A DNA stretch of 63,979 nucleotides, the filler included, from an uncultured bacterium (lineage in GTDB: Bacteria > CAZDME01 > JAYEMH01): NCBI GenBank assembly GCA_964506785.1. It is 5 parts of 5 records of this genome, joined end to end, with 100 filler letters (N's around TTAATTAATTAA, not from the genome) between each part and the next. Parts side by side here need not be neighbours in the genome. Positions count along the whole stretch, not along the records: positions 29,460 to 43,781 come from CAZDME010000035.1; 4 more parts are not named here. One strand, 5' to 3'. Within the stretch, counting starts at the first letter, position 1. Each line of letters starts with the position of its first letter. Shown piece after piece: positions 1 to 63,979 of the stretch. The notes beneath the pieces were generated by a model. The model was given only the letters and a program-made list of their open reading frames with translations, did no database searches and was not told the DNA's origin. The position numbers and the translations under genes were made by a program.

Positions 1-52
1 TTCACGATTCACCATTCACCAATTTAATCCCAGCGACTAATTAATTTACCAT
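1..52. repeat. Heptamer tandem repeat (TTCACGA/TTCACCA/TTTACCA family)
   Basis: ttcacga-ttcacca-ttcacca; nt 4-28 identical to 58104-58128 at the end of contig 4. Confidence 0.75.
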
Positions 53-72
53 ATATCGAGCGCTTAATCAAT

Positions 73-104
73 AAAAAAGCCCCTTCTATAAGGAGCTTCT
101 TTTT
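73..104 (-). terminator. Probable intrinsic (possibly bidirectional) terminator
   Basis: aaaaaagcccct-tctata-aggagcttctttt: imperfect hairpin with A/T tracts on both sides, downstream of the minus-strand ORF ending at 227. Confidence 0.5.
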
Positions 105-226
105 CATCTTAAATTTCTCTCTAAAATCTATTTATTCATTCCTAGAACCAATATTTATCTGCCGCTACAGATAATTCAGAGGAGCAAACATCAACCGCAT
201 CAGCCCGGGCTCTATTTTAGATTTTC

Positions 227-1669
227 TTACCTATTTACCACCCTCCCATTTTCTAAAATTACTTCTTCGCCTTCAGCCGTCAGAAATGTCCCCTGGTAGG
301 GGACTAATTGCCCTTCGCTATTCATTCTATAAATATTGCCGTTAGTTTGAGTGAGTTGAAGAATCCTGAAGTTATAAATAAGATATATGCTCCCTTCTTC
401 ATCAGTATAGTTCCCCGAGTAAAGAGCCAACTCTCCCTTTTCATTTAACTTATAAATATTGCCGTTGGAACGTTCCATATAATCTATTTTGATTTTACCT
501 TCCTGATAAAGATAATGATAATTACTTACTTGCCCCTCAGAAGTTTCCACCCGGTCAATTACTGTTTCTCCAGCTATTTTTTTATAATAGTTTACTTGGC
601 CGTCGGGGTAAGTAACCTGACTGAGTTCAAATTCCTCTATCTGGTATTGACTGCCATCTTCCTGGGTAAACGTCCCTTGATAAGCCGCCAGTTTTTTTTC
701 TTCTTCCCCCTCTTCTTCTTTTAATTTATAGATATTGCCGTCCGCCTTGGTAATCTGAACGGTGTTAAAGTTATTAATCATATAAATATCTTCTTTTTCT
801 TCTTCATCTTTAACTTTAAACTGGCCAAAATAGGGGGTTAATTTTTCCTCTTTATTGCCTTCCTCATCTTCACCCTCTCTCATTTTATAAATATTCTCAT
901 CCTTATCTACAGCCAGAATTATTTCCTTGTTATTATTAAAGCTATAGGTAACTCCGGAATCCGGTTGGGTATAGTAACCAGCATGCGGCACCATTTTGCC
1001 ATTTCTTATTCCATATGCCTTTCCTCCGGATATTATTTGCCGGGACTGGAATTCATTAATAATTTGTTGATTACCCCCGGTATCAATAAATACCCCCTGA
1101 TAGGGTTTAAGCCGGCCCTCTTGCATCCGGTAGATATTTCCTTCAGGAGAAATCATCTCCGTATATTGAAAATTCTCGATGATATAGACATTTCCTTCTT
1201 CAGTAATATGCCGGCCGTAATAAATAGCCAGGTGGCCGTTTTCTTTACGCTTATAAATATTCCCGTCCTGGTCTATACCGGAAATAGCCTGACCATTTTT
1301 ATCAAGGACTACGGTAAAGCCGCTAGAGTCATCATAATAGGCCCGGCCTTCAGACAGGATTTCTTCTTTAGTCGGCTCGGCTAATATTTCCGGCGGTGTT
1401 TCGTCTTCTTCCTTGAGATATTGTTCAGTAGGAGCCTGATGAGAAGTAGCCGGAAGGGGAACAGTTTCATCTTGCGCATATCTATCATCTGGTTCAAGCG
1501 AGGGCTCTCCCAATTTTTCAAATGCCCGGATGGTATTTGATTGGCTGAATATAGAAATAAAGGCTATAATTATGATAGCTATAGCCCTTGCCGGATAAAT
1601 AGAGCAACCGTTTATGGCCTTTTGTCCCTCATTTATTCCTTTTGTCTTTCTTCTTGCTTTCTTGGCCAT
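227..1669 (-). CDS. Secreted or membrane-anchored acidic protein with about seven ~40-aa repeats
   Basis: N-terminal hydrophobic segment AIAIIIIAFISIFS; recurring GNIY(K/R)...G.L..Y.G.F....G..Y.I.NF units; no family recognised. Confidence 0.8.
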   Translation of the reverse strand: MAKKARRKTKGINEGQKAINGCSIYPARAIAIIIIAFISIFSQSNTIRAFEKLGEPSLEPDDRYAQDETVPLPATSHQAPTEQYLKEEDETPPEILAEPTKEEILSEGRAYYDDSSGFTVVLDKNGQAISGIDQDGNIYKRKENGHLAIYYGRHITEEGNVYIIENFQYTEMISPEGNIYRMQEGRLKPYQGVFIDTGGNQQIINEFQSRQIISGGKAYGIRNGKMVPHAGYYTQPDSGVTYSFNNNKEIILAVDKDENIYKMREGEDEEGNKEEKLTPYFGQFKVKDEEEKEDIYMINNFNTVQITKADGNIYKLKEEEGEEEKKLAAYQGTFTQEDGSQYQIEEFELSQVTYPDGQVNYYKKIAGETVIDRVETSEGQVSNYHYLYQEGKIKIDYMERSNGNIYKLNEKGELALYSGNYTDEEGSIYLIYNFRILQLTQTNGNIYRMNSEGQLVPYQGTFLTAEGEEVILENGRVVNR

Positions 1670-1685
1670 GGATTCATCCTTTAAA

Positions 1686-1720
1686 TAAAAACCGGGGTGC
1701 CGTCACTTTCGGCAACCCGG
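1686..1720 (-). terminator. Riboswitch expression-platform terminator
   Basis: Minus strand CCGGGTTGCCG-aaagtga-CGGCACCCCGG-TTTTT; the 5' arm overlaps the 3' strand of the aptamer. Confidence 0.75.
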
Positions 1721-1788
1721 CTTTCCTTCGTTCCACTCAGGACCCGCAGCTTTGCGTCCCCGCCTTGCGGCGGGTTTGCCTTTATCGC
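1706..1788 (-). promoter_or_regulatory. c-di-GMP-I (GEMM) riboswitch
   Basis: Minus strand GATAAAGGCAAACCCGCC-GCAA-GGCGGGGACGCAAAGCTGCGGGTCC...AGCCGGGTTGCCGAA matches the GEMM-I consensus (GNRA-capped P2, GACGCAAAG junction, TTGCCGA 3' end). Confidence 0.92.
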
Positions 1789-1805
1789 TCTTATCTTACT
1801 ATATA

Positions 1806-1834
1806 AATATAGCACATTATTATGCAAAAATCAA
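1806..1834 (-). promoter_or_regulatory. sigma70-type promoter of the riboswitch leader
   Basis: Minus strand TTGATT-17 bp-TATATT with extended TG, just upstream of the aptamer. Confidence 0.6.
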
Positions 1835-1851
1835 GTTTTTCTAAAATTTTT

Positions 1852-3285
1852 CTAAAATTTCCGCCACTTGGTTTCTTTTTGGCTGTCTTCCAAAATTATT
1901 CCCCGTTTTTTTAAATCCTGCCGGATGTCATCCGCTAAAACCCAATCTTTAGCCAGGCGGGCTTCATTCCTCTTTTTAATCAAACCTTCAATATCCTTAT
2001 CGTCTATTTTTTTCACAATTTTCGTTGGCAAACCTAAAACACCAAGCATCTCTGTTAATTCTTGGTACCCGGTTTGAATTAATTTTTCCTCCGGGTTGTT
2101 TTTCCCAAATTCTTTATTGATTAATCCGACCAATTCAAAAATTACCCCGATTGCCCCGGCGGTATTAAAATCGTCATTCATACAATTTTCAAAACGAGAA
2201 ATGAAATTTTTTATTTTCGAATGAACTACCCTCTTTTTAGGAAACCTGGCCGGTCCTTTTTCTAAACAAATAGTGATTCTTTCCCACTTTCGGCGGGCAT
2301 CTTCCAACCTTTGGGGGCTAAAATCGATAGGGCTGCGGTAATGAGTGGAAATGAGAAAAAGGCGGGTAACTGCCGGGGAATATTTTTGGAAAAGCTCCTT
2401 CAGGGTAAAAATATTCCCCAACGATTTGGACATTTTCTCTTTATTGATAGTTACAAAGCCATTATGCATCCAGTAGCGGACAAAGGGTTTACCGGTGGAG
2501 GCCTCTGATTGAGCAATTTCGTTTTCGTGATGAGGAAAGACCAAATCACTTCCCCCTCCGTGAATATCAAGGGTTTCTCCTAAATATTTTTGAGACATCA
2601 CCGAACATTCAATATGCCAGCCGGGACGCCCCTCTCCCCAGGGACTGGGCCAGGAGGGCTCGTCCGGCTTTGACCTTTTCCAGAGTGCAAAATCCAAAGG
2701 ATTTTTTTTACGCTTATCTTTATCTATCCGGCATACATTCACCATTTCATCTTGCGGCCGACGGGAAAGCCGGCCGTAGGTTTTGAATTTACTAACTTGA
2801 AAATAGATACTGCCAGCAGCCTCATAGGCAAACCCTTTATCAATCAGGGTTTCAATCATTCTAATCATGCCCTTGATATTCTCGGTCGCCTTGGGATAAT
2901 ACCCGGCCCTTTTGACATTCAGTTTATCCATTACGGTAAAATAGGCCTTTATGTAACGCCGGCTAATTTCCCTGACTTTCTTTTTTAAATTATCTTCTTT
3001 CCCTTTAAGCGATGAGCGATGAGCTATGAGCTCTTTTAGCTCCTTCCTTGCCCGATTAATAATTTTATCATCCACGTCGGTAAAATTCTGAACATAAATA
3101 ACCTTATACCCTTTATACTCCAAAAAACGGTAGATAATATCGAAAGCAACATAAGCCCGGGCATGCCCCAGGTGGCAGCCGTCATAAACGGTTACCCCGC
3201 AGACATACATCTTTACCTGACCCTTTTTCAAAGGCCGGAATTCCTCTTTCTTTCTGGTTAAGGTGTTATAAACTTTTAAAGACAT
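1852..3285 (-). CDS. cysS: Cysteine--tRNA ligase
   Basis: YVCGVTVY, HLGH (HIGH), GRPGWHIECS, DIHGGG, KMSKS. Confidence 0.98.
   Translation of the reverse strand: MSLKVYNTLTRKKEEFRPLKKGQVKMYVCGVTVYDGCHLGHARAYVAFDIIYRFLEYKGYKVIYVQNFTDVDDKIINRARKELKELIAHRSSLKGKEDNLKKKVREISRRYIKAYFTVMDKLNVKRAGYYPKATENIKGMIRMIETLIDKGFAYEAAGSIYFQVSKFKTYGRLSRRPQDEMVNVCRIDKDKRKKNPLDFALWKRSKPDEPSWPSPWGEGRPGWHIECSVMSQKYLGETLDIHGGGSDLVFPHHENEIAQSEASTGKPFVRYWMHNGFVTINKEKMSKSLGNIFTLKELFQKYSPAVTRLFLISTHYRSPIDFSPQRLEDARRKWERITICLEKGPARFPKKRVVHSKIKNFISRFENCMNDDFNTAGAIGVIFELVGLINKEFGKNNPEEKLIQTGYQELTEMLGVLGLPTKIVKKIDDKDIEGLIKKRNEARLAKDWVLADDIRQDLKKRGIILEDSQKETKWRKF
3008..3035. repeat. Heptamer repeat inside cysS
   Basis: agcgatg-agcgatg-agctatg-agctctt; encodes the ELIAHRSSL stretch in frame. 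Confidence 0.75.
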
Positions 3286-3325
3286 TGTCCTTTTTTTCTT
3301 TAGTTATGAGCCCCGAGCTAACAAA

Positions 3326-3967
3326 CTATGAGCCATTCTGTTTCTCCCGCCATTCTTTAAGATGCTTTTCAATCAAGTCGATTTCGTGCTGAACATTTTC
3401 CAGCCTTTCCGCCAGAGGGTCTGGCAGATTAGTATGGTCAAGATTAATCCCCGGAACCGTCAACCCGGCCTTCCGGGCAACTCTTCCCGGAACTCCCACC
3501 ACGGTAGAATTTGCCGGCACCGCACGAATAACCACCGCATTAGCGCCAATCTGGACGTTATCGCCAATGTTAATATTACCCAATATTTTTGCTCCGGCGC
3601 CAACTACGACATTGTTTCCCAGCGTCGGGTGCCTTTTTCCCTTTTCTTTCCCCGTTCCGCCCAGGGTTACCCCTTGAAAAAGGGTAACATTATCGCCAAT
3701 AATAGCCGTCTCCCCAATAACCACACCCATTCCGTGATCGATAAAAAATCCCCTGCCAATCTTTGCCGCGGGATGAATTTCAATACCGGTAAAAAACCGG
3801 GTAACCTGAGAAAAAAATCGCGGCAAAAAGGGAATATGCAGCCGGTAAAGAAAATGAGAGATGCGATGGCTGATTATTGCCTGCAGGCCGGAATAGCAAA
3901 AAAATACCTCGCAAATATTTTTAGCCGCCGGGTCTCGTTCAAAACAGGCTTTTATATCGCTAAACAT
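3326..3967 (-). CDS. cysE: Serine O-acetyltransferase
   Basis: [39 protein letters not shown] hexapeptide repeats; start set at ATG 3967 behind a GGAGG RBS. Confidence 0.96.
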
Positions 3968-4194
3968 ACTTTTCCCCTCCCTCTTCTCACCCAATGAGTA
4001 AAACCCCGCCACACGCAAATCTTGCTCAAAATCTTAATCATCTGCCCATTCGAATCTTGTCTATGGGCTTTATTTTCCCTGATTTTAACATATAAGGCGG
4101 GCGCTAGCAAGATTAATGTCATCCCGGGCCTGCCGCTTTTCCCTTTTCCTTTCGCTAAAAAAGTGTTATACTATCTAAGGGAAAAGAGAGAAAA

Positions 4195-5166
4195 ATGACG
4201 GATAAAAAATTAATCATCCAGGTCCCATGTTATAATGAAGAAAAAAACCTGCCTATAACTCTTCAGGATTTACCCCGGAATATCCCGGGGATTTCTCAGA
4301 TAGAAATCCTGGTTATTGACGATGGTTCAACTGACCAGACAGCTAAAATCGCCAAAGAACTTGGGGTAAATCATCTGGTTCGATTTACCCATCACCTGGG
4401 CCTGGCTCAAGCCTTTAGTGCCGGTCTCGATGCCAGTTTGAAATTAAAAGCAGACATAATCGTAAATACGGATGCGGACCATCAATATCCGGGCAAGGAA
4501 ATTGCCCGCTTGACTGCTCCGATACTTCAGGGTGAAGCGGATATTGTCATTGGTGTCCGAAACATTAAAGCCATTAAACATTTCCCCTGGGCGAAAAAAA
4601 GACTCCAAAAATTGGGCAGCTGGGTAGTCCGCCATATATCCAGAACGAATATTTCCGATGTTACCAGCGGTTTCCGGGCTTATAGCCGGGAAGCCGCTTT
4701 AAAACTCAATATTATCTCTGGCTATACTTATACCCTGGAAGCAATTATTCAAGCCGGTAAAAAAAATCTGAAAATCGCCAGTATTCCCATTGAAGTAAAT
4801 CCGCCGTTACGTCCTTCCCGGTTAATTAAGAATACCTCCGGTTATCTCAAAAAATCAACCGCCACTATTCTCAGAATCTATGCCATGTTTAACCCGATGA
4901 AAATTTTTATGAGCGCGGGGCTCACTATTTTCTCTTTTGGCCTTTTAATTGGGCTTCGCTTTCTCTATTTTTACTTCCATTCTTCCGGCGGCGGGCATAT
5001 TCAATCGTTAATTTTAGCCGCCGTTCTTTTAATCATCGGCTTCTTGATTTCGATGATTGGCCTGCTGGCCGATTTAATCTCAGCTAACCGCCGCCTATTA
5101 GAAGACAGTTTATATCGAATAAAAAAAATAGAATTAGAAACCATTGAGAAATTAGAGAAAGATTGA
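4195..5166 (+). CDS. GT2 glycosyltransferase (DPM-synthase-like) with C-terminal TM helices
   Basis: PCYNEE, IDDGSTD, DAD, SGFRAY motifs. Confidence 0.92.
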   Translation: MTDKKLIIQVPCYNEEKNLPITLQDLPRNIPGISQIEILVIDDGSTDQTAKIAKELGVNHLVRFTHHLGLAQAFSAGLDASLKLKADIIVNTDADHQYPGKEIARLTAPILQGEADIVIGVRNIKAIKHFPWAKKRLQKLGSWVVRHISRTNISDVTSGFRAYSREAALKLNIISGYTYTLEAIIQAGKKNLKIASIPIEVNPPLRPSRLIKNTSGYLKKSTATILRIYAMFNPMKIFMSAGLTIFSFGLLIGLRFLYFYFHSSGGGHIQSLILAAVLLIIGFLISMIGLLADLISANRRLLEDSLYRIKKIELETIEKLEKD

Positions 5167-6290
5167 AGATTTGTTATTTTGGCACTTACGACGAGCAAAG
5201 GCCTCGAAATCGGATAATCATCCGGGGTTTGAAAGAAAATGGCGTCGAGATAGTAGAGTGCCATTTCCCTCTCTGGAAAAATATCGAAGATAAAAGCCGG
5301 ATAAATCGAACCAGTAAAAAGTTAGCCCTTTTTATCCGTTTTATCGGAAGCCGCTTTATCCTGCCGGCAAAATATTTCTTTCTTCCCCCGCATCAGGCTG
5401 TTATCGTCGGGTATCTTGGACATTTTGATATCTTTCTGGCCAGGTTTCTTTGCGTCCTCAAAAACAAACCTTTATATTTCAATGCATTCCTCTCTTTATA
5501 TGACACCCTGGTAAATGACAGGAAACTTATCCGGCCCAATACTTTTTTAGCAAAAGTCATTTTTTACCTGGATAAAATTTCCTGCCAATTAGCCGACCAC
5601 ATTTTCTTAGATACCGAGAGTCAAATTGACTATTTCACCAAGATTTTTAAATTAAGAAAATCTAAATTCAGCCGCGTTTTTGTTGGCGCTGAAACTGGTA
5701 TCTTTTATCCCAGGACAAAAACAGCAGCTATTCAAGAAAATAAGCTTAAAGTTTTATTTTACGGCCAATTTATTCCTCTACAGGGTATAGAATTTATCAT
5801 TGAGGCCGCAAAATTATTAAAAGATGAAGATATCAAATTTACCATTATCGGCCGGGGGCAGGAATACGAAAGAATCCTCAGTTTAGCCAAAGCCTATAAG
5901 CTGAATAATATCTGCTGGATTGATTGGGTAAATTATCAAGATTTACCTAAATATATAGCCGAGGCGGATATCTGCCTGGGGATATTTGGCCGGACAGGAA
6001 AAGCCAGGCGGGTAATCCCCAATAAAGCCTTTCAGGCTATCGCCATGGGAAAGGCTTTAATAACCGGAGATTCTCCGGCGGCGAAAGAGTTATTTAAAAA
6101 TGAGGAAAATGCTTTTTTATGTAAGATGGCTGATCCCTCGGTTCTGGCTGAATCGATTATAAAACTTAAAAAAGACTCAAATTTGAGAGATAAAATAGCC
6201 GGGGCAGGCTATCGATTATTCAAAAGCAAATGCCCGCCCAGAGTTATCACCCAGGGATTCCTTAATCACCTTTTAAAGAAAACCTCATAG
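5163..6290 (+). CDS. GT4 glycosyltransferase
   Basis: GT-B motifs FYGQFIPLQG, PNKAFQAIAMGKALIT; TTG start overlapping the upstream stop. Confidence 0.9.
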   Translation: MKICYFGTYDEQRPRNRIIIRGLKENGVEIVECHFPLWKNIEDKSRINRTSKKLALFIRFIGSRFILPAKYFFLPPHQAVIVGYLGHFDIFLARFLCVLKNKPLYFNAFLSLYDTLVNDRKLIRPNTFLAKVIFYLDKISCQLADHIFLDTESQIDYFTKIFKLRKSKFSRVFVGAETGIFYPRTKTAAIQENKLKVLFYGQFIPLQGIEFIIEAAKLLKDEDIKFTIIGRGQEYERILSLAKAYKLNNICWIDWVNYQDLPKYIAEADICLGIFGRTGKARRVIPNKAFQAIAMGKALITGDSPAAKELFKNEENAFLCKMADPSVLAESIIKLKKDSNLRDKIAGAGYRLFKSKCPPRVITQGFLNHLLKKTS

Positions 6291-7141
6291 ATTCCTTTGT
6301 CCCCCCGGTAGATTCTTTTAAGATAATCATTTGGCAGGATCCGGCTAAAGCCGGGTTTATCGTATTTAATTATTAACTCCGGCTGGAATTCCCTTTCCCT
6401 TAATATATCGATTAAGTCTCTCGTTTCTTTTAATGTCATCATACTGGCATGGATTTCGATAAAGAGCCTGGCTATTTTATGAAGACTCTTCTTCATCCCC
6501 TTTAATATGCAGAGTTCATATCCCTCCACATCCATCCTGACAAATGATGGGATTTCTTTCTCTTTAAGAAAATTGTCAACCGTACCCATCTTCACATTTA
6601 TTTTCCCGGATACATCTTTTATCGGATAGAAACTGTGCCAGTTGCTTCGCTCTGATATATTCATCGCCTGATGCCCTTCGATATCACCCATGGCCATTTC
6701 GAATGTTTCTACATTTTGGCGCTGGTTTAATTCGAGATTGGTCTTAAGATAATTTATGTTTTTAAAATACGGCTCCACGGCATAAACCCTGCGGCACAAC
6801 ATCGATTCAATTAAAACATAGTAGCCAATGTTTGCCCCGATATCCAGGACAACATCATTTTTTGATAAAGATTTCATCAAATGATTTGTCGCCATTGGTT
6901 CCTTTATTCCGTCAAGAAACAAATCCCGGTGGATGCCGTAATCGTTCATATCCAGCTTCATTCTATTGCCAAGAATATTTTTGGTGACCTCCCCAGATGG
7001 CTTTAGCTTTTTATACACCTTGTTTTTTCTTTCATCCTCTTGCTTCATTAATTTAAAATCTTTATATCTACTTAAAGCATGCCTCAGTCCAAACCTGCTC
7101 ATTATCATTATTCCGTCTTTAATCATCTGTAAACTTGGCAT
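6266..7141 (-). CDS. FkbM-family SAM-dependent methyltransferase
   Basis: VLDIGANIGYY, AVEP, RMDVEGYE. Confidence 0.92.
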   Translation of the reverse strand: MPSLQMIKDGIMIMSRFGLRHALSRYKDFKLMKQEDERKNKVYKKLKPSGEVTKNILGNRMKLDMNDYGIHRDLFLDGIKEPMATNHLMKSLSKNDVVLDIGANIGYYVLIESMLCRRVYAVEPYFKNINYLKTNLELNQRQNVETFEMAMGDIEGHQAMNISERSNWHSFYPIKDVSGKINVKMGTVDNFLKEKEIPSFVRMDVEGYELCILKGMKKSLHKIARLFIEIHASMMTLKETRDLIDILREREFQPELIIKYDKPGFSRILPNDYLKRIYRGDKGIYEVFFKR

Positions 7142-7287
7142 GATAAAGCCCCCAATAGTATCTCCTGGCTCATACTGTCTATATTATAACATTTAAGGCC
7201 AGGTCATTCAAAAAAAATGTTATATTAACGCACTCCCGCTTTCACCCAAAAGATTTAGCCCCGTTATTTCATAAAAATAGCTTTCCT

Positions 7288-7311
7288 AAACGCTATCCGC
7301 TATACGCTAAA
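7288..7311. repeat. Solo heptamer arm (TACGCTA family)
   Basis: cgctatccgctatacgctaaa (7291-7311) is identical to 37945-37965. Confidence 0.8.
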
Positions 7312-7429
7312 AAAAGATGATAATCCCGTATACAAAGGATAATTTTATTGCTATAATAGCTGTGGTCCCAATCCATTCCCCGGCATTCATCTTTTTCTTA
7401 TCAGTTTATACAGCAAAGAGAAAGATATT

Positions 7430-8854
7430 ATGAGAGTTTCTTCTTCAAAAGGGACATTATATAATTTCTCGGCCCGCTTTCTTTTTGTCTTATCCAGCTA
7501 TCTCATCCATATCCTTTTAGGGAGGTATCTGGGCCCGGAGAAATACGGCACCTTTGGTATTGTTACCGCTATATATAGCCTCTGGTTGATTTTCCTTTCC
7601 AATGGCTTCCGCCAGGCAATATCTAAATACATCTCCGAATTTAGAAATCTCTCTGCGGTAATTTATAGAAAAGGGCTTTTTCTCCAGACTATCTTTTCCC
7701 TATTTTTAACTTCCTTGCTTTTTCTGGGCTCTCAAAGGATTGCTTTCTTCCTGGGGGATGTAAATTTAGGCGGTTATTTCCGCTTCTCTTCCTTGATTTT
7801 GCCCTTCTCGGCAATTTACTTCATCGGCTTAGGAAAGCTCAACGGAGAGAAACGTTTCGGCCGGGAAGCAACAGTAATGAGTATCTATTACCTTTTAAAG
7901 TTAACCGGGATAACTATTTTAGTGGTAATTTTAGGCTGGGGGATAAGCGGGGCCATCGGAGGGATGTTCTTAGCTTCGGCCGTAATCTCTATCTTGACTA
8001 TAATTTTATGCCCCGGCAGAAACAGGCACGGCGATTTTGCCGTTCAAAAATTAATTTTTTTCGCCCTGCCCATTTTATCCTTCTTCCTGGCGGTAAATCT
8101 ATTAATGAATTTAGACTTGATATTTGTAAAAAGGCTGCTCGCCCAGGAAGCATTTACCGGTTTTTATACTGCCGCCATAACTATTGCCCGGACGCCATAT
8201 TTCCTTTTCTACGCCTTTTCGGCAACGTTGCTGCCGACAATTTCGCATTCCTTCACCAAGGGAAATCTTTCAGAGGCAAGAATGTATATCAGCAAATATC
8301 TGCGTTATTTTTTAATTTTTGCCCTGCCTTTAACCGTATTAATCAGCGCTAAAGCAGCAAATTTAGTAGTTTTCGTTTACGGCCTTAAGTATGAAAATAG
8401 CGGTATTCCTTTGAGTATAATAATTTTTGGCATGTTTTTCTTAAGTTTTTTTATGCTCCTGGCAACTATCCTGTTTGGTATCGGCAAAGCTAAATTAGCT
8501 CTTTTAATACAAAGTTTGCTTTTGCCTTTAGACATTCTATTGCTTTATTATTTTATTCCTCGTTTTGGGCTGGCCGGGGCGGCTTTGGCGACGACCCTGG
8601 CAGCTTTGGCCGGGGTTCTCTTTATATCTTTTTCTGTCTATAGAAAATTAAGAGTTTTCCTTCCTTTATCTTCGTCTATAAAAATCATCTTAGCTAATTT
8701 AATTATTTTTTCCCTAAGTGAGTGCTTTTCTCTTCATGGGTTCTGGCTTCTCTTTTTCTTTGTAATCTCCTGCCTTGTTTATCTTTTACTATTATGGCTA
8801 TTTAAAGAGATAAAAAGGGAAGACTGGCAGCTGCTCAAAGGGATTATTGCTTAA
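7430..8854 (+). CDS. Wzx-like oligosaccharide flippase (MOP superfamily)
   Basis: Highly hydrophobic; LGRYLGPEKYG, GFYTAA, IPRFGLAGAALAT. Confidence 0.9.
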   Translation: MRVSSSKGTLYNFSARFLFVLSSYLIHILLGRYLGPEKYGTFGIVTAIYSLWLIFLSNGFRQAISKYISEFRNLSAVIYRKGLFLQTIFSLFLTSLLFLGSQRIAFFLGDVNLGGYFRFSSLILPFSAIYFIGLGKLNGEKRFGREATVMSIYYLLKLTGITILVVILGWGISGAIGGMFLASAVISILTIILCPGRNRHGDFAVQKLIFFALPILSFFLAVNLLMNLDLIFVKRLLAQEAFTGFYTAAITIARTPYFLFYAFSATLLPTISHSFTKGNLSEARMYISKYLRYFLIFALPLTVLISAKAANLVVFVYGLKYENSGIPLSIIIFGMFFLSFFMLLATILFGIGKAKLALLIQSLLLPLDILLLYYFIPRFGLAGAALATTLAALAGVLFISFSVYRKLRVFLPLSSSIKIILANLIIFSLSECFSLHGFWLLFFFVISCLVYLLLLWLFKEIKREDWQLLKGIIA

Positions 8855-8863
8855 GGCGATAGG

Positions 8864-10285
8864 TTAGAAATAAGCGAAATTATTAGAGAGCGGTAAATAT
8901 AAATCTATAAAAATAGTCTTTATTAGAAAAAAAACGACTAAACTTAAGATAAGAAACTGGATTAAACGCCTTTCTTTGAAATAATCAAACAGCCAGATAA
9001 TTAAGCGGCTGGCTGTAAGCAGCAAAACCGGAACCGCCGAGATTAGATAACGGCTCTGGAAATTGCCCCAGGAGATAAAAAAAGCAAAAAGAAAAAAGCA
9101 CCAAACAAAAAAAAGCCGGTCCTCATTTTTCCCTTCAGCTAAAAGCAGCCAGCCCAAAAAAGAAAATAAGTATACCCCGGATAATTCCAAAAGCCTCCCA
9201 AAATAAAAATACCAGGGCTGATTTACAAAAGTGCCAATCCGCCATCCGGTCTGAGGAATATGCGTAAAGCTAAAATAAAGAAGGAAATTTTTAACTGCCA
9301 AAAACCCCAGGCCGCCAATTAAAAATACGCTAAGGCTCAACCCTAACCACTTTTTGAAATTGCCTTTTATTTTCAACCCCGCGAATCTATAAGCCGCAGC
9401 CATAAATAAAAAAATTAAAAACACACCTAAGCAAATCAGCTTCCCCACAAATCCAGATAGATACGGCAGATAATCGGACAAGCGGTGAATGCCGATTATG
9501 TTTTTAAAAAGATGCCTCCCCCGATAAACCTGGAAATTCCATAGGAGCCAGGGAAGGGAAACTAAAAAAGGCAAAATTATAAAAGCCCGGAATTCCTTGA
9601 GCTTTAATAAATTCCTTTCCCAAATTAAAGCAAAAGTTGCCAGGCTTAAGAGAGCCAAAACACCCGGGTATTTTGACAAAAATGCCCAGCCAATACTAAG
9701 CCCGGAGAGTAAAAAATAAATTTTGTTTTTTCTCCCCAGGATGAAAAATAAAAGAGCCAGGGTGGTAAAAAATCCCAGGGTTGACTCAATCCAAATCTTT
9801 TCCGAAGATACCCAGTGAATGGGATCCAGAGTAAGAAAAAGTGCCGCCAAAAGCCCGACCCGCCAATCAAACGAATATTTCCCGATAAAAAAAACTAAAA
9901 TAACTGTCAAGCTTCCTGAAATGGCCGGAACTAAAGCGGCGGTTTGAAAAAAATCCTTGGCCGTTTTAAGAGCGGCGGCATTTATCTTGAAAAAGGCGGC
10001 CGTCAAATATGAAAACAAAGGAGGGTGTTTAAAAAGCGGCGCCGACAGGTATTGACAATGATTCATATTTCGACCGCGCTTTACTGCTTCTTGATAAAGT
10101 GGTAAAGCAGTATAGTTGGTAATATTTTTACTCAATTGAAGGCCTAATTGCACAAACAGCCCTTCATCAAAAGTATATCGATGCGGCTGATAAAAACCAT
10201 ATAGTCTTAGAATAAAGGCTGAAAGGGTTAATATCAACAGCAGCAGGTAAACCAATCTAATTTTACCTTTAGCATTCATAGCCAT
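8864..10285 (-). CDS. ArnT/PMT-like (GT-C) membrane glycosyltransferase
   Basis: FDE, KHPPL, LSKYPG and RY motifs; multiple TM helices. Confidence 0.85.
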   Translation of the reverse strand: MAMNAKGKIRLVYLLLLILTLSAFILRLYGFYQPHRYTFDEGLFVQLGLQLSKNITNYTALPLYQEAVKRGRNMNHCQYLSAPLFKHPPLFSYLTAAFFKINAAALKTAKDFFQTAALVPAISGSLTVILVFFIGKYSFDWRVGLLAALFLTLDPIHWVSSEKIWIESTLGFFTTLALLFFILGRKNKIYFLLSGLSIGWAFLSKYPGVLALLSLATFALIWERNLLKLKEFRAFIILPFLVSLPWLLWNFQVYRGRHLFKNIIGIHRLSDYLPYLSGFVGKLICLGVFLIFLFMAAAYRFAGLKIKGNFKKWLGLSLSVFLIGGLGFLAVKNFLLYFSFTHIPQTGWRIGTFVNQPWYFYFGRLLELSGVYLFSFLGWLLLAEGKNEDRLFFVWCFFLFAFFISWGNFQSRYLISAVPVLLLTASRLIIWLFDYFKERRLIQFLILSLVVFFLIKTIFIDLYLPLSNNFAYF

Positions 10286-10419
10286 ATGATATTAAAATAA
10301 CACATTAAAAAAAAGAAATCAATGGCGAATCCTGTTGTTTTTCACCATTTTTTCTGATATATTAAATTATCGGAATGAAGTTTAAGGGTTACGTAACTCG
10401 AATCGTCAATACGTTTTCA

Positions 10420-10500
10420 AATAATTCAAAATTTACAATATACGTTTCCTAAATTACAAACAAATTATTTGTAATTTGGTAGTTGTGGTTTGGAATTTAA
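10420..10500. repeat. Inverted heptamer arms with no cargo gene (TTACAAA/TTTGTAA family)
   Basis: aaattacaaa (10451-10460) pairs with tttgtaattt (10468-10477); degenerate units extend on both sides. Confidence 0.7.
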
Positions 10501-10549
10501 CATATTCCAGCGTGGCCACCGTTGCCGGTTTACTTTTATTTAAAAAGCT

Positions 10550-12325
10550 ATGTCACCTGAATTGCCTAAAGCCTTTATTATAATCGCTCTCTTAGGATTA
10601 GCTCTATACTCCTTTAGTTTGGCTAACAGTTTTCTCTGGGACGATATATCTCTCGTCCAGGAAAACCGTTTTATCAAAAATTTAGATAACTGGCATCTTA
10701 GTTTTAACCGGCTTCTCTTCCATAATGTCCCGGGAAGAAGCAAATTTTATCGTCCCATACAGGAAATCTCATATGCCTTGGATTACCGCCTTTGGGGCTT
10801 AAATCCCTTCGGCTTCCATCTGACTAGTATTTTCGTTCATATATCCTGCGCCTTCCTTCTTTCTGCCGTTCTTTATCAAATTTTCAAAAATTTTTTTATC
10901 AGCTTTTGGGGTGGGGCTTTTTTTGTCGTTCATCCCGTTCATACAGAGGCTGTCGCCTATATTGCCGGCCGGGCCGATCCTCTGGCGTTATTTTTTATTT
11001 TGCTCTCCTTATCCATCTATATTCAGGCAACTAGAAGGAATAAAGCCCTTCTTACGGTCTCTCTATTTTCTTTTCTCTTAGCTTTATTTTCCCGGGAGTC
11101 GAGCTTGGTTTTCCCTTTTGTAATCCTTACCTATAATTTCGTTTTCTTAAAAGAAACATCTTTAAAGGATAAACTCTTTCCTTTCTTTTTATTTATGCTT
11201 ACCGCCGGGATCTATTTATCTGTCCGTTTTAGGTTTGCCGCTTTAGATTCCCTTAAACTTTATCAATGGAATCAACCCTGGCAGATTAGATGCCTTACTC
11301 AATTAGAAGTGGCTTCTCGATATTTATTGCTTCTTCTCTTCCCTCATAAACTCCATATGGAAAGGTTTGTTCCCTGGAGTAAAAGCATTTTAGATTTACC
11401 GATACTCTCCTCTTTACTCTTTATTGGTTTGACTGTCTATTTATGCGTCAAGTTGTCAAAGCAGGAAAAGTCTATAATTTTCTTTTCCCTTTTTTTTATC
11501 ATTACTCTTTTCCCTTTCTTGAACATCATCCCTTTAAACGCCCAGATGGCGGAACACTGGCTTTATCTGCCTTCGATAGGTTTTTTTGCTATCCTGGCCT
11601 GGGGGGCTTTTAGAATTAACGGCTGGCTTATGCGGTTTAATTTGGGCAAAGATGTCCTGCCGTTAATGTTAACCTTTTTTTTACTTGTTTACGCCTCCAT
11701 CACTATAAAACAAATTTACACCTGGAAAGACCCTTTAACGTTTTATACATATACAGCAAGACAGGCTCCCTATTCAAAAAGAATCCGGCTCGGCCTGGCT
11801 CTGGCCTATTTAAAAGAAAAAAGATATGAGGAAGCCGCCAGCCTCTTGACAATAATCGCAAAAACCTCATCGGAAGACCTAAAGGCCCGCAATAACCTGG
11901 CGGTGGCTTTGATTGAGCTGGGCAAATTAAAGGAAGCCCAAAGAAATTTAGAGATAATTTTAAAAATGGACCCTGAATATATAGAAGCTTATCTTACCCT
12001 GGCCAAGCTTTATCTCAAAAAGGACGAAGAAAAAAAAGCTATCGACACCTATTATAAAGCAATAGCGGTCAAGCCTGATTTTATCTATTCTTATTATGAA
12101 TTAGGCAATCTTTATTGTAAAGGAGGGAAGATTAAAAAAGCTAAGGATATTTTTCTTAAAGGCCTTGCTGTTAACGATGAATTCCCGGAATTGCATAATA
12201 ATTTGGGGATATGTTACGCGGAATTAGATAGATTGGATGAAGCGGAAAAAGAATGGGAAAAAGCCTTAAGCTTGGACCCATACTATCAGGAAGCAAAGTA
12301 TAATTTAGAGAAGTTAAAGAAATGA
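10550..12325 (+). CDS. TMTC-like membrane glycosyltransferase with C-terminal TPRs
   Basis: FLWDD, FYRP, HPVHTEAVAYIAGRAD, AEHWLYLPS, then TPR helices (NNLG...Y). Confidence 0.88.
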   Translation: MSPELPKAFIIIALLGLALYSFSLANSFLWDDISLVQENRFIKNLDNWHLSFNRLLFHNVPGRSKFYRPIQEISYALDYRLWGLNPFGFHLTSIFVHISCAFLLSAVLYQIFKNFFISFWGGAFFVVHPVHTEAVAYIAGRADPLALFFILLSLSIYIQATRRNKALLTVSLFSFLLALFSRESSLVFPFVILTYNFVFLKETSLKDKLFPFFLFMLTAGIYLSVRFRFAALDSLKLYQWNQPWQIRCLTQLEVASRYLLLLLFPHKLHMERFVPWSKSILDLPILSSLLFIGLTVYLCVKLSKQEKSIIFFSLFFIITLFPFLNIIPLNAQMAEHWLYLPSIGFFAILAWGAFRINGWLMRFNLGKDVLPLMLTFFLLVYASITIKQIYTWKDPLTFYTYTARQAPYSKRIRLGLALAYLKEKRYEEAASLLTIIAKTSSEDLKARNNLAVALIELGKLKEAQRNLEIILKMDPEYIEAYLTLAKLYLKKDEEKKAIDTYYKAIAVKPDFIYSYYELGNLYCKGGKIKKAKDIFLKGLAVNDEFPELHNNLGICYAELDRLDEAEKEWEKALSLDPYYQEAKYNLEKLKK

Positions 12326-12368
12326 ACCCCGTTAGAGCGCTTCAACCCATCTTGGAGGTGGCTTTTTC

Positions 12369-13523
12369 CTACAAGCCAAGCTCCATTTCATCTTCCTCGC
12401 TAAGCTTTCGATAACGCAGAAAATGGAATATCTTCCTTACTTCTTCGGTACTTATTATTTTTTGTTTAAGCGTAGCTTTAATTTTGGGGTCTTCTAAAAG
12501 TTCCCGCACCAGTTTGTCATCATAATGTAGAACCTGCCGCCAGAGTCCCTCTGGCTCGAGCAGGCGGCGAATTTTCTCCGGATCAAAGCCTTTTTTATTT
12601 CCGGTTACTCTGGTAATGGCAAAGCCTTTTCCAAAGATACGGGAAATATTTCTCTTTTCACAATAAAGTCCTATCAGCCGGACAAGCTCATCCAAACGGC
12701 CCTGCCTCAGATCAATTTGCTTTCGTAAATTGACATATTCTTCGACAATATCCTTTATTTCCAACCTTTCCGTTTCATCTTGAGGCATTTCCTCTTTTTT
12801 ATAAATATCTTTATAGTAAGGGCAATACTGGGGGAAATCGCAGGGACAGAAAGGGTTCTCTTTAGCCGGGAAATGCCCGTCTTTTATTTTTTGAGCGATG
12901 CCGAGAATATATGCCCTGGTAGCTTCGATTTTATCCCGGGATCGGGGTTCAACGCTAAAAGGCGTATGGCTGCGAAAGTGATAAAGCGTAAGTTTACCCA
13001 CTTCTAAATTCAAAACTTGTTCCACGGCTATTTGATAAATCGTTAACTGAAGATCCTCTTTTAAAAATTCTTGAGTAAAAGGCGCCTTATTGCTTTTATA
13101 ATCAATTACTTCAAATTTTCCCGAAGGCAATTTGTCAATACGGTCAATATAGCCTTTAATCTCTAAATCCTCTAAGGGAAAACGGAAAGGGTATTCTACC
13201 GCCAGGGGCGGCTTAAAACTACGCGTTTGATTTTCATAAAATCCGGTGATAATTCTTTTCCCTTCTTGAAAATAGTTCTCTTCTTCTTCTTTATCGGCGT
13301 ATCCATCAGGAATCCATTTCGCTTCGTAAAAACGTAAAACCTTTTCCAGGCTGGGAGGCGGAGGCGTCTTTACCTGAAAGATAAACTGGGCGGCCGCATG
13401 AAGCGTCTTGCCAAAACTAAAATATAACTTTGCCTTCTCTTTTAAACCGTCTATATATATCAATTTATACCGCAAAGGGCACTGGGTATAAGTGCTAATC
13501 GCGGAATAACTCAAATGCCTCAT
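12369..13523 (-). CDS. PD-(D/E)XK nuclease, RecB/AddB/Cas4-like
   Basis: LSYS..CPLRY, FGKTLH, GYIDRID, VIDYKS, QLTIY, CPCDFPQYCP. Confidence 0.88.
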   Translation of the reverse strand: MRHLSYSAISTYTQCPLRYKLIYIDGLKEKAKLYFSFGKTLHAAAQFIFQVKTPPPPSLEKVLRFYEAKWIPDGYADKEEEENYFQEGKRIITGFYENQTRSFKPPLAVEYPFRFPLEDLEIKGYIDRIDKLPSGKFEVIDYKSNKAPFTQEFLKEDLQLTIYQIAVEQVLNLEVGKLTLYHFRSHTPFSVEPRSRDKIEATRAYILGIAQKIKDGHFPAKENPFCPCDFPQYCPYYKDIYKKEEMPQDETERLEIKDIVEEYVNLRKQIDLRQGRLDELVRLIGLYCEKRNISRIFGKGFAITRVTGNKKGFDPEKIRRLLEPEGLWRQVLHYDDKLVRELLEDPKIKATLKQKIISTEEVRKIFHFLRYRKLSEEDEMELGL

Positions 13524-13550
13524 TTATCTCTCCTTAAAAACTTAAACTGG

Positions 13551-13625
13551 TGGTGGACGATGCTGGGCTCGAACCAGCGGCCCCTGCCGTGTGAAGACAG
13601 TGCTCTTCCCCTGAGCTAATCGTCC
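13551..13625 (-). tRNA. tRNA-Val(CAC)
   Basis: GGACGAT acceptor stem, anticodon arm CTGTC-TTCACAC-GGCAG, GGTTCGAGCC, encoded CCA. Confidence 0.95.
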
Positions 13626-13682
13626 AAAGGCCCAAAAATTAGCTCGCCTCATTAGGTCACAGGTTATCGGCGCCTTAGCTTT

Positions 13683-13717
13683 TACCTATCACCTATTACT
13701 TATTATCTGCTACCTAT
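13683..13717. repeat. Heptamer repeat (TACCTAT family)
   Basis: tacctat-cacctat-tacttat-tatctgc-tacctat; same family at 48425-48470 and 50661-50690. Confidence 0.65.
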
Positions 13718-13820
13718 TTTTACAAATCAACAAAAAAAAGAGAGAATAAGTTTCTCTCTCCCAAAATAGCAAATTTTATTTTTCCCCCGGTGAAAAACTA
13801 ACTATCTAAAAAAACGAAAT

Positions 13821-14246
13821 CTATACTTTTCCCGCTTCTTCCAATCGACGGACTTTAGTAATAGCTTTTGGCTTATGCGTTATCTCTTCCGGAGGTAAAT
13901 CAAGCACCCCTCTTTTTATCTCCAAAATAGTGGTTTTTTTCGATTTCAAGCCTTCCTTTAGATAATCAACGGCCCCTTTCATATTTAAGGAATCGCCGCA
14001 GCTAAACAGGTCCACTGCCGCATAATTATATTCCGGCCAGGTATGAATAGAAAAATGAGATTCAGAAATAACTAATATACCGCTTATTCCGTGAGGGCTG
14101 AATTCATGAAAAAAATCTCCGACAACATGCGCCTGGGCAACATCGGCAGCTCGTCGGAGAATATAGCCCACCTTCTCTTTGCTATTTAGGATTTCAGCAT
14201 CGCAGTCAAAAAGTTCCAGTAGTACATGTTCGCCTAAACCTTTCAA
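13821..14246 (-). CDS. speD: S-adenosylmethionine decarboxylase proenzyme (pyruvoyl)
   Basis: LGEHVLLELFDC; ISESHFSIHTWPE autocleavage motif; TTG start with AAGGAGG RBS. Confidence 0.92.
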   Translation of the reverse strand: MKGLGEHVLLELFDCDAEILNSKEKVGYILRRAADVAQAHVVGDFFHEFSPHGISGILVISESHFSIHTWPEYNYAAVDLFSCGDSLNMKGAVDYLKEGLKSKKTTILEIKRGVLDLPPEEITHKPKAITKVRRLEEAGKV

Positions 14247-14347
14247 CCAACTACCTCCTTTTTCACCCCCTAAAATTTCTAGGAATAACTTTCATCTTAT
14301 ATATACACAAATTTTCTTTTTATGTCAAGTATAAAATTTATTTTTTT

Positions 14348-14614
14348 CTATTCAGTACTGAGTTTAGGCAGCATATCCTCTACACACTCAGATAAATATT
14401 CCCACTGCTCCTGATTTTGGATGGTGAATTTTTGCTTTCTGGCCCATTTATTCCCTTTTTTCTGCCAAAGGTAAAAACAAAGTTGTTTCCTGCCCCAGGA
14501 CTCAACCAAAACAATAGCTGACCACCAGCCAAACCCTTTGCTTAAAGTACGAGACTCCAAAACCGTCAGGGGAGCGGTGACTGGTACTTTCTCTTCTTCC
14601 CTTTTCTTAACCAT
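14348..14614 (-). CDS. Small hypothetical protein, possibly PC4/PUR-like
   Basis: Good RBS; Trp/Lys-rich beta-strands followed by one helix. Confidence 0.65.
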   Translation of the reverse strand: MVKKREEEKVPVTAPLTVLESRTLSKGFGWWSAIVLVESWGRKQLCFYLWQKKGNKWARKQKFTIQNQEQWEYLSECVEDMLPKLSTE

Positions 14615-14785
14615 ATCTCTCCCTCCTTTTACCTCTTACATTCACAAAGCGGGATGTACTCCGATAATATAGGCGCCATATACATAGACCCTATATACCA
14701 ATATAGTATATTGCCATCACCCTTATGTCAATAACTTTTTCTAATTTTTTCTGAGCATTCCTAAAGCTAAAAGCGCCTTTTTTGG

Positions 14786-14885
14786 NNNNNNNNNNNNNNN
14801 NNNNNNNNNNNNNNNNNNNNNNNNNNNNNTTAATTAATTAANNNNNNNNNNNNNNNNNNNNNNNNNNNNNNNNNNNNNNNNNNNN
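14786..14885. other. Artificial contig linker
   Basis: N44-TTAATTAATTAA-N44 (stops in all frames). Confidence 0.99.
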
Positions 14886-15007
14886 AGAATATACGGATAA
14901 TTCCCTGACGGACAGCATAAAGGAAATTTGGAAAAAAATAGAAAAAATTTTACATCCGTAATTATATTACTAATGAAAACTACATTTTAAATTTTGGAGG
15001 TGTTAGG

Positions 15008-15364
15008 ATGCCATGGGTTGATATAAATGGTTGTATTGGCTGCGGGATTTGCGTTCGGGAATGTCCGTCAGATGCTATATCGATGGAAGACGAGAAAGCA
15101 AGGATAAATATGGATAAATGTATTCATTGCGGCATTTGCCACAGTATTTGTCCCCAGGAGGCGGTAAAGCACGACAGCGAGAGAATCCCCTCTGATATAA
15201 AGGCCAATGTGGAGATGAGCCAAAGATTCATGGATGCGTGTGCTGCGGCTCTTGGAGAAGAAAAAGAAAAAAAGAAATGTTTAGAAAGAATGAAGAAGCA
15301 TTTTAACACAGAAAAGATTATTGCCGAAAAGACTATAGAAGAGCTTAAAAAATTAAGCTTTTAA
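15008..15364 (+). CDS. 2x[4Fe-4S] ferredoxin with C-terminal helical extension
   Basis: CIGCGICVRECP and CIHCGICHSICP. Confidence 0.93.
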   Translation: MPWVDINGCIGCGICVRECPSDAISMEDEKARINMDKCIHCGICHSICPQEAVKHDSERIPSDIKANVEMSQRFMDACAAALGEEKEKKKCLERMKKHFNTEKIIAEKTIEELKKLSF

Positions 15365-15379
15365 AGCGGCAAACAAAAA

Positions 15380-15877
15380 ATGTCCTCATTCGATTTTTGC
15401 CCTTTGTGCAAAGCCCATCTCCGTCGCAGGCAGATAGACGGCCGAAGGAGACTAATTTGCTCAAGCTGCGGCTGGATACATTATGAAAATCCTTTTCCTG
15501 TGGCCGTTTGTGTCGCCCGGAACAAAAAGGGAGAGATACTCATTACCAGAAGAAACCTTGCTCCCGGTAAAAATAAGTGGGCTTTACCCGGCGGTTTTAT
15601 TGAATCGGGCGAGGACCCGGAAGAAACTTGTCTTAGGGAGTTAAGGGAAGAAACGGGCCTGGACGGAAAAATTGTCGGGCTTATCGGCGTTTATATTCAG
15701 CGGACCGGAAGATACGGAAACCTGCTGATAGTTGGCTATGCGGTGAAAGTATTCGGTGAGGAGATTTCCGTAAATCATGAGCTGAAAGAGGCAAAGTTTG
15801 TTAATCGCAGGCAATTACCCTTCATTCCTTTTTCGACTCACCGGATAATGATTAAGGAGGTATTTAAAAAACTATGA
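15380..15877 (+). CDS. Nudix hydrolase with N-terminal Zn ribbon
   Basis: FCPLC...CSSCG; Nudix box GGFIESGEDPEETCLRELREETGL. Confidence 0.93.
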   Translation: MSSFDFCPLCKAHLRRRQIDGRRRLICSSCGWIHYENPFPVAVCVARNKKGEILITRRNLAPGKNKWALPGGFIESGEDPEETCLRELREETGLDGKIVGLIGVYIQRTGRYGNLLIVGYAVKVFGEEISVNHELKEAKFVNRRQLPFIPFSTHRIMIKEVFKKL

Positions 15878-16455
15878 TTGAATGGATAAAGGGACTGGCG
15901 CATCTAAAAGAGGTAGAAGAGAAAAACAATAATTTTCTGATTTTATTTTTTTATGCTTCTTTTTCTTCTCCAGCCGGGCGGGCTTTAAAAGAGCTTGAGG
16001 ATTTTTCTAAAGAGTACAAAGAACCCCCTGTTTACGCCATTGACGTGGAAAAGGTGAAAGGGATACATAAACAGTTCGGCGTAGAGAGCGTCCCTACGGT
16101 TTTGACCTTTCAGAAGGGTGAAGTTACCAGAAAGATTCTCGGTGTCGAAAGCGCCCGTTTTTACGGGCGTATTATCTCCGGGGCTGCTCCTTCCGGGCTA
16201 AAAAAAAAGGGAGGCAAGGTTTCAAACCGGGTAGTTGTTTACAGCGGCCCGGGCTGTCCGGCTTGTGGAAGCGCCAAGGCTTATCTGCGGCAGCGGGGCA
16301 TTATTTTCAGGGAAGTGGATATATCCCGCGATGAACAGGCTGCCGAGCGGTTAGTCCGTCGCAGCGGCCAGAGGGCGGTGCCTCAAATTGACATTAACGG
16401 CCATTTAGTTGTAGGCTTTGACCAGGCAAAGATAGACAGATTCTTATCGATTTAG
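15874..16455 (+). CDS. Thioredoxin-like/glutaredoxin fusion
   Basis: Trx fold without CxxC (FYASFSSP, SVPT) followed by NrdH/YruB-like Grx (CPAC, VPQI, GFD). Confidence 0.88.
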   Translation: MIEWIKGLAHLKEVEEKNNNFLILFFYASFSSPAGRALKELEDFSKEYKEPPVYAIDVEKVKGIHKQFGVESVPTVLTFQKGEVTRKILGVESARFYGRIISGAAPSGLKKKGGKVSNRVVVYSGPGCPACGSAKAYLRQRGIIFREVDISRDEQAAERLVRRSGQRAVPQIDINGHLVVGFDQAKIDRFLSI

Positions 16456-16506
16456 AAAAAGGTTGATTATTTTAAAGCAGCGCATATTATATAAGGAGGG
16501 ACAAAG

Positions 16507-16791
16507 ATGAAATTAAAACCAATCAACGGACGCATTATCGTAAAGCCCTTTGAGGCCGAAGAGAAGACATCCGGCGGCATATATCTTCCCGATACTGCCA
16601 GAGAAAAACTTAAGGAAGCCCAGGTTATTGCTTCGGCCAAAGATGCCACTGACGAAGTTGCTGTTGGCGACCGTATAATTTACAAAGAATTTTCTGGCAC
16701 CGAGGTAAAGTTTGCCGGGGAAGACTACATTTTACTTACCGAAGAGGACCTTCTGGCAAAGTACGATGAAGCCGATAAAATCCCGGAGTAG
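16507..16791 (+). CDS. groES: Co-chaperonin GroES
   Basis: LKPINGRIIV, EEKTSGGIYLPDTA, VGDRIIY..FSGTEV. Confidence 0.95.
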   Translation: MKLKPINGRIIVKPFEAEEKTSGGIYLPDTAREKLKEAQVIASAKDATDEVAVGDRIIYKEFSGTEVKFAGEDYILLTEEDLLAKYDEADKIPE

Positions 16792-16819
16792 AAATTTATA
16801 GAAAAGGGGAAAAAAGAAA

Positions 16820-17380
16820 ATGGAGAAATCTGTTTGGGAAAAAGGCATTGAATCCAGCCGCCAACAAAAGGATGAGTTTTTTAAAATGCATTTTCAATCG
16901 CCCCTGCCCCCTGAACAACGCCAGGAATTCAAAGGGCTTGACTACTATTCTCCCGATCGGAAATATCGCTTTGAGCTTGAGCTTCATGAACACAAAGTGA
17001 AAGAGAGATTAAAAATAAAAGATACCCAGGGCAATGAGCGGGATTTTTTCAGGTGGGGTGAATTCAGATTCAAGATTGGCGATAAAGATTGTAAGTTGCA
17101 CGCTTACAAAAGTTTACCTGGAGAAGAGCGTTTATTTGTTCCTTTCCGGGATGCATCCAGCGGTAAAGAAACCTATGGAGCCGGCCGATATCTTGATTTT
17201 GAAGTCGGTAAAAGCCAGACCCCTGAAGGGAAATGGATAGTTGATTTTAACGAAGCTTACAATCCCTGGTGTGCCTATAACAAGAATTACGCTTGTCCTT
17301 TTACCCCTCCGGAGAACTGGCTTGAAGTAGAGATGCCTGCCGGAGAAAAGAATTACCCTTTTAAAAGTGAAGGGGCATAA
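16820..17380 (+). CDS. DUF1684 family protein
   Basis: PFRDASSGKETYGAGRYL, DFNEAYNPWCAY...CP..P.EN. Confidence 0.9.
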   Translation: MEKSVWEKGIESSRQQKDEFFKMHFQSPLPPEQRQEFKGLDYYSPDRKYRFELELHEHKVKERLKIKDTQGNERDFFRWGEFRFKIGDKDCKLHAYKSLPGEERLFVPFRDASSGKETYGAGRYLDFEVGKSQTPEGKWIVDFNEAYNPWCAYNKNYACPFTPPENWLEVEMPAGEKNYPFKSEGA

Positions 17381-17403
17381 ATCTATCTGGTTTTTGGATT
17401 ACA

Positions 17404-18123
17404 ATGAAAAAAATAGTTATAAAAGGGATTATAGAGAACTCTCTATTAGATTGGGAAGGAAAGATTGTTTCTACCCTGTATGTTCCCCATTGCGATTTTC
17501 GCTGCCCTTACTGCCAGAATGCCGGGATGGTCCTTAATCCGGATCAATACGAAACTATCCCCTGGCAGACTATTAAGGATTTTCTTCTCAGGCAAAAGGG
17601 CTGGCTCGATGGGATATGTTTAACCGGCGGCGAGCCCTGTCTTTTTGATGATTTACCGGAATTCATCCGGAAAGTCCGCGATTTGGGCTTCATGGTCAAA
17701 CTGGATACGAACGGCTCGTTTCCGGATATGCTTAAAAAAGTAATTGATGCCAACCTGCCGGACTATATTGCCATGGACATAAAAGCGCCTTTGGATTTTT
17801 CTCTTTATTCTAAATCGGCGGGATTTCAAAACGAAGAAATGTTAAAAGCGGTAAAAAAAAGTATCAAGCTGATAATGGAATCGAATATAGACTACGAATT
17901 CAGAACCACTGTGGTACCCACCTTGCATAGCGAAGAAGACATTAAAAGGATAGCTGCCTATATTCAGGGGGCCCCGAAATATGCTTTGCAGAATTTTGCT
18001 CCTGGGGGGGATTTATTAAATCCCAAGTTTAAAGAAATCAAACCTTACACTGAAGAAGAATTAGGCAGGATACAGGAAGCGGTTTCTTCTTACGTGGGCG
18101 AATGTATCGTCAGAGGCGTTTAG
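17404..18123 (+). CDS. Anaerobic ribonucleotide reductase activating radical SAM enzyme (NrdG-like)
   Basis: CDFRCPYCQN, TGGEP, KLDTNGS, AMDIKAP, YEFRTT. Confidence 0.88.
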   Translation: MKKIVIKGIIENSLLDWEGKIVSTLYVPHCDFRCPYCQNAGMVLNPDQYETIPWQTIKDFLLRQKGWLDGICLTGGEPCLFDDLPEFIRKVRDLGFMVKLDTNGSFPDMLKKVIDANLPDYIAMDIKAPLDFSLYSKSAGFQNEEMLKAVKKSIKLIMESNIDYEFRTTVVPTLHSEEDIKRIAAYIQGAPKYALQNFAPGGDLLNPKFKEIKPYTEEELGRIQEAVSSYVGECIVRGV

Positions 18124-18147
18124 CCTTTATTAAAAAAGGAGCTGGAT

Positions 18148-18342
18148 ATGTGTCTTTCCAGGGTTTATTTAAGCAAAGGGGATGAAGAAGACCTTTTGCT
18201 GGAAGAGGTTTCCGGAATCAAGGATGAAAACGGAATTATTAAAGTGGATACGATTTTTGGCGAAGTCAAAAAGGTAAAAGGGCATTTTATCAAAGAGGTT
18301 AATTTTTTGGATAATCGTCTCATACTCGGCAAGAAGACCTGA
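18148..18342 (+). CDS. CooT-like nickel-binding protein
   Basis: 64 aa, N-terminal MCL, LLEEV, IFGE. Confidence 0.8.
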   Translation: MCLSRVYLSKGDEEDLLLEEVSGIKDENGIIKVDTIFGEVKKVKGHFIKEVNFLDNRLILGKKT

Positions 18343-19098
18343 ATGAAGAATAATATCTCTGAGATTAAAAAATTGAAGGTTCTGTTATCCTATTGGATTC
18401 ATCACAATAGAGAGCATATAGCTGATGAAGAAAAATGGTCTAAAGAATTTAAGCGGGCCGGGTTTACGGATTTATCCGCCGGATTAAAGAAAATAATCGA
18501 ATTGTCGCAGAGAAAAAATAAGTGTATCGAAACTTTAATGAGCACACTGGAAAAAGGGCGGAAGGCAAGCGTAAAAAAAATATCCGTGAAAAATACGAAG
18601 GGGGGGCATATAAAAGTCGATTTCAAAAAGATAGGTATAATTCATACCCCTTATACCGATAATGCGCCCTATCAGCCGGTTGAGAAAGATACTGGAATTT
18701 TTTTTATTCTGCTTGATGATAACTATCTGGACGGTTTGAAAAAGCTGGATCGATTCCGTTATATCTATGTAGTTTATTACATCCACCGTTTGAAGAGAGG
18801 GGTTTCGATGAGTGTTTATCCTCCGTGGGCAAATGGCAGAAAAGTGGGTTTGTTTGCTTCGCGGGCGCCTTTAAGGCCCAATCCGATAGGATTAAGTGTC
18901 GTCAAGATAAAAAAAATCGTTAAGAACAAAATATTCACCTCAGGATTGGACGTATTCGACGGCACCCCTCTTTTGGATATTAAACCCTATCTTAAGGATT
19001 TGGATTCAAAAGCCGATGCTAATTACGGCTGGGTTGACCGGTCGGCGGATAAAGGCCATCTTCTTTTACACATTAAGGGGATTCCTCATGGTTATTGA
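18343..19098 (+). CDS. TsaA/TrmO-family SAM-binding protein with N-terminal His-rich helical domain
   Basis: N-terminal LSYWIHHNREH; C-terminal IGIIHTPY, GLFASRAPLRPNPIGLS, DGTPLLDIKPY. Confidence 0.87.
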   Translation: MKNNISEIKKLKVLLSYWIHHNREHIADEEKWSKEFKRAGFTDLSAGLKKIIELSQRKNKCIETLMSTLEKGRKASVKKISVKNTKGGHIKVDFKKIGIIHTPYTDNAPYQPVEKDTGIFFILLDDNYLDGLKKLDRFRYIYVVYYIHRLKRGVSMSVYPPWANGRKVGLFASRAPLRPNPIGLSVVKIKKIVKNKIFTSGLDVFDGTPLLDIKPYLKDLDSKADANYGWVDRSADKGHLLLHIKGIPHGY

Positions 19099-19172
19099 AA
19101 AAGAAATTATAAGGCCTGATTTTTCTTCTTGTTGTTTTGATATAGCCGCGGGCGCCGTTTAGGGGTTTAAAT

Positions 19173-19931
19173 GTGAATCCAGTGGCCCTGAATTTAATTT
19201 TAACCGGAACTCTGGCAAGCCTTCTGGCCGGTTTGGCTACCGGTGTCGGGGCTTTACCGGTGTTCTTTGTCAGGAAAATTTCCGATAGATTTCTCGATAC
19301 TTCGCTTGGTTTTTCCGCCGGGGTGATGCTGGCGGCGACATCGTTCAGTTTAATTATTCCGGCCATTGAAATTGGCGGTATTTGGAAGACGGTTGCCGGC
19401 ATTATACTGGGCGCTTTATTTCTTATTTATGCCGAGAAACTCATCCCGCATATGCATCGTGTAACCGGCATAAAGGGGCCCTCGACGACTTTAAGCCGGC
19501 TGTGGCTTTTTATTCTGGCCATAACCATTCATAATTTCCCTGAAGGGATGGCGGTTGGCGTAGGTTTTGGCGGCGGCGATATTAAGGCCGGGATAGGTCT
19601 ATCCATTGGTATTGCTTTACAGAACATACCCGAAGGGTTAGCCGTAGCTCTTCCTTTATTAAGGGAGAAAAACACCCGGGCCAAGGCTTTTTTGATTGCT
19701 TTACTAACCGGTTTAATTGAGCCGATCGGCGGCTTTTTAGGTATTTCCGTTGTTTCTATAGGAAATTTCCTTCTTCCTTATGCTTTGGCTTTTGCCGCCG
19801 GAGCGATGCTTTTTGTCATCAGTGAAGAAATAATTCCTGAGACCCATTCCCGGGGCAATGACCGCCAGGCGACCATCGGGATAATTATCGGATTTATCAT
19901 AATGATGGTTCTTGATACTATTTTTGGCTGA
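19173..19931 (+). CDS. ZIP-family (ZupT/GufA) metal transporter
   Basis: IHNFPEGMAVG, LQNIPEGLAV, EEIIPETH. Confidence 0.93.
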   Translation: MNPVALNLILTGTLASLLAGLATGVGALPVFFVRKISDRFLDTSLGFSAGVMLAATSFSLIIPAIEIGGIWKTVAGIILGALFLIYAEKLIPHMHRVTGIKGPSTTLSRLWLFILAITIHNFPEGMAVGVGFGGGDIKAGIGLSIGIALQNIPEGLAVALPLLREKNTRAKAFLIALLTGLIEPIGGFLGISVVSIGNFLLPYALAFAAGAMLFVISEEIIPETHSRGNDRQATIGIIIGFIIMMVLDTIFG

Positions 19932-19976
19932 TAAAAAATCTGGGCAAACACTGTTCTTTTTGAAAGAGGTAAAAAA

Positions 19977-20762
19977 ATGACTGAAATAATTGTTTCTACC
20001 GGAAGAGGCGGGACCGGCAAAACTACCTTTGTGGCTTTAGCCGCCCGGTATTTGGAATCGCCTTTTCTTCTTATTGATCTTGACCCTGACCAGAATCTTT
20101 CGGACATGCTGGGCATAGATTTAACCGAGAAGTCGGTAATAACTGTTTCTGACGCTTTATATAATGTTATTGAAAAGCGAAAGAAAACCCCCGAATTCAG
20201 CTCCATCCCTTTAAACCAGCAGATGGAATATCTTATAAACAGTGATTGTCTTTATGAGGGTAAAGGTTTTGATTTACTTACCTTAGGTACCAAACTCATT
20301 CCGGGCTGCTATTGCGTTCCGGACGATTTACTCAAACAAAATATTCCCAGGCTTGCCCAGAACTACAAAAATGTGGTTGTGGATTCACCGGCCGGGGTAG
20401 AACATTTAAACAGAAAAGTGACCCGGGACATAGACAGGCTTTTCATCTTTCTGGATCCCTCGCTTAAATCGATAAAGCACATAAAAAGGGTGGAGGATGT
20501 CACCAGGGGTGTCGGCATCCGCTATAAAAATCTCTATATAGTTGGCAATCACGAATTCGATCCGGAGGCAGAGGATTCCTTGCGCCGGATTAATCGGCAT
20601 TATATAGGCAAGGTGGCATACGACAAAAAATTAAAGGAATATAATTTAATCGGCCGTTCACTTTTGGAACTTCCTGACGATTCGCCGGCCTGTCTTTCTG
20701 TCCGGAGGATTCTAAAAACCGCCGGAAAGATTAAGGAAAATGTCTCATCCGGTAAATTTTAA
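19977..20762 (+). CDS. CooC/AcsF-like nickel-insertion ATPase
   Basis: GRGGTGKTT, IDLDPDQNL, GCYC, DSPAGVEHLNR. Confidence 0.88.
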   Translation: MTEIIVSTGRGGTGKTTFVALAARYLESPFLLIDLDPDQNLSDMLGIDLTEKSVITVSDALYNVIEKRKKTPEFSSIPLNQQMEYLINSDCLYEGKGFDLLTLGTKLIPGCYCVPDDLLKQNIPRLAQNYKNVVVDSPAGVEHLNRKVTRDIDRLFIFLDPSLKSIKHIKRVEDVTRGVGIRYKNLYIVGNHEFDPEAEDSLRRINRHYIGKVAYDKKLKEYNLIGRSLLELPDDSPACLSVRRILKTAGKIKENVSSGKF

Positions 20763-21366
20763 AAGGCATGTAGTTGTTTCTTGTGCGGTAATGCGTCCCG
20801 AACTGGAACGATTAAGGGAGGATGGTTTTTTAAACCCTGCCAAAGTTTTATATACGTCTCCGGGGCTTCACGAAAATCCTCGTGAGCTTGAAAAACAGCT
20901 TAAAAGGCAGCTTAAAAATGCCAAAAGGCATTCGGAGAATATTATTGTCATATATGGAAAGAGATGTTATATTGACATCAGCAACCTTTTTCGGGATATT
21001 GATAAATTATTGCAGGAAGAAGGAGGCAATATTAAAAGGATAAACGCCGCTAATTGCATTGATATGCTTGCCAGTGCGGCTGAAAGAGAGCAGATAAGCG
21101 CGGGTAAGAGGATATATTGGCTTTCACCCGGGTGGGTGGAATATTGGAGACAAATTTTTAAAGATTGGGATATCGGCAAAGCCAATGAAACCTTTCCTCA
21201 AAATGATAAGGCCCTTATATTGGATTCTTTGGGGATATATGAAAAATATTCAGCCGATTCTCCCGAAAAAATACTGGAATTCGCTGATTGGATGAAACTG
21301 GGTGTAGAATCTTATAAAATCTCATTGGATAGATTAAAAGCTTTATTAACGGATGCAGTTAATTGA
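20740..21366 (+). CDS. DUF1638-like protein
   Basis: SCAVMRPE, GLHENP, YG..C, NCIDML, WLSPGW. Confidence 0.75.
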   Translation: MSHPVNFKRHVVVSCAVMRPELERLREDGFLNPAKVLYTSPGLHENPRELEKQLKRQLKNAKRHSENIIVIYGKRCYIDISNLFRDIDKLLQEEGGNIKRINAANCIDMLASAAEREQISAGKRIYWLSPGWVEYWRQIFKDWDIGKANETFPQNDKALILDSLGIYEKYSADSPEKILEFADWMKLGVESYKISLDRLKALLTDAVN

Positions 21367-21376
21367 GGAACGCGTT

Positions 21377-21580
21377 ATGCCGATATATACGTATCTTTGC
21401 AAAGACTGCGGGCAAAAATTTGACTTGCTGGTAGGTATGACTTCCGAAAAGACAGAATTGAAATGCGAAAAGTGTAAAAGCAAAAACATAGAAAAAGCGT
21501 TAAGTTCATTCAGCGTAGGGGATTCTGCCGGTTCAAGCGGTTCAAGCTGTCCGACGGGAACGTGTCCTACCTGTTTCTAA
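21377..21580 (+). CDS. FmdB-family zinc-ribbon protein
   Basis: MPIYTYLCKDCG...CEKC with Cys-rich tail; start reassigned to ATG 21377. Confidence 0.88.
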   Translation: MPIYTYLCKDCGQKFDLLVGMTSEKTELKCEKCKSKNIEKALSSFSVGDSAGSSGSSCPTGTCPTCF

Positions 21581-21587
21581 GGGGGGG

Positions 21588-21905
21588 GTGATTAAAATGC
21601 CGATTATGGAAATCAGCCTGGTCCCTCTGGGTACCGCCAGCGCCTCGGTCGGTGAATACGTAGCCGAAGCCTTAAAATCGCTGAAAAAAAGGAAGGGGAT
21701 AAACTATCGTCTGACTTCCATGGGGACGATAGTGGAAGCGCCGTCTCTCAAGCAGCTATTGGATATTGCCGGCATAATGCATAAGGCAGTTTTGGCTAAG
21801 GGGGCAAAAAGGGTTGTCACCAGTATTAAGATAGATGACCGCAAGGATAAAAGACTGACCTCGAGCGGTAAAATAAAATCGGTAGAAAGGAAATTGAAAA
21901 GCTAA
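21588..21905 (+). CDS. MTH1187/YkoF-like thiamine-binding protein
   Basis: SVGEYVA, LTSMGTIVE, RVVTSIKIDDRKDK. Confidence 0.9.
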   Translation: MIKMPIMEISLVPLGTASASVGEYVAEALKSLKKRKGINYRLTSMGTIVEAPSLKQLLDIAGIMHKAVLAKGAKRVVTSIKIDDRKDKRLTSSGKIKSVERKLKS

Positions 21906-21906
21906 A

Positions 21907-22206
21907 ATGGCAGATTTCAAAGAGATTAGTGAAGCCAGAAAGTTGTTGGGCTTGGACGAAAGCGCCACTTTAAAAGAGATAAAAAAGGCTTATCGTAAAC
22001 TATCGCTTAAATACCACCCCGATAAGTGTCAAGAGGAAGATAAAAAAGAGTCTCAGGAGATGTTTAAAAGAATAAGTCATGCTAACGATATCCTGATGAG
22101 TTATTGCGCCGGTTATAATTATTCTTTTAAGGAAGAAGATGTCAAGAAAAACACCATGGGAGAAGAAATTTATAAACACATGAAGAGATTTTATGATGAC
22201 TGGTAA
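21907..22206 (+). CDS. Small J-domain protein
   Basis: LGL...A...EIKKAYRKLSLKYHPD. Confidence 0.9.
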   Translation: MADFKEISEARKLLGLDESATLKEIKKAYRKLSLKYHPDKCQEEDKKESQEMFKRISHANDILMSYCAGYNYSFKEEDVKKNTMGEEIYKHMKRFYDDW

Positions 22207-22342
22207 AAAAGGCCCACGTTTATATTCCCGCTGGACTTGAGTTTTCTTTTTAAATCCCCTTTTTCTTCCGGGGATTTTTTTATTGAAATTTACAGGTTCT
22301 TTTGCTATTGTTAAGGTAAGACTTTAAAATTAGGAGTAAAGG

Positions 22343-23293
22343 GTGAAGACTCAAAGGTCAAAGGTAGCCATAATTGGCGCTGGCAATGTTGGCTCTTCGT
22401 TTGCTTTTAGTTTAATGCTCAGCGGTTTAGCCAGAGAGATTGTTATTATTGACCGGGATGAAGCCCGCGCCCGGGGGGAATGTATGGATTTAAATCACGG
22501 TGCCAGTTTTGTTCCCCCGGTAAACATTTATCCTTCCGGTTATGAAGGCTGCCGGGATGCTGATATTGTAGTTATCACTGCCGGAGCCAAACAAAAGCCC
22601 GGGCAAACTAGAATTGCCTTAGTTCAGACAAACACTGAGATTTTCAAGGATATCATCCCCGGGGTAGTTAAATATGCCAAAGATTCCATATTACTGGTTG
22701 TTTCCAATCCCATGGATATACTTACCTATTTAACCTTAAAGATTTCCGGCCTTCCTTCCGGGAGAGTCATTGGTTCGGGTACGGTGTTAGACACCTCTAG
22801 GTTAAGATATTTAATAAGCGAGCATTGTCACGTTGACGCCCGCAACATTCACGCCTATATTATAGGCGAACATGGTGATACGGAGGTTCCTGTTTGGAGT
22901 CATGCTAATATTGGGGGAGTGGTATTGGCTAAATACTGCCCTGTTTGCAATGCTAATTGCGATTATAAAAAAGAGCTGGATGGAATTTTTGAAGAGGTAA
23001 AGAACTCAGCCTACAAGATTATTGAGACAAAGGGAGCCACTTACTATGCTATTGCTTTAGCTTTAGTAAAGATTGTTGGGGCAATCTTAAGGGATGAAAA
23101 TTCGGTTCTACCCATTTCTACTTTAATAGATGGTTATTACGGGGTAGAGGATATTTGTTTAAGTCTTCCTTCCATGGTAAACCGCAGTGGTGTAGAGAGA
23201 ATTTTAAAGCTTGAGCTTTCCGCGGATGAAGAAAAGAAGTTTCGGCGTTCCGCCGAGACCTTAAAAGGGATAATAAAGCAGATAAAGCTTTAA
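22343..23293 (+). CDS. ldh: L-lactate dehydrogenase
   Basis: [17 protein letters not shown] (Gln specificity residue of LDH); NPMD, LDTSR, GEHGD. Confidence 0.93.
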
Positions 23294-23307
23294 GGAGGTA
23301 CTCTCAT

Positions 23308-23433
23308 ATGGCAGTGGAAAAAGTTGGCGAAAAATATAGGTGCAATGTATGCGGCAATGAAGTTACCGTGACTAATGTCGGCGGTGGTGAGCTTGTCTGC
23401 TGCGGCCAGCCGATGGAAAAGATAGAGGGATAA
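23308..23433 (+). CDS. Desulforedoxin-like 41-aa Fe(Cys)4 protein (not in ORF track)
   Basis: Translated by hand: [51 protein letters not shown]. Confidence 0.92.
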
Positions 23434-23440
23434 GTTATAG

Positions 23441-24184
23441 ATGAAACGTTTATTCAACTGGCAGGTTATCCTGGGTTTGCTTCTCGTCGCTCTTTCCGCC
23501 CTGGTTTATTTGATCCACTATTTTATTTTCCGGGACGCCCATCATATTTTTATCTATCTCATTGGTGACATTGCCTTTGTTTTCTTTGAGGTTTTATTAG
23601 TCACCTTAGTTTTACACCAGCTTCTTCATTTTCGCGAGAAAAAGGCGCTTTTAAACAAATTAAACATGGTAATCGGCGCTTTTTTCAGCGAGGTAGGCGA
23701 GGGATTACTCAAGGCCTTTTCTATTTTTGACAAAGAGGCTTTCAAGATTACCCGCAAGCTGGTTATAACCGACGGCTGGTCTGAGCGGGAATTTTTAAAA
23801 ATCAGAAAAAGCGTTAAAAGCCATCCCTATGAAATTGACTCAAAGAGAGGCGATTTGGAGCAAATCAGAGATTTCTTAAAAGAAAAAAGGCAGTTCCTCC
23901 TTAATCTTTTGGAAAACCCCAATCTTTTAGAACACGAATCATTTACCAATCTTCTTTGGGCGGTATTTCATTTAACTGAGGAGCTTATTCACCGAAGAAA
24001 GCTCATTGACTTACCGGAGGCTGATTACGAGCATCTCTCCGGAGACATAAAAAGGGTTTATCATCTTTTAATTGCCGAGTGGCTCAATTACATGAAGCAT
24101 TTAAAATCGAATTATCCTTATCTTTTTTCCCTGGCGATGAGGACCAATCCTTTTGATAAAAATGCTTCGGTAGAACTCTCCTAG
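23441..24184 (+). CDS. Hypothetical membrane protein (2 N-terminal TM helices)
   Basis: LNMVIGAFFSEVG, LLENPNLLEHESFT, YPYLFSLA..NPF. Confidence 0.8.
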   Translation: MKRLFNWQVILGLLLVALSALVYLIHYFIFRDAHHIFIYLIGDIAFVFFEVLLVTLVLHQLLHFREKKALLNKLNMVIGAFFSEVGEGLLKAFSIFDKEAFKITRKLVITDGWSEREFLKIRKSVKSHPYEIDSKRGDLEQIRDFLKEKRQFLLNLLENPNLLEHESFTNLLWAVFHLTEELIHRRKLIDLPEADYEHLSGDIKRVYHLLIAEWLNYMKHLKSNYPYLFSLAMRTNPFDKNASVELS

Positions 24185-24282
24185 TTTCCCTCCGTCTTAC
24201 TTTAGTCTCATCTAAATAACCTTGCACTTTTCCCTCAACCGATATAAAATGTATAGATAAGAAAGCAGCTTTTCTATTTGCC

Positions 24283-25320
24283 ATGAAAAAAAACTCAAGA
24301 GAATACCATATTGGCAAAGAAGACATAGACAGTTTAATCAGGGAGCTTGCCTGCCGCTGCGGTGCGCTTGATACTGAGGAGTTTTTATGTGAGATTATCA
24401 CCACCGCCGTTAAACTGGGCATGGAATCAAGCGACCGGGGCGATTTGAAGCTGGTAAATAATGCCCTGAAGGAACTGCGCTATTCCTTTAAAATATTTTC
24501 TCCTTATCGTGATGTAAAAAAGGTAATAATTTTCGGCTCGGCCAGGGCTAATAGTACTTCAGCCGAGTACAAAATGGCTGAAGAATTCACCCGCAAGCTC
24601 ACCTCCCGGGGTTACATGATTGTCACTGGTGGTGGTTCCGGGGTAATGGAGGCTGGCAACAAAGGGGCAAAGAAGGGCAAAGAGTTTGCCCTGAACATTC
24701 GTCTTCCTTTTGAACAAAGGCCCAATCCTTATATAGACGAAAAAGACAAGATAATTAACTTCAAATATTTTTTTACCAGGAAGCTCATTTTTATTAAAGA
24801 AACCGACGCTACCGCTCTTTTCCCCGGGGGATTTGGCACTCATGACGAAGGATTCGAAATGCTCACCTTGATTCAAACCGGCAAATCCAGGCCCCGGCCG
24901 ATAGTTTTGATGGAGCCCAAAGGCTCCGCTTACTGGGCGGCCTGGGAACGGTTTTTAAATAAGCATCTTCTTAAAAATGGTTTTATTAAAAAGGAAGATT
25001 TCAATCTTTTTCATCTGGCAAAGACTGTTGATGAAGCCGTTAAATATATAGAGGATTTCTACCGGGTATACCACTCGATAAGATATGTTTCCGGCCTGAC
25101 CGTCTTAAGGCTGAATAGGCAGATTTCCCCAAGAACCCTGAAATTTATAAATAAAAAATTTAAAGATATTTTAACCGGAGGCGAGATTAAGATTTCTCCG
25201 CCCGCCGCTCAGGAAATGCAAAACGGGGAATATTTGAATCTTCCCCGGCTGGCCATGAGTTTCAATATGCGTGATTACGGCCGTCTCTGTGAGCTGATTC
25301 GGGTAATTAACCGCGATTAA
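24283..25320 (+). CDS. LOG/SLOG-family nucleotide-binding protein (long form)
   Basis: IFGSAR, TGGGSGVMEA, FKYFFTRK, FPGGFGTHDE. Confidence 0.9.
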   Translation: MKKNSREYHIGKEDIDSLIRELACRCGALDTEEFLCEIITTAVKLGMESSDRGDLKLVNNALKELRYSFKIFSPYRDVKKVIIFGSARANSTSAEYKMAEEFTRKLTSRGYMIVTGGGSGVMEAGNKGAKKGKEFALNIRLPFEQRPNPYIDEKDKIINFKYFFTRKLIFIKETDATALFPGGFGTHDEGFEMLTLIQTGKSRPRPIVLMEPKGSAYWAAWERFLNKHLLKNGFIKKEDFNLFHLAKTVDEAVKYIEDFYRVYHSIRYVSGLTVLRLNRQISPRTLKFINKKFKDILTGGEIKISPPAAQEMQNGEYLNLPRLAMSFNMRDYGRLCELIRVINRD

Positions 25321-25353
25321 AGGCCGGGTTTAATTTTGGGATCTTTATAAATT

Positions 25354-25836
25354 ATGAAAAAAGGAATCGTCTTAAAACCTATCGGTATAATTCATACGCC
25401 TTATGAAAATCCCAAAGGGATGCCTATTCAAGGAACCTTCGATAAAAATATTACCGGCCGCATTGAACTTTTCCCGGGATATAAACAAGGCTTAAAGGAT
25501 ATTGAAGGATTTTCCCATCTTATTTTGATTTATCATTTTAACCGTACCAGGGATGAAAGACTCATCAGCCGGCCTTTTCTTGAACACACTCCACACGGCA
25601 TATTTGCCATCAGGAGTCCTCATCGTCCCAATCAGATCGGATTTTCCATTGTCAAACTTGAAAAGGTTCTGGATAATGTTATTACCTTTTCGGAGGTTGA
25701 TATATTGGACGGCACTTTTTTAATCGATATCAAACCCTATGTTTCCCATTTTGATTCCAGAGAGGATGTAAAAAACGGCTGGCTTGACAGGCATTTCGAA
25801 GATACCCATATACCCAGAGGAACGAGATTAAAGTAA
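25354..25836 (+). CDS. TsaA/TrmO-family tRNA methyltransferase-like protein
   Basis: IGIIHTPY, GIFAIRSPHRPNQIG, LDGT.LIDIKPY. Confidence 0.9.
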   Translation: MKKGIVLKPIGIIHTPYENPKGMPIQGTFDKNITGRIELFPGYKQGLKDIEGFSHLILIYHFNRTRDERLISRPFLEHTPHGIFAIRSPHRPNQIGFSIVKLEKVLDNVITFSEVDILDGTFLIDIKPYVSHFDSREDVKNGWLDRHFEDTHIPRGTRLK

Positions 25837-25854
25837 AGAAACTTTTTTTCCCTT

Positions 25855-27207
25855 ATGAATAAAGAAAATTCGTTGACGACCAGGCGCATTCCTGCCCTCC
25901 TCGCTTATTTTGCCGTCCCTTCCATATTAAGTCTCGTTTTGCACGCCTTTTATCATATTGTCGACCGGATATTTATCGGCCGCGGCGTCGGTTCGTTAGG
26001 TCTGGCCGGTGTTACCCTTTGTTTTCCCGTCATTTTACTCTTTTTTGGCGTCTGTATGTTATTTTCAAGCGGGGCCTCTTCCCTGATATCCATTTATCTG
26101 GGCAAAGACCGGAAAGATAGGGCCGAAAAGGTTCTGGGAAGCACCATTACCGTTATTACCGTTCTCGGATTTATCGTCGCTTTATGCGGCCAACTTTACT
26201 ATAAGCGTATTCTGGGCATATTTAACATCCCTCCGGAAACCCTGCCATACGCCGCGGGCTATTTAAGAATCATCCTTTCAGGCGCTCCTCTTTTTTTCTA
26301 TGGATTTACTTTAACCTTTGTCATTCGCGCCGAGGGCAATCCCATATACGCGACTATAATCCTTATTACCGGAACCTTAATTAATTTAATCCTTGACCCG
26401 GTTTTTATTTTCATCTTTTCTCTGGGGGTAAAAGGGGCGGCCTTGGCCACCATCATTTCCGAGGGGACCGTTGCCCTTCTGGGGCTTCTTTATATGACCA
26501 GAAAACAGGGCCTTGTCCATATTCGAAGAAGCAATTTAAGATTAAGCTTTCCCGTTCTTAAAAAGGTTGTCTTTCTCGGTATTTCCACCGCTCTTATGAG
26601 TATGGCCTCCAGCATTCAGTGTTTCTTTTTGAATGACCGCCTGGTTTTTTATGGCGGCAGCTTAGCCGTTGCCGTTATGGGCATAATTTTTCCCATATCT
26701 TCTATATTGCGCCTTTTTACTTTCGGCATGGCCGCCGGGATGCAGCCGATTATCGGCTATAATTATGGTGCCGGCCGGAGCAGACGGGTAAGAGACACTT
26801 TTTACTACGCCTGCAAAGTTAGCTTTTTAATTATATCTTTGTTTGTTGTCTTGATATTGCTTTTTGCCGATAAGATTGTTGCCCTTTTTGCCAAAGATAA
26901 TCCCCAGCTTGTTTTACTTGGCGCTCGGGCTATCCGTATCTTTCTTTCGATGATGCCTTTTGGCATCATTAACGTTTTAGGGGCCCGTTATTTTCAGGCC
27001 ATCGGCAAAGGGGGCAAAGCGATTATTATCGGTCTTTCCGGCCAACTCTTGATTTTTATCCCCGTGCTTATCCTTCTTTCGTCTATCTACGAATTAAACG
27101 GGGTTTGGTTCAGCAACCCGGCCACAAATCTTCTTGCCCTGGGGGTTACGATTTTCTTTCTTATAAAAGAGATGCGGCGTTTATCTTTCAAAGCGGCCAT
27201 GAAATAA
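25855..27207 (+). CDS. MATE efflux transporter (MepA-like)
   Basis: YHIVDRIFIG, NLILDPVFIF, GVKGAALAT, QPIIGYNYGA. Confidence 0.92.
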   Translation: MNKENSLTTRRIPALLAYFAVPSILSLVLHAFYHIVDRIFIGRGVGSLGLAGVTLCFPVILLFFGVCMLFSSGASSLISIYLGKDRKDRAEKVLGSTITVITVLGFIVALCGQLYYKRILGIFNIPPETLPYAAGYLRIILSGAPLFFYGFTLTFVIRAEGNPIYATIILITGTLINLILDPVFIFIFSLGVKGAALATIISEGTVALLGLLYMTRKQGLVHIRRSNLRLSFPVLKKVVFLGISTALMSMASSIQCFFLNDRLVFYGGSLAVAVMGIIFPISSILRLFTFGMAAGMQPIIGYNYGAGRSRRVRDTFYYACKVSFLIISLFVVLILLFADKIVALFAKDNPQLVLLGARAIRIFLSMMPFGIINVLGARYFQAIGKGGKAIIIGLSGQLLIFIPVLILLSSIYELNGVWFSNPATNLLALGVTIFFLIKEMRRLSFKAAMK

Positions 27208-27414
27208 AGGTTTCCCTTTTTTTCGAATCCCCTCATTACTGTAGATGGCATTTACAACCTGGCCTGTATTTTTACTAAGGAAGGGGATAAAGACAGGGCT
27301 TCAGGCTATTTAGAGGAGGCGATTAGGCAAGGTATTTCCAGGGAGCATGCCCGGACCGACCCTGATTTAGAGTCGCTTAGGGAAGACTCGCGTTTTATCG
27401 AACTTATAAAATAG
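27208..27414 (+). pseudogene. Start-less C-terminal TPR-cap fragment
   Basis: In frame after the MATE stop: ...YNLACIFTKEGDKDRASGYLEEAIRQG...DPDLESLREDSRFIELIK*; no ATG. Confidence 0.7.
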
Positions 27415-27466
27415 TTCCGGGGGCCCCGAAGGGCCAAGAGGGGTTTTACCGCCCCGGCAAATTTTT

Positions 27467-28468
27467 TTACCACCTGAATCCGAGGCCGGCGACAATAGAT
27501 ATCTTTCCCCCCTCTATTAATTCCTCAAGGAAGGCCTCGCCGGAGTCTCCCATGATTTTTCGGGATAGTTTAATACTTATATCCAGATTTTCGTCCTTTT
27601 TATTTTTCAATTTAAATTCCAGCTTATGTTTATCATCCAGCCTACAATCGGCTCCAAAGACGAGCCCCCGGTATCTTCCTGATTCAAAGGGCATCTCAAA
27701 GATTAATCCCAGATTTTTATTTACCTTCCATTCTCCGAGGAGAGTAATTTCTTTTTTCCGGGGGACTGCCCCTATGCCCACTTTATATTTAAGTCCCTTT
27801 TTTGCCGCCTTTCCCAGGCTTACTTCGAAATCGAACTGCGAATTTATCTTTTTATTCAGGCAATAGATAATCCGGTGTTTTCCGGCGATATCCCACCGGC
27901 CCTTAAAGGTCAGGGTCCGGGTCAACTTTCTTTTTCTTACAAGGCGGGTTTTTTCGTAGGTGTATACAATTTCATTTTTTTTATTTACTTCCCAGCTTCC
28001 TTTAAGGGTAAGAATATCGGTTTTCCCTTTTTCCCTTTTTGCCCTAAAGCTCAAGCGGTTATATTTATCCGCCTGCCATCTTCCTTCCAGTTTCAGGATA
28101 TAGATGCGGTAGTTTCCTTCCGAATCTTTGCTGGCCGCAGAAAAGATTAATCTGTTTGCTTTGGCATCCAGGAGCTGTGTTTGTATGACCAGTTTATTCC
28201 CGGCGATTTGGTTACCCCATTTATTCAACGTTAATATAAGGTTATGATTTTTATCCAGTGACCATCTGCCTTTAAGCTTGATGTTTTGGGGGATGGAGGA
28301 AAGGGGGGATTTCTTGACATGGAAGCTGATGCGGTTTTTTTTATCGATTTTGAATTTCCCGTCCAGGACATATCTAAAATATGGAAATTTTGATTCTTTC
28401 GTTTCTTTTTTATATATCAGGCGGTTATGGGGGTCTATCTCCAGCTTTATTTTTTCTTTACTATCCAT
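27467..28468 (-). CDS. Hypothetical basic beta-repeat protein
   Basis: About seven L-x-G-x-W-x-h-(D/N)-K repeats, ends VAGLGFRW; start placed at ATG 28468 (track gives 28576). Confidence 0.75.
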   Translation of the reverse strand: MDSKEKIKLEIDPHNRLIYKKETKESKFPYFRYVLDGKFKIDKKNRISFHVKKSPLSSIPQNIKLKGRWSLDKNHNLILTLNKWGNQIAGNKLVIQTQLLDAKANRLIFSAASKDSEGNYRIYILKLEGRWQADKYNRLSFRAKREKGKTDILTLKGSWEVNKKNEIVYTYEKTRLVRKRKLTRTLTFKGRWDIAGKHRIIYCLNKKINSQFDFEVSLGKAAKKGLKYKVGIGAVPRKKEITLLGEWKVNKNLGLIFEMPFESGRYRGLVFGADCRLDDKHKLEFKLKNKKDENLDISIKLSRKIMGDSGEAFLEELIEGGKISIVAGLGFRW

Positions 28469-28694
28469 TTTATTTATTATATCACACTCTCCCTGCCGGC
28501 CAAAACTAAATCCCCGCCTAAATAATCTTGCGGTTTTTCTCTTTCCGCTGTACAATATATTTCTGTAAAAAGGCACACACTATGCTTCCCAATATTTTTT
28601 ACACCGGGTTTCTGTATTAGCCGTTCCGTATTCGGCTTTAAGCTTTCCGGCTTTTAAATTTTAGGCTGGTGACGTTTCAAAAAAAGGCGGGTAT

Positions 28695-29156
28695 ATGTTT
28701 AAGCTGGTAATAAGCATACTAATATGTCAGTTTGCTGGAATTATCGGGGGATTATTTACGCGATATTCTATTCCGGTATGGTATGAAAGTCTTAAGAAAC
28801 CCTTTTTTATTCCGCCTAACTGGTTATTTGGGCCCGTCTGGGCAGTTTTATATACTATGATGGGCATTGCCGTATACACTATCTGGCGCAAAGGATTACG
28901 GACGGACGGTATCAAATCGGCTCTCGAAATTTTTATTTTCCAATTAATTTTAAACAGTTTATGGCCGGTAGTTTTTTTCGGAGGCAGATCGATTGCCGGC
29001 GGCATGATTATTATTGTGTTTTTATGGCTGGCTATAGTCTGGACTATGCGCGTCTTTTTTAATCTTTCGAAAACGGCGTTTTTACTGCTTGTGCCGTATA
29101 TTTTATGGGTAAGTTTCGCGCTTGTGCTTAATTTATCATTTGTCATATTAAACTAA
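28695..29156 (+). CDS. tspO: TspO/MBR tryptophan-rich sensory protein
   Basis: WYESLKKP..PPNWLFGPVW, LNSLW, LLVPYILWVSFA. Confidence 0.93.
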   Translation: MFKLVISILICQFAGIIGGLFTRYSIPVWYESLKKPFFIPPNWLFGPVWAVLYTMMGIAVYTIWRKGLRTDGIKSALEIFIFQLILNSLWPVVFFGGRSIAGGMIIIVFLWLAIVWTMRVFFNLSKTAFLLLVPYILWVSFALVLNLSFVILN

Positions 29157-29167
29157 CAGGGTATGCA

Positions 29168-29326
29168 ATGAGACCTATATTTATATTGATTATTGTTATG
29201 TTTATCGCCGGGTGCTCTCACATTATTTACGAACAAGAGAAAGACGCGACAGGCCTTTCGGATTCCGGGAGTAAAACAGAGTTCCAGTTACGCGGACCCA
29301 AAGCGGTAATAAAACACAGTTTTTAA
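29168..29326 (+). CDS. 52-aa lipoprotein (not in ORF track)
   Basis: MRPIFILIIVMFIAG-C lipobox; ends AVIKHSF. Confidence 0.65.
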   Translation: MRPIFILIIVMFIAGCSHIIYEQEKDATGLSDSGSKTEFQLRGPKAVIKHSF

Positions 29327-29359
29327 GTCACTTTGTTATGAAGCAGAAAAAAATTGGCA

Positions 29360-29459
29360 NNNNNNNNNNNNNNNNNNNNNNNNNNNNNNNNNNNNNNNNN
29401 NNNTTAATTAATTAANNNNNNNNNNNNNNNNNNNNNNNNNNNNNNNNNNNNNNNNNNNN
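29360..29459. other. Artificial contig linker
   Basis: N44-TTAATTAATTAA-N44. Confidence 0.99.
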
Positions 29460-29461
29460 TA

Positions 29462-31063
29462 GTATTAATCTTAGGAGTGTTTGTTTTTACCGGAATGGGC
29501 GGTGCTTGGGCGGAAGAGACACAGTTGAGAGGTAGACTCGAGATTAATCTTACTGCTGGCGGAGGAGGGTCAGGGAGTCTGATGGGTAGCCCTTCTTGTT
29601 ATCTCAGGACAGAGGATGGTGTGTATTTGTTGAAAGACTCAAGCGAGCTTGCAGCACTATACCCGGGAGATTTTAGTGATTTAAATGGTCAGACAGCCTT
29701 TCTTACTGGTACAATTGCTCCTATTTCCGCCAATTCAGGCTGTGACGGGTACTTAAATAATGTGAGTGTTCTACAAAGACTTGGTGATGTTGCCCCTCTG
29801 GGTAATCCTGATGGTCAGATTACCGTTGGTGATGCTCTGGTGGCCCAGAGGATAGCTCTTGGATTGGAAAAATACGATCCGGCGGCCGATATTAATGCTA
29901 ACAAAGTAGTTAATGTAGGAGAAGTAAAAGAGATTCTTAAATGTGGGATAGGTCTCCAGACACCGCAAAATCTTGCTAACTATGAAGAACCAAGTGTTAC
30001 CTATGGTGCTTCCCAGATGGTAACGGCCCCCTTGGTTTCACCTGAACAAGAGGCAGGTGTGCAAGGTCTATTAGAGAAAGCCTTGAAAGCAGGACGAACC
30101 TCTGACCAAGCAATGACTTTTGTGGAGAATTATGTGCAGGCCCAAGAGGAGTCAGATGGAGTAACTTTTGTGAAAGACGGAGAAGAATACAGGGCCCACT
30201 TTAACGATAAGGCAGGGGCAATAGTAGCAGAAAAGGTTGTTTCGGAGGAAGTAAATAAACAACAGGGAGAAGCCCGGATTACCAATTTAACCCGGTGGGA
30301 TGAAGATGGGAAGCTGATAGAAGGAGCCCAGATTAAAAATTTAAGCGTGGATGAAGAAAGGAACCCGGCGGAAGAAGGCCGGATTATCGCAATGACCATA
30401 ACAGACGAGACGAAAAAAGCAGTCAGTGAGGATGCAGAACGAGAAGAGCCAGGCTGGAATCCAAATTACTGGGTGGAACGGCGTGTAGAAGGTTTACAGA
30501 AAATGATTCAAAAACTGAAAGGAAAGGTAACTGAAGAACAGGAAAACTCGCAAGGAGAAGCCCGGATTACCAATTTAACCCGGTGGGATGAAGAGGGAAA
30601 TTTGATAGAAGGAGCCCAGATTAAAAATTTAACCGTATGGAATGAAGAGGAGCAACTGGTGGATGTCCCGAAGGGGGAACGAAAAGTTCAACCTATTGCT
30701 GCGCAGTTCGGTTCTGTTATTAGGTCTCAGACAAAAGAAGACGGCAAAAAAGGTGTAAACAGGGCCGTTTTGCCTAGTAAAAATGTCAAGCCGACCCTCC
30801 GAACTTTTACAGACTATGGTCAGGTAAAGGCAAAAAGAAGTGTTCAGCGTCCTCTTTCCCAAAAACGATACGGTATCGGTAGAGACCCATTGCCAAAAGA
30901 GAAAATGGTGGAGCGGAAAGTTAAACCTGTTACTACGCAGTTCGGTTCTGTTATTAGGTCTCAGACAAAAGAAGAGGGCAAAAAAGGTGTAAACAGGGCC
31001 GTTTTGCCTAGTAAAAATGTCAAGCCGACCCTCCGAACGTTTACACACTATTTTGGGAAGTAG
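29462..31063 (+). CDS. Secreted protein (5'-truncated by contig edge) with dockerin-like domain and two internal duplications
   Basis: Frame open to contig edge (VLILGVFVFTGMGGAWA signal); GDVAPLGNPDGQITVGDAL...ADINANKVVNVGE Ca-loop pair. Confidence 0.75.
   Translation, partial: VLILGVFVFTGMGGAWAEETQLRGRLEINLTAGGGGSGSLMGSPSCYLRTEDGVYLLKDSSELAALYPGDFSDLNGQTAFLTGTIAPISANSGCDGYLNNVSVLQRLGDVAPLGNPDGQITVGDALVAQRIALGLEKYDPAADINANKVVNVGEVKEILKCGIGLQTPQNLANYEEPSVTYGASQMVTAPLVSPEQEAGVQGLLEKALKAGRTSDQAMTFVENYVQAQEESDGVTFVKDGEEYRAHFNDKAGAIVAEKVVSEEVNKQQGEARITNLTRWDEDGKLIEGAQIKNLSVDEERNPAEEGRIIAMTITDETKKAVSEDAEREEPGWNPNYWVERRVEGLQKMIQKLKGKVTEEQENSQGEARITNLTRWDEEGNLIEGAQIKNLTVWNEEEQLVDVPKGERKVQPIAAQFGSVIRSQTKEDGKKGVNRAVLPSKNVKPTLRTFTDYGQVKAKRSVQRPLSQKRYGIGRDPLPKEKMVERKVKPVTTQFGSVIRSQTKEEGKKGVNRAVLPSKNVKPTLRTFTHYFGK
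30266..31051 (+). repeat. Two intragenic direct repeats
   Basis: 79 bp at 30266-30344 and 30554-30632; 116 bp at 30702-30817 and 30936-31051; few mismatches. Confidence 0.9.
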
Positions 31064-31220
31064 AATCTATAAAGGAAGAGGGTAATAGTAGAAAAAGAGA
31101 GAAGGTAACGGAAAAGACAGGTGTTGTTATTACCCTGACAGTGTTTTCTCTGCTGCTATTCGGGATGTTATGTTTTTGCTAACGATTAGGTAGCTGAAAT
31201 TTCAAAAAAAGAGACTTGAA

Positions 31221-31250
31221 AAACTCCGCCGATCGGCGGGTTTTTTTATT
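31221..31250 (+). terminator. Intrinsic terminator
   Basis: tccgcc-gatc-ggcggg followed by T7. Confidence 0.8.
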
Positions 31251-31379
31251 TAGAGGATACCCCGATAACTTGCACCTCAAAGGGGCAAGGATTCTTATTC
31301 ACCAAACGGTTCTTGCCCGGCTGTATTTCTGTTTCATGGTTTTAAGATGGTAGTTTAAAAATTATTTTTCAATCAGGAA

Positions 31380-31557
31380 CCATCAGCCGCTTTAGCTCAT
31401 CGCTCTTAGCTCATCGCTCTTAGCTTTTTTACATTACACCTAACACATCACACGTTACACAATTACCATGCTTGTCTGCCTCCTCTTTTGGCGGAAGCCA
31501 TTTACCATCAGCCATTAGCTATCAGCCATGAGCCATCAGCCAAAAGCTATGCGCTAA
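31380..31557. repeat. Composite heptamer array (TAGCTCA / TTACACA / CCATCAG families)
   Basis: tagctca-tcgctct x2; ttacacc-taacaca-tcacacg-ttacaca; ccatcag-ccattag-ctatcag-ccatgag-ccatcag; core repeated inverted at 62392-62435. Confidence 0.85.
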
Positions 31558-31576
31558 AGGGTGGTGCGGGATTTTA

Positions 31577-31605
31577 TTGACTTCTCTTTTTTTTTATGGG
31601 ATAAT
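31577..31605 (+). promoter_or_regulatory. sigma70-type promoter of gyrA
   Basis: TTGACT-17 bp-GATAAT with extended TG. Confidence 0.65.
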
Positions 31606-31646
31606 GACCCGTTAGAAATTTCCACAAAAGGAGAAAGAAAAGAATT

Positions 31647-34097
31647 ATGGTTGAAAAACAAAAAGAAAAAATTATTCCGGTAAACATTGAAGATGAAATG
31701 CAGAAGTCATACCTCGATTACGCCATGAGCGTAATTGTTGGCAGGGCGCTCCCCGATGTACGTGATGGCTTAAAACCCGTCCACCGCAGGATTCTTTACG
31801 CTATGTATGATATGGGGATGTTTCACAATAAGCCTTATAAAAAATCCGCCCGCATCGTCGGCGATTGCCTTGGGAAATACCATCCGCATGGAGACGCAGC
31901 CGTTTATGATACCATGGTGCGCTTAGTTCAGGAGTTTGCCTCTCGTTATCCGCTGGTTGACGGGCAGGGGAACTGGGGCTCTATTGACGGCGATGCCGCC
32001 GCGGCCATGCGTTATACCGAGGCAAGGCTGGCATCTTTAAGCGAAGAGATGCTGCGTGATATCGAGAAAGAAACGGTTGATTTTATGCTAAATTTCGACG
32101 AATCGTTAAAGGAGCCGGTGGTTTTACCTTGCAGCTTTCCTAACCTTTTGGTTAACGGCTCTTCGGGTATTGCCGTGGGTATGGCCTGTAATATTCCGCC
32201 GCATAATTTAAGCGAGGTGATTGATGGCCTGGTTTATCTCATTGAAAACCCCGCGGCCAAAGTTGAGGAGTTAATGCTTCATGTCCCTGGGCCGGATTTT
32301 CCTACGGGAGCCTTTATCTTAGGTAATCAGGCGATTAAAACCGCTTATCGAACCGGACGGGGAATTATTAAACTCAGGGCGCGGGCGAATATTGAAAAAA
32401 TAAAAGGGGGAAAAGAAAGCATTGTTATTACTGAGATCCCTTTTCAAGTCAATAAAGCGTCCTTAATTGAATCTATTGCCGGCCTTATTCGGGCCGGAAG
32501 GGTTGAGGGAATTAATAATCTTCGGGATGAATCAGATAAAGACGGAATACGGATTGTTGTTGAATTGAAACGGGACGCTGAGGCGCAGATAGCTCTGAAT
32601 CAGCTGTATAAACACACCCAATTGCAAAGCACTTTTGGCATAATACTACTTGCTCTGGTGCATGGGCAGCCCCGGGTTTTGAATCTTTCCCAGATGATGC
32701 AGCATTTTCTGGATCATCGCCGGATGGTCTTAGTCAGGCGCAGTCAATTTGAACTGCAAGTCGCAGAAAAACGAGCCCATATTCTGGAGGGATTAAAGAT
32801 TGCTCTGAAAAATCTTGATGCGGTAATTAAAACCATTCGCGGCGCTTCCAGTCCTGAGGATGCCCGGGGAAAGTTAATGATTAATTTTAAATTGAGCCTG
32901 ATTCAGACCCAGGCGATACTCGATATGCGCCTGCAGCGTTTGACCAGGTTGGAACGGGATAAAATTGATGCCGAATACCTGGAAGTGATTAAAAATATTG
33001 AGCGGCTCCAGGCGATTCTAGGCAGCGAAAAGAAGGTTTGGGAACTGATTAAAGAGGAACTGCTGGGGATTAAGAAAAAATATGGTGATTCCCGGCGGAC
33101 ACAAATTGTCGAAGAGGAAGAAGAATTAGCCCTGGAGGATTTAATTGCCGAGGAAGATATGGTTATTACCATGAGCCACACCGGATACATTAAGCGGCTT
33201 CCGGTCAGCACTTACCGAAGGCAGGCCCGGGGTGGAAAAGGAGTTACCGGGGCCGGGACCAAAGGGGAGGATTTCATTGAACATTTCTTTATTGCCTCCA
33301 CCCATGACTATATTCTCTTTTTCACCGGCGGCGGCCGGGTTTATTGGGTTAAGGTTTACGAAATTCCTCAGGCCGGGCGGCTTTCCAAAGGCAAGGCAAT
33401 CGTCAATCTTCTCAATATAGGAAGCCAGGAAAGTATTTCGGCGACTATCCCTGTGCGTAAGTTTGACAGTCAGCATTTTTTGGTTATGGCTACCGAAAAA
33501 GGGATTATCAAAAAAACTAATTTAGAAGCCTATGGCCACCCGCGCAAAGGCGGGATTGCCGCCATAAAAATAGATTCGGGAGACAAAGTAGTCAATGTAA
33601 TTTTAACCAACGGCAAAGAGCAAATTCTTCTGGCCACCCGCCAAGGGAAAGCTATTCGTTTTTCCGAAAAAGATGTTCGGGCCATTTCCAGGACAGCCCG
33701 GGGAGTAAAAGGAATAAAATTGGGAAAAGACGATAAAGTGGTCGGGATGAAAATTGCCCGGGAAGAGGCGTCTCTTCTTACGGTAACCAACCGCGGCTAT
33801 GGAAAAAGGAGTAAATTTGGAGATTATCGCCTGCAGAGCCGGGGAGGCAGCGGGGTGATTAATATTAAGGCTATTGAGCGTAAAGGGTTTGTCATTGGTG
33901 TCGAATCGGTTCAAAATGAAGATGAGGTGATGATTATTTCCAGCCACGGGATGATTATCCGTATCCCCATCAAAGCGATTCGGGTTATGGGCCGCAGCAC
34001 CCAGGGGGTGCGGCTCATTAGTTTAAAAGCAGATGACCAGGTCAGGGCGATTGCTCCGGTAGTTAGTGAGGAAAAAAGCATCAATGCCGAGTTATGA
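31647..34097 (+). CDS. gyrA: DNA gyrase subunit A
   Basis: [29 protein letters not shown], GyrA-box QARGGKG, beta-pinwheel C-terminal domain. Confidence 0.98.
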
Positions 34098-34515
34098 AAT
34101 TATTTCTCATACGGCTGATATTGGCCTGCGTGTTTTTGGCCGGGATTTAGCGGAGTTTTTTTCTAATGCGGCCGATGGAATGTTTCATCTGATGGTTGAA
34201 AATGTAAAAGGGGTGAAACACCGGGAGACAGTTGAGGTGAATCTCTCCGGTTTAAGCCAGGAGGAGCTCTTAGTTAGCTGGTTAAGCGAACTTCTTTATA
34301 AGCTGACGGAGAAACACTGGCTGGGGATAGAAACGGAAATTTTTTCTCTTGAGAAAAAAGGGGATAAGTTTTTTTTGCGGGCCAAAGTTCAAGGGCAAAA
34401 GATTGATTATACAAAAACCCCGCCCAAGAGAGAAATTAAAGCAGTTACCTACCACAACTTAGCCATAAAAAAAGTAGAAAGCGGCTATTCAACCGAGATT
34501 ATTTTCGATGTCTAA
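34084..34515 (+). CDS. Archease
   Basis: [26 protein letters not shown]-terminal IFDV; ATG 34084 overlaps the gyrA end. Confidence 0.93.
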
Positions 34516-34559
34516 ACACCCAAAATCTTCACACTTCGTAAGTGTGATAATTTGAGTGT
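34516..34559. repeat. REP-like palindrome, copy 1
   Basis: TCACACTT-CGT-AAGTGTGA core (34529-34547) with imperfect outer arms. Confidence 0.85.
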
Positions 34560-34571
34560 AAGGAGGGTTGG

Positions 34572-35978
34572 GTGAAAAGGGTATTTTTAATTGTTACGGT
34601 CATGGTCTTAGGGTTCATAATAGCCTCGGACGGACGAGCCCAAGAGAAATCCCAGGAGATAGGCCTAACCGTTTATAATCAGAATTCAGCTCTGGTTAAA
34701 GACAGCCGGGTGATACTTTTCAAAAAAGGATTAAACCTGATTACTTTAGAAGAGGTGGCTGTTCTTATTGACCCCGCCAGCGTTCATTTCAAGACCCTTG
34801 GCGCTCCGGAGGCCTTTTCTGTGCGGGAGCAAAAATATGAATATGACCTCTTAGACGGGAACAAACTTCTGCAAAGATATATCGACCAGAAAATCCGGGT
34901 GCAGACTAAAGACGGGAAAACCTATGAAGGGTTTCTTTTAAGCTTTGATGAGGGACAGATTATTCTGGGTGGTGATAAGAAAACCGGGCCTTTTAATCTT
35001 ATTCAGCGGGATGAAAATATTCAAACGATTCTTTTTCCGGTGCTTCCGGAAGGTTTAATTACTAAACCAACCCTGGCCTGGGAGATAATGGCGAAGCAGC
35101 CCGGAGAACAAATTGTTGAAGTTTCTTATTTCACCCAGGGGGTTAACTGGGAGGCGGATTATGTGGCTGTAGTAAATGAGGATGATACCAAACTGGATTT
35201 ATCCGGCTGGGTGAGTATTGATAACCGCAGTGGGAAAGCATACAAAAACGCCAGACTTAAATTAGTCGCCGGGGAAATACACCTGGCCAAAGAGAGGCCT
35301 CTTCTAGCCTTCAGGAGGGAGCTTAAGGAGGCAATGGTAGACGAAGAAGGTTTTAAGGAAGCGCCTTTTTTTGAATATCATTTGTATACTTTGCCGCGCC
35401 TAATTACCCTCAAGGATAATCAAACCAAGCAAATTACTCTTTTATCAGCGACAGATACAGCGGTGAAAAAACTTTATGTGTTTGATGTTTCTAATCCCTA
35501 TGGATGGCTCATTGCCGGAAGCAGGAAAAAGATAAATGTCAACTTAGAGCTGGAGAATAAAAAAGAACTTGGCCTGGGTATGTCTCTGCCCAAAGGAAAG
35601 GTGCGGGTTTATAAAGCAGACCAGGAAGGGAGCCTCCAGTTGATCGGCGAGGATTTAATCGAGCATACCCCCACGAATGAAAGCATCCGCCTCTATGTAG
35701 GTGATGCTTTTGACCTGGTCGGAGAAAGGAGGCACTTAAAGACAGAGCGGGTCAGTCAGCGGATGCAGGACGATACTTATGAAATCAAACTGCGCAACCA
35801 TAAACAAAGTGATGTAGGTATTATTGTTGTCGAACATATTCCCCGGGGGCGAGAATGGCGGATAACCAAAACTTCGCATGATTACCTCAAGAAAGATGCT
35901 TACACCATAGAATTTAAAGTGGATGTTGGTAAGGGGCATGAGACGATAATTACCTATACAGTGAGAAGCCGCTGGTAA
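34572..35978 (+). CDS. Exported DUF4139-domain protein
   Basis: Signal peptide; LTVYNQNSALVKD, W.ADY, YKNARLKLVAG, LPKGKVRVY. Confidence 0.85.
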   Translation: MKRVFLIVTVMVLGFIIASDGRAQEKSQEIGLTVYNQNSALVKDSRVILFKKGLNLITLEEVAVLIDPASVHFKTLGAPEAFSVREQKYEYDLLDGNKLLQRYIDQKIRVQTKDGKTYEGFLLSFDEGQIILGGDKKTGPFNLIQRDENIQTILFPVLPEGLITKPTLAWEIMAKQPGEQIVEVSYFTQGVNWEADYVAVVNEDDTKLDLSGWVSIDNRSGKAYKNARLKLVAGEIHLAKERPLLAFRRELKEAMVDEEGFKEAPFFEYHLYTLPRLITLKDNQTKQITLLSATDTAVKKLYVFDVSNPYGWLIAGSRKKINVNLELENKKELGLGMSLPKGKVRVYKADQEGSLQLIGEDLIEHTPTNESIRLYVGDAFDLVGERRHLKTERVSQRMQDDTYEIKLRNHKQSDVGIIVVEHIPRGREWRITKTSHDYLKKDAYTIEFKVDVGKGHETIITYTVRSRW

Positions 35979-36061
35979 AAAAACAACCAATAGCCGCAAC
36001 ACCAGAGAACATATTGTTAGTTTACAGGCTACAAAGCTTGTTAGGGCCGTGAGGGGGATAT

Positions 36062-37519
36062 ATGGCTGACGGCTGGCAGGGGAAATTAGAGAGAATAGAC
36101 GATTACCGTTGGAGAATACCGCAGGATTATAAGCCGGGGATGCGTGTCCCCGGCCTTATTTATGCCGACGAGAAATTGCTGGGAAAAATTCTCCAGGATA
36201 AAAGTCCGGAGCAGGTGGCTAATGTTGCCTGCCTTCCCGGAATTGTTAAGGCCTCAATGGCCATGCCCGATATGCACTGGGGCTATGGTTTTTGCATCGG
36301 CGGAGTGGCCGCTTTTCGTCTCGCCGACGGTATCATTTCACCCGGCGGAGTCGGGTATGACATAAATTGCGGCGTCAGGTTAGTCAAAACCAATCTATTC
36401 AAGGATGAAGTCAGGGCTAAATTGAAGATGCTCGTCGAAGGGCTCTTTTATCAGATTCCTGCCGGCGTTGGTTCTGAGGGGCGGATAAGACTTTCTCCTC
36501 AAGAAGAAGAGGATGTAATGGTTAAAGGCTCGGCCTGGGCGGTTTCTCGAGGCTATGGCTGGAAGGAAGATTTAGAAGCTACGGAGGATGAAGGTTTCAT
36601 CCCCGGGGCCGATCCCGGCAGGGTCAGCGCCCGGGCTAAAGAAAGAGGAGCAAGCCAGCAGGGGACTTTGGGGTCCGGCAACCATTTTTTAGAAATTCAG
36701 TTCGTGGAAGAAATTTTTGATGAGGAGTTAGCTTCTATCTTTGATTTACAAAAGGGGCAGGTTACTTTTATGATTCACTGCGGTTCCCGCGGTTTTGGGC
36801 ATCAAATCTGTGATGACTATCTCCACCGGATGATGTCCGCGGCCAATAAATACGGCCTTAATCTTCCCGACCGTCAATTAGCCTGTGCCCCGGTAAATTC
36901 TAAAGAAGGGGAGGATTACCTGGCGGCTATGGCCTGTGCCGCCAATTACGCCTGGGCTAACCGGCAATGTATTATGCATTGGTCCCGGGGGGTATTTGAG
37001 CAAGTATTTAAACGGGCCGCCCGGGATTTAGGGCTGGAATTAATTTATGATGTCTGCCATAATATAGCTAAGGTTGAAGAGCACCTTGTTGATGGGGAAA
37101 AAATGAAGCTGTGTATCCATCGTAAAGGTGCCACCCGCGCCTTTGGACCGAATCATCCTCTGGTTCCCGAGAAATATCGGAGCATTGGCCAGCCGGTAAT
37201 TATTCCCGGAGATATGGGCCGGGCGTCCTATCTTTTAGCCGGAACGGAAGGGGCGATGAAGGAAACGTTTGGCTCAACCTGCCACGGTGCCGGCAGGTTA
37301 ATGAGCCGAAAGGAGGCTACCCGTAAATTTCCCGTAGCCGATTTAGACAGGGAACTTTCCAATCGCCGGGTTATGGTCCGGGCGAAATCACGCCGGACTT
37401 TATCTGAAGAAGCTCCGGGGGCTTATAAAAATGTCAATGATGTCATTAATGTCGTCACCCAGGTGGGGATTTCAAAGAAAGTGGCCAAGATGAAACCGAT
37501 GGGAGTGATTAAAGGATAG
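36062..37519 (+). CDS. rtcB: RNA ligase RtcB (long, archaeal-like type)
   Basis: MPDMHWGYGF, GYDINCG, GTLGSGNHFLE, HCGSRG, HRKGATRA, STCHGAGR, EEAPGAYK. Confidence 0.97.
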   Translation: MADGWQGKLERIDDYRWRIPQDYKPGMRVPGLIYADEKLLGKILQDKSPEQVANVACLPGIVKASMAMPDMHWGYGFCIGGVAAFRLADGIISPGGVGYDINCGVRLVKTNLFKDEVRAKLKMLVEGLFYQIPAGVGSEGRIRLSPQEEEDVMVKGSAWAVSRGYGWKEDLEATEDEGFIPGADPGRVSARAKERGASQQGTLGSGNHFLEIQFVEEIFDEELASIFDLQKGQVTFMIHCGSRGFGHQICDDYLHRMMSAANKYGLNLPDRQLACAPVNSKEGEDYLAAMACAANYAWANRQCIMHWSRGVFEQVFKRAARDLGLELIYDVCHNIAKVEEHLVDGEKMKLCIHRKGATRAFGPNHPLVPEKYRSIGQPVIIPGDMGRASYLLAGTEGAMKETFGSTCHGAGRLMSRKEATRKFPVADLDRELSNRRVMVRAKSRRTLSEEAPGAYKNVNDVINVVTQVGISKKVAKMKPMGVIKG

Positions 37520-37527
37520 CTATAGAG

Positions 37528-37590
37528 TAGCGTGTAGCGTATAGGGAATCGCATATAGGGGAAAAAACAGCGAAAATAGCGTATAGGAAA
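37528..37590 (+). repeat. Left heptamer arm (TAGCGTA)n
   Basis: tagcgtg-tagcgta-tagggaa-tcgcata-tagggga-...-tagcgta-taggaaa in a 7-nt register. Confidence 0.85.
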
Positions 37591-37943
37591 TGGTGAAGAC
37601 AGGAAGCTTTAAAGACTTAATTGTCTGGCAGAAAGCTTATAAGTTAGTGTTAGAAACGTATAAAGCGACTAGAGATTTTCCCAAACATGAGGTTTATGGG
37701 TTATCACAGCCAACGAGAAGAGCCGCAGTTTCTATTCCTTCAAACATAGCCGAGGGTTATAGCCGGAGGAACAAGGGAGAATATATACATTTTTTATCTT
37801 TAGCATATAGTTCTTTAGCAGAGTTGGAGACTCAATATTTATTATCAAAAGATTTAAAATATTTAAAAAAGAATGATATCGTCAAAGGTTTATTGGGGGA
37901 AATCGGGAGAATATTGTATCGTCTAATGCATCCTATACGCTAA
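37590..37943 (+). CDS. Four-helix-bundle protein (23S rRNA-IVP/Avd-like)
   Basis: [41 protein letters not shown]. Confidence 0.93.
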
Positions 37944-37963
37944 GCGCTATCCGCTATACGCTA
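37929..37963 (-). repeat. Right heptamer arm (TACGCTA)n, inverted relative to the left arm
   Basis: catccta-tacgcta-agcgcta-tccgcta-tacgcta; 37931-37942 is the exact reverse complement of 37577-37588. Confidence 0.88.
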
Positions 37964-37974
37964 AAGGAGAAATT

Positions 37975-39261
37975 ATGCTTGATTTGAAATTTATCCGGGA
38001 GAATGTCGAAAAGGTTAAGCAGGCAATTAAAGATAAGAAGGAAAAGGTGAATTTAGATGAGATTTTGAAGTTAGATGAAGAACGGCGCAAAATAATCAGC
38101 CAGGCGGAGAAATTAAGAAACGAGAAAAACGTTGCTTCCCGGGAAATTGGCCGGATGATGCAGAAGAAAGCCAGGCCGCAGGCGAAAATAGCCGAGATGA
38201 AAAAGCTGGCTGAAAAAATTAAATCTTTAAATGATAAATTAGTGAAAAATGAAAATAAATTGAAGGCCTTGCTTTTAACCGTTCCCAATGTTCCTCATTC
38301 CTCGGTGCCCGTTGGCCCCGGGGCCGATGCTAACAAAGTAGTCAAAAGCTGGGGGGAGCCCCGCCGGTTTGATTTTAAACCAGTGACCCATCTAAACTTA
38401 ACTGATTCTTTAGGGATTATTGATTTTGCCCGGGGAACGAAGATTACCGGGCGGGCATTTCCCCTTTATATAGGGGCAGGGGCCACCTTAGAGCGGGCGC
38501 TGATAAATTTTATGTTGGATTTACATACCCAAAAGCATGGGTATACCGAGGTTTTTCCTCCCTATATTGTTAATCGGGAGAGTATGATTAATACCGGCCA
38601 GCTTCCAAAGTTAGAGGATGATATGTACCGCCTCCATCGGGATGACTATTTTCTTATTCCGACCGCCGAGGTGCCGCTGACCAATATTCACCGGGATGAA
38701 ATTCTTGAAGAAGATACTTTGCCGCGTTACTATACGGCTTATACGGCTTGTTTCCGCCGGGAGGCCGGTTCTTACGGGAAAAATACGGTCGGGCTTACCC
38801 GAGTGCACCAGTTTAACAAAGTTGAATTGGTTAAATTTGTTAAACCAGAAAATTCGTATGAGGAATTGGAAAAACTTTTAGCCGATGCCGAGGAAATTAT
38901 CCAGCTTTTAGAACTGCCTTACCGCGTTTCTTTATTATCGACCGGAGATTTAAGTTTTGCCGGAACAAAATGTTATGATATTGAGGTTTGGGCTCCGGGG
39001 CTGGAGAGGTATTTAGAAATTTCTTCCTGCAGTAACTTTGAGGATTTTCAATCCCGCCGGGCAAACATAAAATTTAGACGGGCAACGGCCGACGGGCAGC
39101 GGAAAACGGAATATGTTCATACCCTCAATGGCTCGGGTGTCGCTCTGGCCCGCACGGTGATTGCCCTGATAGAGCAGTATCAAAATAAAGACGGTTCTAT
39201 AAACATTCCCGAAATCCTCAGGCCCTATATGGGTGGGTTGGGGAAGATTGGAAAAAGATAG
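37975..39261 (+). CDS. serS: Serine--tRNA ligase
   Basis: [10 protein letters not shown] coiled arm, [38 protein letters not shown]. Confidence 0.98.
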
Positions 39262-39339
39262 AGAAAGCGAAAGTTTATTAAAGATTTTTCGCCCAAAAAG
39301 GGTGGGCTCAAAACCCAAAAATTTATAAAGAAAATTTTT

Positions 39340-39427
39340 GGAGGAGTGGCTGAGTGGCTTAAAGCGGCGGTCTTGAAAACCGTTATCCTGCAAAGGATCA
39401 GGGGTTCAAATCCTCTCTCCTCCGCCA
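39340..39427 (+). tRNA. tRNA-Ser(TGA)
   Basis: GGAGGAG acceptor, GCGGT-CTTGAAA-ACCGT, long variable arm, GCCA end. Confidence 0.95.
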
Positions 39428-39542
39428 ATTTATTGTTTGAAATCGCTTTTGTAAGTAGCTTTGTAGCAGGGGACAAGGGCATGCCCTTTTTTTGAGAGAA
39501 AGCGGGAAGTTTCGCGGGTATAATTGCTTACAGGAAAATGGG

Positions 39543-41180
39543 TTAAACAGGGAAGGAGTCTTGCCTGTAGATTACTTTCTTAATTATCGGCCGTAATTTT
39601 TTAAATACCTCAAGATACTCTATTCTTTCCAGGCGAAGCTTACGGCAAAGTTTTTCCCGCTCATCTGCGGAGTAAAATTGCTTTAAATTAAATAGATTCG
39701 GTCTTACCCCTTCTACTTTTTTGGGAATAAGCGTGCCAAAATCAGGTTCTTTAACCCATTCAATGGTGTCTCTGACAATGCCGCGGATGATGCTGGCCAT
39801 CTCATCGACCTGAATCCTGGTAACCGGGCGGATAATTTTCAGGGTGCCATCCGGGTTTCTTCGGGAGATTTCCCCAATACCGCCGGTATTTAAGAGGTAA
39901 CACTGTATTTTATCTTCGTTGGCTTTGATAAATTCATAGAACCTGTTTCCTTCCTCTGCCTCACAGCCGACAATAAAAGGGTTGGTGCCTACTACCCGCA
40001 CAGATTTGCCCGCCCGGGTGGGATCGCTGGCGGCGGTTTCAATGGATTCTCCCAGCATAAAGAAAGCGGCGGCTTGTTCCGGAGTAAGTTTTGAAGCAAT
40101 GGGTTGGACGGTATTGCGGCGAGTAATAAAAGCAATTATCAGGCCGTCGGTTTTACTTATTGGGGGTAAATTAACCGTTTTGGCGCAGGCTTTACCCAAA
40201 TCAGTCCGCTGGATTATTCCCCGGCCATTCCCGGTTAAGGTTTCATCTTCAAAGGAAACCCGGCCAACGGAATCAATCATCACATTTTCAAAAACGGCTT
40301 CTTTTTTCGTCGCCGCTTTATAAAGCAAAGGTTGTTCGGTGGGATGGAGAGAATCAGTTTTAACAAAAAATCCTTTCTCTGTTCCCAATGCCGAACCATC
40401 CAAACGGATGAAGACAACGTCATCTTGAACGATACTTACTTTTTCGCCGGGTCTATCTAAATTATGATTATGGCAGGAATGAGTAGTTTTCCCTGTAGCA
40501 GTTAGGCCAAAAAGAACCATGCTGTATTGGCGCATTTTACCTTGCTGGTCCCTGGCCTGAATGAGTTTTGCCCCGGCATGGACAGCCAGCATACCAGCTT
40601 TTTTAGCATACCACATAGCCATTCGCAAAAAGCCTTTTTTTACTTCTCCATAATAATCTGTTCCTAATATATAAGTTAGCCCCTGATTAGGGAAGACCAA
40701 AATCTGTCTATCTTTTTCATGCCATTCAGGAATATAGATTAATTTGAGGTCAGGGCCTTTAGTCTTTTTGCCGGTGAAGAGGCTTTTTGACCACATATAG
40801 GGGAGTCTGACTGCATCTTTCCGCTGGGTAGAAATGTATAAATTACACTTCGGGGTGAACAAGGGATTCTTTCCCATTATTCTCTGGACATGAATCATTG
40901 GAGCTTTGGGAAGGTAGGCCGCCAATTGTTTGAGTGTAGCCGGAGCATTTTGAATTAATTGCTTTTGTTTGTCAGACCAGCCTTTCCAGGGTTCCCAGTC
41001 AACCCCTAAGACCACGGTTAAGGCGGCACTGCGGTTGCGAACGACACTAAAGAAAGCGTAGTTACCCCATTGGGTCTTGTGACCAATTTGTTCGGCCATT
41101 TGACGCAATTTAGCATCACTGGGTGTGGTAACGTTGGCTGCCCGGGGCCACTGTTTAACTACATCAGGATTTCTAACCAT
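39543..41180 (-). CDS. pckA: Phosphoenolpyruvate carboxykinase (ATP), divergent type
   Basis: GTDYYGEVKKG, HAGAK, FGLTATGKTT, QDD, E.GFFVKT, LLNTG. Confidence 0.87.
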   Translation of the reverse strand: MVRNPDVVKQWPRAANVTTPSDAKLRQMAEQIGHKTQWGNYAFFSVVRNRSAALTVVLGVDWEPWKGWSDKQKQLIQNAPATLKQLAAYLPKAPMIHVQRIMGKNPLFTPKCNLYISTQRKDAVRLPYMWSKSLFTGKKTKGPDLKLIYIPEWHEKDRQILVFPNQGLTYILGTDYYGEVKKGFLRMAMWYAKKAGMLAVHAGAKLIQARDQQGKMRQYSMVLFGLTATGKTTHSCHNHNLDRPGEKVSIVQDDVVFIRLDGSALGTEKGFFVKTDSLHPTEQPLLYKAATKKEAVFENVMIDSVGRVSFEDETLTGNGRGIIQRTDLGKACAKTVNLPPISKTDGLIIAFITRRNTVQPIASKLTPEQAAAFFMLGESIETAASDPTRAGKSVRVVGTNPFIVGCEAEEGNRFYEFIKANEDKIQCYLLNTGGIGEISRRNPDGTLKIIRPVTRIQVDEMASIIRGIVRDTIEWVKEPDFGTLIPKKVEGVRPNLFNLKQFYSADEREKLCRKLRLERIEYLEVFKKLRPIIKKVIYRQDSFPV

Positions 41181-41341
41181 AAAATTTTTCTCCCTGCTAG
41201 ATTACGCTTCCAATTATATCACAAGCAGGTTGTATTATGCAATAGCAATTAAAACAATTTCTGACAGGACGCTTTTTATCCTCAGGATTAGGTTTATTTA
41301 AGCTCAATTATGGAAAGGGAGAAAAATTATCTGGCCCTTCC

Positions 41342-41370
41342 TTGATTTCCAGATAAATTTATGATATAGT
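41342..41370 (+). promoter_or_regulatory. sigma70-type promoter of the tRNA-tadA unit
   Basis: TTGATT-17 bp-TATAGT with extended TG, 14 bp upstream of the tRNA. Confidence 0.6.
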
Positions 41371-41384
41371 AAAGCTGGAAATAC

Positions 41385-41473
41385 GGAGAGGTACCGAAGC
41401 GGTTATAACGGGGACGACTCGAAATCGTCTTGGCTGAAAAGTCACGGGGGTTCGAATCCCTCCCTCTCCGCCA
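41385..41473 (+). tRNA. tRNA-Ser(CGA)
   Basis: GACGA-CTCGAAA-TCGTC, long variable arm, CCA. Confidence 0.95.
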
Positions 41474-41513
41474 ATTTGTATATCGGTTGCTTTCGGGCTA
41501 TTGAATGAAATGT

Positions 41514-41590
41514 GTGCCTGTAGCTCAGTTGGATAGAGCACTGGTCTACGAAACCAGTTGTCGGGCGTTCGAGCCGCCCCAGGCACGCCA
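41514..41590 (+). tRNA. tRNA-Arg(ACG)
   Basis: CTGGT-CTACGAA-ACCAG, CCA. Confidence 0.95.
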
Positions 41591-41659
41591 ATTTATAGTT
41601 TCAGAGAGGCAGTCAGAAACTCAAAGTGTATTTTTAAAAACGGTGAACGTTGATAGATA

Positions 41660-42118
41660 ATGGAGATTTCTCAAACTAAATTTATGAAAGAGGCACTGAA
41701 AGAAGCAGGTAAATGTTCTATTGATGAAGATATTCCTGTTGGTGCGGTAGTAATTCTTGACGGAAAAATAATTGGCCGGGGGTATAATCAGCGGGAGAAG
41801 AACCACGATCCCACCGGACATGCAGAAATAGTTGCTATGCGTCAGGCGGCGAAACATTTGGGAACTTGGAGGCTGAATAGGGCAAGTCTTTATACTACTT
41901 TTGAGCCCTGCCCGATGTGTGCCGGAGCGATGGTTCAAGCCCGGATAAAAAATCTATTTTTTGGTCTCAAAAACTTGAAAGCCGGAGCGGCGGGTACGGT
42001 AATGAATTTAACCGGCTCTAAAAAATTTAATCATCGTCTCAAGGTAAAAGGTGGAATATTTGAAGAAGAATCCCGAAGATTGATTAAAGATTTTTTTAAA
42101 AAACTTCGAGGCAAATAG
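41660..42118 (+). CDS. tadA: tRNA adenosine(34) deaminase
   Basis: PVGAV, DPTGHAE, EPCPMCAGA, FF..LR. Confidence 0.95.
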   Translation: MEISQTKFMKEALKEAGKCSIDEDIPVGAVVILDGKIIGRGYNQREKNHDPTGHAEIVAMRQAAKHLGTWRLNRASLYTTFEPCPMCAGAMVQARIKNLFFGLKNLKAGAAGTVMNLTGSKKFNHRLKVKGGIFEEESRRLIKDFFKKLRGK

Positions 42119-42152
42119 TTTTTGATATGAGCTAACAGTCATAAGCTAATTG

Positions 42153-42241
42153 GGAGAGATCGCATAGCGGCCTAGTGCGCGTGCCTGGAGAGCACGTTTA
42201 CCCTTTGGGTAACCAGGGTTCGAATCCCTGTCTCTCCGCCA
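42153..42241 (+). tRNA. tRNA-Ser(GGA)
   Basis: CGTGC-CTGGAGA-GCACG, long variable arm, CCA. Confidence 0.95.
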
Positions 42242-42400
42242 GTCTTGATAGGGAGCTTTTAATAAGAAGGGACGGAAGGTACCTTCCGTCGAAAAAATCA
42301 ATCGGCGCTCTTGTAATATAAAGTTCGAACCTACCTTTTCCAGAAAGTCTTTCTGGGATTTTAAAATTCCCTCCTGAATTGCGCAATATCCTAAGTTTAT
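42242..42400 (-). pseudogene. Possible C-terminal remnant of a large serine recombinase reading into the tRNA
   Basis: QKDFLEKVGSNFILQERRL...PF...WRRDRDSNP resembles tails of tRNA-targeting serine recombinases (pattern recognition only). Confidence 0.45.
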
Positions 42401-42543
42401 TAAAGTTACGAATTTCCTTCCTTTGGCTAATACGCTTATGGGCTCCGAAATATTCAAGTTCAGTACAGATGGCCGTCTTTTTATCCCCGAAGCAGGTAAT
42501 TTTATTTTATTCTGTAAGTAGGAATTGAATATTCCCATCTGGA

Positions 42544-43781
42544 CTACACCCTATGTTTAGAAATTAAAAGTAGAAAAGCGCCTCGCAGACGAATTATCAG
42601 TGGAATTTTTGAAGCATAAATTCTACGGTGTAGAATTAAACCGTAATACAGTTTATATACTAAATTTATAGCTTTCTTAGATAAAAACTTTTTTAGTTTA
42701 AATGTAAACTTTAATAGTAACTTTAGCTTAGGATAATCAACAATAATTGGGAATAGCTTATGTAAAATATATATTTTTTCTTTAAAATCCGACTTAAAAT
42801 TTAAAACAGTTGTTAAATACTGTCCTTTAAAAACCTCATCCCAATTGCTTAAATATCCATATGTTTTACAGTATTCAGCGATACGCGTTCCAGGGTAAGG
42901 TTGGAAAATCGATGCGTCAGCAAAGTCAACCCTGCATTGCTGATTTAACTCAATGGTTTGAAATATTTCGCTATCCGATTCTCCTGGCAGGCCAATCATA
43001 TTAAGTGTATATATTCGGATGCCGTATTTTCTTAAATTTTCGCAGGAGGATATTATTTGTTTATTGTTAATTTTTCTATTCAAAATAGAATCACGTATTT
43101 GTTCATTACCACATTCGATTGCTACACAAACGGAGTAGCATCCGGCTTTTTTTAACTGGCGGCAATATTCATCGGTAATCATATTAGGATGCGCATGGCA
43201 GAGAAATGGTAATCTTATTTCTCGGGGATATCGATTAGCAAATTCCATAAGCCAATCTCGGTCGGCCCCAAAAATATCATCATGCAATTTTATAAAGTTC
43301 AAAGGGTGTTTATTTCTTACAGTCTGGATCTCATTAAAAAGATAAGTAACGCTTTTAGTGCGTAATATCTTGCCTTTCCCTTTATACATAGCGTTAAAAG
43401 CGTGGTTAAAACAATAAGAGCAGTTAAATGGACAACCTCTCCCCGCAAAAAAGGATTTTATCGGACTGCTAGCCAAAAATCTGCTCTGAGAATAAACTAT
43501 ATCGCGGTCTGGAAACGGTAAAGTATCTAAATCTGAAACCAAAAAAGTCAATGGGTTATCTTTAATTTCTCCCGCGGCTTTTTTAAAAGAAAAATTGCTT
43601 GTTTCATACATTTTATCTGTATCGAAATTCTGTAAAAATACAGGAAAACAGATATCAGCTTCGCCCCTACATATTGCATCAACACCTTCTTCTTTTATGA
43701 AAGAGGGGGCAAAAGTTGGATGAGGCCCCCCAAATAACGAAAAAAAGCTATCTTTGCTTTTTTTTAATATTTTATTAATTT
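42544..43781 (-). CDS. B12-binding radical SAM enzyme (5'-truncated by contig edge)
   Basis: Frame open upstream of 43611 (GGPHPTF...RGEAD); RGCPFNCSYC; MIGLPGE; PYPGT. Confidence 0.92.
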
Positions 43782-43881
43782 NNNNNNNNNNNNNNNNNNN
43801 NNNNNNNNNNNNNNNNNNNNNNNNNTTAATTAATTAANNNNNNNNNNNNNNNNNNNNNNNNNNNNNNNNNNNNNNNNNNNN
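43782..43881. other. Artificial contig linker
   Basis: N44-TTAATTAATTAA-N44. Confidence 0.99.
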
Positions 43882-43922
43882 TTTTATCACACTTCGTAAG
43901 TGTGATAAAATGGCGGGGTTTT
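43882..43922. repeat. REP-like palindrome, copy 2
   Basis: TTTTATCACACTT-CGT-AAGTGTGATAAAA perfect 13-bp stem followed by TGGCGGGGTTTT; the contig starts exactly here. Confidence 0.9.
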
Positions 43923-43937
43923 CGTTATCCCCATTTA

Positions 43938-45314
43938 CTATCCAGCATTCCGGAGTTGTTCCCGGGCTTGGTGAATCATCTTTTTCACATTTTCCGGGGC
44001 GGTCCCCCCAAATGATTTTTTAGAGTTAACCGAAACAGTTAAGTTCATAACCTGGTAAACATCACTTTCAAACTTATAAGAAAAGGCTTTTAATTCCTCC
44101 AGGGTCAATTTTTCAAGTAGCTTTTTCTTTTCTTCGGCAAACTGCACCAGTTTTCCCACCGAGATATGGGCCTCGCGGAAAGGAACACCTTTTTTAACCA
44201 GGTATTCGACTAAATCGGTAGCCAAGAGATACCCTCGGGCCGCCTCAAACTCCATTTTCTCTTTATTCACCGAGAGGCTTTTAAGCATCTCAGAAAAAAT
44301 AGAAAGCATCTCTTCTATATTATCCACGCAGTCGAAAAGTGAAGTTTTATCCTCCTGCATATCGCGGTTATAGGCAAGGGGCAGTCCCTTTAAAAGGACA
44401 AGAATCTGAATCAGGTCGCCATAGATACGAGCTGTTTTCCCCCGGATGACTTCGGCGACATCAGGATTTTTCTTCTGGGGCATCAGACTGCTCCCAGTAC
44501 AGAAATCCTCTCCGATAGAGACAAAGTCAAATTCTGTGCTTGACCAGAGAATCAACTCCTCACTAAAACGGGAAAGATGCATGGCGATAATGGAAGAGGC
44601 AGCAATAAATTCAATAATAAAGTCCCGGTCGCTAACGGCATCAACGGAATGGGGAGAAACTTTCGGAAAATCCAATAGATTAGCCAGATACTGTCGGTCA
44701 ATAGGAAGAGAGGTACCTCCTATTGCCCCTGAACCCAGGGGTAAGACATTTACCCGTTCCAAACAACCTTCCAGGCGTTTCTTATCGCGCTCTAACATGT
44801 AAAAATAACTTAAGAGGTGATGCGAAAAAAGAATCGGCTGGGCATGCTGAAGATGGGTAAACCCGGGCATAATCACCTGAATGTTTTTTTCCGCCTGTCC
44901 CAAGATTACCTGCTGAAAAGTAACCAGCAAAGCCAAAATATCCTTTATTTTCCGGCGTAAGAATAGGCGCATATCCAAAGCCACCTGGTCGTTTCGGCTG
45001 CGGGCAGTATGAAGCTTACCGGCGGCTTCGCCAATCTTTTTGGTCAGGTGCTCTTCAATGGCCAGATGAATATCCTCCTCGCCAGAAAACTTGAGCTTGC
45101 CCTTTTCTATCTCTTCTTTTATTTCCTCTAACCCTTTGACAATCGTTTCTTTTTCTTCTTCGGAAATAATCTCAACTTTAGCTAACATTTTAGCCTGGGC
45201 AATACTTCCCTCGATATCTTCAGCATATAACCGCTGGTCAAAAGAAATTGAAGAGAGAAATTTTTCTGCCTTTGGATGGGTCTCTTTCTTGAATCGTCCT
45301 CCCCAAAGTTTCAT
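43938..45314 (-). CDS. argH: Argininosuccinate lyase
   Basis: LWGGRF, HTARSRNDQ, GSSLMPQKKNPD, YNRDMQEDK. Confidence 0.97.
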   Translation of the reverse strand: MKLWGGRFKKETHPKAEKFLSSISFDQRLYAEDIEGSIAQAKMLAKVEIISEEEKETIVKGLEEIKEEIEKGKLKFSGEEDIHLAIEEHLTKKIGEAAGKLHTARSRNDQVALDMRLFLRRKIKDILALLVTFQQVILGQAEKNIQVIMPGFTHLQHAQPILFSHHLLSYFYMLERDKKRLEGCLERVNVLPLGSGAIGGTSLPIDRQYLANLLDFPKVSPHSVDAVSDRDFIIEFIAASSIIAMHLSRFSEELILWSSTEFDFVSIGEDFCTGSSLMPQKKNPDVAEVIRGKTARIYGDLIQILVLLKGLPLAYNRDMQEDKTSLFDCVDNIEEMLSIFSEMLKSLSVNKEKMEFEAARGYLLATDLVEYLVKKGVPFREAHISVGKLVQFAEEKKKLLEKLTLEELKAFSYKFESDVYQVMNLTVSVNSKKSFGGTAPENVKKMIHQAREQLRNAG

Positions 45315-45385
45315 CTTCTGCCTCCTTCAATAAACTATCAGCGTCTCCCGCGATAAAAAATAGGCGGGAGGATTTTTTTTGATAC

Positions 45386-46585
45386 TTATAACTTTTTCCC
45401 TTCTGCCTGAACCTTTAGCGGCAGTCCCCAGAGCTTGATAAAGCCTTCGGCCAGGCTCTGGTCAAAGGCATCTCCTTTTTCATAGGTGGCTAAACTCTTT
45501 TTGTAAAGACTGAAAGGGGACTTACGGCTGAGAATCTGGCAGTTCCCTTTATAGAGCTTCAATTTAACTACACCGCTCACTTTTTTCTGAGCGGTATTAA
45601 TAAAGGCATCTATCGCTTTTTTCAAAGGCGAAAACCACCAGCCGTAATAAACCAGTTCGGCATATTTCAAAGAGAGCTTCTCTTTAAAATGAAAGGTTTC
45701 CCGATCCAGCGTTAATTCTTCTAAAGCCCGATGAGCCGTATAAAGAATTGCTGCCGCTGGCGCCTCATAAATCTCCCGGGATTTTATCCCTACCAGGCGA
45801 TTCTCAACCAAATCAGTCCGTCCAATACCGTGTTTTCCGCCGAGGGTATTAAGCATTGATACCAGTTTTACCGCAGCAATTTTTTCCTTATTCAGTTTTA
45901 CCGGCAGGCCCTCTTTAAATTCTATGTCCACTGTTTCCGCTTTATCGTCAGCCTCTAACAAAGAACGGGTCAGTCGATAGGCTCCTTCGGGAGGAGCCTG
46001 GGCCGGATCTTCCAAAAGGCCGCACTCAATGCTGGTCCCCCAGAGATTCTGGTCAATGCTATAAGGGGATTTCTTTGTCTGTTCAATGGGAATTTTATGC
46101 TTTTTAGCATAACTCATAGCCGCCTCTCGAGACTTAAGTGACCATTCCCGAAGGGGGGCAATTACCTTTAGTTTTGGGTTTAAAGCCATCAAAGAAACCT
46201 CAAAGCGCACCTGGTCATTTCCCTTGCCGGTACAGCCGTGAGCCACTAAACTGGCTTTTTCTTGATGAGCCACTTCAACAAGTTTTTTAGCGATTAAGGG
46301 ACGTCCTAAAGCGGTAGCCAGAAAGTATTTCCCTTCATAAACCGCCCCGGCTTTAAGGGCCGGATAGACATATTGGCTTAAAAATTCTTCTTTGGCGTCG
46401 GCAATGTAGGCGGAGACGGCGCCAATTTTTAAAGCTTTCTTTTTAATCTCCCCCAGATTCTTAGCCTGCCCAAGGTCAACTAAAAGAGCAACGACATCAA
46501 GATTTCGCTTCTTTTTAAGCCAGGAGATGGCTACCGAGGTATCCAATCCGCCTGAATAGGCTAAAAGAACCTTCTTTTTCTTCAT
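45386..46585 (-). CDS. argG: Argininosuccinate synthase
   Basis: LAYSGGLDTS, HGCTGKGNDQVRFE, ENRLVGIKSREIYE. Confidence 0.97.
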   Translation of the reverse strand: MKKKKVLLAYSGGLDTSVAISWLKKKRNLDVVALLVDLGQAKNLGEIKKKALKIGAVSAYIADAKEEFLSQYVYPALKAGAVYEGKYFLATALGRPLIAKKLVEVAHQEKASLVAHGCTGKGNDQVRFEVSLMALNPKLKVIAPLREWSLKSREAAMSYAKKHKIPIEQTKKSPYSIDQNLWGTSIECGLLEDPAQAPPEGAYRLTRSLLEADDKAETVDIEFKEGLPVKLNKEKIAAVKLVSMLNTLGGKHGIGRTDLVENRLVGIKSREIYEAPAAAILYTAHRALEELTLDRETFHFKEKLSLKYAELVYYGWWFSPLKKAIDAFINTAQKKVSGVVKLKLYKGNCQILSRKSPFSLYKKSLATYEKGDAFDQSLAEGFIKLWGLPLKVQAEGKKL

Positions 46586-47352
46586 TGAGTTTCTCCTTGC
46601 GCCGGTACTTTACCAATAGCTGTAACCAGAATGAGAATATACAACAGGCTGTAAATTAAACTAAACAGAGGAAATCCAAAATTAAATAGAATCACAATAA
46701 CCGCCAGCACCGTCGGTAGCGTTAAAGCGTAAAGGCCAATATTCAAAAGTTGGGAATAACTTAAGTTCTTCTTCTTAAGATTATTAGCCAGCATGGAAAT
46801 TAAACTAAAAAGAAAAATCTGGATAAACTTGGCAATTAAAAAATAGATGACCAAGAGAACCGTTATTATGGGAAAAACAACCTTCCCGCTTTTTTTCATC
46901 CACTCTTTTAAAAGCTCCGGGGTGATATATAAGGACGCCACTTGAGATAAATCATAACTCTGCGTTCTGGCATTATTTTTACTGAGCAGGGCATTCTTAG
47001 TGAGAAGAAGGCCGGCTTCATAATCATCTAACGAAACAACTTCTCCGGTGGTATCAATAATGAAGGCATAATTTTCCACCTTATAGATGTAGGGCTGGTC
47101 AACCGGGACAGAAACTACTCCGTTAGTAATACGGATTTCTGAAATTTCCTCGCCAGCTTTATCAACAAACTCCCCGGACAATTGAGCTAAAGTAGAAGTA
47201 AATTTTACCGACAATAAAACCGATATAACCAGAATGAGAATAGAAAGATAAAGAAAACTCCGGCCAAATTTCTGTTTAACAATCTTTCCGTAGCTTGAAG
47301 GGCTAAAACTATTTATAAACCCGGTTATAATTCCTAACTTTTTCTCTTCCAT
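46582..47352 (-). CDS. DUF1189-like membrane protein
   Basis: N-terminal TM, soluble IIDTTG domain, C-terminal TMs with YALTLP. Confidence 0.7.
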   Translation of the reverse strand: MEEKKLGIITGFINSFSPSSYGKIVKQKFGRSFLYLSILILVISVLLSVKFTSTLAQLSGEFVDKAGEEISEIRITNGVVSVPVDQPYIYKVENYAFIIDTTGEVVSLDDYEAGLLLTKNALLSKNNARTQSYDLSQVASLYITPELLKEWMKKSGKVVFPIITVLLVIYFLIAKFIQIFLFSLISMLANNLKKKNLSYSQLLNIGLYALTLPTVLAVIVILFNFGFPLFSLIYSLLYILILVTAIGKVPAQGETQ

Positions 47353-47367
47353 CTTGCACCTCCTGTT

Positions 47368-47406
47368 TCCGTTATCTCGTTATTTCGTTATCAGGCTATC
47401 ACGTTA
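47368..47406. repeat. Heptamer repeat (TCGTTAT family)
   Basis: ccgttat-ctcgtta-tttcgtta-tcaggcta-tcacgtta; related cgttatctcgct at 47463 and 58075. Confidence 0.6.
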
Positions 47407-47425
47407 AAAGCAGAAAACACCCCGT

Positions 47426-47458
47426 TTTTATCACACTTCGTAAGTGTGATAAAATGGC
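47426..47458. repeat. REP-like palindrome, copy 3
   Basis: 33 bp identical to 43882-43914. Confidence 0.9.
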
Positions 47459-47492
47459 TGGGCGTTATCTCGCTTCCACCATTTCCCATTTA

Positions 47493-48413
47493 TTATTTTC
47501 CCAGCAATAAATACAGAACGGCTTTTTGAACATGAAGGCGGTTTTCCGCCTCATCCCAGACGACTGACTGTTTGCCGTCAATAACACTATCAGTAATTTC
47601 CTCCCCCCGATGAGCCGGCAGACAATGCATAAGCAAACAATTTGAATTAGCTAATGATACCAATTTCTCATTAACTTGATAGGGTAAAAAATCTTCCCGG
47701 CGTTTTTCCGCTTCTTTCTCCTGGCCCATACTCGCCCAGACATCGGTATAAATAAGGTCCGCCGAACGGACGGCTTTTTCTGGATTGGTCTCCAGTTCAA
47801 TCATCCCGCCGTTCTTCCGGGCTATTTCACCGGCCTCCTTAATCAAAGACTCATCCACTTGGTACTGACTGGGCGAAGAAAGGATAAGTTTTATTCCCAT
47901 TTGAGCCGCCCCCCAAATCCAGGAACAAGCCACATTGTTGCCATCACCGATAAAGGTAACAATTTTCCCTTTAATTTCCCCTTTATGCTCAGTAAAGGTA
48001 AAAATATCGGCTAAGACCTGGCAGGGATGGCAATAATCGGAAAGGCCGTTTATTATCGGAATAGAGGCCGCCCGGCTAAACGTAAGAATAGTCTGGTGGG
48101 AAAAGGTCCGTAAAACCACCCCATTAAGATATCTAGAAACTGTCCGGGCGACATCAGCTACACTTTCCCGCTTACCCAATTGAATCTGCTCCTCACCGAG
48201 ATAAATATTTTGCCCGCCTAATTGGTACATGGCGACTTCAAAGGATATACGCGTCCGGCTGGAGGGTTTTTCAAAAATCAAACCCAGGCTTTTTCCGCTG
48301 AGCAGACGATTAAAACGCCGGTTCTTACCGGCTTTGAATATCACTGCCCACTTAAAAATCTGCTTTATCTCTTTTTGGGATAAATCCGCTATGGAAATTA
48401 AATCCTTTTTCAT
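47493..48413 (-). CDS. argF: Ornithine carbamoyltransferase
   Basis: FEKPSSRTR, HPCQ, YTDVWASMG, HCLPAHRG. Confidence 0.97.
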   Translation of the reverse strand: MKKDLISIADLSQKEIKQIFKWAVIFKAGKNRRFNRLLSGKSLGLIFEKPSSRTRISFEVAMYQLGGQNIYLGEEQIQLGKRESVADVARTVSRYLNGVVLRTFSHQTILTFSRAASIPIINGLSDYCHPCQVLADIFTFTEHKGEIKGKIVTFIGDGNNVACSWIWGAAQMGIKLILSSPSQYQVDESLIKEAGEIARKNGGMIELETNPEKAVRSADLIYTDVWASMGQEKEAEKRREDFLPYQVNEKLVSLANSNCLLMHCLPAHRGEEITDSVIDGKQSVVWDEAENRLHVQKAVLYLLLGK

Positions 48414-48451
48414 CTTCCCACCCTGTCCTATTACCTACTCTCTACCACCTG

Positions 48452-49630
48452 TTATTTACTGCCTATCGCCTTTTTCAAAATCCTTACTGCCTGGTCTATC
48501 TCTTTTTTGCTAACTGTCAGTGGCGGTAAAAACCGTACAACATTTTCATTAGTGCAATTTATCAAAAGGCCTGCTTGAGCACAGCCCTTAACCAGCTCCT
48601 GACATTTACAATCCAATTCTAAGCCAATCATTAAACCCTGCCCGCGGATTTCTTTGATAAAAGAAAAATCGTTTTTTAAGCCTTCTAATTTATTTTTAAA
48701 GTAATCCCCTTTTTCGGCTACCTCATCTAAAAATCCTTTAGCGTCTAATTGCCGGCAAAAAGATAAAGCAGCCGCACAACTAACCGGGTTGCCTCCAAAG
48801 GTCGAAGCATGGCTTGACGGCGAAAAGCTCTGGGCTATTTCCTCCCGGGCAATTATTGCTCCCAGAGGAAGCCCGCCGCCTAAACTTTTAGCTAGAATCA
48901 TAACATCCGGCGTGATGCCGTAATGCTCATAAGCAAAGAGCTTGCCTGTTCGTCCCATACCGCACTGAATTTCATCAAAAATAAAAAGCGCCTCCACCTT
49001 ATGGCAAATGCCTTTTAAACCTTCAAGAAATTCTAAATCCGTTAAGTTTATCCCTCCTTCACCTTGTATGGGCTCAACTATGACCGCGCAACAGTCTTTA
49101 TCAATAGCCTTCTCGGCCGCCTCCAAATCGTTAAAGGGGATATAGCTAAATCCTTCCAGCATCGGCTCAAACCCTTTTTGATACTTTGTCTGCCCGGTAG
49201 CGCTTAAAGCGGCGTAGGTGCGCCCATGAAAAGAATTATCCATAGAAACAATTTTAAATTTAGAATCTGCCTTCACTTTCGCAAATTTCCGAGCCAGCTT
49301 TATCGCTCCCTCAACTGCCTCCGCCCCGCTATTGCAAAAGAATACTCTGTCTCCGAAAGAATGTTCGGCCAGCCATTGGGCCAGCCGTGCCTGCGGCTCA
49401 TTATAATATAGATTGGATGAATGGATGAGTAACCCAGTCTGTTTTTTTATGGCTTTGACAATCCCCTGGTTTCCATAGCCAAGGTTATTTACGGAAATCC
49501 CGGCCATAAAATCAAGATAGCCCTTACCGGTATCGTCAAAAACATAGGAACCTTTACCTTTAACCAGGGCAATTTCCCGGCGGTAAGTAGGCATTATGTA
49601 TTTATCGGCTAGTTCTTTTATGTGTGACAT
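48452..49630 (-). CDS. argD: Acetylornithine aminotransferase
   Basis: NSGAEA, FHGRT, EPIQGEGG, DEIQCGMGRTG, AKSLGGG; arg operon context. Confidence 0.93.
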   Translation of the reverse strand: MSHIKELADKYIMPTYRREIALVKGKGSYVFDDTGKGYLDFMAGISVNNLGYGNQGIVKAIKKQTGLLIHSSNLYYNEPQARLAQWLAEHSFGDRVFFCNSGAEAVEGAIKLARKFAKVKADSKFKIVSMDNSFHGRTYAALSATGQTKYQKGFEPMLEGFSYIPFNDLEAAEKAIDKDCCAVIVEPIQGEGGINLTDLEFLEGLKGICHKVEALFIFDEIQCGMGRTGKLFAYEHYGITPDVMILAKSLGGGLPLGAIIAREEIAQSFSPSSHASTFGGNPVSCAAALSFCRQLDAKGFLDEVAEKGDYFKNKLEGLKNDFSFIKEIRGQGLMIGLELDCKCQELVKGCAQAGLLINCTNENVVRFLPPLTVSKKEIDQAVRILKKAIGSK

Positions 49631-50666
49631 ATGTTTTGCTCAGCTTTACCGCCAGTTTTATGGCTTCTTTCATGCTCCCGGCAGAAGCTTGGCCTTTACC
49701 GGCTAATTCATAAGCAGTACCATGTCCTGGGGAAGTCCGGATAAAAGGCAATCCCCAGGTGACATTAACTGAATCCTCAAATCCACTCATTTTAAGGGGG
49801 ATTAAACCCTGGTCATGATACATAACTACCTGAGCATCAAACCTCTTTTTATTTTCCGGCAAAAATAAGGTGTCGCTGGGAAAAGGGCCAAAGACAGAAA
49901 ATCCCTTTTTCTTAGCTTTTTTTATAGCCGGAGTAATAATTCTTTTTTCCTCATCTCCCAGAAAGCCGCCTTCTCCGGCATGCGGATTCAAAGCCGCTAC
50001 CGCTATTCTTGGAAACTTCAACCCTAATTTTTTTAGCCCGAGGTCAGCAAACCTAATCGTTTTAAGAATCTTTTCTTGAGAAAGTTCTCTGCTTACCTTT
50101 TTCAAGGGCAGGTGCCGGGTAACCAGAATCACCCGCCATCCGCCCCCGATAAGCATCATCGCAAAGTTTCGGACTTTACTAATTTTGGCTAAAAATTCCG
50201 TATGACCGGAGAATTTAAAACCGGCTCGATTGATTGCCTCTTTATTAACCGGTGCCGTAACTACCGCCGAAAAGTCTCCGGCCAGGGCTGATTTTGCCGC
50301 CCGGCGAATATATTCTAAAGCGGCTTGACTAATTTGTTTATTAATTTTACCCCGGCTGACTTTTTTGGCTGACAGCCTTCCTTTTCCAAAAGAGCGAAAT
50401 AAATCTAAAACGATAATCCCCGGAAGATTACCTTTTAACTTTTTAATCTCCCCAATACTACTAAAAGCATATATATGTACCTTTTTACGGAGGATATCCT
50501 TAGCTATAAAATCTAAATAGCGGCTATTGCCAAAAATGACAAATCGAGCTAATTTCCGAATACCCGGGTCAAGCAGGGCTTTTAGGGTTACCTCCGGACC
50601 AATTCCCGCCGCATCTCCTAAAGTAATGGCAATTCGTAGTTTCTTTTTAACCATTTGCCCTGCCAC
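49602..50666 (-). CDS. pdxA: 4-hydroxythreonine-4-phosphate dehydrogenase (PdxA family)
   Basis: GDAAGIGPE, GHTEFL, LNPHAGE, MYHDQGLIP, RTSPGHGTA. Confidence 0.93.
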   Translation of the reverse strand: MAGQMVKKKLRIAITLGDAAGIGPEVTLKALLDPGIRKLARFVIFGNSRYLDFIAKDILRKKVHIYAFSSIGEIKKLKGNLPGIIVLDLFRSFGKGRLSAKKVSRGKINKQISQAALEYIRRAAKSALAGDFSAVVTAPVNKEAINRAGFKFSGHTEFLAKISKVRNFAMMLIGGGWRVILVTRHLPLKKVSRELSQEKILKTIRFADLGLKKLGLKFPRIAVAALNPHAGEGGFLGDEEKRIITPAIKKAKKKGFSVFGPFPSDTLFLPENKKRFDAQVVMYHDQGLIPLKMSGFEDSVNVTWGLPFIRTSPGHGTAYELAGKGQASAGSMKEAIKLAVKLSKTYVTHKRTSR

Positions 50667-50713
50667 CTATTGCCTATCACCTATCGCCTTTAAAGTTGAA
50701 TAATACCATATCC

Positions 50714-53700
50714 TTAAGGCTTCTGCAAGAGCTTTTTCAAAGGAGCCAATACGGCTTTGTCTTCACTTCCTTCCCATTTTAGCTCAAGATTGACCCGATT
50801 ATCCTTATCTTGCCGAAAAGAAAGTCTGGTTCCGGCTCTTTTAACCAGCTTTTCAATCTCGCCAAGCGGCGCCATATAATCGGGATGAAACTGAAGGCTA
50901 ATAATTCCCCTTTCTTTTTGCCGATAGATTTGCTCAATTCCCCAGACATTGGCCTGCATTCTTACCTCAGCCAAATCCAGAAGTATATCTATCTCTTCTT
51001 TCAAAGGGCCAAAGCGGTCAATAAGCTCTCTCTTCAAATCATTTAATTCGTTTAAAGCATTAAGTGAAGAAATCTTGGCATAAATTTCCACTTTCTGTCT
51101 TGCCTCCGGGATATACTCATCTGGAATATATTCAGGCATATCCAGATTCACCTTGGTCTCTAATTGAGGAACTAAAGGAGCCTCCCCTTTTAATTCACGG
51201 ATACAATCCCGGAGTAAGCGGCAATATAAATCAAATCCCACGGCACTAATAAAGCCGTGCTGCTGATGCCCAAGAATATTTCCGGCGCCGCGAATTTCCA
51301 AATCACGCATGGCAATTCTAATCCCCGCGCCCAGTTCCGTAAATTCCTCCATGGTCTTAAGGCGGCGAATCGCCTCACTGGTGATAATTTCGCCTTCCGG
51401 AATAAAAAGATAGGCAAAGGCGCGGTGTTTGTATCTTCCCACCCGTCCCCGCAACTGATAAAGGTCAGCCAGGCCATAGCGGTGAGCATTGGTGATAATA
51501 ATAGTGTTAACATTCGGGATATCCAAGCCAGACTCAATAATCGTCGTGGAAACCAGAACATCAATCTCCCCGCTTATAAAGCGATACATCACTTCCTCTA
51601 ATTCTCTTTCATTCAGCCGGCCGTGGGCAATGGCCACTTTTACCTCAGGGAAAAGCTCCCTGATGCGGCCAGCCACCTTGTGGATATAATTAATTCGGTT
51701 AAAAACAAAAAAGACCTGTCCTTCCCTTTCGATTTCCCTCCGGATGGCTTCGGAAATTATTTTCTCGTCATATTCCAGAACAAAGGTTTGAATAGGAAGC
51801 CTATCCCGGGGAGGCGTTTCGATAATACTTAAATCCCTGATTCCGGTCAGGGACATATAAAGGGTGCGGGGTATCGGGGTGGCAGTTAAGGTTAAAACAT
51901 CGACTAATTCCCGGATTCTCTTTATCTTTTCTTTATGGGCAACACCAAAACGCTGTTCTTCATCTATCACTAATAAACCTAGATTATTGAATTTGATGTC
52001 ATTCTGCAACAAGCGATGCGTACCGATAACAACATCAATTTTTCCTAAAGCCAATTCCTTAATAATCTTTTCCTGCTCCAGCTCGGTTTTAAACCGGCTT
52101 AACATTTCAACCTTAATAGGATAATCAGCCATCCGGTCGCTAAAGGTATAATAATGCTGCTGGGCCAGAATCGTCGTCGGAACGAGTACAGCTACCTGTT
52201 TACCTTCGCTAGCTGCCTTAAAAGCGGCCCGCACTGCCACCTCAGTTTTACCATAGCCGACATCACCGCAGACCAGGCGATCCATGGGACGGCTCCTTTC
52301 CAAATCCTTTTTTACCTCTTCAATGGCTTCCCGCTGGTCAGGAGTCTCTTCGTAGATAAAAGAAGCTTCAAATTCTTTTTGCCAATCGCTATCTTCTGGG
52401 AAGGCAAACCCGGTTTTCGCCTCCCTTTTGGCATAAAGATCGAGTAACTCTGCGGCCATATCCCTTAAGGCGCTTTTTGTTCTTTTTACCACTTTGAACC
52501 AGGCATTACTCCCCAATTTGTAGAGTTTTGCCGCTCCTCCTTCAAACCCGATATATTTCTGGATAAATCTCACCTGTTCGATGGGGACATAAAGTATATC
52601 TCCCTTCTGATATTCGATAGAGAGAAAATCTTTCTTTTCTTCTTCAACCTTTATTTTTTTTATTCCCTGATATTTACCAATACCGTGATTGAGGTGAACA
52701 ACTAAATCTCCCTTTTTTAATTCGCGGTAGGTAGAAAGGGGAAGTCCTCCTTTAAAGCGCTGGCGCGGGCGTCTTCCGCTATAACGATGGAAAATTTCCC
52801 GGTCAGTAACTACGGCGAGTTTTAAATCGGGGAAGAGAAAACCCCGGTTCAATTCGGAAATATGAAAAGATATGTTTTTGGTGAGCGCCGGTTCTTTCTT
52901 TTTCAGCAATTCCTTGAGTCTGGCCTCTTCTCCTTCATTTTGAGAAACAAGGATAACCTTCAAATTCTCCTCCTGCCATTTTTTAAGACGGGGAAAAAAG
53001 GCGGAAAAATCTTCCCAGAGCATACTAACCGTAGAGGTTGCGATTTGAAATTTAGAATCAATCTTAATTTCCGCCACTGACCGGGGAAGACTGGAAAGAA
53101 AAAGCCGTTTCCTCACCGAGAGAAAGGATACAACATCCTGCCAGACCGACTTGGTTAACTGACCTCTAATCAGAGCCGCCTCGTCTAAAACAATCAAATC
53201 TATATCTTTTAAAAAGGCGAAGATTTTATTTTTCCCCTGGATAAGAGCCGGGGAGATGAAAATTGCGCTTGTCTTTTCCAAAGAACGCTGGGTGAGAGGG
53301 TCAAAATAACGGATGGATTCAACCTTCTCGCCAAAAAATTCTACCCGGATTGGATTTTCTTCAGTCAAAGGAAAAATATCAAGAATCCCTCCCCGGAGAG
53401 AAAAACTGCCCTTCTCTTCACAAAGAGGCAGACGCTTATAGCCGCCTTTATCCAACTTCTCTAAAGTTCTTTCCAAATCATATTCTTTGCCGGAAAAAAT
53501 CTCTAAACTCAAGTGCTTGAATTGAGAAGGAGAAAGAAAACTATGATAGAGCGCCTTGGCAGAAATGATGAAAATCTCTGGCGATGATGTATGCTCCGCA
53601 GTTAAAAGTTTCAAAATCTTTAGCTGTTCGCTAACGATATCTTTATGCGGTAAAATTTTTTCTTTGGGCAAAATTTCCCAGGCGGGAAAGTTAGAGACCC

Positions 53701-53929
53701 TGCTGCCGAAAGATTTTATATCCTGAGTCATTTCTTCTGCTTCGGCGATACTGGGTGAAACCAACAAAATCTTCCCGAAAGGATTATTCTGTAATCCGGC
53801 TAGCCAGAAGGCCTTAGAAGCGGGAACCAAGCCGCTAATTTCTATACCCTTTTCACGGGATAATTCTTTTAAACTCTCTTTAAATGGGGGAAAATCTTTA
53901 AGTGAATTTATCAGTGTCTTTATATCCAT
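50714..53929 (-). CDS. mfd: Transcription-repair coupling factor
   Basis: UvrB-like N-terminus, HGIGKY, CGDVGYGKTEVA, DEEQRFG, QLRGRVGR, RDLEIRGAGN, TRCF C-terminus. Confidence 0.97.
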   Translation of the reverse strand: MDIKTLINSLKDFPPFKESLKELSREKGIEISGLVPASKAFWLAGLQNNPFGKILLVSPSIAEAEEMTQDIKSFGSRVSNFPAWEILPKEKILPHKDIVSEQLKILKLLTAEHTSSPEIFIISAKALYHSFLSPSQFKHLSLEIFSGKEYDLERTLEKLDKGGYKRLPLCEEKGSFSLRGGILDIFPLTEENPIRVEFFGEKVESIRYFDPLTQRSLEKTSAIFISPALIQGKNKIFAFLKDIDLIVLDEAALIRGQLTKSVWQDVVSFLSVRKRLFLSSLPRSVAEIKIDSKFQIATSTVSMLWEDFSAFFPRLKKWQEENLKVILVSQNEGEEARLKELLKKKEPALTKNISFHISELNRGFLFPDLKLAVVTDREIFHRYSGRRPRQRFKGGLPLSTYRELKKGDLVVHLNHGIGKYQGIKKIKVEEEKKDFLSIEYQKGDILYVPIEQVRFIQKYIGFEGGAAKLYKLGSNAWFKVVKRTKSALRDMAAELLDLYAKREAKTGFAFPEDSDWQKEFEASFIYEETPDQREAIEEVKKDLERSRPMDRLVCGDVGYGKTEVAVRAAFKAASEGKQVAVLVPTTILAQQHYYTFSDRMADYPIKVEMLSRFKTELEQEKIIKELALGKIDVVIGTHRLLQNDIKFNNLGLLVIDEEQRFGVAHKEKIKRIRELVDVLTLTATPIPRTLYMSLTGIRDLSIIETPPRDRLPIQTFVLEYDEKIISEAIRREIEREGQVFFVFNRINYIHKVAGRIRELFPEVKVAIAHGRLNERELEEVMYRFISGEIDVLVSTTIIESGLDIPNVNTIIITNAHRYGLADLYQLRGRVGRYKHRAFAYLFIPEGEIITSEAIRRLKTMEEFTELGAGIRIAMRDLEIRGAGNILGHQQHGFISAVGFDLYCRLLRDCIRELKGEAPLVPQLETKVNLDMPEYIPDEYIPEARQKVEIYAKISSLNALNELNDLKRELIDRFGPLKEEIDILLDLAEVRMQANVWGIEQIYRQKERGIISLQFHPDYMAPLGEIEKLVKRAGTRLSFRQDKDNRVNLELKWEGSEDKAVLAPLKKLLQKP

Positions 53930-54000
53930 TTTTTTAAAGAATCATAAAATACAGGTAGTGCGCATTAGTTGTAATTTGTCTATTGGAATTTATGTGTTAT

Positions 54001-54912
54001 CTATATCAGGCTTATCCAGAAGGGAACGGTGATAATAGATAAAATATGGGTAAAGAATACCCCGGAACCGGCCAGCTCCGGGTCACCGCCAAAACGCTGG
54101 ACAAAAAGAGGGGTGGTAGAAGCGGAAGGCATGGCTGCCTGAAGAATAAATATTCCCTGAATGAGGTCAGGAAAAGAAAATAACCGGCCGATGGCTAAAG
54201 AAAGGGCCGGAATAATTATTAAACGGATTAAAACCAGCGGGATGATTAATTTTACGGCAACATTCCTATGGATTTCCCGGCCGGCTAATATACCTCCGAT
54301 AACCAGCATAGCTAGCGGAATAGTGATGCCGCCAACAAGAGAAAAGGCTCTATCGACGATATATGGCAATTTCAGCCGGAGGGCCACAGCTAAGAAGCCC
54401 AAGCTTAAGGCAATCGTGCCGGGATTAAACAAATTGTTAAAAACTGAATGCTTTCCTGCTTCTCCGCCAAGAATACTCACGCCTAAGGTCCAGATAAGCA
54501 TAGAAAATCCCAGGTTAAAAATAACCACCCGCACTACCCCTTCCTGCCCAAAAAGAAATAAAGCCAGGGGAATAGCCAAAAATCCGCAGTTGGTAAATGC
54601 CGAAAGATAGAAAAAACTCTTTTTTTGCGCCTTGGATAGCGGGATAAACTTAGAAAATAGATAAGCCAATATCAATCCGGCCAGAACAATACCAACAGCT
54701 AAAAAAGGCAGATACCAGCTGGAAATCAAAACCTTCCGCGAGGTCTGGGCAACCAGAACATAAAAATACAAAATAGGAAGGGTAAGTCCGATGACTAATT
54801 TATTTAAATCACGCACCACCGATTCAGTTAAGACCTTCCAGAACCGGGCTAAGACTCCGATTATAACAATCAACAGAAGAATGCCAATTTGGCTTAGCAT
54901 CTCTTGAAACAT
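54001..54912 (-). CDS. AEC-family (auxin efflux carrier) transporter
   Basis: NCGFLAIPL, NPGT, PLAMLVIG, AAMPSA. Confidence 0.9.
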   Translation of the reverse strand: MFQEMLSQIGILLLIVIIGVLARFWKVLTESVVRDLNKLVIGLTLPILYFYVLVAQTSRKVLISSWYLPFLAVGIVLAGLILAYLFSKFIPLSKAQKKSFFYLSAFTNCGFLAIPLALFLFGQEGVVRVVIFNLGFSMLIWTLGVSILGGEAGKHSVFNNLFNPGTIALSLGFLAVALRLKLPYIVDRAFSLVGGITIPLAMLVIGGILAGREIHRNVAVKLIIPLVLIRLIIIPALSLAIGRLFSFPDLIQGIFILQAAMPSASTTPLFVQRFGGDPELAGSGVFFTHILSIITVPFWISLI

Positions 54913-54939
54913 AAGATATCTCCAATCTTTTTCTTTTTC

Positions 54940-55005
54940 AGCTAATGACCAAGTTCACCTACCGAAAAATTTAGCTTTTTTGGTCAGATAGAAAACTATT
55001 TATAA
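54940..55005 (-). mobile_element. Degenerate attC-like site
   Basis: Minus strand TTATAAA-tagtt-TTCTATCT-gacc...ggt-AGGTGAAC-ttggtc-ATTAGCT directly after the DUF2007 stop; both AAC and GTT triplets mutated. Confidence 0.35.
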
Positions 55006-55007
55006 AA

Positions 55008-55229
55008 TTATTTATTTTCTAATGTTTTCAATATTTCTTCTGATTTTTCTTTATGCTCTTTTTTAACCAGTAATTGCACACCACCTGCTCCTATAGATAA
55101 GTGTGTGCGCATCCCACCGCAGTCGTCAGCCTGAATAATTGATTCTATCCCTTGTTTTTCTAAAAGGCCTTTTGCCATTTCGGCTTCGTAGCGCTGCCCA
55201 AATTTTCTGATAACTACCAAGTCATCCAT
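55008..55229 (-). CDS. DUF2007-like putative signal-transducing protein
   Basis: EAEMAKGLLEKQGI...GGVQLLV; ATG 55229 with GAGGAG RBS. Confidence 0.8.
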   Translation of the reverse strand: MDDLVVIRKFGQRYEAEMAKGLLEKQGIESIIQADDCGGMRTHLSIGAGGVQLLVKKEHKEKSEEILKTLENK

Positions 55230-55348
55230 TATACTCCTCACTTTCTTCTTACGGGAATATTTTTCTGCTATAGTAACTAATAAGCTAATTTTCTATTTAT
55301 TTTATTCGTTTTTTTTACCTTGTTAGAATCGCTTTATTTTTCAAAGTT

Positions 55349-55984
55349 TTAACTTTTGGCCTTATATTCTCTTTCAATATCGCCAATTTCTTCCGCATTT
55401 AGAAAGCGAACCTTACCGGATAACTTAGAGATAAAATAAATCTTAGCCGCTTCTTCAACTATTTCTGCCCGCAGATAAGCCTCTTTAAGATTCTTTCCTA
55501 CGGTTACCAGGCCGTGATTCTTAAGTAAAACTGCCTGATTATTTTTTAAAGCTCGGCCTACTGCTCTGGCTAATTTTTTTGAGCCGGGGGTAAAATAAGA
55601 AATTAAGGGCAGCTTCTCTCCGATTAGAACCACAAAATCCGGAAACAAAGCCTTAAGGGTTATTCCGGCACAGGCTAAACCCAGGGCATAGGGCGGATGA
55701 ACATGGATAAAGGCACCGATATCATTTTTTACCCGATAGCCGGCCAGATGCATGGGCATCTCACAACTCGGACTTAAGGACGATTTTTTCGCCTTTCCTG
55801 TTTTTAACTCTACTTTAACAGATTGTGAGGTTTTAATTTTATCCAGGGGAAAACCACCAGGGGAAAGATAAATAAATTTCCCCGAACGGGCGCTGATATT
55901 TCCTCCGGCGCCGCTAACCAATCCCTTTTCAACCAGCTTTTTACCGTATTTAACCAGCTCTTTCCTTATTTTTTGTTCACTCAT
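55349..55984 (-). CDS. Class II aldolase (FucA/adducin family)
   Basis: GGNISAR, PSCEMPMH, HVHP, LKNHG. Confidence 0.92.
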   Translation of the reverse strand: MSEQKIRKELVKYGKKLVEKGLVSGAGGNISARSGKFIYLSPGGFPLDKIKTSQSVKVELKTGKAKKSSLSPSCEMPMHLAGYRVKNDIGAFIHVHPPYALGLACAGITLKALFPDFVVLIGEKLPLISYFTPGSKKLARAVGRALKNNQAVLLKNHGLVTVGKNLKEAYLRAEIVEEAAKIYFISKLSGKVRFLNAEEIGDIEREYKAKS

Positions 55985-55999
55985 CTTTTTACTATCCTT

Positions 56000-56983
56000 T
56001 TAAGAATCCGGCCTTAATACTACCTTTAAGGATTCTTTGGCTTCGGAGACAATCTTAAAACCCTCCTGAATTTTCTCCAAGCCCAAGCGGTGGGTTATCA
56101 TTTTTTCTACATTTATCTTTCCATTTTTAATCAAGTTTAAAGATCCTTCTAAATCAACTGGCGCCGCTCCATAGGAGGAAGTAACGGTTACCTCACTTCT
56201 CCAGAAATCTACCGTGGGGATTTCAATATTTTTATCAGGAATAGCAAAGAAAAGTATAATCCCTTTCCGGTCTATAGACTGAAAGGCCTGCGCTACCGCT
56301 TGAGGAGCACCGGTACAAACGATTACCTTCTCGGCTTTAATATCTATCGGCTCAGCTCCATTTAAAACTTTATCGGCCCCAAATTCACTGGCTTTTTTTA
56401 GTCTATAGGTATTTATATCGGTGGCAATAACCTCAGCTTCCTTTAACTTAGCCAATTGAATATTTGATAAGCCCGAGACGCCGCTGCCGAGAATCAAAAC
56501 AGTCTCACCCTTTTTTATATCGATTATCCTCTGGCCTCTGACGGCACAGGCCAAAGGCTCAATCATCGTCCCTTCTTCATAAGAAAGATTTTCGGGCAAT
56601 ACCCAGGTGCCGATATCAACATTTTCTTTAGGCACGCGGATAAATTCGCTGTAGCCGCCCGGTTCATAATTACCTTTATGCAAGGCCTCGCAGGCAGTAT
56701 GATTACCGGCCAAACAGTATTTACAGGCATTACAGGGCACGTGATGGCTGACAAATACCCTCTCGCCAATTTTGTATTTTTCTGATTTGGACTCAACTAT
56801 CTCACCGGTTATTTCGTGGCCCAAAACCCGGGGGGCCTTTTTAATTCTATACCACTCCATAATATCGGTGCCGCAGATGCCGCTCGCCTTTACTTTTACT
56901 AAGAGCTCCCCCGGGCCAATCTTTGGAATAGGCCTTTCCTCTATTCTTATATCATGGTTATTGTAGTATACCGCTACATTCAT
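56000..56983 (-). CDS. Zn-dependent (MDR) sugar-alcohol dehydrogenase
   Basis: GICGTD, GHE, CNACKYC...C, EPLAC, GSGVSG. Confidence 0.92.
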   Translation of the reverse strand: MNVAVYYNNHDIRIEERPIPKIGPGELLVKVKASGICGTDIMEWYRIKKAPRVLGHEITGEIVESKSEKYKIGERVFVSHHVPCNACKYCLAGNHTACEALHKGNYEPGGYSEFIRVPKENVDIGTWVLPENLSYEEGTMIEPLACAVRGQRIIDIKKGETVLILGSGVSGLSNIQLAKLKEAEVIATDINTYRLKKASEFGADKVLNGAEPIDIKAEKVIVCTGAPQAVAQAFQSIDRKGIILFFAIPDKNIEIPTVDFWRSEVTVTSSYGAAPVDLEGSLNLIKNGKINVEKMITHRLGLEKIQEGFKIVSEAKESLKVVLRPDS

Positions 56984-56994
56984 AATTCTTTTTT

Positions 56995-57050
56995 AAACTT
57001 ACAATAAACAACTTCCAAATTACAACCAATACACAAAATCAAATATCCAA
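56995..57050. repeat. Heptamer arm (CAAATTA family), downstream of the four-helix remnant
   Basis: caaattacaa (57016-57025) is the reverse complement of ttgtaatttg (57256-57265). Confidence 0.7.
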
Positions 57051-57064
57051 GAAAAAATTATAGA

Positions 57065-57245
57065 CTATCTGCTTTTCTCGATAATAGAAATAAATATATT
57101 CCGTAATTCTTGAGACTCTTGAATAAAACCATCAATTTCTTTTGCGAATGGATAGTTGGCTTCTTTGAGAAGTTTTAACCAATAACTGCTTTCTTTACAC
57201 TCTTTCCTTGAAATTTTCATCTGGTTTGTCTTGGCCTTTGTTCAT
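57065..57245 (-). pseudogene. Internally deleted four-helix-bundle gene
   Basis: 57220-57065 encodes MKISRKECKESSYWLKLLKEANYPFAKEIDGFIQESQELRNIFISIIEKSR*, the family C-terminal half; an out-of-frame ATG lies at 57245. Confidence 0.8.
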
Positions 57246-57272
57246 TGTATACTGTTTGTAATTTGTAATTTT
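57246..57272. repeat. Heptamer arm (TTTGTAA)2, upstream of the four-helix remnant
   Basis: tttgtaa-tttgtaa-tttt abutting the stop of the lsrF-like gene. Confidence 0.7.
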
Positions 57273-58058
57273 CTATCTATTATTTTCTTTAAATATATTT
57301 TCTGCTTCTTTGACACTGGCTTTTTTATGGACAATTGCCCGCAGGGCTTTGGCCATAGCTACCGGATGAACGTTTTGCCAGACATTCCTTCCCAGATTGA
57401 TACCGATGGCCCCTTTTTGCATGCCGTCGTGAACAAATTGAAAAACCTCAGCTTCAGTTTTACATTTTGGCCCCCCGGCGACGATAACCGGAATGGGACA
57501 GCCTTCTATTACCTTCTCAAAGTCTTCACACCAATAGGTTTTAACCACCCGGGCGCCGAGCTCGGCGGCAATCCGGCAGCATAAAGCCAGATAACGGGCA
57601 TCTCGTTTTTCCATCTCTTTACCCACGGCCGTAACCGCCATTACCGGGATGCCGTAATTTTCGCAGTCATTAACCATTTTTGCTAAATTCAAAAGTGTCT
57701 GCCGCTCATAGTCACTACCGATAAAAACGGATACCCCTACTGCCGAGACGTTAAGACGGATAATTTCTTCAATTGAGGTGGTAAGCGCTTCATTGGCCAA
57801 GTCCTTTCCCACCATACTGGTGCCGCCGGACACCCGTAAAACAATGGGTTTACTTTTGACCGCATCGATACAGGAACGCAGCACCCCCCTGGTGCAAAAA
57901 AGGGCGTCAACATAAGGAAGAAGCGGCTTTATTGTCTCACCCGGCTTTTCTAATGATCGGGTGGGCCCCTGGAAATATCCGTGGTCGATGGGCATAAAAA
58001 AACAACGCCCGCCCGGTATAAGTTTACTCAGTCTATTTTTCATTCCCCAATCCATCAC
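57273..58058 (-). CDS. lsrF: LsrF-like class I aldolase/thiolase
   Basis: MDWGMKNRL, DHGYFQGP, AAELGA..VKTY, AGGPK, GRNVWQ. Confidence 0.85.
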   Translation of the reverse strand: MMDWGMKNRLSKLIPGGRCFFMPIDHGYFQGPTRSLEKPGETIKPLLPYVDALFCTRGVLRSCIDAVKSKPIVLRVSGGTSMVGKDLANEALTTSIEEIIRLNVSAVGVSVFIGSDYERQTLLNLAKMVNDCENYGIPVMAVTAVGKEMEKRDARYLALCCRIAAELGARVVKTYWCEDFEKVIEGCPIPVIVAGGPKCKTEAEVFQFVHDGMQKGAIGINLGRNVWQNVHPVAMAKALRAIVHKKASVKEAENIFKENNR

Positions 58059-58073
58059 AATTACCTCCTTTTA

Positions 58074-58128
58074 CCGTTATCTCGCTATTACTATTTACCA
58101 TTTACGATTCACCATTCACCAATTTAAT
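58074..58128. repeat. Heptamer array at contig end
   Basis: cgttatc-tcgctat-tactatt-taccatt-tacgatt-caccatt-caccaat. Confidence 0.8.
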
Positions 58129-58228
58129 NNNNNNNNNNNNNNNNNNNNNNNNNNNNNNNNNNNNNNNNNNNNTTAATTAATTAANNNNNNNNNNNNNNNN
58201 NNNNNNNNNNNNNNNNNNNNNNNNNNNN
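58129..58228. other. Artificial contig linker
   Basis: N44-TTAATTAATTAA-N44. Confidence 0.99.
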
Positions 58229-58237
58229 TTGACACTA

Positions 58238-59503
58238 TTAAAGTTTAACTTCCTGAATTTTACTAGAGTCTAAAATAAATTTCAAAGTTTTATTTTGCCG
58301 GAGGTGCTCAATAAAACCTCCGTCGGACTCCTCCAGGGTATCCTTTTTATTCGAATATCGATTTATTTTCTTTAATTCTTCCCGGGCCTCTTCCGGGCTT
58401 ACAATAATATTCTCCTTCTCAGCAATTGCCTCTAAGATTAAGGCCAGTTTCACCTCATCTCCGGCTTTTTTCTCTGCCTCTTCATTGAGCTTTTTCTCCT
58501 CTTCTTTTATTTTCTGCTCACTAAAACCGAGCTCTTTCAAACGATGCAAGGTATACTCCAGGAGAATCCCTTTCCTCCTTTCGACTAAAGAATAAGGCAG
58601 GGGAAAATCGGTTGACTCAAGCAATTGCTTAATTACTTCATCCTTTGTCTTTCTCTCAGACTCGGAATCTTTCCAATTCTTTAGACGTTTCTTTATTTTC
58701 TCTTTCAAATCGAGGAGATCACGGCAATCTTTGATGCGCCGGGCCAATTCGTCATTTATCGCAGGCAGCTTTTTTTCTCTGATTTCTTTCAGGGTAATAT
58801 GAAAACCGGCTTTTTTGTTTTGAAACTCCGGAGAAGGATAGTCAGCGGGGAGATTAATCTCGAGTATTCTTTTTTCATTGATTTTCAGCCCGAAAAGCTC
58901 CTTGTCAGACCCGGGTCCAAAAAAATCCTTTCCTATTTCGAGATTTAAATCTTTATTTTTCCCTCCGGGGATAAGTTTACCTTCAACATACATTTCTAAA
59001 TCTACGATAGCCAAGTCTCCTTTTTGCAAAGGCCGGGTATCTATTGAATTAAAAGTGGCCATCTTTTCCTGGACATTTTTAATTTCATTATCCAATTCGG
59101 ATTCAGTAATTTCAAAAATCTCCTTTTTCGCTTTCAGCCCTTTATAGTGACCTAATTTTATCTCCGGACGCACCTCTACCTTAGCTTCGAAAATAAGCGG
59201 AGCGGACGGTTTCCAATTTACCTGAGAAATTTCCGGATCCCCCACCGGCCAAAGATGCGTCTCCTTCAAAGCAGCGACATAGTTAGAAGGGATTATATTC
59301 TTAAGCAGTTCATCTTCGATATCTTTCCCATAACGGCTTAAAAGCAATTCCCGCGGAACTTTTCCCAATCTGAAACCAGGCAGGGCGGCATTTTTTTGAA
59401 AGCGGTTTAAAACTTTTTCGAATTCCTCCTGCATGGTTGTTTCGGAAACCTCTACCTTCAAGATTCTCTGACAGGCGTCAATTTTTTTAATCTGAGTTTT
59501 CAT
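58238..59503 (-). CDS. tig: Trigger factor
   Basis: Ribosome-binding motif PGFRLGKVP, FKBP domain, preceded by tRNAs. Confidence 0.93.
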   Translation of the reverse strand: MKTQIKKIDACQRILKVEVSETTMQEEFEKVLNRFQKNAALPGFRLGKVPRELLLSRYGKDIEDELLKNIIPSNYVAALKETHLWPVGDPEISQVNWKPSAPLIFEAKVEVRPEIKLGHYKGLKAKKEIFEITESELDNEIKNVQEKMATFNSIDTRPLQKGDLAIVDLEMYVEGKLIPGGKNKDLNLEIGKDFFGPGSDKELFGLKINEKRILEINLPADYPSPEFQNKKAGFHITLKEIREKKLPAINDELARRIKDCRDLLDLKEKIKKRLKNWKDSESERKTKDEVIKQLLESTDFPLPYSLVERRKGILLEYTLHRLKELGFSEQKIKEEEKKLNEEAEKKAGDEVKLALILEAIAEKENIIVSPEEAREELKKINRYSNKKDTLEESDGGFIEHLRQNKTLKFILDSSKIQEVKL

Positions 59504-59522
59504 TTCCTAAACCTGATAGTTT

Positions 59523-59597
59523 TGGAGCGGGTGATGGGATTCGAACCCACGACATCTACCTTGGCAAGGTAGCGCTCTACCGCTAAGCTACACCCGC
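59523..59597 (-). tRNA. tRNA-Gly(GCC)
   Basis: CTACC-TTGCCAA-GGTAG, TCCA end. Confidence 0.95.
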
Positions 59598-59612
59598 TTT
59601 CTCGTCGGAATA

Positions 59613-59698
59613 TGGTGCGGACGGGGAGACTTGAACTCCCACCCCTCATCGGGACTAGATCCTAAATCTAGCGCCTATGCCAATTCGGCTACGTCCGC
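59613..59698 (-). tRNA. tRNA-Leu(TAG)
   Basis: CTAGA-TTTAGGA-TCTAG, variable arm, ACCA. Confidence 0.95.
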
Positions 59699-59723
59699 AT
59701 CCGTATTGAACGGAATACGGCTC

Positions 59724-59800
59724 TGGTGCCCGCACAAGGAATCGAACCTTGAACCTCGCGCTTAAGAGGCGCTTGCTCTGCCAGATTGAGCTATGCGGGC
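59724..59800 (-). tRNA. tRNA-Lys(CTT)
   Basis: GCGC-CTCTTAA-GCGC, ACCA. Confidence 0.93.
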
Positions 59801-59899
59801 GGAACCTTGATTTTATCAATTTATATTTTAAAAATCAACTAAATAAACCGCAAAAAAACCTTGTTATTTAATAAAAGCTTACGAGCTATGAGCCAAAGG

Positions 59900-60871
59900 C
59901 TATATCTCGCCGACGATTTCTTCAACAATATCTTCTAAAGTAACTATGCCCAGGGGTTTTTGGGACCGGTTTACGACTAATGCCATCGTCTGCCTTTCTT
60001 TTCTCAATTGAGAAAGCAGGCGGTCTATGGATGTATCCTCTAAAACCGGCAAAATCGGGCGGACAAAATCACCTAATCTGGTTTTATTCCCATCCGTCTC
60101 ATAGAGTAAATCATAAATGTTAGTTAAACCGACTATATTGCTGCCTTTCCCTTGAAACACAGGATAGCGAGAAAATCTTTTTACCCCGGCAAGCTCTTTT
60201 ACTTTTGATAAAGAAGTGTTTACCTCAATGGAGGTCACATCGGATAAATCCACCATTATATCTCTCACCAGAGTAGTGCCAAAATCAAAAACCTGATAAA
60301 TCATCTTTCGCTCATCCGGTTCCACTACTCCTTCTCTGGCACTTTCTTCCACTAAAAATTTTAACTCCTCCTTGGTAACAAAAGGGCTTTTGGTTGTTTT
60401 TTTGCCTCCAAACGGCTTGAGAATCAAACGGGGAAATAAATTAATCGTTTTAACCAGAGGGGAAAGCAGAATAAACGACCCCTTAAGAACGGGAAAAATT
60501 GCCAGGATTATCCGGTCAGCATGCTGGCGGAATAAACTTTTAGGAATAATTTCGCTAAAAACAAGAATCAAAGGAGTAAGGATGATTGTGCTAATTAAAG
60601 CTCCCCGGGCGGCAAAATATTTAATTGCCCAGGAAGTTGCCAGGGCTGAAGCAACAATAACCGAAACATTGGTTCCAACCAAAGTGCTGCTTAAAAAATA
60701 TTCGGGGTTTTTCAGAAATCCCTGTAATAATAGCGCTTTCTTTACTTTAGAATCAACCAAGCTTCTAAGACGCAACCTGTTCAAGGAAATAATTCCTGTC
60801 TCCACTCCAGAAAAAAATCCAGCAAATATAATGCAAAAAAAGACTGCTGTCAGGTAGCCAAAGGTTTCCAT
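59900..60871 (-). CDS. CNNM/DUF21-CBS protein lacking the CorC domain
   Basis: FFSGVETG, LVGTN, SEIIPK, CBS pair, ends TLEDIVEEIVGEI. Confidence 0.9.
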   Translation of the reverse strand: METFGYLTAVFFCIIFAGFFSGVETGIISLNRLRLRSLVDSKVKKALLLQGFLKNPEYFLSSTLVGTNVSVIVASALATSWAIKYFAARGALISTIILTPLILVFSEIIPKSLFRQHADRIILAIFPVLKGSFILLSPLVKTINLFPRLILKPFGGKKTTKSPFVTKEELKFLVEESAREGVVEPDERKMIYQVFDFGTTLVRDIMVDLSDVTSIEVNTSLSKVKELAGVKRFSRYPVFQGKGSNIVGLTNIYDLLYETDGNKTRLGDFVRPILPVLEDTSIDRLLSQLRKERQTMALVVNRSQKPLGIVTLEDIVEEIVGEI

Positions 60872-60872
60872 G

Positions 60873-62105
60873 CTATTTTATCTCCAGAAGAATTTTTCTA
60901 ATTCTATTTTTCCCCATTTTTTTAATAGTAAAGGAAAAGTTTTTAAAAATAACTTTTTCATCCCTTTTGGGCATCCGCCCGAAAAGGGAAAATACGAATC
61001 CACCGATAGTATCGGCTTCATCTTCAGGTAAGTTTAAATTCAAGCGGCGGTTAATTCTGGAAAGCTCTAATTTACCGTCCAAAACTGCCGAGTTACTATC
61101 AATAATTTCGATTAGTTTTTCCCGAGGCTCAAATTCGTCCTGTATCTCGCCGACAATTTCTTCAAGGATATCTTCCAGGGTAACCAGCCCGGCGGTCCCC
61201 CCGTATTCATCGACTACAATGGCTATTCGTAAATTTTGTTTCTGAAATTCCTTAAGTAATTCATCGATTTTTTTAGTTTCCGGGATAAAAACCGCCGGTT
61301 CCATTAAACCGGCAATATCCTTCTTTTCAGAAAGAAGATAATCTTTGGTATGGATAATGCCGGCAATATCATCCAATTTTTTCCGGTAAACCGGCAGGCG
61401 AGCGTGTTTTGCCTCCCGCATTAAGTTGATTACGCTTTCCGAAGGGCTATTTATCTCCAAAGCAACCATATCAACCCGGGGAACCATAATTTCGCTCGCC
61501 TCGGTATCTCCAAATTCAAAAACGCTGTAAATCATTGCCTCCTCGGTTGCTTTTACTACCCCTTCCCTTTTACCAATCTTAATCAGATTCTGAAGTTCTT
61601 TTTCTGTCAGATAAGGTTTTTTGAAAGAAGCCGTCCCGCCTAAACGGGAGATAAAAAAATCGGTAACATTTTTTAAAATATTTCGAATAGGAAGAAAAAT
61701 CTTAACAAAAAATTTAATCGGGTAAGCTGTTTCTAAAGATATCCGTTCCGCCTGCTGGACGGCATAGGTTTTAGGGGTTATCTCGCCAAAAACGATAATA
61801 CCGAAAGTCATCAAAGCAATGGCAAAGCTAATCCCTATTTCCCCAAAAACTTTAATTGCCATCAAGGTAGCCAGGGAAGTAGCGGCGACATTAACGAGCA
61901 TATTGCCAATGAGAATGGTGGTTAAAAGCTGATAGGGTTGAGTTAAAAGTGAGTTTATAAGCGCTCCCCGGTGGGCAAATTTCCTCTGCAGACGATGGAG
62001 CTGCAATTTACTTAAGGAAAAAAAAGCTGTCTCGGAGCCGGAAAAAAAGGCAGAAAGGCAGAGTAGTAGAAAAAGCAGCACCAGGCGGATTGATAATATT
62101 GACAA
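60873..62105 (-). CDS. CNNM/DUF21-CBS-CorC hemolysin-like protein
   Basis: FFSGSETA, GEITPK, VVDEYGGTAGLVTLEDILEEIVGEI, CorC_HlyC tail. Confidence 0.92.
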   Translation of the reverse strand: MSILSIRLVLLFLLLCLSAFFSGSETAFFSLSKLQLHRLQRKFAHRGALINSLLTQPYQLLTTILIGNMLVNVAATSLATLMAIKVFGEIGISFAIALMTFGIIVFGEITPKTYAVQQAERISLETAYPIKFFVKIFLPIRNILKNVTDFFISRLGGTASFKKPYLTEKELQNLIKIGKREGVVKATEEAMIYSVFEFGDTEASEIMVPRVDMVALEINSPSESVINLMREAKHARLPVYRKKLDDIAGIIHTKDYLLSEKKDIAGLMEPAVFIPETKKIDELLKEFQKQNLRIAIVVDEYGGTAGLVTLEDILEEIVGEIQDEFEPREKLIEIIDSNSAVLDGKLELSRINRRLNLNLPEDEADTIGGFVFSLFGRMPKRDEKVIFKNFSFTIKKMGKNRIRKILLEIK

Positions 62106-62205
62106 TTAAATCCCTCTATTTTTTATGGCACGTCATGTTAGAAATCTATTCCGCAAATCAGCTCTATGGGAAGTAGTAAGTAAAACTTACTTTCTATCTC
62201 TAAGA

Positions 62206-62282
62206 TGGCACGCCCGGAGGGGCTCGAACCCCCGACCTCTAGCTTCGAAGGCTATCGCTCTGTCCAACTGAGCTACGGGCGC
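62206..62282 (-). tRNA. tRNA-Arg(TCG)
   Basis: TAGC-CTTCGAA-GCTA, GCCA end. Confidence 0.93.
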
Positions 62283-62339
62283 ACAGTGTTTATTGTACCA
62301 AGATTGAGAATACTAATCAAGCAGGGCCTTTGGGTTTTA

Positions 62340-62490
62340 AATCATAGCTCCCGGCTGACCTTTCGATTTTGCTCAGGGCAGGTGGCTCATAGTAATTGTG
62401 TAATGTGTGATGTGTAATGTAAAAAAGCTAAGAGCTAAAAGCAAAGAGCCAAAATGGCTGATAGCTCATCGCTGATGGCTCTTAGACTAT
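62340..62490. repeat. Composite heptamer array, inverted copy of 31380-31470
   Basis: gtaattgtgtaatgtgtgatgtgtaatgtaaaaaagctaagagc (62392-62435) is the reverse complement of 31416-31466 minus one 7-mer, with one substitution. Confidence 0.85.
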
Positions 62491-62493
62491 CCT

Positions 62494-63294
62494 TTATTTT
62501 AAAGCTAATCCTTTGATTACCTTATGAGTAAGGCCTTCCCTGAGTTCTATTCTATCCGGATGATAAGCGATATATGTCGGCTTTATATGGTCTATCCAGG
62601 CGCCGCAATTGGCGTATATGCCTTTATCAATAACCTGAAGCTGACACCGGTGGGTATGACCAAAGATAACTATTCTGGCCCCTTTATTCAAGTGGTTCTT
62701 AACTGCCTGTTTAAACTCCCCAAAATGCCCGCCTCTTTTTATATATTCTTTTGTAGCCGGGGTAATCTTGTTTTTTACCGATATGGCTTCACGGAGAAAC
62801 TGAAAATTCTCCAAGGCTTTCTTTGTCCACTTATCAACACCCGGATAAAGCAATCTTTCTAAACTGGCCACAAATAGATTGAAACGTCTGCCTCGAGGCC
62901 ATCTAATCGACTGAAGAGGATTTTTGTATCGATTAAACATATCGTATTTATGGCCGTGCTCGGCGACAATACCAGCTTCATTATCGCGGTATTCTAAAGA
63001 TATTCCAAGACCTTCGTTAATAAATCTTTCGAAGGGTATGTAATCGTGATTGCCAATTACATAAGTTAGACCTATCTTACTCTTTAGCGATAAAAGTTTT
63101 CTGGCAATTTCACTATGCCTAAAAAGAACCCGGTCCAAATCAGCCTGCCATAACTCAAACAGGTCGCCTACGATGATTAGCTCTTCGGCTTCTTTTTCGA
63201 CGAATTTAAGAAACTCCAGAAATTCCTCATCGCGGTGAAAATCATCCGTCCTCGAACCATCACCTAAATGCAAATCGCTTATAAATATTTTCAT
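62494..63294 (-). CDS. Calcineurin-like metallophosphoesterase (LpxH-like)
   Basis: SDLHLG, VGDLFE, GNHD, EHGH, FGHTH, NCGAW. Confidence 0.88.
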   Translation of the reverse strand: MKIFISDLHLGDGSRTDDFHRDEEFLEFLKFVEKEAEELIIVGDLFELWQADLDRVLFRHSEIARKLLSLKSKIGLTYVIGNHDYIPFERFINEGLGISLEYRDNEAGIVAEHGHKYDMFNRYKNPLQSIRWPRGRRFNLFVASLERLLYPGVDKWTKKALENFQFLREAISVKNKITPATKEYIKRGGHFGEFKQAVKNHLNKGARIVIFGHTHRCQLQVIDKGIYANCGAWIDHIKPTYIAYHPDRIELREGLTHKVIKGLALK

Positions 63295-63389
63295 AAGCCG
63301 TTTTATTCCTAACTAATGACAGGAAAAATAAAAATTGAAAGTTTTTAACCGACAGAGATATCATCCCGCCTATGGCTAAATATAGTTCA

Positions 63390-63442
63390 CCCCGTTAGAA
63401 ATGACACTTTTTCTGTTGGTTAAACCATGCTTTCTAACGGGG
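63390..63442. mobile_element. MITE/REP-like element with 12-bp terminal inverted repeats
   Basis: CCCCGTTAGAAA...TTTCTAACGGGG; half copies at 12326-12336 and 31607-31619, degenerate copy at 62134-62207. Confidence 0.65.
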
Positions 63443-63524
63443 GAAAACATAATTTCATCCCATAGCAAAAAATCTTCAGGCCGCTGATAAGGCAAGCCTT
63501 AACCCTTACTGTCTGCTCCTCAGT

Positions 63525-63761
63525 TTAATCCATGTTTTTTAAGGCTTCCTGAATCAAAGGAAGGATACCAGCTACTTCATCCTTGTTCATTCTTCCTAAC
63601 TTGGCAAACCTGAACTCGCCCTGAGGGTCTCTATTTTCCCTGGCAATCTGCAGTTTCTTTGTGCCTTTGTTGTAAGAATAAACACTTACGGTTAAACGGT
63701 CTGTATCGGTTTCATGGGACTTTGAAAACAAACTTTCATCTAAACTTTTGTCATAAGGCAT
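63525..63761 (-). CDS. Small hypothetical protein, possibly PC4-like
   Basis: RLTVSVYSYNKG..KLQIARE...FAKLGRM + helix; AGGGAGG RBS. Confidence 0.7.
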   Translation of the reverse strand: MPYDKSLDESLFSKSHETDTDRLTVSVYSYNKGTKKLQIARENRDPQGEFRFAKLGRMNKDEVAGILPLIQEALKNMD

Positions 63762-63804
63762 GTCGATCCTCCCTGTTAAGTTAAAATACCGTATTAAAAG
63801 TGAT

Positions 63805-63979
63805 TTATTCGAATTCTACTACCGGGACATCCTTGACTCCCTCTTCAGCTTCAAAATATACCCTGGGTTTAACAAGACCTCTCAAACTGGTGAATAATCT
63901 TCCGAAAACAGTCCTCTGGTAGGTATTGAATCCCTGAACAGCTTGATTATATCTCATCCTTTCTACGGCAATCCTATTT
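63805..63979 (-). CDS. lemA: LemA-family protein, C-terminal part (runs off the window)
   Basis: Translated by hand: NRIAVERMRYNQAVQGFN...YFEAEEGVKDVPVVEFE*. Confidence 0.85.
   Translation of the reverse strand, partial: NRIAVERMRYNQAVQGFNTYQRTVFGRLFTSLRGLVKPRVYFEAEEGVKDVPVVEFE

What the first reader, a model, noticed from the sequence alone, without database searches (positions are those of the whole stretch)
37520..37970. Four-helix-bundle gene caged by inverted heptamer arms between rtcB and serS: candidate mobile or RNA-structured cassette system
Seen: a 117-aa 23S-IVP/Avd-like gene sits between (TAGCGTA)n upstream and (TACGCTA)n downstream. The upstream arm keeps a 7-nt register over about 63 bp. 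37577-37588 and 37931-37942 are perfect 12-bp reverse complements lying at the start and stop codons. Known: this family was first found in 23S rRNA intervening sequences, where flanking arms pair and the loop is excised, and it resembles the DGR accessory protein Avd. Inference: in the operon mRNA the arms pair and loop the gene out like an IVS. This would define a cassette (arms plus gene) that inserts at operon junctions with no transposase or RT nearby. A decayed copy (57065), an empty copy (10420) and solo arms suggest a full life cycle.
Basis: partly seen in the sequence, partly recalled or inferred. Interest (0 to 1): 0.82.

Follow-up and report, generated by a model that had tools for sequence, protein, structure and literature searches.

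The report
Heptamer-armed mobile four-helix gene cassette
A small gene of unknown function, bracketed by mirror-image runs of a seven-letter repeat, is a mobile insert that lands between neighbouring bacterial genes and leaves its repeats behind, which may explain long-puzzling seven-letter repeats in bacterial genomes.

Summary
A 117-aa TIGR02436/PF05635 gene lies between rtcB and serS inside inverted period-7 arms; 1 of 1119 genes tested in this genome has such arms, and it is this one. The unit is mobile: relatives 60-68% identical sit at other operon junctions in three other phyla yet keep the AGCG word while silent sites are saturated; near-identical Atribacterota copies occupy at least six junctions under purifying selection, dN/dS 0.14. 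One junction in 14 close species holds the gene twice, otherwise gene-less, nested or solo arms. A same-family genome lacks the gene at rtcB-serS. Best reading: a promoterless selfish cassette whose pentamer reads its own repeat word; the moving enzyme is unknown. Its parts are in print separately (rRNA intervening sequences, heptamer repeats); I found no paper joining them. The scan noted this class before on other DNA (38 notes).

The parts
36062..37519 (+). rtcB, upstream host gene; its stop codon (37517-37519) abuts the left arm
37520..37589 (+). Left arm: degenerate (TAGCGTA)n, register kept 37528-37590; starts 8 nt after the rtcB stop, ends at the cassette's start codon
37590..37943 (+). 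Four-helix-bundle gene, 117 aa, TIGR02436/PF05635; last codons (H-P-I-R-stop) are encoded by the right arm; carries Pro at position 41 where 154 of 158 scored relatives have Gln and none has Pro
37929..37963 (+). Right arm: (TACGCTA)n, five units, reverse complement of the left arm; ends just before the AAGGAG ribosome-binding site of serS
37975..39261 (+). serS, downstream host gene
56990..57275 (-). Decayed cassette of another family (AAATTAC arms, 5' half of the gene deleted), other contig; an intact gene with the same arms lies at the same junction in G002
10415..10505 (.). Gene-less inverted pair of the AAATTAC family between divergent genes, other contig
7284..7313 (.). Solo array of the finding's own AGCG family, other contig
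31388..31542 (.). Three gene-less heptamer arrays of other families upstream of gyrA; two of them are 14 nt (two units) shorter in other sequenced strains

Best explanation
A promoterless selfish cassette of about 450 bp: left arm, one four-helix-bundle gene, right arm. SHOWN: the unit moves between stop-codon/ribosome-binding-site junctions of operons and between phyla; each protein lineage keeps its own repeat word and period; the protein is under purifying selection; the gene is often deleted, leaving gene-less pairs and solo arms that far outnumber it and change length by whole units. INFERRED: the protein, a ring of five subunits like its solved relatives, binds the repeated word (AGCG every 7 nt, 2-4 units per arm as a rule) and so holds the two ends together; the arms are the element's ends, read as protein-binding words more than as a finely tuned RNA helix; a host or trans-acting enzyme, not the cassette, makes the strand exchange, most likely by replacing the junction from a single-stranded copy (no regular target duplication, fixed outer borders, arm families swapped in place); read-through transcription supplies expression, hence the co-orientation; pairing of the arms in mRNA would bring the upstream stop next to the downstream ribosome-binding site and make the insert cheap to carry. 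That the unit is mobile I put at about 0.9; the whole mechanism as stated at 0.5.
For: Specificity: inverted arms of 3 or more units around 31 of 78 relatives at period 7 and 14 of 78 at period 8, direct orientation 1 of 78, other genes of the same loci 0 of 47 (3 of 81 loci dropped for short flanks); 39 of 77 in a second set (10 of 87 dropped); 11 of 24 best hits from a broad genome sample against 18 of 600 mismatched pairs; 1 of 1119 genes in G000. Word follows protein: period changes 4 times on the tree against 22.7 shuffled; the window's protein sits in a starred 19-row clade (99/91) with 16 period-7 AGCG/AGGG rows from Atribacterota, Planctomycetota and Omnitrophota, while fourfold sites match the window's gene at only 0.15-0.46. 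Mobility: neighbours differ; of 86 gene pairs at 80% DNA identity or more, 39 differ in both neighbours and 14 share both. Selection: 11 copies, dN 0.045, dS 0.317, dN<dS in 55 of 55 pairs. Turnover: mraY-ftsW gap 51-673 bp in 14 close species, gene in 2; two more junctions alike; 8 of 13 cassette sites of G001/G002 could be matched in G000: 3 without clear arms, 3 gene-less with another word, 2 decayed genes with the same word. Placement: first left-arm word a median 4 nt after the upstream stop (69 of 104 within 10 nt); last right-arm word a median 16 nt before the next start; neighbours co-oriented 62 of 68 and 61 of 73. AGCG arrays in 30 of 52 genomes of one order, up to 234 matches, none in the other 22; all 8 genomes with the cognate gene are among the 30. 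Fold equals the pentamer 2GSC, TM 0.84-0.89; Avd binds an RNA stem-loop with bases inserted between protomers (bioRxiv 10.1101/2023.10.23.563531, passages).
Against: No binding was shown. No catalytic partner was identified: no RVT_1 match in G000, G001, G002 (88-91% complete), and Y1 transposases occur in all 5 genomes tested but unlinked. Residue 4 tracks the word (Thr in 34 of 36 AGCG, 0 of 23 AGGG rows) but rests on 1 independent pair on starred branches, 4 on the best tree. Word-protein linkage could be plain physical linkage. A cassette's own arms match each other somewhat better than arms of other cassettes of the family (AGCG 18.0 vs 16.2, p 0.03, n 32, kin not independent), so pairing or mutual copying does play a part. 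The replaced upstream-gene tail was seen at 1 of 3 junctions. No contig skipping the cassette was listed in 4 DNA runs (15 of 70 joints shown). 22 of 30 array-bearing genomes gave no cognate gene (incomplete assemblies). The window's own gene has Q41P in helix 2 and may be decaying.
Confidence: 0.5

Rival explanations
1. IVS-like RNA route: the arms pair in the operon mRNA, RNase III cuts the stem, and the freed RNA, bound by the Avd-like pentamer, is copied by a borrowed reverse transcriptase and integrated, as in DGR retrohoming.
For: Arms pair with probability 0.86-0.99 in the folded transcript. The Coxiella IVS has a 28-bp terminal stem cut by RNase III and heptamer repeats before its S23p gene (PMC4990558, passages). 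rnc is present. Co-orientation. One filled site carries a replaced 3' tail of the upstream gene.
Against: G-U 86 vs A-C 89 mismatches, odds ratio 1.15, p 0.41; no sense-strand advantage in duplex energy (14 of 32, 17 of 25, 27 of 50, 2 of 7); no reverse transcriptase found in the three family genomes; cutting without ligation would split an rtcB-serS transcript (inference); most arrays are single (64 of 89).
Confidence: 0.22
2. The arms are the selfish unit (STRR- or REP-like repeats spread by slippage, conversion or a Y1/HUH transposase in trans); the gene is a passenger caught between two arms.
For: About 103 intergenic period-7 arrays against 6 gene matches in G000; 41-66 arm matches per Atribacterota genome against one close gene; unit-length slippage between strains; Y1 transposases in 5 of 5 genomes.
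Against: A passenger model predicts other captured genes, yet 0 of the other 1118 genes in G000 and 0 of 47 control genes have such arms; the word follows the protein tree across phyla; the protein is under purifying selection while hopping.
Confidence: 0.15
3. A domesticated host regulator: the pentamer binds the many arrays in mRNA (as TRAP binds triplet repeats; recalled) and tunes termination or translational coupling; gene movement is secondary.
For: Single arrays in G000 are G-rich on the sense strand in 50 of 64 cases (background 240 of 413) and 34 of 64 start within 15 nt of a stop; rho is present; TAACTGA repeats were proposed as regulatory binding sites (PMC4679880, abstract and passages).
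Against: The content of one junction differs wholesale between close species; the gene has no fixed locus and 3 of 6 copies in G000 are truncated; at least 8 word families occur in G000.
Confidence: 0.1

Closest known systems
ORF-bearing 23S rRNA intervening sequences (S23p; Coxiella burnetii, Leptospira) - PMC4990558 (abstract start and passages read); also PF05635 ORFs in 16S/23S insertions of CPR bacteria, bioRxiv 10.1101/2024.02.27.582315 (passages)
   Same: Same protein family, similar length (428-444 nt), complementary termini, and heptamer repeats in front of the start codon, with copy number varying between strains.
   Different: Here the site is a protein-operon junction, not an rRNA helix; RNase III excision is untested; the paper treats the element as vertically kept and its ORF as decaying, whereas here the gene hops under purifying selection.
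GGGAATC heptamer repeats of Xanthomonas and Nostoc - PMC4692102 (passages; supplement 2, part 1 of 6; supplement search)
   Same: Degenerate period-7 arrays, G-rich arm a few nt after a stop, often with an inverted partner before the next start; repeat 15 of their table lies 6 nt after bccP and overlaps the start of XCC0516, the protein of structure 2GSC.
   Different: Described as quadruplex-prone simple repeats; 'four helix' and 'intervening' do not occur in the main text; no partner arm is listed for repeat 15; the word here is AGCG and has no G-runs.
TAACTGA direct repeats of Beggiatoaceae, Cyanobacteria, Bacteroidetes - PMC4679880 (passages; one supplement searched); cyanobacterial STRR repeats (recalled)
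   Same: Intergenic heptamer arrays abutting start codons, horizontally spread by an unknown route; they resemble solo right arms.
   Different: No link to a four-helix gene in the text or supplement searched; proposed as regulatory sites.
DGR accessory protein Avd (4DWL, 8UB7) - bioRxiv 10.1101/2023.10.23.563531 (passages), PMC10053308 (passages)
   Same: Same fold (TM 0.72-0.74); a pentamer that binds structured nucleic acid and has no catalytic role of its own.
   Different: Scores 33.9 against a cut-off of 80 for the Avd model; no reverse transcriptase in the genome search.
MITEs and insertion sequences with terminal inverted repeats (general knowledge)
   Same: Inverted ends, autonomous-looking and gene-less forms, many more gene-less copies than genes.
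   Different: Ends are degenerate tandem words, no transposase in the unit, no regular target-site duplication, strong co-orientation with host genes.

Membership tests
TIGR02436 / PF05635 four-helix-bundle protein | Profile score over the curated cut-off | tested here: met
   108.3 vs 24 bits; 117.5 vs 33.8
[quoted passage not shown]
   Model pLDDT 94, four helices; 2GSC TM 0.84-0.89, rmsd 1.3-1.7
TIGR02436 / PF05635 four-helix-bundle protein | Homopentamer | not tested
   Inferred from 2GSC (five chains; PMC4990558 passage); the complex tool takes at most 4 copies
23S rRNA intervening sequence | Lies inside an rRNA gene | tested here: not met
   Between rtcB and serS; Rfam finds only 4 tRNAs on the contig
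23S rRNA intervening sequence | Complementary termini forming a stem around the ORF | tested here: met
   About 29 expected arm-to-arm pairs; -40.3 kcal/mol, 0 of 1000 shuffles; predicted, not observed
23S rRNA intervening sequence | Excision by RNase III without ligation | not testable with these tools
   rnc present; no RNA holder listed
Diversity-generating retroelement | Avd equivalog score | tested here: not met
   33.9 vs 80 bits
Diversity-generating retroelement | Linked reverse transcriptase | tested here: not met
   None among ORFs of 33000-42000; PF00078 0 matches in G000, 91% complete
Diversity-generating retroelement | Template and variable repeats | not tested
   Not sought, since no reverse transcriptase was found
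MITE / TIR insertion sequence | Inverted repeats at both ends | tested here: met
   (degenerate tandem arms, not discrete TIRs)
MITE / TIR insertion sequence | Target-site duplication | tested here: not met
   Longest shared word at the outer ends 4.14 own vs 4.08 crossed, p 0.55, 126 cassettes; the window's own has a 7-mer, reached by 2% of crossed pairs; decayed ends weaken the test
MITE / TIR insertion sequence | Cognate transposase | tested here: inconclusive
   None in the unit; 2 unlinked Y1 matches in G000; other transposase families not searched
Bacterial heptamer tandem repeats (STRR, GGGAATC, TAACTGA type) | Intergenic degenerate period-7 arrays in many copies | tested here: met
   103 intergenic arrays at period 7 against 0-38 at periods 4-6 and 8-12; 8 word families above shuffles

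The most novel reading that the evidence does not exclude
These are a class of minimal mobile elements in their own right: one small pentameric protein plus two arms of a 7- or 8-nt word that each protein lineage recognises, sufficient with host enzymes to target stop/start junctions of transcribed operons and to mobilise gene-less arm pairs. The ORF-bearing rRNA intervening sequences would be copies that landed in rRNA, Avd a domesticated member, and the unexplained bacterial heptamer repeats (STRR, GGGAATC, TAACTGA) its footprints. The protein-word pairs would form a natural sequence-recognition code.
Probability: 0.35. Interest if true: 0.9.

Novelty: new variant of a known kind. Interest (0 to 1): 0.68.

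Why it matters
It ties together three things that are in print separately and unexplained: a very large protein family of unknown function (TIGR02436), how rRNA intervening sequences spread, and why heptamer repeats are abundant between bacterial genes. It makes them testable with one small protein and a 30-nt substrate. If the protein recognises its own word, natural variants give a recognition code and possibly a junction-targeted insertion system; at the least, the repeats stop being read as locus-specific regulators.

Tried and rejected
RNA evidence: no RNA holder listed. DNA runs: 4 of 5 holders laid (contigs only; X2 may be the source); X2 and X5 bridge the whole cassette; no listed joint skips it (15 of 70 joints shown); the long contigs of X3 and X4 stop at 37871/37862 and resume at 37960, which I could not interpret because most pieces were not shown. 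Sense-strand wobble test: negative. Sense versus antisense duplex energy: no preference. 'G-rich arm first' (63 of 71) is not evidence for RNA, because an inverted pair reads alike on both strands. Target-site duplication: rejected as a rule. Co-conversion of the upstream gene's tail: L248 is 93-100% like its sisters except in the last 60 columns of mraY (74%; 84% to L244, which shares the arm start), and the last 14 codons of mraY are more diverged (0.755) than those of arm-free ftsW (0.929), but the second junction showed nothing and the third is not comparable: kept as a lead only. Specificity residue: phylogenetically confounded. RtcB as ligase partner: 1 of 30 loci. GxxExxY family: 0 matches in G000. 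Internal promoter or terminator: nothing above shuffles. Phage vehicle: no match in 50,697 phage records; 7 IMG/VR contigs and 28 plasmid records, mostly cyanobacterial, hold relatives. Literature searches for the joined element; none listed a paper that describes gene plus inverted heptamer arms outside rRNA. The library lacks most subscription papers, and bioRxiv supplements were closed, so 'not in print' is limited to these searches. No complex prediction was run.

Full report
OBSERVATION. The window is five contigs of one 1.38-Mb genome (G000, 91% complete) joined by N runs; the finding lies on C35. A 117-aa ORF (37590-37943) sits between rtcB and serS, all on +. It passes TIGR02436 and PF05635 and fails the Avd model. 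Its predicted fold is a four-helix bundle matching XCC0516 (2GSC, TM 0.84-0.89) and, more distantly, BT_0352 and Avd. The 12-bp inverted match, the 7-nt register and the arm-to-arm complementarity are as described and beyond shuffles. The left arm starts 8 nt after the rtcB stop; the right arm encodes the gene's last residues and ends at the serS ribosome-binding site.

IS IT SPECIFIC? In G000, 1 of 1119 called genes with full flanks has inverted arms of three or more units, and it is this gene (the other two intact copies did not pass this strict test, though one shows clear arms by eye). Among 80 relatives from named genomes plus the window's gene, 78 had usable flanks: 31 pass at period 7, 14 at period 8, 0 at periods 5, 6, 9, 10; 1 passes in direct orientation; 0 of 47 other genes in those loci pass. 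In 87 metagenome and viral loci, 77 usable, 39 pass. In 24 best family hits from a 61-genome sample, not chosen by likeness to this protein, 11 pass, against 18 of 600 mismatched pairs and 3 of 24 in direct orientation.

DOES IT MOVE? G001, of the same family, has rtcB and serS adjacent with no gene, a solo array of a different word starting at the stop, and a palindrome; G002 has an assembly gap there. The closest relatives of the window's protein (60-68%) lie at unrelated junctions in Atribacterota, Planctomycetota and Omnitrophota. Of 86 gene pairs at 80% DNA identity or more, 39 differ in both neighbours, 25 differ in one with the other unknown, and 14 share both. Atribacterota copies 89-95% identical occupy at least six junctions (the names asnS, dnaK, dnaJ and clpX are my reading of the translations, from recall). 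Eleven such copies give dN/dS 0.14, so the protein is being kept functional while it hops.

WORD AND PROTEIN TRAVEL TOGETHER. On an 81-row tree the arm period changes 4 times against 22.7 for shuffled labels; the window's protein falls in a starred 19-row clade in which 16 rows have period-7 AGCG or AGGG arms, and a starred 20-row clade has 17 octamer rows (few columns, many open forks, and clustering alone does not show co-evolution). Fourfold-degenerate sites match the window's gene at 0.15-0.46 in 12 AGCG-clade genes, near saturation, while the non-coding word and its register persist. Something keeps the word fixed per protein lineage; recognition by the protein is the simplest cause, but this is inference. 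Residue 4 tracks AGCG versus AGGG (34 of 36, 0 of 23) on too few independent changes to count.

LIFE AT ONE JUNCTION. In 14 close Atribacterota species the mraY-ftsW gap ranges from 51 to 673 bp; 2 hold the intact cassette, the rest gene-less pairs, nested arms of several families or a solo arm; five distant species have plain 46-69-bp gaps (27 of 30 loci had both genes). Two further junctions behave alike, with fixed outer borders and swapped arm families (gene in 3 of 11 and 2 of 18). AGCG arrays occur in 30 of 52 genomes of that order and in none of the other 22; the 8 genomes with the cognate gene are all among the 30. G000 itself has 103 intergenic period-7 arrays of at least 8 word families against 6 gene matches, 3 truncated. 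Two arrays upstream of gyrA are two units shorter in other strains. Across cassettes the first left word lies a median 4 nt after the upstream stop and the last right word a median 16 nt before the next start.

WHAT DID NOT SUPPORT THE RNA-EXCISION IDEA. Mismatches in aligned arms are G-U 86 times and A-C 89 times, with 215 transversions; sense and antisense duplexes are equally stable. Own arms do match better than crossed arms of the same family, so pairing or copying between arms has some role. No RNA run was listed and no listed DNA joint skips the cassette; neither bears on expression. There is no general target duplication, no reverse transcriptase match in the three family genomes, and RtcB adjacency is not repeated. 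One filled site shows a replaced 3' tail of the upstream gene, which would fit replacement from a single-stranded donor, but 1 of 3 junctions shows it. The window's own gene has proline where 154 of 158 scored relatives have glutamine and none proline, so this copy may be starting to decay.

MECHANISM. Most likely a promoterless selfish cassette whose pentamer binds the repeated word at both ends, with a host or trans-acting enzyme replacing the junction, read-through giving expression, and arm pairing in mRNA lowering the cost (0.5; mobility alone about 0.9). Rivals: IVS-like RNA excision with borrowed reverse transcription (0.22), selfish arms with a passenger gene (0.15), a domesticated regulator (0.1).

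WHAT IS KNOWN. The Coxiella IVS has this protein family, a 28-bp terminal stem cut by RNase III and heptamer repeats before the ORF (PMC4990558, passages). Xanthomonas GGGAATC arrays have the same stop-to-start layout, and one leads into XCC0516, but the paper does not name the link (PMC4692102, passages and part 1 of supplement 2). TAACTGA repeats were described without a mechanism of spread (PMC4679880, passages and supplement search). Avd's RNA binding is from bioRxiv 10.1101/2023.10.23.563531 (passages); its kinship to PF05635 from PMC10053308 (passages). PMC10910872, PMC8700078 and bioRxiv 10.1101/2024.02.27.582315 only mention the family (passages). STRR, TRAP and REP are recalled. Eight searches listed no paper on the joined element outside rRNA. 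It works like an IVS in layout but is not one by location; it is not a DGR; it fails the target-duplication test for MITEs. Earlier notes of this scan describe the same class in at least 38 genomes; they are unchecked and not counted as support. One calls this genome Ratteibacteria-like, which I did not test.

VERDICT. Real, non-random, mobile; a new variant of a known kind, with a 0.35 chance of being a distinct class of minimal mobile element. Interest 0.68.

Noticed in passing
window 14786-14885, 29360-29459, 43782-43881, 58129-58228: The window is five contigs (C33, C34, C35, C36, C70 of G000) joined by N spacers; features on different pieces are not neighbours.
   Followed up: yes
G000, genome-wide (for example window 31431-31466): A roughly 40-bp TGTAATG-type array with conserved ends recurs about a dozen times, often stacked with arrays of other families; it looks like a gene-less arm that has spread recently.
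   Followed up: partly
L008 (G001 rtcB-serS gap); L243, L244, L290, L302: Short GC-rich palindromes resembling REP elements (resemblance recalled) share the same junctions as the arms; Y1 transposases are present in these genomes.
   Followed up: partly
L277-L285 (5-formyl-THF cyclo-ligase to rpsA junction): The left arm begins inside the host gene and supplies its last codons and stop, so arm swaps change the host protein's C-terminus.
   Followed up: partly
L003, L040, L041, L043, L048: A subfamily whose proteins begin F-x-F-E-K/N-L has both arm orientations upstream of the gene (a local hairpin), with or without a further right arm downstream.
   Followed up: no
L004 (G000 C37): A truncated family gene with period-6 inverted arms.
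   Followed up: no
L248 1-60 nt before the mraY stop: The replaced tail of mraY begins just after an arm-like word inside the host gene; a single case.
   Followed up: partly
G019: 19 weak TIGR02436 matches, many as close head-to-head pairs on opposite strands; probably a different element.
   Followed up: no
L351, L352, L353 (Nostoc plasmids): One cassette with full heptamer arms follows a tyrosine recombinase gene; two keep only the right arm and follow transposase genes.
   Followed up: partly
window 34066-37519: Archease, DUF4139 and rtcB form a gene run; DUF4139-rtcB-serS is kept in G001 and G002.
   Followed up: no
G046 C82: rtcB matches in three pieces within one 1416-aa open frame, probably intein-containing.
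   Followed up: no
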